A stretch of DNA of 35,466 bases from a virus. Taxonomy: Duplodnaviria > Heunggongvirae > Uroviricota > Caudoviricetes. The stretch is taken from IMG/VR virus record IMGVR_UViG_2711768053_000015. One strand, given 5' to 3'. The notes beneath the pieces were generated by a model. The model saw nothing but the letters and a program-made list of their open reading frames with translations. It was not told the origin of the DNA and did no database searches. This document shows, piece after piece, positions 1 through 35,466 of the stretch (position 1 is the first letter of the stretch; each line of letters opens with the position of its first letter). Position numbers and translations under genes: made by a program.

Positions 1-318
1 ATGAAAAAGATAGCTGCTATATCATTAATTAGTATTTTTATTATGTCTGGTTGTGCTGTGCATAATGATGAGACAAGTATCGGTAAATTTGGTCTTGCAT
101 ATAAAAGTAATATTCAGCGTAAACTCGATAACCAATACTACACCGAAGCCGAAGCTTCTTTAGCCAGGGGCAGAATATCTGGTGCAGAAAATATAGTAAA
201 AAATGATGCAGCCCATTTCTGTGTTACTCAGGGCAAAAAAATGCAGATAGTTGACCTGAAGACAGAAGGTGCAGGATTACATGGCGTCGCTCGTCTGACA
301 TTCAAATGTGGAGAGTGA
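1..318 (+). CDS. yegR: Small host lipoprotein (signal peptide plus lipobox MSGC); 105 aa matches E. coli YegR in length and locus
   Basis: ORF track 1..318; N-terminal hydrophobic signal ending in Cys; sits outside attL on the host side; neighbourhood yegQ-cyaR agrees with the K-12 yegQ-cyaR-ogrK-yegZ-yegR locus (recalled). Confidence 0.55.
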   Translation: MKKIAAISLISIFIMSGCAVHNDETSIGKFGLAYKSNIQRKLDNQYYTEAEASLARGRISGAENIVKNDAAHFCVTQGKKMQIVDLKTEGAGLHGVARLTFKCGE

Positions 319-380
319 GAATATTTTTTGGTAAGCGTCAAACATGCGCGTTCTGGTTGTGCTTAGCCGGAACCTGTGCG

Positions 381-413
381 AGCACGATGCCGTTACGTGA
401 AAGGCATCGTGCT
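381..413. repeat. Perfect 11-bp inverted repeat (agcacgatgcc / ggcatcgtgct) with an 11-nt loop, no U-tract
   Basis: Read directly: 381..391 pairs with 403..413. Lies between the lipoprotein gene and attL; possible protein-binding site or non-canonical terminator. Confidence 0.5.
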
Positions 414-476
414 ATGAAGGGAGATTCTATCGATGTGGTCAATGGAAGACGGTGACCAGGGATAGGGCTTATGCAT

Positions 477-503
477 AAAAAATAAGCCCGTGTAAGGGAG
501 ATT
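477..503. repeat. attL: attL core, 27-bp direct repeat aaaaaataagcccgtgtaagggagatt
   Basis: Identical 27-mer recurs at 33934..33960; the integrase gene is immediately adjacent. Confidence 0.85.
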
Positions 504-582
504 TAGGGTGTCACCAGTAGGGGCTTTCAACGGTACAATGCGGGTTTGAGCGGCATAAATTACCACTGAAAGCCCTTAAACG

Positions 583-1596
583 TTACTCTACTGTGGACAC
601 TGTGTGGACACTCTCGGCCTCAGTACCACCTCTTAGCGGATTAAGAGAAATGGCGTCCTGAAGGTACTCTGGCGCAAAATGAGCGTAAACCATAGTTTGC
701 TCAATCCGCGTGTGACCTAGTATCCGTTGTAGCGTGATAATACTTCCTCCATTAATCATGAAATGAGTGGCAAAGCTGTGCCTTAGTGCATGTGTGGCTT
801 GCCCCGTGGGCAAATCCGGTTTTATTGCTTTCATTGTTCGTCTGAAGCGAGGGTAATCAGCATCAGGGAATAAAAAACCTCGTTTGTTATCCGCGATCAT
901 TTTGGCAACAGCCTCTGAGATCGGGACGGTGCGTGGTTTGTTTGTTTTCGTTTTAACAAACGTGACGCGGTTATGGATGATATTTTCTGCTTTCAAACGA
1001 GCTGCTTCTCCCCAACGTGCTCCTGTACTCAGGCAAAGAATCGCAATCTTTTTATTGTCGCCGTCAAGTGCTGCAAGCAGTAAGGCAATTTCTTCCTGTG
1101 TGAGATAGCCTGTTTCTGGTTTTTCCTCCTTAAGCCTCTTTGTCCCTCTGATAGGGTGCTCACCAAAGAATAACTCCGCTTCAATCAGGGCTGTAAACAT
1201 GCCGCTAATACATGTTAAATCACGATTGATACTCGAAGGTTTAATACCCTGACTTCTTCGGGTGGCGCAGTACTGGCTGATAAGGGATTTCGTGATTTGA
1301 AATGCGCATGGGTCATTCGTTATTTTTGTGAAGATTTCAATTTTTCCAAGATTAGATTTCCCATGCTCTTCGTGTTTACCCTTTAAATCCCACCAGATCT
1401 GTGTCAGTTCCGACAGACGTCGTTTGTCTGTTGGTTTTGATAGCCATTCTTTATTGTGGTGGTTGTACAACGTGTATTTTTCGAAAGCGACAGCTTCGCT
1501 TTTCTTATCAAACTTCCTACGGATGCGTTTTCCGTTACGTCCAGTAGGGCGGATGTCCACTTCATATCGACCATCATCGAGTTTTTTGATTGCCAT
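583..1596 (-). CDS. int: Tyrosine site-specific integrase (P2 Int-like, 337 aa)
   Basis: ORF track; C-terminal catalytic residues in HALRHSFATH...LGH...VYAHF context (R-H-R-Y family); adjacent to attL; length equals P2 Int. Confidence 0.95.
   Translation of the reverse strand: MAIKKLDDGRYEVDIRPTGRNGKRIRRKFDKKSEAVAFEKYTLYNHHNKEWLSKPTDKRRLSELTQIWWDLKGKHEEHGKSNLGKIEIFTKITNDPCAFQITKSLISQYCATRRSQGIKPSSINRDLTCISGMFTALIEAELFFGEHPIRGTKRLKEEKPETGYLTQEEIALLLAALDGDNKKIAILCLSTGARWGEAARLKAENIIHNRVTFVKTKTNKPRTVPISEAVAKMIADNKRGFLFPDADYPRFRRTMKAIKPDLPTGQATHALRHSFATHFMINGGSIITLQRILGHTRIEQTMVYAHFAPEYLQDAISLNPLRGGTEAESVHTVSTVE
592..610. promoter_or_regulatory. Two direct TGTGGACA repeats, candidate arm-type Int binding sites of the P' arm
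   Basis: TGTGGACA at 592..599 and 603..610, 11-bp periodicity, inside the 3' end of int next to the core. A similar pair lies near attR at 33875..33893. Confidence 0.5.
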
Positions 1597-1711
1597 CAGA
1601 AAACCCTCCGAGTGGTACTTTTTTTTGCTACTACTAATCGCTTTTTTCGTGGTGGCTGAAATTTAGCCACCAATAGTAGGCACTTGTGATGAATATATTC
1701 ACGATAAATTG

Positions 1712-2011
1712 TTAACCAGTCTTTTGACCGGAGTGGGGCGACGTTGTTTCGTTTTGCCCAAAGTGTGCGAGAGCGGGCGCAATTTGCCCGGCTTCTGGAG
1801 CTACCTGATCAGTCATGAACCACAAAGTATATTTAGTAAATCTAGGATGTTGTAAGACCTTCATTATGGCTTCAACTCCAGCGTTTTTTGACCGGCTCTC
1901 ATAGCTCGAAAGTGAGCTGTAGGCTACACCAGTTAATTCACTGAATTCTTTACGGTTTAACCTTTCAGATTCACGGATTAGCTTCAACTTCTCCGAAACG
2001 TCTATTGACAT
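1712..2011 (-). CDS. C: Immunity repressor C (99 aa; start moved to the internal ATG at 2011)
   Basis: C-terminal half matches the recalled P2 C repressor (FTKYTLWFM...APALAHFGQNETTSPHSGQKTG); GGAG Shine-Dalgarno 5 nt upstream of the ATG at 2011; the longer track ORF from 2083 lacks an RBS. Confidence 0.85.
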   Translation of the reverse strand: MSIDVSEKLKLIRESERLNRKEFSELTGVAYSSLSSYESRSKNAGVEAIMKVLQHPRFTKYTLWFMTDQVAPEAGQIAPALAHFGQNETTSPHSGQKTG

Positions 2012-2033
2012 AATTACTCCGATTGCGTAATTT
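2005..2033 (+). promoter_or_regulatory. Sigma70-like promoter TTGACA-17 bp-TAATTT pointing toward cox (candidate Pe)
   Basis: -35 TTGACA at 2005..2010 and -10 TAATTT at 2028..2033; overlaps the C start codon, consistent with face-to-face Pe/Pc arrangement in P2-like phages. Confidence 0.4.
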
Positions 2034-2088
2034 CTTGCTGATGGTGTGAAATGTTTTGCTTCTGGAGTTATCCTTTTAGGCAATAATT

Positions 2089-2107
2089 AGCCATTAGGAG
2101 CCATTAG
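2089..2107. promoter_or_regulatory. Direct repeats AGCCATTAG x2 (plus a degenerate third copy at 2111..2117) in the C-cox switch region; candidate operator
   Basis: AGCCATTAG at 2089..2097 and 2099..2107, one helical turn apart, between C and cox. Confidence 0.3.
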
Positions 2108-2132
2108 AAGCACTAAGGGAGAATCGTAGCAG

Positions 2133-2408
2133 ATGAATAGACAGCTTGTAAGCGTGACTGATGCCGTGCCTTATCAGGAGTTTGCAAAACTCATTGGTAA
2201 AACTCCAAGAGCTGTAAGGGGCATGATTGAGAAAGGGAAATTACCAGTTATTGAGATTACTGACCCTCAGTCAGTATCGGGGCGTGCTGGTGAATATTGG
2301 GTATACCTTCCGGCATGGAATAACGGACTAAAACTGGCTTATGAAAGCCGTCCTAAAGAGATTCGTGACGGCTGGTTGATGTGGTTAGGTCTCGGTGAAC
2401 CACGTTAA
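2133..2408 (+). CDS. cox: Cox excisionase / transcriptional switch protein (91 aa)
   Basis: ORF track; GRAGEYWVYLPAWNNGLKLAYESRPKEIRDGWLMWLGLGEPR matches recalled P2 Cox; GGGAG RBS upstream; first gene of the early operon. Confidence 0.93.
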   Translation: MNRQLVSVTDAVPYQEFAKLIGKTPRAVRGMIEKGKLPVIEITDPQSVSGRAGEYWVYLPAWNNGLKLAYESRPKEIRDGWLMWLGLGEPR

Positions 2409-2418
2409 GGAGAACCGT

Positions 2419-2589
2419 ATGAATGAGCCTCGTTGTATTGCTCAGTTATTGCGTAACGAAAGCCCCAGGGCGATTGACTTCACAATCACCCACGGTAAGG
2501 GGCGTAAGGGAATCATTATCCGCACCAAAAAACAGAGTCCGTTAAAAAAGGCTCTGACCTTTCTGAAAAGCCGGAGGGTCTGGAAATGA
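2419..2589 (+). CDS. Small early protein, orf78-like (start taken at the internal ATG after an AAGGAG RBS)
   Basis: ORF track 2395..2589; AAGGAG at 2406..2411 precedes the ATG at 2419; position between cox and B. Confidence 0.5.
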   Translation: MNEPRCIAQLLRNESPRAIDFTITHGKGRKGIIIRTKKQSPLKKALTFLKSRRVWK

Positions 2590-3086
2590 CAGTGATGACG
2601 CTCAATCTCGTTGAAAAACAGCCAGCAGCTATGCGCCGGATAATTGGTAAGCATCTGGCCGTCCCTCGCTGGCAGGAGACATGCGATTATTATAATCAGA
2701 TGATGGAACGCGAACGGCTAACGGTTTGCTTCCATGCGCAGTTAAAACAGCGTCACGCAACGATGCGTTTTGAAGAAATGAACGACGTCGAACGTGAACG
2801 GCTGGTTTGTGCAATTGATGAATTGCGTGGGGCATTCTCAAAACGCCGTCAGGTTGGCGCAAGTGAGTATGCATATATTAGTTTTTTAACAGTCAGTCAG
2901 CGTCGTACTTTATTTATGCATGCCGGATTGACTGAAAAAGAATTCAACCAGCCATACTGGCAAATTAATGAAGAATCATGTTACTGGCGTGATGCTTTAT
3001 TCCGTGCATTACGTGAATTATTCAGCCTGTTTGAGTATGCACCGACAATTCTGACGTCGGTAAAACCAGAGCAATATCTGCATTAA
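2586..3086 (+). CDS. B: Replication protein B (166 aa, helicase-loader-like)
   Basis: ORF track; length and position match P2 B; start overlaps the preceding stop (ATGA). Confidence 0.9.
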   Translation: MTVMTLNLVEKQPAAMRRIIGKHLAVPRWQETCDYYNQMMERERLTVCFHAQLKQRHATMRFEEMNDVERERLVCAIDELRGAFSKRRQVGASEYAYISFLTVSQRRTLFMHAGLTEKEFNQPYWQINEESCYWRDALFRALRELFSLFEYAPTILTSVKPEQYLH

Positions 3087-3149
3087 GTAATTAACCAGCG
3101 TTTTTAACGCACTTAATTGTGCGGGGCTTCTTTTTGCCTGGAGAAAGTC

Positions 3150-3374
3150 ATGCATACAGTTTCTGAAAATCAGTGCGGTAAATACGCATTACTGCTGCAA
3201 CAGGCCAGAACCGAAGCACAGGCCGACGCGGCGACGCGCTTTTCTTCTCATCTTGACGCCATGATTCGCCACATCACAAAGGCGGAGTTATCCCGCGTGG
3301 AGATAGTCGAGCTGCTCAGTCAGGAGTCGGAAAAATTTCACAATATCGGATTGTCTCGCGGGGAGGTACTTTGA
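3150..3374 (+). CDS. Small early protein, orf80-like
   Basis: ORF track 3117..3374; GGAGA RBS before the ATG at 3150. Confidence 0.5.
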
Positions 3375-3673
3375 TGTCCTGTTCTCATTCAGTTGTATTA
3401 CTGAATAACGCCTTAAAAATCGCCGTTATGAAAAATGGCGATTTGTCTCTTATTCAACTTTGTCTTGATAAAGAAAAACGCGACATCACTGAATCTATTA
3501 TCGCGATTTATCAGAATGAATTAAACCTCCTGTCTGATGTGGTCAATTTACTTGTTAAACGCGCTGTATTCCACAAGCAAATTTCCTCAGTGGATGAACT
3601 GACAAAATTAACGACAGAACTTGCCAGTTATTGCGCTGATGTATCCAGGAAACTTAACGATAAAAGGAGCTGA
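3374..3673 (+). CDS. Small early protein, orf81-like
   Basis: ORF track 3371..3673 begins at TTG; the ATG at 3374 is preceded by GGGAGG at 3361..3366. Confidence 0.55.
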   Translation: MSCSHSVVLLNNALKIAVMKNGDLSLIQLCLDKEKRDITESIIAIYQNELNLLSDVVNLLVKRAVFHKQISSVDELTKLTTELASYCADVSRKLNDKRS

Positions 3674-3675
3674 TA

Positions 3676-3900
3676 ATGCCGGACAACGTAGATTTTATTC
3701 AGGAACAACAGGCTGAATTACTGGAGCGCCAGATTAACGCGGCAAGGGTAAAACATTGCGGTGCTTCTGCGCTGGTTTGCGAAGAGTGTGACGCGCCAAT
3801 ACCTGCTGCCCGTCGTGCGGCTTATCCGTCAGCCACGCGTTGTGTTTCCTGTCAGTCAGTCTTTGAAGCAAAAAACAAACATTACCGGAGAACGGCATGA
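3676..3900 (+). CDS. TraR/DksA-family C4 zinc-finger protein (orf82-like)
   Basis: CEEC...x17...CVSC four-cysteine motif; AAGGAG RBS at 3664..3669. Confidence 0.7.
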   Translation: MPDNVDFIQEQQAELLERQINAARVKHCGASALVCEECDAPIPAARRAAYPSATRCVSCQSVFEAKNKHYRRTA

Positions 3901-4172
3901 GTATTCGTATTGAAATTGGCGAACGTTATGTCGTTACCAGTGACAGCTTCCAGTTTATTCTCCACGAGAAAAAGAGAGCGGAAAGCGGTAAAAACGCCGG
4001 TCAGGAATGGCTGGCGGTGGTTGGTTATTACCCGAAATTAAGCCAGCTTGTTTCCGGCCTGATGCATCACGATATTCTGACCGGAAGCGCAAAGTCTTTT
4101 GCTGATTTAAACGCGCAGGTTGAGCAACTCAGCAGGCGTTGTTCAGAGGCTTTTGGCTCATATGGCCGTTAA
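3897..4172 (+). CDS. Small early protein, orf83-like
   Basis: ORF track; ATGA overlap with the preceding gene. Confidence 0.55.
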   Translation: MSIRIEIGERYVVTSDSFQFILHEKKRAESGKNAGQEWLAVVGYYPKLSQLVSGLMHHDILTGSAKSFADLNAQVEQLSRRCSEAFGSYGR

Positions 4173-6225
4173 AGCCTCCGGGCGTTTTGTCCCTCCGTCA
4201 GCATTTGCTGCAGGCACCGGTAAGGCGTTTACCGGTGCTTATGCATGGAACGCGCCACGCGAGGCCGTCGGGCGCGAAAGACCCCTTACACGTGACGAGA
4301 TGCGTCAGGTGCAAGGTGTTTTATCCACGATTAACCGCCTGCCTTACTTTTTGCGCTCGCTGTTTACTTCACGCTATGACTACATCCGGCGCAATAAAAG
4401 CCCGGTGCACGGGTTTTATTTCCTCACATCCACTTTTCAGCGTCGTTTATGGCCGCGCATTGAGCGCGTGAATCAGCGCCATGAAATGAACACCGACGCG
4501 TCGTTGCTGTTTCTGGCAGAGCGTGACCATTATGCGCGTCTGCCGGGGATGAATGATAAGGAGCTGAAAAAGTTTGCCGCCCGTATCTCATCGCAGCTTT
4601 TCATGATGTATGAGGAACTCTGCGATGCCTGGGTGGATGCGCATGGCGAAAAAGAATCGCTGTTTACGGATGAGGCGCAGGCTCACCTCTATGGTCATGT
4701 TGCTGGCGCTGCACGTGCTTTCAATATTTCCCCGCTCTACTGGAAAAAATACCGTAAAGGACAGATGACCACGAGGCAGGCATATTCTGCCATTGCCCGC
4801 CTGTTTAACGATGAGTGGTGGATTAGTCAGCTTAAAGGCCAGCGTATGCGCTGGCATGAGGCGTTACTGATTGCTGTCGGGGAGGTCAATAAAGACCGTT
4901 CACCTTATGCCAGTAAACATGCCATTCGTGATGTGCGTGCGCGCCGCCAGGCAAATCTGGAATTTCTTAAATCGTGTAACCTTGAAAACAGGGAAACCGG
5001 CGAGCGCATCGACCTTATCAGTAAGGTGATGGGCAGTATTTCTAATCCTGAAATTCGCCGGATGGAGCTGATGAACACCATTGCCGGTATTGAGCGTTAC
5101 GCCGCCGCAGAGGGTGATGTGGGGATGTTTATCACGCTGACCGCGCCGTCAAAGTATCACCCGACTCGTCAGGTCAGAAAAGGCGAAAGTAAAACCGTTC
5201 AGCTTAATCACGGCTGGAACGATGAGGCATTTAATCCAAAGGATGCGCAGCGTTATCTCTGCCGCATCTGGAGCCTGATGCGCACGGCATTCAAGGATAA
5301 TGATTTACAGGTCTACGGTTTGCGTGTCGTCGAGCCACACCACGACGGAACGCCGCACTGGCATATGATGCTTTTTTGTAATCCACGCCAGCGTAACCAG
5401 ATTATCGAAATCATGCGTCGCTATGCGCTCAAAGAGGATGGTGACGAAAGAGGAGCCGCGCGAAACCGTTTTCAGGTAAAGCACCTTAACCGGGGCGGTG
5501 CTGCGGGATATATCGCGAAATACATTTCAAAAAATATCGACGGCTATGCACTGGATGGTCAGCTCGATAATGATACCGGCAGACCGCTGAAAGATACTGC
5601 CGCGGCTGTTACCGCATGGGCGTCAACGTGGCGCATCCCGCAATTTAAAACGGTTGGTCTGCCGACAATGGGGGCTTACCGTGAACTACGCAAATTGCCT
5701 CGCGGCGTCAGCATTGCTGATGAGTTTGACGAGCGCGTCGAGGCTGCACGCGCCGCTGCAGACAGTGGTGATTTTGCGTTGTATATCAGCGCGCAGGGCG
5801 GGGCAAATGTCCCGCGCGATTGTCAGACTGTCAGGGTCGCCCGTAGCCCGTCGGATGACGTTAACGAGTACGAGGAAGAAGTCGAGAGAGTGGTCGGCAT
5901 TTACGCGCCGCATCTCGGCGCGCGTCATATTCATATCACCAGAACCACGGACTGGCGCATTGTGCCGAAAGTGCCGGTCGTTGAGCCTTTGACTTTAAAA
6001 AGCGGCATCGCCGCGCCTCGGAGTCCTGTCAATAACTGTGGAAAGCTCACTGGTGGTGATACTTCGTTACCGGCTCCCACACCTTCTGAGCACGCCGCAG
6101 CAGTGCTTAATCTGGTTGATGACGGTGTTATCGAATGGAGTGACCCAGAGGTCGTCAGAGTGTTTAGAAACACATTAAAGCATTATTTGCCAATGTTTAC
6201 TCGGCAAGAGAAGATAAGTGGCTAG
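4162..6225 (+). CDS. A: Replication initiation protein A (rolling-circle nickase); start taken at MAVKASG
   Basis: ORF track 4120..6225; strong match to recalled P2 gpA including HxH-type motif VEPHHDGTPHWHMMLF and the active-site region GYIAKYISKN; start at 4162 overlaps the orf83 stop. Confidence 0.92.
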   Translation: MAVKASGRFVPPSAFAAGTGKAFTGAYAWNAPREAVGRERPLTRDEMRQVQGVLSTINRLPYFLRSLFTSRYDYIRRNKSPVHGFYFLTSTFQRRLWPRIERVNQRHEMNTDASLLFLAERDHYARLPGMNDKELKKFAARISSQLFMMYEELCDAWVDAHGEKESLFTDEAQAHLYGHVAGAARAFNISPLYWKKYRKGQMTTRQAYSAIARLFNDEWWISQLKGQRMRWHEALLIAVGEVNKDRSPYASKHAIRDVRARRQANLEFLKSCNLENRETGERIDLISKVMGSISNPEIRRMELMNTIAGIERYAAAEGDVGMFITLTAPSKYHPTRQVRKGESKTVQLNHGWNDEAFNPKDAQRYLCRIWSLMRTAFKDNDLQVYGLRVVEPHHDGTPHWHMMLFCNPRQRNQIIEIMRRYALKEDGDERGAARNRFQVKHLNRGGAAGYIAKYISKNIDGYALDGQLDNDTGRPLKDTAAAVTAWASTWRIPQFKTVGLPTMGAYRELRKLPRGVSIADEFDERVEAARAAADSGDFALYISAQGGANVPRDCQTVRVARSPSDDVNEYEEEVERVVGIYAPHLGARHIHITRTTDWRIVPKVPVVEPLTLKSGIAAPRSPVNNCGKLTGGDTSLPAPTPSEHAAAVLNLVDDGVIEWSDPEVVRVFRNTLKHYLPMFTRQEKISG

Positions 6226-6439
6226 CTGATATAATTGCATAGGATTACATTGTTCGTTTGGATGGTCGGAGCTTGGAGAGAGTAACTGTCGTTCACTTGC
6301 TTTGAGTTTTTCAAAATGACCATCAGCAGCAAATTGGGAACTTCAGGGGGCTGGAGCGTGGCTATTAATCATCCGAAAAATCACTTTCTCACATTAAGGG
6401 ATTGTTAGTTTGATTCAACTTTTAAAGCAACTATGGCTT

Positions 6440-6467
6440 TAGACAATGACTGATGTCATGATAGAAT
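6440..6467 (+). promoter_or_regulatory. Candidate sigma70 promoter for the methyltransferase (TAGACA-16 bp-TAGAAT)
   Basis: -35-like TAGACA at 6440..6445 and -10 TAGAAT at 6462..6467, about 40 nt upstream of the MTase start. Confidence 0.35.
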
Positions 6468-6507
6468 ACATGATCGTTAGTTGAATCTTTAGCATGGTTA
6501 TTTGAAT

Positions 6508-7659
6508 ATGAATGTAGTTGATTTATTCTCTGGAGTTGGCGGTTTAAGCTTAGGGGCAACTCGAGCCGGTTTCAACTTGGTTGGAGCTGTTGAACTGGAT
6601 AAACATGCTATTTTTTCACATGAGTTAAACTTCCCAAAATCAACACATTTGCATCGGGATGTCTGCTCGCTTACAGCAAAAGATATTTTGTCTGCATGTG
6701 CTGTAAAGGACATTGATTGCGTTATTGGTGGTCCACCTTGCCAAGGATTTAGCACCATTGGAAAAAGGAATGCCAATGATACAAGAAATGAATTGTATAT
6801 TCATTTTTTTAGGTTGGTAAGTGAGTTATCTCCAATTTGTTTTTTGGCAGAGAATGTTCCAGGAATTATGGGTGAGAAATATAATCCAGTAAGAGAAGAA
6901 GCATTTTCTTTAGTTAGAGATGGCTATTGTTTATTACATCCAATAAGGGTTAATGCTTCAAATTATGGAGCACCTACGACACGGACACGAATATTTTTCA
7001 TGGGTTTTAAAAGAGGTTTTATTAATCAGTTAAAAGAATCTGATTTTTTTCCTAAAAATATAATAGAGCAGACTCTTGTCAAAGATGCACTCTACGGATT
7101 ACCGCGAACTATAAGAAAAGAGTGGCAGACAGAGGAGCAAGGCTGGCGTTCAGTAAAAATGGATAAAGATGGTTACTATTATGAGCGACTTTGGGGACAT
7201 ATACCAAATGGTGTAGGTGATGCAGAATCCATTCAAAATTTAAAGAAAGGATTGGTATCTGGCTTTTTAGGTACAGCTCATTCGGAGGAAGTGCTCAGGA
7301 GATATAGACAACTTTCATTCGGTGAAACTGATAAGATTTCGAGATCACAACGACTCAATCCTAACGGTTTTTGTCCAACTTTGAGAGCAGGTACAGGAAG
7401 TGACAAGGGGAGTTATCAGGCCGTTAGGCCAATTCACCCTACTCAAGCTAGGGTGATAACTCCTCGTGAAGCAGCTAGGTTACAAGGGTTTCCTGATTGG
7501 TTCCGTTTTCATCCTACAAAGTGGCACAGTTTTAGACAGATAGGTAATAGCGTTAGTCCGCTTGTGGCTGAGGCTATGCTATTACCTTTATACGATTACT
7601 GTTTAAAAGTTAAAAAAGAATCTTTGAATACCATGGAACGACCTTGTAGTATTCGATAA
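6508..7659 (+). CDS. DNA cytosine-5 methyltransferase (Dcm/M.HhaI-type fold)
   Basis: Canonical C5-MTase motifs in order: FSGVGG (motif I), GGPPCQGFS (motif IV, catalytic Cys), ENVPG (motif VI), QIGNSVSP (motif X). Track ORF starts at a TTG at 6502; first ATG is 6508. Confidence 0.9.
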   Translation: MNVVDLFSGVGGLSLGATRAGFNLVGAVELDKHAIFSHELNFPKSTHLHRDVCSLTAKDILSACAVKDIDCVIGGPPCQGFSTIGKRNANDTRNELYIHFFRLVSELSPICFLAENVPGIMGEKYNPVREEAFSLVRDGYCLLHPIRVNASNYGAPTTRTRIFFMGFKRGFINQLKESDFFPKNIIEQTLVKDALYGLPRTIRKEWQTEEQGWRSVKMDKDGYYYERLWGHIPNGVGDAESIQNLKKGLVSGFLGTAHSEEVLRRYRQLSFGETDKISRSQRLNPNGFCPTLRAGTGSDKGSYQAVRPIHPTQARVITPREAARLQGFPDWFRFHPTKWHSFRQIGNSVSPLVAEAMLLPLYDYCLKVKKESLNTMERPCSIR

Positions 7660-8602
7660 AATTACTTAGATCGGAGTTGGCTCCAGAAGGAGTGGAGCCA
7701 ATGTAAAACCCTAGAGTTTCATGGATGTTTTCTACTGAAGCTTCGGGTAATAAAGATTCAATATGTATCCTTTCTTTTAAAGACATAGCAGGGACGTTTA
7801 TATTTTTAGGATTACTCCACTTCCCATCATAAAATGGCCAATTCTTGATTCTGGAATTATCAATAAATTTAGCTTCTTCTGTATCAGTGTTTTCAAGAAC
7901 GATAGCTGTTAAAGTAACCATCTGTTGGCCATCTTTATAAACGAAAGAAGTTAATGGATGTATTCTTATGTCATTTCGACCTTTTAATCCATGCCCTATT
8001 GCGCGTCTCATAGCATTAACTAGGAGCATAGGGTATTTTTTAAATCCGACATCTTCGACTACTGCATTCGGTGGTAAAAAATCTTGAGTCAAAATATCGT
8101 TTATCTTTTGAAATCTATATGCTCTTGGATCTCGTTCGCTCGGGTTTTTTCCCAAGGCTTCAGGGTTTGCATTTAAAGTGATCTTAAAAATGTCTTTGGG
8201 TTTTAGCTTTGTAACCAAATTAACTATTTCATTTAACTGAGCATTTAAGTCTGAAGGCGTTGCATAATCTAACCATATGATCGTTTTATCGTCAAAGTTA
8301 TAGCGATTGATGAAGTCTCCGCTCATTTCTGGGGTATCACCCAAATTTATGCAAGATAATGGTTTGTTAAACTGTTGTCGGCAATGGACATTTTTATCTC
8401 CTTCGATAGATATCATTTTAGTCACTTTTAACAAATTATGAATTTGTTTGAAATCTTCGAGGAAAGGCCCCCCGAATCCTATATATACATATTCGGATAT
8501 GTTTGTATAATTGTTTAACCTTCTTAGGGATTCTATAAATAGATTCCTTTCAATGGCTTTGTTTTGCCGCAAATGATATGGGATGCTTCCGCCAGTACTC
8601 AT
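7610..8602 (-). CDS. Hypothetical 330-aa protein, downstream partner of the GHKL ATPase; function unknown
   Basis: ORF track; start ATG overlaps the ATPase stop (ATGA at 8599..8602); AT-rich; no nuclease or helicase motif recognised by eye; glycine-rich segment YVYIGFGGPF. Confidence 0.6.
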   Translation of the reverse strand: MSTGGSIPYHLRQNKAIERNLFIESLRRLNNYTNISEYVYIGFGGPFLEDFKQIHNLLKVTKMISIEGDKNVHCRQQFNKPLSCINLGDTPEMSGDFINRYNFDDKTIIWLDYATPSDLNAQLNEIVNLVTKLKPKDIFKITLNANPEALGKNPSERDPRAYRFQKINDILTQDFLPPNAVVEDVGFKKYPMLLVNAMRRAIGHGLKGRNDIRIHPLTSFVYKDGQQMVTLTAIVLENTDTEEAKFIDNSRIKNWPFYDGKWSNPKNINVPAMSLKERIHIESLLPEASVENIHETLGFYIGSTPSGANSDLSNFIEYYKVVPWYSKILF

Positions 8603-10023
8603 TGTTTAGCCTTTTTTAGAAATTCATCAAAACAATATTGACCAACCTCTGTTGGTGGTTGAGTTGCATCATCAAAGAGAAACTCTGACACCAGTTTTAT
8701 TTCACTATGTCTACGGCTAAATTTTATCTGACGTAATGGATCCGAATCCCGAGGCATTGGTAGCTTCGGTTTGAAAACTTCTCCTCCTATTGAACGTCGA
8801 ACGTTCGACCAGTTTTCTCTAGGAATTGATTTAGTAAAGTCGACCTCAGTTGTTGAAACCATATTGGATGCAGTATTAATAATTTGCTTTCTTTCCTCTG
8901 CGTTACTTTTCCATTTGTTGGTAAAGTCCGTGAAGAATTTTAAACCCTCGCGCATAAAATCTTTAGTAGAAAGATATAGCTCAGAGTTACCATCAACACC
9001 TCGTTTAGTTGTAGTGATAGGTAGTAATTCAGCATTTGATGATGTGAAAATAACAACACCAGAAATTCCGATGAATTGAGTATGATATTGTGGAACTCCA
9101 GCTTCTCCCCAACCTGTAAGCTTGGTTTTATCCGCATGTAGGACTACACGATCATTGCATATAATTGTCCAACCAGCTTTTTCTGTTGTGGAACGGCCTG
9201 ATAATAAATTCTCTTCTTCTTCCTCACTAGGCAAGTTACGATAAAATCCAACTGCAACTTTAATTGAAACTCCATTTGAATTATTTTTATATACATAAGG
9301 AGCAATGCCGTCGGTATTGCCTTTAATGGCTTCTTCATCAAATATTAAATTGGTGCTATTTGGCTTAACAATACATCCATTTACTTTAACCTCAAACCCT
9401 TTTTTAATGATTAAACTATAATGATTTGCTATGATATTAATCAAAACTTCTTCAAAGCCACGATCCTTTGATAGGGATGCTTTAATATCTTTCCTTAAAT
9501 TGTTAATTTGGATGCTGACGCCTGTTTCGTTTAAGTCAACATTATTTCGCTCTAACTCCAAAGACCAGTTTTCATCATCAGCCATCCATTCAGGAGAAAT
9601 GGTAACTGAAAATTGTTCGTTTTCAGTTTTGCTTAAAATCTGAGCAGATGTCCCCATTTTGAAAATCGCTCGTTTCATTCCGATACCATATACACCAATT
9701 GTCGGGAGATCATCCGCCTCACGTTCTGCAGGTCTACCCAACCTAAACGCATAGCTTTCCGCAAGTTTTGCTGGAATACCTCCGCAATTATCAGTTATTC
9801 TGAAACTATTCTCATCAAATTCAATATGAGCATAGTAACCCTTGTAAACGTCTGATTTACCGAAGGTTTGCTCTGGAGTGAAATTGTTTTTTCTTAATAC
9901 ACCATCTAGGCAGTTATCTAGTAAATCTAGAATTGAGTCAGACAACTCAATATCTCGGGTGAGCATCTCAACAAAGAATCTTTTTGCTGGAAATGCTGCT
10001 ATTTTGACGTTTGACGAAACCAT
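8599..10023 (-). CDS. GHKL-superfamily ATPase (histidine-kinase/MutL/MORC-like Bergerat fold), 474 aa
   Basis: N-box-like LLDNCLDG, G1 box DNCGGI, G2 box GVYGIGMKRAIF in the expected order and spacing; AAGGA RBS 6 nt upstream of the ATG at 10023. Confidence 0.75.
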   Translation of the reverse strand: MVSSNVKIAAFPAKRFFVEMLTRDIELSDSILDLLDNCLDGVLRKNNFTPEQTFGKSDVYKGYYAHIEFDENSFRITDNCGGIPAKLAESYAFRLGRPAEREADDLPTIGVYGIGMKRAIFKMGTSAQILSKTENEQFSVTISPEWMADDENWSLELERNNVDLNETGVSIQINNLRKDIKASLSKDRGFEEVLINIIANHYSLIIKKGFEVKVNGCIVKPNSTNLIFDEEAIKGNTDGIAPYVYKNNSNGVSIKVAVGFYRNLPSEEEEENLLSGRSTTEKAGWTIICNDRVVLHADKTKLTGWGEAGVPQYHTQFIGISGVVIFTSSNAELLPITTTKRGVDGNSELYLSTKDFMREGLKFFTDFTNKWKSNAEERKQIINTASNMVSTTEVDFTKSIPRENWSNVRRSIGGEVFKPKLPMPRDSDPLRQIKFSRRHSEIKLVSEFLFDDATQPPTEVGQYCFDEFLKKAKQ

Positions 10024-10089
10024 AAATTATCCTTTTTCGAACAGTAATTTTCGCATTCATGCATAATGGCTGTGAACGAAGATTCGTCT

Positions 10090-10118
10090 TGATTAGGCGT
10101 GCATGATTTTGCATACAA
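10090..10118 (-). promoter_or_regulatory. Candidate promoter for the ATPase operon (minus strand TTGTAT-17 bp-TAATCA) overlapping an inverted repeat CATACA-aaa-TGTATG
   Basis: Minus-strand -35 at 10113..10118 and -10 at 10090..10095; palindrome at 10112..10126. Confidence 0.3.
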
Positions 10119-10221
10119 AATGTATGAAAAAAAAAGCTGCCTGTCTATGACTGATAGCCGTCTAGTTACTTGGTTTTCAAGACAAATGCGACTGCATCAA
10201 AACCGTCTCATGAAGCGGGCG

Positions 10222-10240
10222 GGCGAGGCGGGGAAAGCAC
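10222..10240. other. cos: cos site: 19-nt sequence GGCGAGGCGGGGAAAGCAC matching the recalled P2 cohesive end
   Basis: Exact 19-mer present in the GC-rich segment between cargo 1 and Q, where P2 cos lies. Confidence 0.55.
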
Positions 10241-10382
10241 TGCGCGCTGGCGGCGGTGCTGATTTTATTTTTTCAGCGTCTGAGCGCGTTGTGATGGCGT
10301 TTAGATTGTTCGCCGGGGCGTTGGTGTGTATGCGGGCTGTTTTGTGCGGTGGTGAGCGTGTGAGGGCGTGATGGCGGGGTGT

Positions 10383-10404
10383 AAAAAAGCCGCCCACAGG
10401 CGGC
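10383..10404 (-). terminator. Rho-independent terminator after Q (minus strand)
   Basis: GCCGCC-caca-GGCGGC hairpin (10389..10404) followed on the minus strand by six U (10383..10388), just past the Q stop. Confidence 0.75.
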
Positions 10405-10409
10405 GATGT

Positions 10410-11444
10410 TCAGCCGTTGTCAGTGTCCAGTGAGTAGTTTTTAAAGCGGATGACCTCCTGACCGAGCCAGCCGTTTATCTCGCGGATCCTGTCCTGTAAC
10501 GGGATAAGCTCATTGCGGACAAAGACCTTTGCCACTTTCTCTATATCACCCAGCGACCCGACGTTCTCCGGCTTGCCACCCATCAACTGAAAGGGGATGC
10601 GGTGCGCGTCCAGCAGGTCAGCGGCGCTGGCTTTTTTGATATTAAAAAAATCGTCCTTCGTCGCCACTTCACTGAGGGGGATAATTTTAATGCCGTCGGC
10701 TTTCCCCTGTGGGGCATAGAGAAACAGATTTTTAAAGTTATTGCGGCCTTTCGACTTAACCATGTTTTCGCGTAGCATTTCGATATCGTTGCGATCCTGC
10801 ACGGCATCAGTGACGTACATGATGTATCCGGCATGTGCGCCATTTTCGTAATACTTGCGGCGGAACAGCGTGGCCGACTCATTCAGCCAGGCAGAATTAA
10901 GGGCGCTGAGATATTCCGGCAGACCGTACAGCTCCTGATTAATATCCGGCTCCAGCAGGTGAAACACGGAGCCGGGCGCGAAGGCTGTCGGCTCGTTGAA
11001 GGACGGCACCCACCAGTAAACATCCTCTTCCACACCACGGCGGGTATATTTTGCCGGTGAGGTTTCCAGTCTGATGACCTTACCGGTGGTACTGTAACGC
11101 TTTTCCAGAAACGCATTGCCGAACACCAGAAAATCCAGCACAAAGCGGCTGAAATCCTGCTGGGAAAGCCACGGATGCGGAATAAACGTTGAAGCCAGAA
11201 TATTGCGTTTGACGTAAATCGGTGAGCTGTGATGCACGGCAGCACGCAGGCTTTTTGCCAGACCGGTAAAGCTGACCGGCGGCTCATACCATCTGCCGTT
11301 ACTGATACATTCGACGTAATCCAGAATGTCACGGCGGTCGAGCACCGGCACCGGCTCACCAAAGGTGAATGCCTCCATTTTCGGGGCGCTGGCGGTCATT
11401 TTTTTTGCCGCAGGTTGCGGTGTTTTCCCTTTTTTCTTGCTCAT
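10410..11444 (-). CDS. Q: Portal protein Q (344 aa)
   Basis: ORF track; length and position match P2 gpQ; start overlaps the P stop (TGATG). Confidence 0.93.
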   Translation of the reverse strand: MSKKKGKTPQPAAKKMTASAPKMEAFTFGEPVPVLDRRDILDYVECISNGRWYEPPVSFTGLAKSLRAAVHHSSPIYVKRNILASTFIPHPWLSQQDFSRFVLDFLVFGNAFLEKRYSTTGKVIRLETSPAKYTRRGVEEDVYWWVPSFNEPTAFAPGSVFHLLEPDINQELYGLPEYLSALNSAWLNESATLFRRKYYENGAHAGYIMYVTDAVQDRNDIEMLRENMVKSKGRNNFKNLFLYAPQGKADGIKIIPLSEVATKDDFFNIKKASAADLLDAHRIPFQLMGGKPENVGSLGDIEKVAKVFVRNELIPLQDRIREINGWLGQEVIRFKNYSLDTDNG

Positions 11445-13216
11445 CAGTAAAACTCCAGAATGGTGGATGTCAGCGGGGTGCTGATACCGGCGGTGAGTGG
11501 CTCATTTAACAGGGCGTGCATGGTCGCCCAGGCGAGGTCGGCGTGGCTGGCTTCCTCGCTGCGGCTGGCCTCATAGGTGGCGCTGCGTCCGCTGCTGGTC
11601 ATGGTCTTGCGGATAGCCATAAACGAGCTGGTGATGTCGGTGGCGCTGACGTCATATTCCAGACAGCCACGGCGAATAACGTCTTTTGCCTTGAGCACCA
11701 TTGCGGTTTTCATTTCCGGCGTGTAGCGGATATCGCGTGCGGCGGGATAGAACGAGCGAACGAGCTGGAACACGCCGACACCGAGGCCGGTGGCATCAAT
11801 TCCGATGTATTCGACGTTGTATTTTTCGGTGAGCTTGCGGATGGATTCAGCCTGGGTGGCAAAGTCCATGCCTTTCCACTGGTGACGCTCAAGTATTCTG
11901 AATTTGCCACCGGCCACCACCGGCGGTGCCAGCACCACGCATCCGGCACTGTCGCCACGGTGTGACGGGTCGTAACCAATCCAGACCGGGCGGGAGCCGA
12001 ACGGATTCGCGGCAAACGGCGCATAGTCTTCCCATTCTTCCAGCGTGTCGACCATGCAGCGTTGCAGCTCCTCGAACGGGAACACCGACGCCTTGTCGTC
12101 AACAAATTCACACATGAACAGGTTTTTAAAATCGTCGGCGCTGTTTTCACGTTTGAGCTGCTCAATGTCGAACAGCGTGCAGCCACCTTTCAGGGCGTCC
12201 TCAATGGTGACAATCTGCCGCCACTGGCCGTCCGCACAGAGAAGCCCCCCGGCAAGGGCGTTATGACTGACGTCGATTTCCACGCGTTCGGCGGCGCTGG
12301 CGCGTCCCCGGTTGAACAGTTCACCCGACCAGAATGGGTAGGCGTCGTGCGCCAGCGTGGACGGGGTGGAGAAATAGGTCGAGCGCAGGTGGCTCTGTGA
12401 GGCCATACCTGATGCCACCTTACGCAGTACCTGAAAATTCGGGATCCAGAAAATCTCGTCGACGTACAGGTCGCCGTTATGGCTCTGTGCGGTGTTGGAG
12501 TTGGTGCCGAGAAAAATCAGTTTTGCGCCGTTATTGCCCAGGACAATCGGGTCACCGGTCAGGTCAACGTCAACCAGCCGGGCAAAGGCGATGATGTATT
12601 CGCGGAACACATACGCCTGCGTTTTACTGGCCGACAGAAAAATCTGGTTATGACCGGTTTTCAGGGCGCGCAGCAGCGCCTCGCGGGAAAAATAAAACGT
12701 CGCGCCAATCTGGCGGGATTTCAGGATATCGCGGATGCGGTGCTCAAGCCCGGCGCGATACCAGTGCAACTGATAGTCGAAAGACTGCTCAAAGAAAATC
12801 TGCTCCAGCTTTTCGATGGCCTCGTCACTGAAAAAATTCTTTTTCGGTTTGCGCCGCCCGCCTTTGTTGCGGTTAGCGACGTTCGGATTAAGGTCTGCCT
12901 CGTTGCCGGTCTGGCTGTAGCGGTTGACCCGTGCCAGTCGTTCAATCTGGCGTCCCAGCAGGTCAATTTCCTTGAAGTCACCGCCGGTTTTCTGCGGTTT
13001 GATGATGAGCTGGGTCAGCCGCGCTTCCAGACTCATTTCGACACGGCTGATGGGGGCAACGCTGTCCCAGCCGTCGCGCTGTTTCCAGCTCTGCACCGTC
13101 GGGCGTTTCATCTGCAACATGGCGGCAATCTGCGGCACGGAAAACCCCTGCCAGTACAGCAGCGCCGCCTGACGACGCGGGTCGTGTAAAAGAGTGGTGT
13201 CTGTGGTGATGGTCAT
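11444..13216 (-). CDS. P: Terminase large subunit / ATPase P (590 aa; start at the ATG with GAGGT RBS)
   Basis: ORF track 11444..13246; internal ATG at 13216 preceded by GAGGT gives the 590 aa of P2 gpP. Confidence 0.93.
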   Translation of the reverse strand: MTITTDTTLLHDPRRQAALLYWQGFSVPQIAAMLQMKRPTVQSWKQRDGWDSVAPISRVEMSLEARLTQLIIKPQKTGGDFKEIDLLGRQIERLARVNRYSQTGNEADLNPNVANRNKGGRRKPKKNFFSDEAIEKLEQIFFEQSFDYQLHWYRAGLEHRIRDILKSRQIGATFYFSREALLRALKTGHNQIFLSASKTQAYVFREYIIAFARLVDVDLTGDPIVLGNNGAKLIFLGTNSNTAQSHNGDLYVDEIFWIPNFQVLRKVASGMASQSHLRSTYFSTPSTLAHDAYPFWSGELFNRGRASAAERVEIDVSHNALAGGLLCADGQWRQIVTIEDALKGGCTLFDIEQLKRENSADDFKNLFMCEFVDDKASVFPFEELQRCMVDTLEEWEDYAPFAANPFGSRPVWIGYDPSHRGDSAGCVVLAPPVVAGGKFRILERHQWKGMDFATQAESIRKLTEKYNVEYIGIDATGLGVGVFQLVRSFYPAARDIRYTPEMKTAMVLKAKDVIRRGCLEYDVSATDITSSFMAIRKTMTSSGRSATYEASRSEEASHADLAWATMHALLNEPLTAGISTPLTSTILEFY

Positions 13217-13389
13217 GAATACCTCGCCGTGATGAATACACGGCAAGGCTACTGAGTCGCGCCCTGCGATTCGCTAAGGTGCTGTTGTGTCAGTGATAAG
13301 CCATCCGGGACTGATGGCGGAGGATGCGCATCGTCGGGAAACTGATGCCGACATGTGACTCCTCTAATCACTATTCAGGACTCCTGACA

Positions 13390-14244
13390 ATGGCAAAAAA
13401 AGTCTCAAAATTCTTTCGTATCGGCGTTGAGGGTGACACCTGTGACGGGCGTGTCATCAGTGCGCAGGATATTCAGGAAATGGCCGAAACCTTTGACCCG
13501 CGAGTCTATGGTTGCCGCATTAACCTGGAACATCTGCGCGGCATCCTGCCTGACGGTATTTTTAAACGTTATGGCGATGTGGTCGAACTGAAGGCCGAAA
13601 AGATTGACGATGATTCGGCGCTGAAAGGCAAATGGGCGCTGTTTGCGAAAATCACCCCGACCGATGACCTTATCGCGATGAACAAGGCCGCGCAGAAGGT
13701 CTATACCTCAATGGAAATCCAGCCGAACTTTGCCAACACCGGCAAATGTTATCTGGTGGGGCTGGCCGTCACCGATGACCCGGCAAGCCTCGGCACGGAA
13801 TATCTGGAATTCTGCCGCACGGCAAAACACAACCCCCTGAACCGCTTCAAATTAAGCCCTGAAAACCTGATTTCAGTGGCAACGCCCGTTGAGCTGGAAT
13901 TTGAAGACCTGCCTGAAACCGTGTTCACCGCCCTGACCGAAAAGGTGAAATCCATTTTTGGCCGCAAACAGGCCAGCGATGACGCCCGTCTGAATGACGT
14001 GCATGAAGCGGTGACCGCTGTCGCTGAACATGTGCAGGAAAAACTGAGCGCCACTGAGCAGCGCCTCGCTGAGATGGAAACCGCCTTTTCCGCACTTAAG
14101 CAGGAGGTGACTGACAGGGCGGATGAAACCAGCCAGGCATTCAGCCGCCTGAAAAACAGTCTCGACCACACCGAAAGTCTGACCCAGCAGCGCCGCAGCA
14201 AGGCCACCGGCGGTGGCGGTGACGCCCTGATGACGAACTGCTGA
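13390..14244 (+). CDS. O: Capsid scaffolding protein O (284 aa)
   Basis: ORF track 13324..14244; start set at MAKKVSKFF (13390), giving the P2 gpO length. Confidence 0.88.
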   Translation: MAKKVSKFFRIGVEGDTCDGRVISAQDIQEMAETFDPRVYGCRINLEHLRGILPDGIFKRYGDVVELKAEKIDDDSALKGKWALFAKITPTDDLIAMNKAAQKVYTSMEIQPNFANTGKCYLVGLAVTDDPASLGTEYLEFCRTAKHNPLNRFKLSPENLISVATPVELEFEDLPETVFTALTEKVKSIFGRKQASDDARLNDVHEAVTAVAEHVQEKLSATEQRLAEMETAFSALKQEVTDRADETSQAFSRLKNSLDHTESLTQQRRSKATGGGGDALMTNC

Positions 14245-14302
14245 CCGGCGTCAGCCAGTCCGGGAAAACCTTCACGATTAACCCTTAATTTCAGGAAAAA
14301 CT

Positions 14303-15376
14303 ATGCGCCAGGAAACCCGCTTTAAATTTAATGCCTACCTGTCCCGTGTTGCCGAACTGAACGGCATCGACGCCGGTGATGTGTCGAAAAAATTCACCGT
14401 TGAACCGTCGGTCACCCAGACCCTGATGAACACCATGCAGGAGTCCTCTGACTTTCTGACCCGCATCAACATTGTGCCGGTCAGCGAAATGAAAGGGGAA
14501 AAAATTGGTATTGGTGTCACCGGCTCCATCGCCAGCACCACCGACACCGCCGGTGGCACCGAGCGTCAGCCGAAGGACTTCTCGAAGCTGGCGTCAAACA
14601 AGTACGAATGCGACCAGATTAACTTCGATTTTTATATCCGCTACAAAACGCTTGACCTGTGGGCGCGTTATCAGGATTTCCAGCTCCGTGTCCGTAACGC
14701 CATTATCAAACGCCAGTCCCTTGATTTCATCATGGCCGGTTTTAACGGCGTGAAGCGTGCCGAAACCTCTGACCGCAGCAGCAATCCGATGTTGCAGGAT
14801 GTGGCGGTCGGCTGGCTGCAGAAATACCGCAATGAAGCACCGGCGCGCGTGATGAGCAAGGTCACTGACGAGGAAGGTCACACGACCTCTGAGGTCATCC
14901 GCGTGGGTAAGGGCGGTGATTATGCCAGCCTTGATGCACTGGTGATGGATGCGACCAACAACCTGATTGAGCCGTGGTATCAGGAAGACCCTGACCTTGT
15001 GGTGATTGTGGGACGTCAGCTACTGGCGGACAAGTATTTCCCCATCGTCAACAAGGAGCAGGACAACAGCGAAATGCTGGCCGCTGACGTCATCATCAGC
15101 CAGAAACGCATCGGTAACCTGCCAGCGGTACGCGTCCCGTACTTCCCGGCGGATGCGATGCTCATCACGAAGCTGGAAAACCTGTCCATCTACTACATGG
15201 ATGACAGCCATCGCCGCGTGATTGTGGAAAACCCGAAACTCGACCGCGTGGAGAACTACGAGTCAATGAACATTGATTACGTAGTGGAAGACTACGCCGC
15301 CGGTTGTCTGGTGGAAAAAATTAAGGTCGGTGATTTCTCCACACCGGCGAAGGCGACCGCAGAGCCGGGAGCGTAA
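14303..15376 (+). CDS. N: Major capsid protein N (357 aa)
   Basis: ORF track; length and position match P2 gpN. Confidence 0.93.
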   Translation: MRQETRFKFNAYLSRVAELNGIDAGDVSKKFTVEPSVTQTLMNTMQESSDFLTRINIVPVSEMKGEKIGIGVTGSIASTTDTAGGTERQPKDFSKLASNKYECDQINFDFYIRYKTLDLWARYQDFQLRVRNAIIKRQSLDFIMAGFNGVKRAETSDRSSNPMLQDVAVGWLQKYRNEAPARVMSKVTDEEGHTTSEVIRVGKGGDYASLDALVMDATNNLIEPWYQEDPDLVVIVGRQLLADKYFPIVNKEQDNSEMLAADVIISQKRIGNLPAVRVPYFPADAMLITKLENLSIYYMDDSHRRVIVENPKLDRVENYESMNIDYVVEDYAAGCLVEKIKVGDFSTPAKATAEPGA

Positions 15377-15379
15377 CCG

Positions 15380-16123
15380 ATGACGAGTCCCGCACAGCGC
15401 CACATGATGCGGGTCTCGGCAGCGATGACCGCGCAGCGGGAAGCCGCCCCGCTGCGACATGCAACTGTCTATGAGCAGATGCTGGTTAAGCTCGCCGCAG
15501 ACCAGCGCACACTGAAAGCGATTTATTCAAAAGAGCTGAAGGCCGCGAAAAAACGCGAACTGCTGCCGTTCTGGTTGCCGTGGGTGAACGGCGTGCTGGA
15601 GCAGGGCAAAGGTGCACAGGATGACATTCTGATGACGGTCATGCTGTGGCGTCTGGATACCGGCGATATTGCTGGTGCGCTGGAGATTGCCCGTTATGCC
15701 CTGAAGTACGGTCTGACCATGCCGGGTAAACACCGCCGCACCCCGCCGTACATGTTCACCGAGGAGGTGGCGCTCGCGGCCATGCGTGCTCACGCTGCCG
15801 GTGAGTCTGTGGATACCCGCCTGCTGACGGAGACCCTTGAACTGACCGCCACGGCTGACATGCCTGATGAAGTGCGCGCAAAGCTGCACAAAATCACCGG
15901 TCTGTTTCTGCGTGATGGTGGTGATGCCGCCGGTGCGCTGGCTCACCTGCAACGTGCGACACAGCTCGACTGTCAGGCAGGTGTCAAAAAAGAGATTGAA
16001 CGACTGGAGCGGGAGCTGAAACCGAAGCCGGAGCCGCAGCCCAAAGCGGCCACCCGTACCCCGCGTAAGACCCGGAGCGTGACACCGGCAAAACGTGGAC
16101 GCCCGAAAAAGAAAGCCAGTTAA
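15380..16123 (+). CDS. M: Terminase small subunit M (247 aa)
   Basis: ORF track; basic C-terminus; position after N. Confidence 0.9.
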   Translation: MTSPAQRHMMRVSAAMTAQREAAPLRHATVYEQMLVKLAADQRTLKAIYSKELKAAKKRELLPFWLPWVNGVLEQGKGAQDDILMTVMLWRLDTGDIAGALEIARYALKYGLTMPGKHRRTPPYMFTEEVALAAMRAHAAGESVDTRLLTETLELTATADMPDEVRAKLHKITGLFLRDGGDAAGALAHLQRATQLDCQAGVKKEIERLERELKPKPEPQPKAATRTPRKTRSVTPAKRGRPKKKAS

Positions 16124-16222
16124 CAACCGAATGCGCCCCGCGCCAGGGCGGCACGCCGGTCAGTGAGGGTGAATCACCTGACGCTGTACCGGCGTCCACC
16201 GCCCGACTTTTCAGAGGTAGTC

Positions 16223-16732
16223 ATGATGACGCTGATTATTCCGCGAAAGGAGGCTCCCGTGTCCGGTGAGGGTACGGTGGTCATCCCGCAACCGGCAGGC
16301 GACGAGCCGGTGATTAAAAACACGTTCTTTTTTCCCGATATCGACCCGAAGCGCGTCCGGGAACGTATGCGCCTTGAGCAGACCGTCGCCCCCGCCCGTT
16401 TGCGTGAGGCCATCAAGTCAGGCATGGCGGAGACGAATGCGGAGCTGTACGAGTACCGCGAACAGAAAATTGCCGCCGGTTTTACGCGTCTGGCGGACGT
16501 TCCGGCGGACGACATCGACGGTGAAAGCATCAAAGTTTTTTACTACGAGCGCGCCGTGTGTGCGATGGCGACCGCGTCGCTTTATGAGCGTTATCGCGGC
16601 GTGGATGCCAGTGCGAAAGGCGACAAGAAGGCTGACAGCATTGACAGCACCATTGATGAACTGTGGCGGGATATGCGCTGGGCAGTGGCGCGCATCCAGG
16701 ACAAGCCGCGCTGCATCGTGAGTCAAATCTGA
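16223..16732 (+). CDS. L: Head completion/stabilisation protein L (169 aa)
   Basis: ORF track 16163..16732; ATG at 16223 preceded by GAGG at 16214..16217. Confidence 0.88.
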   Translation: MMTLIIPRKEAPVSGEGTVVIPQPAGDEPVIKNTFFFPDIDPKRVRERMRLEQTVAPARLREAIKSGMAETNAELYEYREQKIAAGFTRLADVPADDIDGESIKVFYYERAVCAMATASLYERYRGVDASAKGDKKADSIDSTIDELWRDMRWAVARIQDKPRCIVSQI

Positions 16733-16935
16733 TGAAGACCTTTGCGCTACAGGGCGACACGCTCGACGCCATTTGTGTCCGGTATTACGGGCGCACTGAG
16801 GGCGTGGTTGAAGCCGTGCTCGCCGCAAATCCGGGACTGGCTGAACTGGGTGCGGTGCTGCCGCACGGCACCGCCGTCGAACTGCCCGACGTTCAGACCG
16901 CGCCCGTGGCTGAAACTGTCAATCTGTGGGAGTAA
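16732..16935 (+). CDS. X: Tail protein X (67 aa)
   Basis: In-frame ATG at 16732 overlapping the L stop (TGATG); sequence MKTFALQGDTLDAICVRYYGRTEG matches recalled P2 gpX. Confidence 0.85.
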   Translation: MKTFALQGDTLDAICVRYYGRTEGVVEAVLAANPGLAELGAVLPHGTAVELPDVQTAPVAETVNLWE

Positions 16936-16938
16936 CGC

Positions 16939-35466: not shown

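Follow-up and report, generated by a model that had tools for sequence, protein, structure and literature searches.

The short host flank between yegR and the attL core of a P2-like prophage carries a decayed copy of a phage P arm. We interpret positions 430-476 of the window (the whole 35,466-nt stretch of DNA analysed here) as the P arm of an ancient P2-type prophage that would have resided at the cyaR terminator and lost nearly all of its genome, and we assign a probability of about 0.72 to this reading. The copy is homologous to the phage arm, it belongs to a segment inserted at a known attachment site, the vestiges in this segment follow the order and orientation of a P2-like prophage, and the segment is found throughout E. 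coli; we infer a single element as the source of all of these vestiges.

The window and its resident prophage

The window begins exactly with the start codon of yegR (position 1) and ends exactly with that of yegQ (position 35466). It contains the following features:

1-318, plus strand: yegR, a 105-aa lipoprotein ORF annotated as YegR, followed by the 158-nt flank 319-476
323-371, plus strand: pre-cos-like vestige, 38/49 identical to 30517-30565 of phage 186 on the same strand
381-413, plus strand: hairpin with a perfect 11-bp stem and no U tract, just upstream of the P-arm copy
417-426, plus strand: core-like 10-mer AAGGGAGATT, matching the 3'-terminal 10 nt of the 27-nt core exactly
430-457, plus strand: fossil of the P-arm Int arm-binding site, from alignments, motif search and the P2 footprint annotation
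458-476, plus strand: rest of the P-arm fossil, with the IHF-site region reduced by a 16-nt gap
477-503, no strand: attL core of the resident prophage, the 27-nt P2 core AAAAAATAAGCCCGTGTAAGGGAGATT, from the P2 attP annotation
504-617, plus strand: P' arm of the resident prophage, colinear with P2 24383-24496, with the Cox-binding region and two Int arm repeats
583-1596, minus strand: integrase gene of the resident P2-like prophage, a 337-aa ORF that equals P2 int (24462-25475) in position and length
from 10222: cos site of the resident prophage
32369-33532: gpD of the resident prophage
33614-33866, plus strand: ogr and terminator of the resident prophage, colinear with P2 ogr and terminator
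33871-33933, plus strand: functional P arm of the resident prophage, with Int arm sites (33871-33898) and the IHF site, up to the core
33934-33960, no strand: attR core, the 3' half of the cyaR terminator
33937-34022, minus strand: cyaR (RyeE) small RNA gene (Rfam RF00112, 100.7 bits, E 4.8e-21)
34105-35466, minus strand: yegQ, annotated, the conserved right-hand host flank and the anchor for the outgroup loci

A motif search placed the Int arm repeats TGTGGACA of the resident P' arm at 592-599 and 603-610. The ogr gene proper occupies 33614-33832, where an ATG at 33614 opens 72 codons, to be compared with the 219-nt ogr of P2; an ORF at 33551-33832 shares its end with the ogr stop. The resident P arm is identical to P2 over the Int footprint (P2 24293-24320) and diverges more strongly near the core (TTACGCGT in the window, TTGTACGT in P2); across the whole queried segment, 33832-33960, identity to P2 is 94.6%.

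Note that a 709-aa ORF at 22083-24212, the tail-fibre gene by its colinearity with P2 gene H, contains tandem units of 132 nt (44 codons) at 22601-23260, seen as four overlapping 264-nt copies at a spacing of 132 nt, with 74-86% identity to the reference copy.

A decayed P arm in the left flank

The sequence-only reading had pointed out that 431-460 (cgatgtggtcaatggaagacggtgaccagg) resembles the P arm at 33872-33900 (cgatgtggtcaatgtgtggacgtgaccag) although it lies on the bacterial side of attL. Both sequences and both positions proved correct, the copy does lie on the bacterial side of the core at 477-503, and the similarity is well above chance. The best local alignment joins TCGATGTGGTCAATG (15/15), a scrambled block of 7 nt and GTGACCAG (8/8) with a score of 38, as compared with 14.7 +/- 2.2 for shuffled sequences (maximum 28; none of 2000 reached 38), so that 430-459 and the P arm at 33871-33900 share exact runs of 15 and 8 nt in register. 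Over the arm sites the identity of flank and phage is 26/31, and relative to the core the copy agrees with the real P arm in both side and orientation. The P2 record annotates this stretch of the phage arm as the 'Int, P arm' protein-binding site (NC_001895 24293-24320, tcgatgtggtcaatgtgtggacgtgacc). In a repeat comparison, flank and phage arm paired at 416-464 and 33857-33905 (71% over 49 nt) and, at the core, at 469-503 and 33926-33960 (94%); the spacings of these two pairs differ by 16 nt, and the flank has therefore lost this length between the arm sites and the core. The missing part corresponds to the IHF site (P2 24324-24357), the next feature after the Int site in the P2 arm.

The consensus of the P2-type Int arm repeat is tgTGGaCa (PMC3448106), and a functional P arm holds two such direct repeats about one helical turn apart, then an IHF site, the repeats ending some 35 nt from the core. 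In the fossil at 430-457 the first repeat, TGTGGTCA at 434-441, is intact and identical to the first P-arm repeat of P2, whereas the second is destroyed (GAAGACG against TGTGGAC in the phage), and the A/T-rich IHF segment is missing. In comparison with the P arm of P2 attP (NC_001895 24293-24357) the copy is thus homologous and alike in side and orientation relative to the 27-nt core, but it has lost its second repeat and 16 nt of the IHF region, and neither ogr nor a U-tract terminator is found upstream of it. By its sequence the flank copy is a relic and not a functional arm. As the partner repeat and the IHF site are lost and the arm lies 16 nt closer to the core than in attP, we judge it most likely to be inert, with no present function.

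The bases that abut the core are phage-like as well: the flank has TTATGCAT at 469-476 where the phage has TTACGCGT, while the corresponding sequence of Escherichia sp. E1V33, GTGAGGC, is unrelated to TTATGCAT. Most flanks carry TTATGCAT, and some (IMG/VR contigs L104, L111, L129 and L130) show the phage-type TTACGCGT immediately left of the core; this may represent allelic variation of the host or may stem from an exchange left of the core.

A longer allele of the flank is present in 147 of 5426 complete E. coli genomes and exceeds the common allele of the window by 12 nt that begin with GGGATCAATCCGTCTCTATGG. It reads …GGGATCAATCCGTCTCTATGGTTTATGCAC (also given as …GGTCACCTGGGATCAATCCGTCTCTATGGTTTATGCAC) up to the core and occurs in IMG/VR contigs L119, L121 and L156. 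The 12 additional nucleotides align with the IHF region of the phage (…GAAATAAATCCTTTTATTTCATTGTATTACGCGT before the core), such that the deletion there amounts to only 4 nt, as against 16 nt in the common allele. The presence of these IHF-like bases shows that the flank descends from a full P arm. A manual count on the alignment gives about 69% identity to the phage for the whole P arm of this allele.

An islet between yegS and cyaR

To place the flank in context we compared the loci of 80 representatives of other enterobacterial species, fetched via YegQ. In 46 of the 80, yegS starts about 90 nt from the cyaR core and there is no similarity to a P arm; 10 have a strong P2-type P arm belonging to a prophage or a remnant, and two have a borderline degenerate arm. 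Two non-coli Escherichia were sampled, E1V33 and E. albertii. In E1V33, whose yegQ DNA is 93% identical to that of E. coli, yegS adjoins the cyaR terminator at about 90 nt from the core, and the alignment with E. coli strain A1 has a single gap of 809 bp, whose left border is …GATGAAAGTCG and whose right border is the core itself. Relative to E1V33 and to the 46 species, yegR and its flank thus form an insertion in E. coli, an islet of about 810 bp placed precisely at the P2 crossover site.

In E. coli itself the islet is nearly universal. The flank 1-476 is present as a whole in 5385 of 5426 complete genomes, at 96-100% identity, and in 4207 of the 5426 it is joined directly to core and cyaR at an unoccupied junction, of which strain A1 is an example. 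The sequence-only reading had attributed the arm copy to an older P2-like element in whose core the current prophage integrated; the older element and the use of its core stand, but the arm is no peculiarity of this strain. The same reading named empty sites with 431-460 as native bacterial DNA as the observation that would speak against it. Taken literally, such sites abound (the 4207 unoccupied ones); their sequence, however, is not native, as the outgroups show an insertion of about 810 bp with P2-type vestiges at both ends.

The islet's left end lies outside the window (about 2174-2300 of locus L002). At the syntenic register it holds a degenerate copy of the core with 18/27 matches (binomial P(>=17) = 1.2e-4, and lower for 18), so that a direct repeat of the core brackets the islet, with 27/27 positions on the right and 18/27 on the left; the left copy is degenerate, as would be expected of a copy under no selection. 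It continues into 95-125 nt homologous to the P2-type P' arm of the resident prophage, with scores of 22-27 against a null of 9.1 +/- 1.5 that none of 3000 shuffles reached. This P' fossil is specific to the P2-type arm (z 8.9), while the P' arms of other P2-like prophages at the same site give z of about 1. Prophages of this latter kind were seen in IMG/VR contigs L126, L142, L146 and L163, where identity to the core stops at …GTAAGGG and the P' arms are unrelated, and they thus represent distinct phage lineages that share the attL.

Between its ends the islet retains one gene, yegR, and no recognisable phage genes. The segment 323-371 aligns to phage 186 with a score of 43 (null 15.2 +/- 2.2, none of 2000 shuffles), and its counterpart lies, on the 186 feature map, between t95b, the last terminator, and cosR. 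As it is on the same strand as in 186, its orientation fits the map of a P2-like prophage, and P' arm, pre-cos piece and P arm are arranged and oriented as expected from the maps of P2 and 186. The principal hotspot for cargo genes in P2-like phages is the stretch from gpA to cos/gpQ (PMC13586616), and since the pre-cos-like piece comes right after yegR, this gene occupies the cargo position. The gene is absent between yegS and cyaR in E1V33 and the 46 other species, and its family (PF27694) is narrow and patchy. Distant homologues of YegR stand in IS-rich or ordinary chromosomal contexts and not in P2-like elements, tblastn found no YegR in phages, and among the 80 matches listed in IMG/VR all were E. 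coli flanks with 96-100% identity. We regard yegR as probable cargo that has survived from the ancient element.

Some strains have 174 additional bp directly after the yegR stop, as seen in Z1323CEC0015 (2826-2999 of locus L003) and in ST131-type strains; EC958 and JJ1887 gave two-piece matches of similar extent. The segment is the remnant of a companion gene for a 110-aa lipoprotein, lost from the allele of the window, and a gene of this kind follows yegR homologues in other bacteria (L095, 3322-3654). Two YegR matches of lower identity, considered as possible other Escherichia species, were discarded, as the genes are fragmented and the records are apparently frameshift-rich E. coli assemblies.

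The hairpin at 381-413 has a minimum free energy of -24.6 kcal/mol (z -4.4) and occupies the position of the ogr terminator in P2-like phages; terminator prediction made no call on it. Its stem is the same in K-12, where the loop alone differs. We considered the segment 372-430, with the hairpin and the 10-mer, as a decayed cos and rejected this assignment: comparison with the cos regions of 186, P2, the resident prophage and E. albertii gave no significant match, for which reason an apparent MAFFT alignment was not trusted, and these comparisons yielded no detectable phage counterpart for 372-428. The 10-mer AAGGGAGATT was equalled or bettered against the core by 28 of 5000 shuffles (p about 0.006), and K-12 has AAGGAGGATT at its position; it may be the vestige of a further copy of the core, or a chance match. 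A search of 1-700 against Rfam gave no match. Phage records searched with the flank returned only contamination by host flank (vB_EcoM-720R8, 'Phage TP') and the short 186 match, and a scan of IMG/VR for the motif shared by flank and 186 yielded E. coli flanks, 186 and one unrelated sequence, with no intermediate phage.

A related fossil adjoins cyaR in E. albertii NBRC 107761 (about 1850-2326 of locus L009, in the orientation of the window), comprising an AT-rich region with cargo genes, pre-cos sequence with a partial cos that is significant against both 186 and P2, a fragment of an IS transposase, a P arm and the core. Site and layout (cargo, cos-proximal sequence, P arm, core) are those of E. 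coli; unlike the E. coli islet, it carries other cargo, a recognisable partial cos and an IS fragment and has kept its IHF region. It is an independent event.

Elements beside cyaR in Citrobacter, Scandinavium, Trabulsiella and other genera also contain P2-type arm repeats. As these repeats recur in the P' arm and in the elements of other genera, and it is in the flank that the copy is damaged, the sequence must have passed from phage to chromosome. At six loci (L007, L066, L072, L076, L080 and L082, from Enterobacter species together with one record of 100% YegQ identity that bears the label E. hormaechei) the cyaR core is adjoined by another kind of element. Its coding region ends …GAGGGGAGAGAAGGC directly at the core and it has no P2-type arm repeats, and further integrative elements hence use the site too. 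Differences are also seen in the terminator of cyaR, as a comparison of Kluyvera (L031, L039 and L048) with 33934-33975 of the window and with L008 shows. In Kluyvera the native terminator has the sequence of the P2 core and pairs into a perfect stem, CCCGTG/CACGGG; in E. coli the phage-type 3' half is paired with CACAGG, leaving one U.G wobble, and E1V33 and Citrobacter have CCTGCG. These sequences are consistent with one half of the E. coli terminator having been overwritten by a phage core.

Proposed origin of the islet and reuse of the site

In the reading that we prefer, an ancestor of E. coli would have acquired a P2-type phage by integration at the 3' terminator of cyaR, and deletions would then have removed int through A and cos through ogr. 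The left core would have been free to decay and the right one preserved, the latter being intact because it is half of the cyaR terminator and needed by cyaR. The fossil attR core would now serve as attB (locI) for modern P2 phages, including the resident prophage. From the promoter region of yegS to cyaR, the islet would accordingly be made up of a degenerate attL core, a P2-type P' fossil, an AT-rich stretch, yegR (followed in some strains by the remnant of a second lipoprotein gene), the 49-nt pre-cos-like piece, the hairpin, the P-arm fossil and the core.

Several observations speak against this history. The islet has no recognisable phage gene, the searches gave no phage with yegR, homologues of yegR elsewhere stand outside P2 contexts, 372-428 matched no phage sequence in the comparisons made, and only two non-coli Escherichia are among the outgroups. 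Left core and arms, moreover, show only about 67-70% identity to modern P2, more divergence than a P2-identical sequence should have gathered by simple decay at the site after E1V33-like lineages branched off. Probably the ancient phage was unlike P2, or events were more complex, the islet being of greater age with losses elsewhere or having been brought in by recombination.

Two nested fossils offer a possible but rather unlikely alternative. Here an older element would have left the left core, the P' arm, yegR and the pre-cos piece, and a later P2-type prophage in the right core would have left 430-476 after a deletion from behind its attL core to just before the Int sites of its P arm, with AAGGGAGATT at 417-426 as what remains of the middle core. 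The 10-mer does match the 3' end of the core and ends 3 nt before the arm fossil, the K-12 locus documents a deletion of the same type, from inside the attL core to inside the prophage, and the arm sites with their 26/31 matches look fresher than the left core with 18/27. On the other hand, the 10-mer is short and changed in K-12, with nothing core-like upstream of it, and more events are needed; the P arm of the longer allele, at about 69%, resembles the P' fossil, so that a single age suffices.

The islet may also never have been a full prophage. It may derive from a mini-cassette of a P2-type attP, with both arms up to the Int sites, and a lipoprotein gene, which P2 Int acting in trans would have placed at cyaR. 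From the sequence at hand it appears improbable that either this is the case or the surviving Int repeat still modulates P2 integration or excision at locI. In the explicit form of the second possibility, TGTGGTCA would be a working accessory site for the N-terminal domain of P2 Int, kept by selection, and its binding would affect how locI is chosen or how attL behaves in excision. The 15-nt perfect run within an otherwise decayed arm could hint at such a constraint, the repeat is identical to the first P-arm repeat of P2, and neither the repeat nor its context (TCGATGTGGTCAATGGAAGACGG) varies among the 21 IMG/VR flank variants that carry it. At about 7% divergence, however, no change in 27 nt is expected with a probability of about 14%, and the invariance is therefore no evidence of constraint. 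Int binds direct repeats as dimers (PMC3448106), and of the pair only the first repeat is left; there is no IHF site, the arm stands 16 nt or about 1.5 helical turns out of its usual spacing to the core, and attB sites of outgroups that lack such a repeat still host P2-like prophages. We consider the accessory site very unlikely.

The K-12 locus allows for a narrower version of the older-element idea. In K-12 (strain TG1) the same flank and arm copy are followed by a truncated attL core (…aataagcccgtgta, then gcagag…) and, to its right, a fragment of D (D', yegZ), ogrK, a complete P arm and attR. The P2 remnant ogrK-yegZ cited in the sequence-only reading is thus seen in the K-12 sequence. Its further suggestion that the flank is a more fully deleted version of such a remnant fails, as K-12 carries both the arm copy and the remnant, and the remnant must be a separate, later occupant. 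Nor does an arm fragment alone survive, in view of yegR, the 186-like piece, the degenerate attL core and the P' arm. That this strain or a recent ancestor once had a K-12-like remnant which was deleted down to the arm fragment draws on the existence of such remnants at the locus, but K-12 has the arm copy in addition to a remnant with its own complete P arm to the right, and the copy is found in 5385 of 5426 genomes and at 4207 unoccupied sites. We regard this version as hardly credible. None of the parts of a K-12-type remnant (D' fragment, ogr, a complete P arm after a truncated attL core) was present when 319-476 was inspected for them.

The two relics nevertheless have much in common. Both use the 3' end of cyaR, both belong to the same phage family, and both would have arisen by integration and subsequent internal deletion with the attR side retained. 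The K-12 remnant is confined to its lineage; its start lies within a truncated attL core, and a complete P arm, ogr and part of D are preserved in it, whereas the fossil in the yegR islet is species-wide, lies to the left of the former, has no phage gene and a decayed P arm, and extends over about 810 bp to a degenerate attL that adjoins yegS. Barreiro and Haggard-Ljungquist are said to have described the cryptic P2 remnant at locI of K-12 (yegZ = D', ogrK, attR) in 1992. K-12, with an intact P arm beside the core at locI, has been reported as a poor target for P2. If this is so, decay of the arm may have permitted the site to be reused.

A last pair of readings, chance resemblance or a P2 phage that captured host flank by aberrant excision, a known route for the pick-up of flanking host DNA, such that the phage arm would be of bacterial origin, can be put aside as next to impossible, since the shuffles exclude chance and the repeats are found beside int, in the P' arm, as well as in P2-like elements of other genera whose hosts lack the flank, while the flank copy is degenerate and the flank itself an insertion in E. 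coli.

Integration of P2 at the 3' end of cyaR and the ogrK-yegZ remnant of K-12 are already known, and a full-text literature search returned no description of the yegR islet or of the left arm of locI as phage-derived, although an earlier mention is possible. The islet is a new example of a familiar object, a prophage fossil, and does not overturn the current understanding of prophage decay. It has a practical side, as programs that call prophage boundaries or predict att sites can be misled by an arm-like repeat outside attL. At the cyaR locus many IMG/VR prophages are called from yegR onwards; automated boundaries hence take the fossil islet as part of the prophage. The orphan gene yegR gains a likely origin as prophage cargo. 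At the classical P2 site locI, the left 'bacterial' arm, and probably the left part of the core as well, would have been deposited by an earlier P2-type phage, and a phage origin could explain why locI matches the P2 attP core at 27/27 positions, whereas the native site of a sister Escherichia has two mismatches. P2-type elements would thus have occupied the terminator of one small RNA in three or more generations, represented by the species-wide fossil, the K-12 remnant and the intact prophages.

Follow-up and report, generated by a model that had tools for sequence, protein, structure and literature searches.

A three-gene cargo island with a MORC-like ATPase and two methyltransferase-fold proteins as a candidate methylation-keyed conflict module

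Which function might be served by a methylase, an ATPase and a 330-aa protein that are encoded together between replication gene A and cos of a P2-like virus? The question was addressed with the window, i.e., the whole analysed stretch of 35,466 nucleotides (IMG/VR record IMGVR_UViG_2711768053_000015), and with related loci from other genomes.

Organization of the island and its three proteins

The island (6226-10221) is AT-rich, with a GC content of 0.34-0.41 compared to 0.50-0.60 in the flanks. To its left, gene A (stop at 6225) is truncated, and about 80 C-terminal residues are absent. The right edge is the 19-nt P2 cohesive-end sequence cos, GGCGAGGCGGGGAAAGCAC, which was found as an exact match at 10222-10240 (0 matches in 100 shuffles). 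This right landmark of the cargo slot is outside the system itself, and it is followed by portal gene Q and then terminase gene P. The GC content falls within the left junction and spacer (6226-6507, plus strand), which includes a putative promoter upstream of the methylase gene (TAGACA, 16 nt, TG-n-TAGAAT; 6440-6467) with 10 of 12 matches in a consensus scan and an extended -10 element. The methylase open reading frame spans 6502-7659 on the plus strand with a TTG start at 6502; the RefSeq start is the ATG at 6508, which yields a protein of 383 aa (WP_029401229; 6508-7659). The gene is convergent to that of the 330-aa protein, hereafter MT35 (WP_029401228; 7610-8602, minus strand), with an overlap of 50 nt (7610-7659). 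The stop codon of the ATPase gene (WP_029401227; 8599-10023, minus strand; 474 aa) overlaps the start codon of the MT35 gene in an ATGA, and the two genes form a translationally coupled operon. Upstream of the operon (10024-10221, minus strand) two promoter-like sites were found at 10147-10119 and 10076-10047, with 9 of 12 consensus matches each; they are weak evidence, because the number of such sites in the region was not above the shuffle expectation. The three genes comprise about 3.8 kb. Base composition, open reading frames, the exact cos match and the Pfam matches described below are in full agreement with an earlier note on this DNA, which had described an AT-rich three-gene block between gene A and cos, with a plus-strand C5 methylase converging on an operon for a GHKL ATPase and the 330-aa protein.

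The methylase matched the C5 DNA methylase profiles PF00145 of Pfam (E 1.7e-59, 202 bits at a cut-off of 22) and TIGR00675 of NCBIfam (E 2.5e-51, 175 bits at a cut-off of 100.65) above their curated cut-offs, as well as the PADLOC family MTase_II (E 5e-100). The motifs GGPPCQGFS, ENVPG, RTR, REAARLQGFPD and GNSVSP were read in the translation and include motifs IV (PCQ), VI (ENV), VIII (RxR), IX and X, so that, judged by its sequence, the protein has every catalytic motif expected of an active enzyme of the C5 class. The methylase of a lambdoid prophage of Escherichia coli O157:H7 shares 63% identity with it and appears, from our reading of the alignments, to be the protein solved as PDB 3G7U (E 2e-154). 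Conservation of the target-recognition region equals that of the catalytic core outside its motifs, which points to one fixed mark. Neither a methylome motif for this methylase nor any mention of 3G7U or the WP accessions was found in the literature. Five of five C5 homologs with 57-63% identity, which had been picked regardless of their neighbours, adjoin a paraMORC GHKL gene; MT35 is a partner in three cases, a long GHKL protein is the only partner in one, and a contig end cuts the fifth. This methylase clade is tied to paraMORC-type ATPases.

The ATPase matched PF13589 (HATPase_c_3; E 2.6e-8). A Bergerat-fold ATP site with motifs I-IV is followed by an S5 transducer with the conserved lysine, and the protein is therefore a MORC-like (paraMORC-type) GHKL+S5 module with intact ATP-binding motifs. 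At the general-base position, 40 of 40 homologs have an Asp (D33) where a Glu is usual, and thus ATP hydrolysis may be slow. In the C-terminal extension of about 100 aa, conservation is complete only at Gly, Pro, Phe and Leu positions, which do not amount to a metal-binding set, and no nuclease motif was found in this tail. Sequence searches of the PDB yielded only MORC3 (E 0.2) for the ATPase and chance matches for MT35.

While the earlier note had regarded the 330-aa protein as unknown, it turned out to be a full-length member of PF20553 (Methyltransf_35; E 4.6e-85, 286 bits at a cut-off of 27), with residues 3-328 aligned to positions 2-307 of the 309 profile positions. A nuclease fold had been envisaged as a possible outcome of structure prediction, but the predicted structure is a confident class I SAM-methyltransferase fold, with Trm1 and RsmD as the closest structures, and no nuclease fold was recognized. 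The seven-strand Rossmann-like fold comes with a Gly-rich motif I, an acidic residue that follows strand 2, and conservation of a residue in motif IV; the SAM-motif residues, including G44/G45, E67 and D112, are invariant. Further acidic residues beyond the SAM motifs are also invariant (E49, D50, D224 and E277). Pfam and RefSeq name the protein "O-methyltransferase", and no paper naming PF20553 was found. Fusion proteins were sought, and the best 150 of 1983 representative clusters of relatives were all single-domain proteins of about 330 aa.

In the window, no nuclease or helicase was detected with Pfam, NCBIfam, PADLOC and the folds of both partner proteins, and no Vsr-like open reading frame of at least 50 aa is present in 6226-10221. 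It had been stated before that the island differs from an ordinary Type II R-M system and from a Dcm/Vsr pair, and this statement holds: neither methylase partner has a nuclease family or fold, and no endonuclease, helicase or Vsr was found in the window. The methylase is present, but the SF-II helicase and endonuclease of a MORC/paraMORC R-M-type system in the sense of Iyer et al. (2008) are missing. Assignment to Shedu type I-D/paraMORC3 was rejected on the basis of the missing DUF4263 (Pfam) and the tail devoid of a nuclease motif. WonAB of Vibrio cholerae, an ABC ATPase with a nuclease, is unrelated. PADLOC-DB v2.0.0, which takes in Mza, BREX, DISARM, Druantia, MADS, PD-*, HEC-* and PDC-* systems, contained no family for the ATPase or MT35 at E <=0.1, and NCBIfam contained none either. 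PADLOC thus found no named system for the two proteins and sees only the methylase, at the generic level of DruM/DrmMII/MTase_II.

Conservation and mobility of the trio

In 39 non-redundant loci from about 10 phyla and one archaeon, the MT35 gene follows the GHKL gene, adjacent or overlapping, in every complete locus, and a C5 methylase is among the clustered neighbours in 32. In distant phyla the genes form a co-directional operon in the order C5, GHKL, MT35, with identities of 52-55, 43-47 and 27-32%, respectively; the corresponding values for the O157 allele are 63, 43 and 35%. MT35 is thus the fastest-evolving gene, as expected of an effector or specificity component. One locus contains a single C5 gene between two different GHKL+MT35 pairs. 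A helicase or endonuclease is not conserved across the 39 loci, and the only candidate for a fourth conserved gene was Vsr, which was present in 9 of them and fits real 5mC formation. The three genes were found together in dozens of unrelated genomes and are a conserved unit, more than expected by chance.

Of the 36 viral contigs of IMG/VR with a relative of MT35, 34 have the full trio, and among 5426 complete E. coli genomes it was found in 222 (4%). The O157 allele, which sits in a lambdoid prophage in O157:H7, occurs in 172 complete genomes of O157:H7, O111:H8 and related E. coli, and 172 of its 173 copies are intact at >=99% identity. The module is also found as cargo of Tn7-like elements, beside an integrase, and in chromosomal islands outside phages. 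Genes next to its relatives encode TniQ/TniB, integrases, type I R-M systems, PD-T4-6, HEC-01A and PDC families. INPHARED phage records gave no match to the island with megablast in "near" mode; it was found only as prophage and in IMG/VR contigs.

Two states of decay were observed, one with a frameshifted MT35 gene and an intact C5 gene (L067), the other with a deletion of C5 together with two-thirds of MT35 (O157:H7 F6294). No copy from E. coli or viruses that exceeds 40% MT35 identity had lost C5 next to an intact GHKL-MT35 pair. Two divergent viral contigs have no C5 gene in the stretch (L081) or only a weak one (L082). GHKL-MT35 pairs devoid of an adjacent C5 gene occur in five loci with enough flanking DNA, from Oscillatoriales cyanobacteria and Parabeggiatoa, and also in the short cyanobacterial contig L024 and in L081. 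A replacement methylase was sought near these pairs, but the neighbours were unrelated. The mark would then either be provided in trans or be dispensable for these pairs.

A long GHKL paralog, likewise next to a C5 methylase (46% identity to that of the window, related clade), has a Ymh HEPN domain at its C-terminus (PF09509, E 7e-34, motif RNPKAH). Such paraMORC-Ymh HEPN fusions have been proposed to be PrrC/RloC-like (Anantharaman et al., 2013; PMC3710099). Pfam supports the domain in only one long paralog, and the others are alike by a loose motif only: Pfam gave no match for them at a threshold as loose as E 5, their hhalign comparison with the one Ymh domain fell short of significance, and a PDB profile search was empty. 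A HEPN domain in these other paralogs is thus a motif-level conjecture.

Possible function of the trio and alternatives

The exact cos site places the trio in the A-cos interval of P2, which had been called a defence hotspot; anti-phage cargo was validated by experiment in such slots (PMC9122126), and the trio is a conserved unit there. From this context we infer a defence function, and DNA methylation is probably the cue by which the trio distinguishes self from invader. Our preferred reading, to which we assign a probability of roughly 0.45, is a mobile, nuclease-free, methylation-keyed conflict module of the paraMORC type, for defence and/or addiction, with MT35 in the effector position. 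The C5 methylase would place its mark on the resident DNA at a single fixed sequence. The ATPase, as a dimer, would bind MT35 through its C-terminal extension and would sense DNA without the mark or a loss of methylation, and its ATP-driven dimerization would license MT35. The latter would then methylate nucleic acid, either RNA or DNA, and thereby halt replication of the invader or growth of the host. MT35 may occupy the position that is taken by the C-terminal domain in long paraMORC paralogs next to related C5 methylases, in one case the Ymh HEPN RNase. We know of no precedent for a methyltransferase as toxic effector. It is tempting to speculate further about a restriction-like immunity with a methyltransferase as weapon, in which a bacterial MORC clamp would read the missing 5mC on incoming DNA and switch on SAM-dependent RNA or DNA methylation that arrests translation or replication, a possible prokaryotic root of the MORC-based, methylation-linked invader silencing of eukaryotes; this extended version is doubtful.

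It is unlikely that the trio is devoted to modification only, i.e., that both methyltransferases, with the ATPase as loading or targeting factor, act on the DNA of the element and/or the host for anti-restriction or an epigenetic state, with neither restriction nor killing. Orphan methylases are common in phages, and two methyltransferase-fold enzymes without a nuclease would suit such a role, as would a methylase gene that follows the early replication gene A on the same strand and the location of the trio in the early region of lambdoid prophages. However, MT35 evolves much faster than C5, which is unusual for a housekeeping-type modification partner, and protection of packaged DNA has no relevance where the module lies outside phages, in Tn7-like transposons and chromosomal islands. 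While eukaryotic MORCs help to establish DNA methylation according to the available part of PMC8277788, the paralogous long GHKL protein beside a C5 methylase of a related clade has a HEPN RNase, a toxic effector and not a modification enzyme. Addiction alone, with C5 as antidote and ATPase-MT35 as poison, such that loss of the element kills the cell and a prophage, transposon or island is stabilized with no meaningful anti-phage activity, is quite unlikely. The occupied slots are those with experimentally validated anti-phage cargo (PMC9122126), the pair occurs without an adjacent antidote in five to seven loci, and defence and addiction are not exclusive. Nevertheless, the architecture and decay pattern cited for the preferred reading would suit addiction as well, methylase and "poison" genes are convergent and appear to have promoters of their own as in many R-M addiction cassettes, and the O157 allele is nearly invariant.

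A classical restriction system with a cryptic nuclease, in which the ATPase extension or MT35 would cleave unmethylated DNA with unrecognized catalytic residues, is improbable: no nuclease family was found in Pfam, NCBIfam and PADLOC, and the ATPase tail has no metal-binding set, although the acidic MT35 residues outside of the SAM motifs could be catalytic candidates and C-terminal nucleases are described for MutL and several paraMORCs in the accessible text of PMC2292703. Very improbable is a role as repair accessory, in which the MutL-like ATPase and MT35 would aid very-short-patch repair of T:G mismatches from 5mC deamination, as E. coli MutL stimulates Vsr. The nine loci with Vsr genes and the MutL-Vsr-cytosine methylation link noted in the same text would agree with it, but most loci, including the window, have no Vsr, the SAM methyltransferase would be left without a role, the HEPN-bearing paralogs do not fit, and the pair is also present without any adjacent C5 methylase.

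The system is undescribed, as the earlier note had assumed, insofar as no named system, no paper describing the trio and no PADLOC family for the partners were found; on the other hand, the trio is listed, not tested, in the P2 hotspot table of Rousset (2022), and a class "cytosine methylase + paraMORC GHKL ATPase" had been predicted by Iyer, Abhiman and Aravind (2008; PMC2292703, available parts). This prediction regarded the MORC/paraMORC ATPases of bacteria that are linked to cytosine methylases as R-M-like machines from which the eukaryotic MORCs arose, and no experimental study of a methylase-paired member was found in the literature. The trio is small, occurs naturally in E. coli prophages and has a crystal structure for one component, which makes it a tractable example. 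If the methyltransferase-fold partner is indeed the effector, it would represent a new effector chemistry for bacterial immunity, and the way in which a MORC ATPase reads DNA methylation could be tested directly. In any case, an annotation gap is filled for a module in a well-studied defence hotspot that was missed by PADLOC.

Comparison with known systems

The trio resembles the MORC/paraMORC operons of Iyer et al. (2008), as far as the available parts of PMC2292703 describe them, in the GHKL+S5 ATPase with intact ATP motifs, the linkage to cytosine DNA methylases, sometimes with Vsr, and the carriage on mobile elements. Typical additions in these operons are SF-II helicases and nucleases of the restriction-fold, HNH or TIR type, whereas the window has none and the fixed partner is the PF20553 protein; a methyltransferase-fold partner of this type is not described in these parts of the paper. 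The paraMORC-Ymh HEPN fusions (PMC3710099) have a paralogous GHKL domain (24-30% identity) with the same Asp-for-Glu exchange in motif I, adjoin C5 methylases of another clade that are 43-47% identical to that of the window (59% in L085), and lie beside the GHKL470-MT35 pair in eight non-redundant loci. In contrast, the window ATPase has no HEPN domain, and a separate methyltransferase-fold protein is in the position of the variable partner. The operons of Bellieny-Rabelo et al. (2021; PMC8011034), with C5 methylase, Response_reg_2 and HATPase_c_3-HEF_HK, share the layout of C5, paraMORC-derived GHKL and a small partner and are also uncharacterized, but their partner is receiver-like and their ATPase has additional HEF_HK and HATPase_c domains, none of which was found in the window with Pfam.

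BREX, DISARM and Druantia type II follow a logic like that proposed for the trio, with a methylase for the marking of self DNA, proteins that use ATP to stop the invader, and no evident endonuclease, but the window has no homologs of BrxC, PglZ, DrmA or DruE. Compared with the eukaryotic MORC2, MORC3 and SMCHD1, the bacterial ATPase is about 17% identical, has no CW, coiled-coil or hinge domains, and has Asp at the general-base position. A GHKL-fused SLFN-pAgo is also on record, in a preprint. GHKL-Shedu (paraMORC3; VcSduA, PMC12137116) is, in the literature consulted, the one GHKL-led defence type with experimental proof, in which an N-terminal GHKL ATPase likewise controls a defence effector; its effector is a fused DUF4263 nuclease and it has no methylase partner, while neither is true for the trio of the window.

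The cargo block of the P2-like prophage

The window contains a P2-like prophage with integrase, cox, replication gene A, portal gene Q, terminase gene P and capsid genes in P2 order, and in E. coli the yegR/yegS genes adjoin this prophage. From the stop codon of gene A (position 6225) to a 19-nt P2 cos site that matches exactly (10222-10240), the GC content is 0.34–0.41, compared to 0.50–0.60 outside. Three genes were identified in this block. A C5 DNA methyltransferase gene is located on the plus strand (ORF 6502-7659; the RefSeq start codon, ATG 6508, yields 383 aa). The minus strand carries the gene for an ATPase of 474 aa (10023-8599), which is preceded by the ribosome-binding site AAGGA, and directly 3′ of it the gene for a 330-aa protein (8602-7610; MT35). 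The ATPase stop codon and the MT35 start codon overlap in the sequence ATGA, and the convergent 3′-ends of the methylase and MT35 genes overlap by 50 nt. The earlier note had described three genes in a convergent arrangement in an AT-rich slot between gene A and cos, and this description was correct, because the genes, the overlaps, the drop in GC content and the cos boundary are all present.

Compared with its 766-aa counterpart in a sister P2-like prophage, the gene A product (replication endonuclease, 4162-6225) lacks about 80 residues at the C-terminus; identity is 96% as far as about residue 675, after which the two sequences diverge. Therefore, the cargo swap has its left junction inside gene A. 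An identical gene A is annotated as a pseudogene in RefSeq, and given the shortened gene A the prophage may be replication-defective. A second AT-rich island (25000-27000, GC content 0.33–0.36) lies beyond the tail-fibre assembly gene (24216-24743) and is another cargo slot. It contains two convergent ORFs of 304 aa (25187-26101, plus strand) and 191 aa (26250-26825, minus strand), neither of which had a Pfam or PADLOC match.

An allele of the trio was present in 222 of 5426 complete E. coli genomes. The allele of the window was found in 46 of them, always full length and at least 99% identical, and a second P2 allele, with proteins that are 63–65% identical, in three. The third allele (173 genomes, 172 intact) resides in a lambdoid prophage of O157:H7, O111:H8 and related strains, e.g., at 4488-7987 of the locus L046 from O157:H7 strain 611, and is placed between replication genes and a DUF1367/DUF1364/DUF1133 gene cluster.

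Conservation of the trio and a paralogous branch

An MT35-based scan with one genome per species yielded 37 loci from Proteobacteria, Cyanobacteria, Nitrospirales, Latescibacterota, Verrucomicrobia, Kiritimatiellae, Poribacteria, Planctomycetes and one methanogen, and further look-ups extended this set to V. cholerae, Pseudomonas and another allele in E. coli. Wherever the locus is complete, the ATPase gene is directly 5′ of the MT35 gene and abuts it, and a C5 methylase gene was clustered among the neighbors in 32 of 39 non-redundant MT35 loci. In distant phyla the genes form a single co-directional operon in the order C5 methylase, GHKL ATPase, MT35. The full trio was present on 34 of the 36 IMG/VR viral contigs that have an MT35 relative. 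In a reverse test, five methylase homologs with 57–63% identity were picked blind to their neighbors. A paraMORC-type GHKL gene adjoined all five, and the MT35 trio was found at three of them, i.e., in Dyadobacter, in an Enterobacter lambdoid prophage and beside a portal gene on a metagenome contig; of the other two, one has solely a 623-aa GHKL gene and one is truncated where its contig stops. The order of divergence was C5 methylase, then GHKL ATPase, then MT35.

In eight non-redundant loci a second module, comprised of a C5 methylase of another clade and a GHKL paralog of 546–610 aa, lies beside the ATPase-MT35 pair (three assemblies with the V. cholerae locus count as one). These long paralogs are 24–30% identical to the ATPase, with which they share the S5 motifs and the Asp in motif I. 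In locus L015 a long GHKL protein (4846-6486), encoded beside a C5 methylase gene, has at its C-terminus a HEPN domain of the Ymh type (PF09509, E 7e-34) with the motif RNPKAH. ParaMORC-Ymh fusions in R-M neighborhoods have been described and were proposed to be functional analogs of PrrC and RloC, which are anticodon nucleases (Anantharaman et al., 2013, PMC3710099). The remaining long GHKL tails had no Pfam match; in eight other long paralogs they are helical and share the loose motif E..R..lE..(N/Q)xxxH. Profile tests gave no support for a HEPN assignment of these tails, which have only the loose motifs R..lE and (N/Q)xxxH in common, and the assignment is thus conjectural. Taken together, the methylase and the MORC-like ATPase are constant, while the third element is variable and fast-evolving.

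In V. cholerae (L002-L004, 6596-12088) and V. viridaestus (L011), a cluster of four genes, encoding an ATPase of the window's type (GHKL-470), MT35, a C5 methylase and GHKL-610, is located directly 3′ of tnsE/tniQ of a Tn7-like transposon. In a Rhodoferax MAG (L021, 6613-13706), two different ATPase-MT35 pairs flank a single C5 methylase gene, and the second MT35 matches PF20553 with E 2e-74.

Predicted functions of the three proteins

The methylase matched PF00145 and TIGR00675 far above the cut-offs and contains the full set of catalytic motifs. It shares 63% identity with the methylase of the E. coli O157:H7 lambdoid prophage, which, from a reading of the alignments, appears to be the protein solved as PDB 3G7U (E 2e-154); 3G7U was not mentioned in the literature searched. 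Conservation of the target-recognition region equals that of the catalytic core outside the motifs, and for this reason all members of the clade probably mark one and the same sequence.

In an alignment, all 40 ATPase homologs retain motif I (LDLLDNCLDG), motif II (DNCGGI), motif III (GVYGIGMKRA) and the S5-domain elements CNDRVV and LPxTTTKRG. The general base in motif I is Asp (D33) instead of the usual Glu in 40 of 40 homologs and also in eight aligned long GHKL paralogs. The ATPase has the characteristics of the paraMORC class (Iyer et al., 2008, PMC2292703).

The 330-aa protein had been regarded as unknown in the earlier note, and a nuclease fold was to be sought by structure prediction. 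Instead, it matches Pfam PF20553 (Methyltransf_35) over its full length (E 4.6e-85), and the confidently predicted model (pLDDT 91.8) has a seven-strand class I methyltransferase fold and a helical C-terminal part. A PDB sequence search yielded no related solved structure. Among 37 family members with 27–100% identity, invariant residues are found in the Gly-rich loop (G42, F43, G44, G45, followed by E49 and D50), after strand 2 (E67), at the end of strand 4 (W110/D112), in strand 5 (T142) and in the N-terminal helix, which has three basic residues (R12, K15, R19); K140 in strand 5 is conserved in at least 90%. This residue pattern is that predicted for an active SAM enzyme handling a charged substrate; the "O-" in the database name is not supported by this analysis. 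The family comprises 1983 clusters at 50% identity in a library of 1.84 billion proteins, and each of the best 150 of these clusters represents proteins with a single domain and a length of about 330 aa.

A candidate conflict system and its relation to known systems

Starting from the anatomy and co-occurrence of the trio, we infer a methylation-keyed conflict system, the likeliest of the readings considered but a tentative one, with a probability of about 0.45. The methylase would mark the resident DNA. By analogy with structural relatives, the MORC-like ATPase would be a dimerising, ATP-gated DNA clamp, which would sense DNA without the mark, or the loss of marking, and would then license its bound partner MT35. 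MT35, in the effector position, may methylate nucleic acid, as judged from its conserved catalytic signature; RNA as target would lead to translational arrest, like that by the HEPN paralog, and DNA as target to a replication block. It counts against this reading that, to our knowledge, a methyltransferase as effector has no precedent. The pair occurs without any nearby methylase gene in five loci whose flanking DNA is long enough (Oscillatoriales cyanobacteria, Parabeggiatoa), and likewise on two further contigs, L024, which is short, and L081, which is viral; these loci also count against the reading. A modification-only or anti-restriction module is an unlikely alternative to it.

Outside P2 the trio is cargo of Tn7-like transposons in Vibrio, adjoins an integrase gene in Pseudomonas and occurs in prophage-like regions, including lambdoid ones. 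Among 138 neighboring proteins of 34 loci, the families TniQ, TniB, integrases and AAA_22 recurred, and type I R-M, NERD+UvrD, mad2, HEC-01A, PD-T4-6 and PDC families were also present. This neighborhood fits mobile defense or addiction cargo. Two decayed loci were observed: in O157:H7 strain F6294 (L083, third allele) a clean deletion removed the methylase gene and two-thirds of the MT35 gene and left the ATPase gene intact, and on one viral contig the MT35 gene is frameshifted and the methylase and ATPase genes are intact. A pure addiction cassette is regarded as rather unlikely, somewhat more so than modification or anti-restriction. A cryptic nuclease is improbable; the family-specific tail of the ATPase (residues 370-474) has no acidic or histidine motifs. 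Vsr is the sole other recurrent neighbor (9 of 39 MT35 loci), and a function as helper of Vsr repair is very improbable.

With respect to known systems, the earlier note had stated that the trio is no ordinary Type II R-M system or Dcm/Vsr pair. This was confirmed, as the trio lacks the endonuclease required for the former and, in the window, the Vsr required for the latter. The DUF4263 feature of Shedu type I-D is also absent, and the trio fits no PADLOC v2 family. It lacks both the helicase and the nuclease partners that define paraMORC operons according to Iyer et al. (2008, PMC2292703). No named system matching the trio was found in the literature searched, and a preprint of 2026 on P2/P4 makes no reference to the trio. 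Exactly these three accessions are included in the P2 hotspot table of Rousset et al. (2022, Table S5); among the systems cloned in that study are neither the trio sequences nor any methylase-containing system. The trio is thus already catalogued, yet uncharacterised, and it is placed within the known, computationally predicted paraMORC kind.

Follow-up and report, generated by a model that had tools for sequence, protein, structure and literature searches.

The eukaryotic ATPases MORC3, MORC2 and SMCHD1 act in silencing that is linked to DNA methylation. ATPases of the MORC and paraMORC kind were also predicted, in the work of Iyer et al. in 2008, to function in restriction-modification systems (PMC2292703), and Anantharaman et al. 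compared the paraMORC-HEPN/Ymh architecture to that of PrrC (PMC3710099). Another line of work has dealt with the P2 hotspot, whose known cargo consists of defence genes (PMC9122126); Table S5 of Rousset et al. 2022 lists "DNA_methylase + HATPase_c_3 + hypothetical" among the P2 cargo, a combination that lies outside the systems tested by these authors. Our literature searches on GHKL or MORC ATPases, methyltransferases and defence found no experimental study of the ATPase-partner pair described below, nor did they find a paper naming PF20553 or Methyltransf_35. The three-gene system of this locus belongs to the MORC-linked, restriction-modification-like kind, as a variant that is still uncharacterised.

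The window, by which we mean the whole stretch of 35,466 nucleotides that was analysed, is a complete E. coli P2-like prophage, with an integrase gene (583-1596), replication gene A (4120-6225), a portal gene (10410-11444) and genes for the large terminase (11444-13246), the tail fibre (22083-24212) and the sheath (27230-28420). The interval between gene A and the portal gene, both of which were identified by Pfam, contains three genes and is the position of the P2 tin/old hotspot. The three genes encode a DNA cytosine methylase of the Dcm family, a 330-residue protein that we will call the partner, and an ATPase. The cargo island (6226..10409, delimited by the GC profile and the Pfam-identified flanks) has a GC content of 0.35-0.41 vs 0.50-0.59 in the flanks, and P2-like phage records match these flanks, not the cargo.

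In the ORF list of the window, the partner gene (PF20553, Methyltransf_35; class I SAM-methyltransferase fold) starts with ATG and occupies 7610..8602 on the minus strand, next to the gene of its obligate upstream partner, a 474-residue MORC-like ATPase with GHKL and S5 domains (8599..10023, also minus). The minus strand at the junction reads ...GCTAAACAATGAGTACTGGC..., and because of this the TGA stop of the ATPase and the ATG start of the partner share an ATGA, running from 8602 to 8599, which we read as a sign of translational coupling. The ORF and the overlap at 8599..8602 (minus strand) had been pointed out from the sequence alone, and both are real: they stand in the ORF list and in the sequence, and the same 4-bp overlap is seen in 44/59 loci. 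The C5 cytosine methyltransferase gene is convergent with the pair (6508..7659, plus strand); its ORF begins at a TTG at 6502, and the ATG at 6508 is the likely start. The coordinates of the convergent partner and Dcm genes imply a 50-bp overlap of their 3' ends (7610..7659), which recurs in the loci L010, L011 and L072-L074 and is shorter in L014, L015 and L021. Two weak sigma-70-like sites, each with 9/12 matches in a consensus scan, lie 5' of the ATPase start (10047..10147, minus strand) as a candidate promoter of its own; the promoter and terminator scan gave nothing above chance, the total of sigma-70-like sites not exceeding the shuffled expectation.

Forty-six complete E. coli genomes out of 5,426 contain the cassette, in each case entire and with 99.9-100% identity; a search for partial cassettes, meant to show whether the module is addictive in the way of restriction-modification systems, found none in these 46 genomes, and one split Dcm of uncertain reliability. 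RefSeq names its products ATP-binding protein, O-methyltransferase and DNA cytosine methyltransferase. A second allele, in which the partner is 65% identical, occupies the same hotspot with the same layout in other E. coli P2-like prophages. The module is also carried by a Tn7-like transposon in Vibrio cholerae, by integrase-bearing islands in Burkholderia, by a Pseudomonas island beside a toxin-antitoxin pair, and in Massilia it adjoins a NotI-type restriction-modification system. Among sequenced phages and plasmids it is rare, each of the two collections giving one record. The Pf inovirus PfAC20 carries it too, and that copy had been described as an orphan methylase in an incomplete restriction-modification system.

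What kind of protein is the partner? The sequence-only reading had found no recognisable motif in it, which turned out to be wrong: a Pfam search matches PF20553 (Methyltransf_35, "putative O-methyltransferase") end to end, with E = 4.6e-85 and a score of 286.1 bits (curated gathering cut-off 27), with residues 3-328 aligned to profile positions 2-307 of 309, and RefSeq already names the protein an "O-methyltransferase". Since the family is already in Pfam and RefSeq, the partner is a new member of a known family. This large family comprises 1,674 clusters (50% identity, E <= 1e-3) and spans bacteria of many phyla and one archaeal genome. In PHROGs the partner matches only families of unknown function, among them PHROG 19983 (function not annotated). 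NCBIfam and PADLOC (PADLOC-DB v2.0, E <= 1) have no family for either the partner or the ATPase, and sequence searches of the PDB found no related chain, whether the query was the protein alone or a profile of 54 or of 141 sequences.

The AlphaFold model of the partner, which was built on 54 homologues, has a pLDDT of 91.8 and a pTM of 0.89. It shows a seven-strand sheet with a hairpin of strands 6 and 7, and its best structural matches are class I methyltransferases; the nearest solved structures are the tRNA and rRNA methyltransferases Trm1, RsmD-like and RlmI/RlmO. Just 150-210 of the 330 residues can be superposed on the best matches, at 9-17% identity. The family has two helical parts of its own, an insert (147-206) and a C-terminal region (240-326). 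The segment YVYIGFGGPF (residues 38-47, codons at 8462..8491 on the minus strand) had been singled out as a possible nucleotide- or SAM-binding loop. The SAM alternative is the one that holds, as the model places the segment at strand 1 (39-42) and the following glycine-rich loop before a helix (49-58), and the conservation is that of SAM-binding motif I. Among 141 representatives at or below about 50% identity, Y40 is conserved in 100%, residue 42 is G or S, G44 is found in 95% and G45 in 88%. E67 at the end of strand 2 is conserved in 94%, the remainder having D, and strand 4 ends with the invariant residues W110 and D112. Conservation extends to T142, N144 and A145 in strand 5, with N144 at the strand end, to strand 6 (Y222 invariant, D224 conserved), and to the N-terminal helix, where Y9, R12, K15 and R19 are highly conserved. 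These are the positions expected to be conserved in a working SAM enzyme. A class I SAM-methyltransferase fold with an intact predicted cofactor site is thus well supported by the model.

The substrate is another matter. Motif IV of the partner reads WLDY, as opposed to the (D/N/S)PP(Y/F) of amino-methyltransferases. D112 and N144 could bind a metal, in the manner of the D-D-N triad of catechol-type enzymes. The K-D-K-E tetrad of ribose 2'-O-methyltransferases was also considered and found unconvincing: K15 and D112 are invariant, and position 140 is K or R and sits in mid-strand. The substrate class, and hence the "O-" of the database name, is unsupported; the partner may bind DNA, RNA, a small molecule or the ATPase.

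The only Pfam domain in the 474-residue ATPase is HATPase_c_3. It has the GHKL and S5 domains with invariant ATP-binding motifs and an invariant S5-domain lysine, followed by a mostly helical C-terminus of about 130 residues (345-474), and its closest solved relatives are MORC3, MORC2 and SMCHD1. Pfam found no DUF4263 nuclease at this C-terminus. A hidden PD-(D/E)xK site formed by the invariant residues D291, D298 and K299 was rejected because these residues are placed in strands of the S5 domain.

For the gene neighbourhoods we collected 61 loci, one genome per species, and further loci through individual homologues; the linkage counts refer to about 63 loci. Wherever the sequence extends upstream of the partner gene, the next gene there encodes a homologue of the ATPase. 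Among the junctions of 59 independent loci, 44 have the 4-bp ATGA/GTGA overlap and five a 1-bp overlap, and all but two of the others are within about 5 bp. The pairing spans Enterobacteria, Cyanobacteria, Latescibacterota, Poribacteria, Verrucomicrobiota, Planctomycetes and a Methanoregulaceae archaeon, and the divergence of the ATPase from the window's copy is correlated with that of the partner (r = 0.85-0.91). It is well supported that the partner is an obligate, co-evolving partner of the MORC-like ATPase. Also well supported is the association of the pair, on mobile elements, with a cytosine methylase of its own as a rule and with Vsr in many cases: a Dcm-family methylase adjoins it in 49/63 loci (78%), and Vsr lies in or beside the operon in 18 of about 63 (about 29%). 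In the most distant clade the genes follow one another closely and in one direction, in the order Dcm-ATPase-partner, in some loci with Vsr at the end. When neighbouring ORFs were clustered in search of a fourth conserved gene, only Vsr emerged, all others being present in three loci or fewer, and the clustering gave no recurrent superfamily II helicase or restriction nuclease. A second, longer paraMORC, which in one case ends in a HEPN/Ymh domain, is found next to Dcm in eight loci. In about 12 loci, mostly cyanobacterial, the pair stands alone among housekeeping genes, so an adjacent Dcm is not obviously needed to keep the pair from being lethal.

The methylase of the window is readily identified by PF00145 (E = 1.7e-59), TIGR00675 and a PADLOC type II methyltransferase model (5e-100), the last being the sole PADLOC match among the three genes; its nearest solved structure is PDB 3g7u (E = 2e-154). 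The variable, target-recognition region is 44-58% identical to that of the window, without indels, in most systems and across phyla, and by this measure of sequence the Dcm proteins are a dedicated subfamily. Their divergence is uncoupled from that of the ATPase-partner pair (r = -0.31). In one E. coli assembly the Dcm gene is split and the ATPase and partner genes are intact; the split may be a sequencing error. The pair-only loci and this single genome argue against a simple addictive restriction-modification logic.

We put the probability at about 0.5 that the partner is the SAM-dependent effector subunit of a methylation-keyed defence module built around a MORC-type clamp. The parts of this reading are not equally firm. 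The fold and the partnership with the ATPase are close to certain. A defence role of the module is somewhat favoured: the gene always follows the ATPase, usually has a Dcm beside it and sits in the P2 defence hotspot, and therefore the partner is probably part of a nuclease-free restriction-like system. The specific mechanism, in which Dcm provides the mark, the ATPase the clamp, and the partner acts without cutting, is tentative. The prediction of Iyer et al. and the mobile carriers of the low-GC cargo speak for the reading as a whole. Against it speak the loci that have the pair alone, the split Dcm beside an intact pair, the uncoupled divergence of Dcm, the lack of PADLOC models for the ATPase and the partner, and the rarity of the module in phages and plasmids. 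The partner would be the SAM-binding, probably catalytic, subunit of a presumed two-protein complex with the MORC-like GHKL ATPase, and the pair and the C5 cytosine methylase would make up a three-gene module that resembles restriction-modification, lacks a nuclease and travels as P2 hotspot cargo. Dcm would put 5-methylcytosine on resident DNA and, we infer, protect it in this way. The ATPase dimer may work as an ATP-driven DNA clamp, like MORC, MutL and the ATPase modules of type II topoisomerases, and may control the partner, which would use SAM on nucleic acid that is free of the mark, so that the invader would be blocked and not cut. A bolder version can be imagined, in which the module is a bacterial, nuclease-free form of MORC-based epigenetic immunity: clamp and partner would recognise DNA without the Dcm mark and then, in place of cutting it, silence it, compact it or give it a chemical tag. 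We regard this version as improbable. If it were true, however, the module would be a prokaryotic counterpart, possibly an ancestor, of the MORC and SMCHD1 silencing that is tied to DNA methylation, and the partner would represent a novel type of enzyme that modifies nucleic acids.

Several other explanations deserve to be weighed against the methylation-keyed effector. The one that survives best, though we consider it a good deal less probable, makes the partner an abortive-infection effector. A phage cue would lead the ATPase to free the partner, which would then methylate host tRNA or rRNA and stop translation, as a second line of defence that would resemble PrrC or a paraMORC with a fused HEPN RNase. 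The solved structures nearest to the partner, Trm1, RsmD-like and RlmI/RlmO, are after all tRNA and rRNA methyltransferases, and the constant length of the family, which has no hypervariable insert, fits a universal substrate. The second paraMORC by Dcm in eight loci, one of them with a HEPN/Ymh domain in an architecture proposed to be PrrC-like (PMC3710099), points the same way, as do the loci in which the pair occurs without Dcm.

Orphan methylases are common in temperate phages. It is conceivable, if rather unlikely, that the locus is concerned with modification only, and that its two methyltransferases, with the ATPase as a helper, modify the DNA of the element or the host in order to evade restriction or regulate genes. 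None of the three proteins has a nuclease, the copy in the Pf phage was annotated as an orphan cytosine methylase, and the linkage to Vsr shows Dcm acting on resident DNA. Yet an orphan methylase would have no use for the ATPase, the pair also occurs alone in chromosomes amid housekeeping genes, and the partner has WLDY in place of the (D/N/S)PP(Y/F) motif of DNA amino-methyltransferases. The known cargo of the hotspot, moreover, is defence genes (PMC9122126).

The Vsr genes, which accompany the operon in 18 of about 63 loci, also lend themselves to an explanation by the upkeep of 5-methylcytosine. The ATPase would act in the manner of MutL and stimulate the repair by Vsr of the T:G mismatches caused by Dcm, with the partner as an accessory; E. 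coli MutL is known to stimulate Vsr, as discussed in PMC2292703. We give this explanation little weight.

Still less probable is that the partner serves as a nuclease or as a target-recognition subunit, as was proposed in the sequence-only reading; in a restriction enzyme of this kind such a recognition subunit would be catalytically dead. The partner does occupy the position of the restriction gene beside a methylase, with no other nuclease present, and the conserved target-recognition region of Dcm would provide a fixed DNA motif to be read. But the fold is that of a methyltransferase, not of PD-(D/E)xK, HNH, GIY-YIG or PLD, and a dead reader domain would hardly need the conserved SAM-binding residues. 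The best matches in a Foldseek comparison of the predicted structure were class I methyltransferases, not nucleases. The earlier observation that the partner lacks a nuclease motif agrees with the Pfam, NCBIfam and PADLOC searches and with the fold; these same searches, and the folds of both proteins, gave no nuclease of the PD-(D/E)xK, HNH, GIY-YIG or PLD type in the partner or the ATPase. As for an ordinary small-molecule O-methyltransferase, the Pfam and RefSeq names and some catechol-type enzymes among the Foldseek matches suggest it, but it is very improbable for a gene that is always coupled to a MORC-like ATPase, is carried by mobile elements and is never seen with biosynthetic neighbours, and O-methyltransferases score no better than N- or C-methyltransferases in the structure comparison.

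The methylation-keyed module would be of interest for several reasons. The PF20553 family is large, keeps to an unusually rigid order of genes, and is carried in defence hotspots both of phages and of transposons, yet the tools that search for defence systems show these loci as no more than an incomplete restriction-modification system or an orphan cytosine methylase. Should the module defend the cell, it would add a system with two SAM enzymes and a MORC-type clamp and no nuclease, offer a tractable bacterial model for the way in which MORC ATPases read DNA methylation or act on it, and replace the uninformative database name "O-methyltransferase".

It is useful, finally, to set the module beside the systems that resemble it. 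The operons described by Iyer, Abhiman and Aravind in 2008 (PMC2292703) share with it the intact GHKL and S5 ATPase, the link to cytosine methylases and Vsr, and the location in mobile islands. They usually add a superfamily II helicase and a nuclease of the restriction fold or HNH type, whereas the present module has neither; its own constant element, the methyltransferase-fold partner, is absent from the text of that paper. BREX-like defences have in common with it a methylase that marks self DNA, a required ATPase and the lack of an evident nuclease, although in the present module these roles are assigned from the genes. The proteins of BREX (PglX, PglZ, BrxC and BrxL) are not homologous to those described here, where the mark would be a C5-methylated cytosine and the ATPase is of the GHKL type. 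Trm1, RsmD-like and RlmI/RlmO enzymes have the same strand order and SAM-binding positions as the partner; the motif IV of class I RNA methyltransferases is (D/N)PP(F/Y), however, while that of the partner is WLDY. The eukaryotic MORC3, MORC2 and SMCHD1 have CW, coiled-coil or hinge domains and no dedicated methyltransferase-fold partner.

Besides the operons of 2008, the nearest parallel described so far is in the paraMORC proteins with a fused effector. In paraMORC-HEPN(Ymh) (PMC3710099) and in paraMORC3/Shedu type I-D VcSduA (PMC12137116) the same kind of ATPase is coupled to one effector, and paraMORC-Ymh and other long paraMORCs adjoin the same Dcm in eight related loci. The effector of the paraMORC fusions is an RNase or DNase joined to the ATPase in one chain; that of the present module would be a separate protein with a SAM-methyltransferase fold, filling the same effector slot that a fused domain fills in its paraMORC relatives.

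The genes for the partner protein and for the cytosine methylase Dcm are convergent, and their 3' ends share 50 bp (window 7610-7659). This 50-bp overlap is also present in Enterobacter, in Kluyvera and in a second E. coli allele (homologous loci L010, L011 and L072-L074), and its being kept in these loci is a hint that the partner and Dcm arms may interfere with each other through antisense or transcriptional effects. Among the 46 E. coli cassettes of Dcm, partner and ATPase, the only one to differ notably is that of strain NMBU-W10C18 (L075, NZ_CP044403.1), in which a 1-bp indel leaves Dcm annotated as two CDSs, with the ATPase and the partner intact. Since gene A, which adjoins this cassette, is likewise flagged as incomplete, the split in Dcm is possibly an assembly error.

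On the other side of the pair, a spacer of 387 bp separates the ATPase start from the portal stop (window 10023-10410), and the P2 cos site is expected in this region. The spacer contains a strong terminator-like hairpin on the minus strand directly past the portal gene (10389-10404) and a plus-strand ORF of 90 aa (10099-10371) that has no family match. The Z/fun position of the prophage, between the tail-fibre assembly gene and the sheath gene (window 24744-27229), is a second site of P2 cargo. Its two ORFs, one of 304 aa on the plus strand (25187-26101) and one of 191 aa on the minus strand (26250-26825), both gave zero matches in Pfam and PADLOC; they may constitute a further unknown phage-borne accessory or defence locus.

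In eight related loci (L001, at 10256-12088, L013, L017, L018, L020, L022, L028 and L067), Dcm is adjoined by a second, longer ATPase of the MORC-related paraMORC class (546-610 aa). The one in L017 ends in a C-terminal HEPN/Ymh domain (PF09509) that contains an Rx4H motif. In the other seven, the C-terminal stretch of about 150 aa has no annotation and falls into two sequence types.

In a Rhodoferax genome (L025, 6613-13706), a single Dcm is flanked by two ATPase-partner pairs, which have diverged from each other and lie on opposite strands. In Massilia soli (L009/L012, 2916-5395), the pair adjoins a complete Dcm-Vsr-NotI-type restriction-modification system; this pair is probably independent of the neighbouring methylase, which is only a distant relative of the Dcm usual in the family.

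Follow-up and report, generated by a model that had tools for sequence, protein, structure and literature searches.

The window, meaning the whole 35,466-nucleotide stretch of DNA analyzed here, holds a P2-like prophage that sits in E. coli next to yegR and yegS. At a P2 hotspot between its replication and portal genes lies a cargo segment of ~4 kb with a GC content of 34–40%, against 51–60% in the flanks. The segment carries a DNA (cytosine-5) methyltransferase (Dcm) gene and, convergent with it, a gene pair encoding a GHKL ATPase and a protein of the Methyltransf_35 family, hereafter the partner. The features of this cassette are as follows, with residue numbers referring to the ATPase.

6226..10409, unstranded: cargo segment of low GC at the P2 hotspot, which lies between genes A (replication) and Q (portal), recognized from GC content and flanking genes
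6440..6467, plus strand: candidate Dcm promoter, TAGACA-16-TAGAAT with TG, from a consensus scan
6508..7659, plus strand: DNA (cytosine-5) methyltransferase of a dedicated subfamily (PF00145, E = 1.7e-59; TIGR00675), RefSeq start at 6508
7610..8602, minus strand: Methyltransf_35 (PF20553) partner gene, 330 aa, class I SAM-methyltransferase fold
8599..10023, minus strand: MORC-family GHKL + S5 ATPase gene, 474 aa (WP_029401227, annotated "ATP-binding protein")
8602..8985, minus strand: conserved C-terminal extension, residues 347–474, from the structural model and invariant columns
8986..9408, minus strand: S5-fold transducer domain, residues ~206–346
8998..9015, minus strand: TTTKRG loop, residues 337–342, with T337, T338, T339, K340, R341, and G342 all invariant
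9142..9174, minus strand: MORC signature GhXhhpXXRhl, here GWTIICNDRVV, residues 284–294 (motif defined in PMC2292703)
9409..9990, minus strand: Bergerat (GHKL) ATP-binding domain, residues ~12–205, from the Pfam match, model secondary structure, and invariant columns
9661..9696, minus strand: G2 box and end of the ATP lid, residues 110–121, GVYGIGMKRAIF, from sequence and invariant columns
9775..9792, minus strand: G1 box, residues 78–83, DNCGGI, with D78, N79, C80, G81, and G82 invariant
9901..9939, minus strand: N-box, residues 29–41, DSILDLLDNCLDG, with Mg-binding N37; D33 stands where a catalytic Glu is usual
10076–10047, minus strand: candidate promoter of the ATPase–partner operon, TTCACA-18-GAAAAT with TG, from a consensus scan
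10147–10119, minus strand: candidate promoter of the ATPase–partner operon, TAGACA-17-TACATT, from a consensus scan

The ATPase gene is exactly one open reading frame, encoding 474 aa, with its ATG at 10023–10021 and its stop at 8601–8599. The span given for it in an earlier note on this DNA is exact, but the gene is encoded by the minus strand; translation of the plus strand runs into many stops. The motifs quoted there for an intact Bergerat fold are found in canonical order (LLDNCLDG at residues 34–41, DNCGGI at 78–83, and the G2 box at 110–121). The N-box, G1, and G2 are all present, but the motifs are not strictly canonical: the catalytic position holds an Asp.

Membership in the GHKL superfamily, for which the note had proposed a profile search, is significant: residues 30–159 match Pfam HATPase_c_3 (PF13589; E = 2.6e-8, 34.4 bits against a cutoff of 25). 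The protein has the α/β sandwich of the Bergerat fold, which includes a conserved N-terminal strap (PAKRFFVEMLTRDIEL), and N37, the Mg-binding Asn of motif I, falls inside the Pfam match. A G1 box (DxGxG) and a G2 box (GxxGxG) flank the ATP lid, and the model drops below pLDDT 50 at residues 109–112, fitting a mobile lid. Conservation was read from a 44-sequence alignment at ~50% identity, drawn from a family with >3,400 same-length homologues; in it D33, D36, N37, D40, and G41 of the N-box and G110, Y112, G113, I114, G115, M116, K117, and R118 of the G2 box are invariant. In MutL, GyrB, Hsp90, and MORC proteins, a catalytic Glu precedes the Mg-binding Asn by four residues. Here that general-base Glu is replaced by D33, which is invariant in the window's clade and in its sister clades, where the D-L-L-D-N pattern of the N-box also recurs. 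The Glu-to-Asp change is conservative; with an Asp general base, the predicted ATP turnover may be slow.

For the ~300 residues beyond the N-terminal 150, the note had offered either an S5-like transducer or a nuclease. The transducer is there: residues ~206–346 adopt an S5 fold, the second domain that in the GHL subgroup supplies a basic residue to the ATP site. By analogy, K340 of the invariant TTTKRG loop is the probable "lysine finger" for the ATP γ-phosphate; this loop pairs with the THNKQ loop of MORC3 in a local alignment that lacks statistical significance. The nuclease was found neither in Pfam and NCBIfam scans nor among the structure matches. Within the C-terminal 240 residues, Pfam searches of residues 236–369 and 346–474 at E ≤ 10 returned nothing meaningful, and NCBIfam gave noise only. 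Residues 347–474 are modeled as a long helix, a GGxx[FY]KPxLPxP motif, and two terminal helices; this segment has no Pfam match, and the alignment contains no catalytic-type invariant residues there.

The segment GWTIICNDRVV in the S5 domain conforms to the signature used to define the MORC family (Iyer, Abhiman & Aravind 2008, PMC2292703). It occupies the identical position in 44 of 44 family members, is a β-hairpin in the predicted model, and arises in 73 of 20,000 shuffles of the protein (0.37%). Structure comparison points the same way: MORC proteins appear to match the ATPase better than does MutL (15.7), Hsp90 paralogues and the ATPase domains of type II topoisomerases come next (~13–15), and histidine kinases score ≤6.3. 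Sequence comparison gave little, with a best MORC3 match at only E = 0.33 in a PDB profile search, zero alignment returned by hhalign against a verified MORC3 S5 fragment, and a Smith–Waterman score against that fragment not above shuffles. Because sequence statistics alone are insufficient, the assignment to a prokaryotic MORC family, with GHKL, S5, and a family-specific C-terminal extension, rests on the signature motif and structure. The GHKL ATPase reading of the earlier note is supported.

The eukaryotic proteins MORC2, MORC3, and SMCHD1 are 15–17% identical to the window ATPase, a pairwise similarity that is not significant; the window protein is without CW, coiled-coil, and hinge domains and has its own 128-residue C-terminal extension, Asp for Glu, and an obligate methyltransferase-fold partner. 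Prokaryotic MORC and paraMORC1–5 ATPases of restriction–modification (R-M) operons were described by Iyer et al. (PMC2292703), who predicted that they manipulate DNA superstructure in response to methylation. The window ATPase and its family share with those MORCs the GHKL + S5 architecture, the signature, sporadic and laterally mobile occurrence, and linkage to Vsr and cytosine methylases. An SF-II helicase is present in about 70% of the MORC neighborhoods published there, the rest combining the ATPase with methylases or restriction enzymes, and in paraMORC3–5 an RE-fold, TIR, or HxH domain is fused at the C terminus (PMC2292703); the window cassette, unlike these loci, has neither an SF-II helicase nor a fused effector domain. 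The name Methyltransf_35 is absent from the text of PMC2292703, whether or not the family was among its examples.

The paraMORC3 protein VcSduA of type I-D Shedu, a GHKL ATPase fused to a DUF4263 nuclease, has a proven anti-phage role and is predicted to form an entwined dimer (Adams et al. 2025, PMC12137116). Both proteins begin with a GHKL ATPase domain, which in VcSduA bears motifs I–IV. VcSduA, however, unites everything in one polypeptide, which ends in a PD-(D/E)xK nuclease and has E27 as its catalytic Glu, whereas the window ATPase has Asp at the catalytic position, lacks a nuclease, and is accompanied by a partner and a methylase; the missing C-terminal RE-fold (DUF4263) nuclease rules out assignment to paraMORC3/Shedu type I-D. 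MutL offers another parallel, as a GHKL + S5 ATPase coupled in function to Vsr and a C5 methylase (Dcm) in very-short-patch repair. Unlike MutL, the window ATPase has no C-terminal dimerization or endonuclease domain, and the window has no Vsr.

The partner start codon overlaps the ATPase stop by 4 nt (ATGA), and the two genes are probably translationally coupled. The partner has the Rossmann-like fold, Gly-rich motif I, post-strand-2 acid, and motif IV Asp of a class I SAM methyltransferase, with conserved residues GFGGP (motif I), E67, and D112-Y/F. Its top structural neighbors are the rRNA/tRNA methyltransferases RsmD, Trm1, RlmO, and TrmN, and no nuclease domain is visible among its structure matches. 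Among the best 150 cluster representatives of 1,975 hits from an exhaustive search, almost all family members are ~330 aa long, and none is a long fused form. By appearance the partner is an intact methyltransferase, and it could modify rather than restrict. Both it and the ATPase belong to PHROG families with no assigned function.

The Dcm gene, whose product also matches PADLOC MTase_II (E = 5e-100), runs convergently toward the pair, its 3′ end overlapping the partner gene by 50 bp. The candidate promoters come from a consensus scan only, and in the region upstream of the ATPase (10047..10147) the total promoter-like count is no higher than in shuffles.

Relatives of the cassette were found in 224 species in a scan of one genome per species, spanning Proteobacteria, Cyanobacteria, Firmicutes, Chloroflexi, Planctomycetes, Nitrospirae, and candidate phyla. 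Across the best 80 species-level loci, only four families recur within ~5 kb—the ATPase (80), Methyltransf_35 (76), Dcm (68), and Vsr (29)—and no recurring helicase, nuclease, or other effector lies near the pair in these loci of the window's clade. The ATPase–partner junction shows the 4-nt stop/start overlap in 44 loci. The Dcm proteins form a coherent subfamily (mean pairwise identity 47%), and in the 68 of 80 loci that have one, the target-recognition region averages 45% identity to the window enzyme. The shared overlap, the coherent Dcm subfamily, and the conserved target-recognition region indicate that the three genes travel as a unit; judged from these sequences, the specificity of the cassette Dcm is probably conserved across loci. 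Two layouts predominate: Dcm lies upstream on the same strand in 29 loci and downstream and convergent, the window's arrangement, in 25.

Cassette relatives ride on diverse mobile elements: Tn7-like transposon cargo in Aeromonas, a Salmonella ICE, an integrase island in Burkholderia, and the filamentous Pf phage PfAC20. Some loci depart from the full complement. The ATPase and Dcm occur without the partner at two loci and the ATPase alone at one; at eight or nine cyanobacterial loci the pair stands beside housekeeping genes with no adjacent methylase. Replacement of Dcm by another methylase class at these cyanobacterial loci was considered and rejected, the neighbors being NADH dehydrogenase, glycosidase, kinase-WD40, and ABC genes. 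In about 10% of loci another GHKL protein, larger than the ATPase, is encoded beside Dcm; one of these matches PADLOC Type II restriction enzyme (REase_II) models, and the window has no such gene.

The pair also occurs inside a known defense system. In a sister clade, 36% identical to the window ATPase and 68–92% identical within itself, it sits between DrmMI and DrmA of class 1 DISARM in Ferribacterium, Burkholderia, Cupriavidus, and a plasmid of Microvirga (nine-gene loci include M. terrae pR24_2 and Cupriavidus). The sister-clade pair is surrounded by DISARM genes in 68 of 80 loci from metagenomes; the complete series Dcm-Vsr-DrmD-DrmMI-ATPase-partner-DrmA-DrmB-DrmC, all on one strand, is present in at least 17 of the 80, and ten long metagenomic loci are stand-alone quartets. 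DISARM is a methylation-based defense, and the interleaving of the pair and Dcm-Vsr among DrmD, DrmMI, and DrmA–C firmly places the pair in that context. The window itself differs in having none of DrmA, DrmB, DrmC, DrmD, or DrmMI, and it cannot be classed as DISARM with the core genes DrmA, DrmB (DUF1998), and DrmC (PLD) missing. Class 1 DISARM is sometimes accompanied by a 5mC methylase (Ofir 2018; Aparicio-Maldonado 2021, bioRxiv 10.1101/2021.12.28.474362), and in the Serratia DISARM study six genes were transplanted, with no mention of an ATPase or an O-methyltransferase (bioRxiv 10.1101/2021.12.28.474362). Our literature search found no paper describing a GHKL/HATPase ATPase or a Methyltransf_35-like protein in DISARM.

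The cassette is missing from the PADLOC defense catalog: neither the ATPase nor the partner, nor their sister-clade counterparts, matches any family in PADLOC-DB v2 (v2.0.0) at E ≤ 0.1. Mza and other cataloged systems with GHKL components are ruled out by zero matches to PADLOC-DB v2 models. The convergent layout of methylase and pair resembles that of R-M systems; a classical Type II R-M system is rejected, since a cognate C5 methylase is present but neither the ATPase nor the partner has a nuclease domain and there is no other conserved neighbor. Rousset 2022 tested a candidate called "Kinase-methylase"; its GHKL protein comes from Vibrio and is not the one studied here. Literature searches found no experimental work on the cassette, no experimental study of any bacterial MORC, no match to PF20553 or Methyltransf_35, and no main-text match to the three WP accessions. 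We found no prior description of the helicase-free, nuclease-free three-gene form with Methyltransf_35 or of the nine-gene DISARM form.

We give about an even chance to the reading that the cassette is a methylation-linked defense module in which the MORC-type ATPase and its partner serve as an ATP-driven sensor or effector, the role the earlier note had suggested for the ATPase and one that we, too, infer. The ATPase and its probably coupled Methyltransf_35 protein would form the conserved core of a mobile, DNA-methylation-linked cassette, carried here as P2-like prophage cargo. Resident DNA would be marked by the dedicated C5 methylase. Binding of ATP would drive the MORC-type protein to dimerize through its N-terminal strap and close as a clamp on DNA, by analogy with other GHL ATPases, and the partner, in a putative complex with it, might be a base-flipping reader or a second methylase. 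The two would then discriminate by methylation and act on DNA that lacks the mark, as the sensor or effector of an R-M-like defense. Acting alone, they might trap or compact the invader or hand it to host nucleases; in the sister clade, the pair would work as an add-on to DISARM. The damage might come from trapping or compacting the DNA, from passing it to host nucleases, from modifying it a second time, or from activating DISARM.

Several observations weigh against a defense module. In the window's clade the pair has no conserved companion that is a nuclease, a helicase, or another effector, and neither of the two proteins shows such a domain, so the module has no evident means of harming DNA or the cell. 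The cyanobacterial pairs with no adjacent methylase are awkward for strict R-M logic, the Asp general base may slow ATP turnover, the partner resembles an enzyme that could modify instead of restrict, and neither protein matches PADLOC. A bolder form of the defense reading, which we regard as doubtful, is nuclease-free immunity: the partner would guide the MORC ATPase to DNA without the cassette's 5-methylcytosine mark, which the ATPase would trap topologically and either compact or silence, as a direct prokaryotic counterpart, possibly the antecedent, of eukaryotic methylation-linked MORC silencing, and the pair would be the missing sensor or accessory module of nine-gene class 1 DISARM.

The foremost alternative, though unlikely, dispenses with a restriction arm altogether. 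The ATPase would load the partner, as a second nucleic-acid methyltransferase, onto DNA or move it along DNA; with Dcm the partner would lay down an epigenetic coat shielding the carrier—prophage, transposon, ICE, or plasmid—from host restriction, or it would serve epigenetic regulation. This modification-only reading draws on the apparently intact SAM-methyltransferase core of the partner, its best structural matches to base-modifying RNA/DNA methyltransferases, the missing nuclease, carriers that are mobile elements profiting from self-protection, and the tolerance of cyanobacterial pair-only loci for the absence of a linked methylase. Even as a modification module only, the cassette would still define a new ATP-dependent methyltransferase pair.

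The ATPase might instead be a MutL-like helper that acts with Vsr in very-short-patch repair of the T:G mismatches arising from deaminated Dcm 5mC, so limiting the mutagenic cost of the methylase. We consider this very improbable: Vsr is missing from 51 of 80 loci, the window included; the linked methyltransferase-fold partner would be left without a role; MORC proteins appear to be a better match than MutL; and the cyanobacterial pair occurs without any Dcm. Slimmer still is the prospect of an abortive-infection toxin pair, in which the ATPase would sense infection, the partner would methylate an essential host RNA (rRNA/tRNA) or protein to stop growth, and Dcm would be a passenger or regulator. 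The partner's structural kinship to RsmD, Trm1, RlmO, and TrmN, the missing nuclease, and the location in a phage-defense hotspot fit such a pair; the co-inherited Dcm subfamily with its conserved target-recognition region and the linked Vsr argue for a DNA-centered function, and there is no sign of toxicity. Least probable of all is a methylation guard. Its SAM-binding partner would signal that SAM has run low or that phage counter-defense proteins inhibit a methylase, and its ATPase would then trigger a response, supplied by DISARM in the sister clade and by host factors here. This is an idea that accommodates a pair accompanying methylases (Dcm or DrmMI), not nucleases, and an Asp substitution suggestive of a slow, switch-like ATPase, but that is pure inference with no output domain visible.

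In animals and plants, MORC ATPases have a central part in silencing transposons and in compacting chromatin in connection with methylation. The cassette, widespread and absent from PADLOC, is a compact three-gene, E. coli-native, prophage-borne system with no recognizable nuclease or helicase. These traits make it unusually tractable for asking how MORC proteins act on DNA and read cytosine methylation. Near-identical DNA is absent from sequenced phages, where only a 36%-identical homologue, that of Pf phage PfAC20, was found. Within the host species, the cassette recurs at ≥99% identity in 46 of 5,426 complete E. coli genomes, and its three protein accessions appear together, unnamed, in a table of the P2 hotspot (Rousset 2022, supplementary file 6).

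In 68 of 80 metagenomic loci, a sister-clade ATPase–Methyltransf_35 pair, whose ATPase is a relative of the window's MORC-family GHKL protein, lies inside a class 1 DISARM operon. The gene order of the nine-gene form is Dcm–Vsr–DrmD–(variable gene)–DrmMI–ATPase–partner–DrmA–DrmB–DrmC, with Dcm denoting the DNA (cytosine-5) methyltransferase, and no account of this form with the pair was found in the searchable literature. The loci concerned are:

88.7-106.7 kb, Microvirga terrae plasmid NZ_CP102847.1 (loci L097/L099)
further loci L100, L101, L103, L104 and L105-L184

About 10% of related loci carry an extra, larger GHKL protein (570-660 aa) adjoining Dcm:

11591-13357, L010-L013
13743-15719, L102
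other loci, L016, L017, L023, L024, L028, L043 and L048

The Asticcacaulis representative, which contains a canonical ExxxN box, hits PADLOC's models for Type II restriction enzymes (E=2.9e-92); the Salmonella protein resembles PD-Lambda-5_A at its C-terminus. The same Dcm can accordingly partner a genuine restriction enzyme of the GHKL-nuclease type.

Other loci lack one or more components. In eight cyanobacterial loci (L021, L025, L029, L030, L033, L034, L036 and L038) the pair has no adjacent DNA methylase, and in several of these it is adjoined by ndhF-like genes; together, these features suggest a vertically kept, "domesticated" pair or else one reliant on an unlinked methylase. Two Leptolyngbya loci lack the Methyltransf_35 gene and have a longer Dcm (432-446 aa) immediately after the ATPase:

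9559-10899, L037
9459-10757, L061

L091 carries the ATPase alone. These three natural variants could reveal whether the partner is dispensable.

All three genes also occur in a filamentous Pf phage, Pseudomonas phage PfAC20 (L096, PP058144.1; 280-3711 and 5438-6082), as ORF1-3 (ATPase, Methyltransf_35 partner and C5 methylase); its ORF9 is a second, short "DNA cytosine methyltransferase."

In the window, the low-GC cargo starts where the replication gene ends:

4120-6225, + strand, P2 replication gene A ORF, 701 codons

RefSeq labels this gene a pseudogene, "missing C-terminus." Gene A may have been truncated by cassette insertion, and the prophage may therefore be replication-defective. Within the cassette, the Dcm and Methyltransf_35 genes converge with a 50-bp overlap of their 3′ ends (7610-7659), a layout common in R-M systems; transcribing one could impair the other.

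Upstream of tail sheath (27230-28420), at what is apparently the second P2 cargo hotspot, there are two further ORFs:

25187-26101, + strand, ORF of 304 aa
26250-26825, − strand, ORF of 191 aa

Neither has a Pfam or PADLOC match, and they may represent another uncharacterised cargo.
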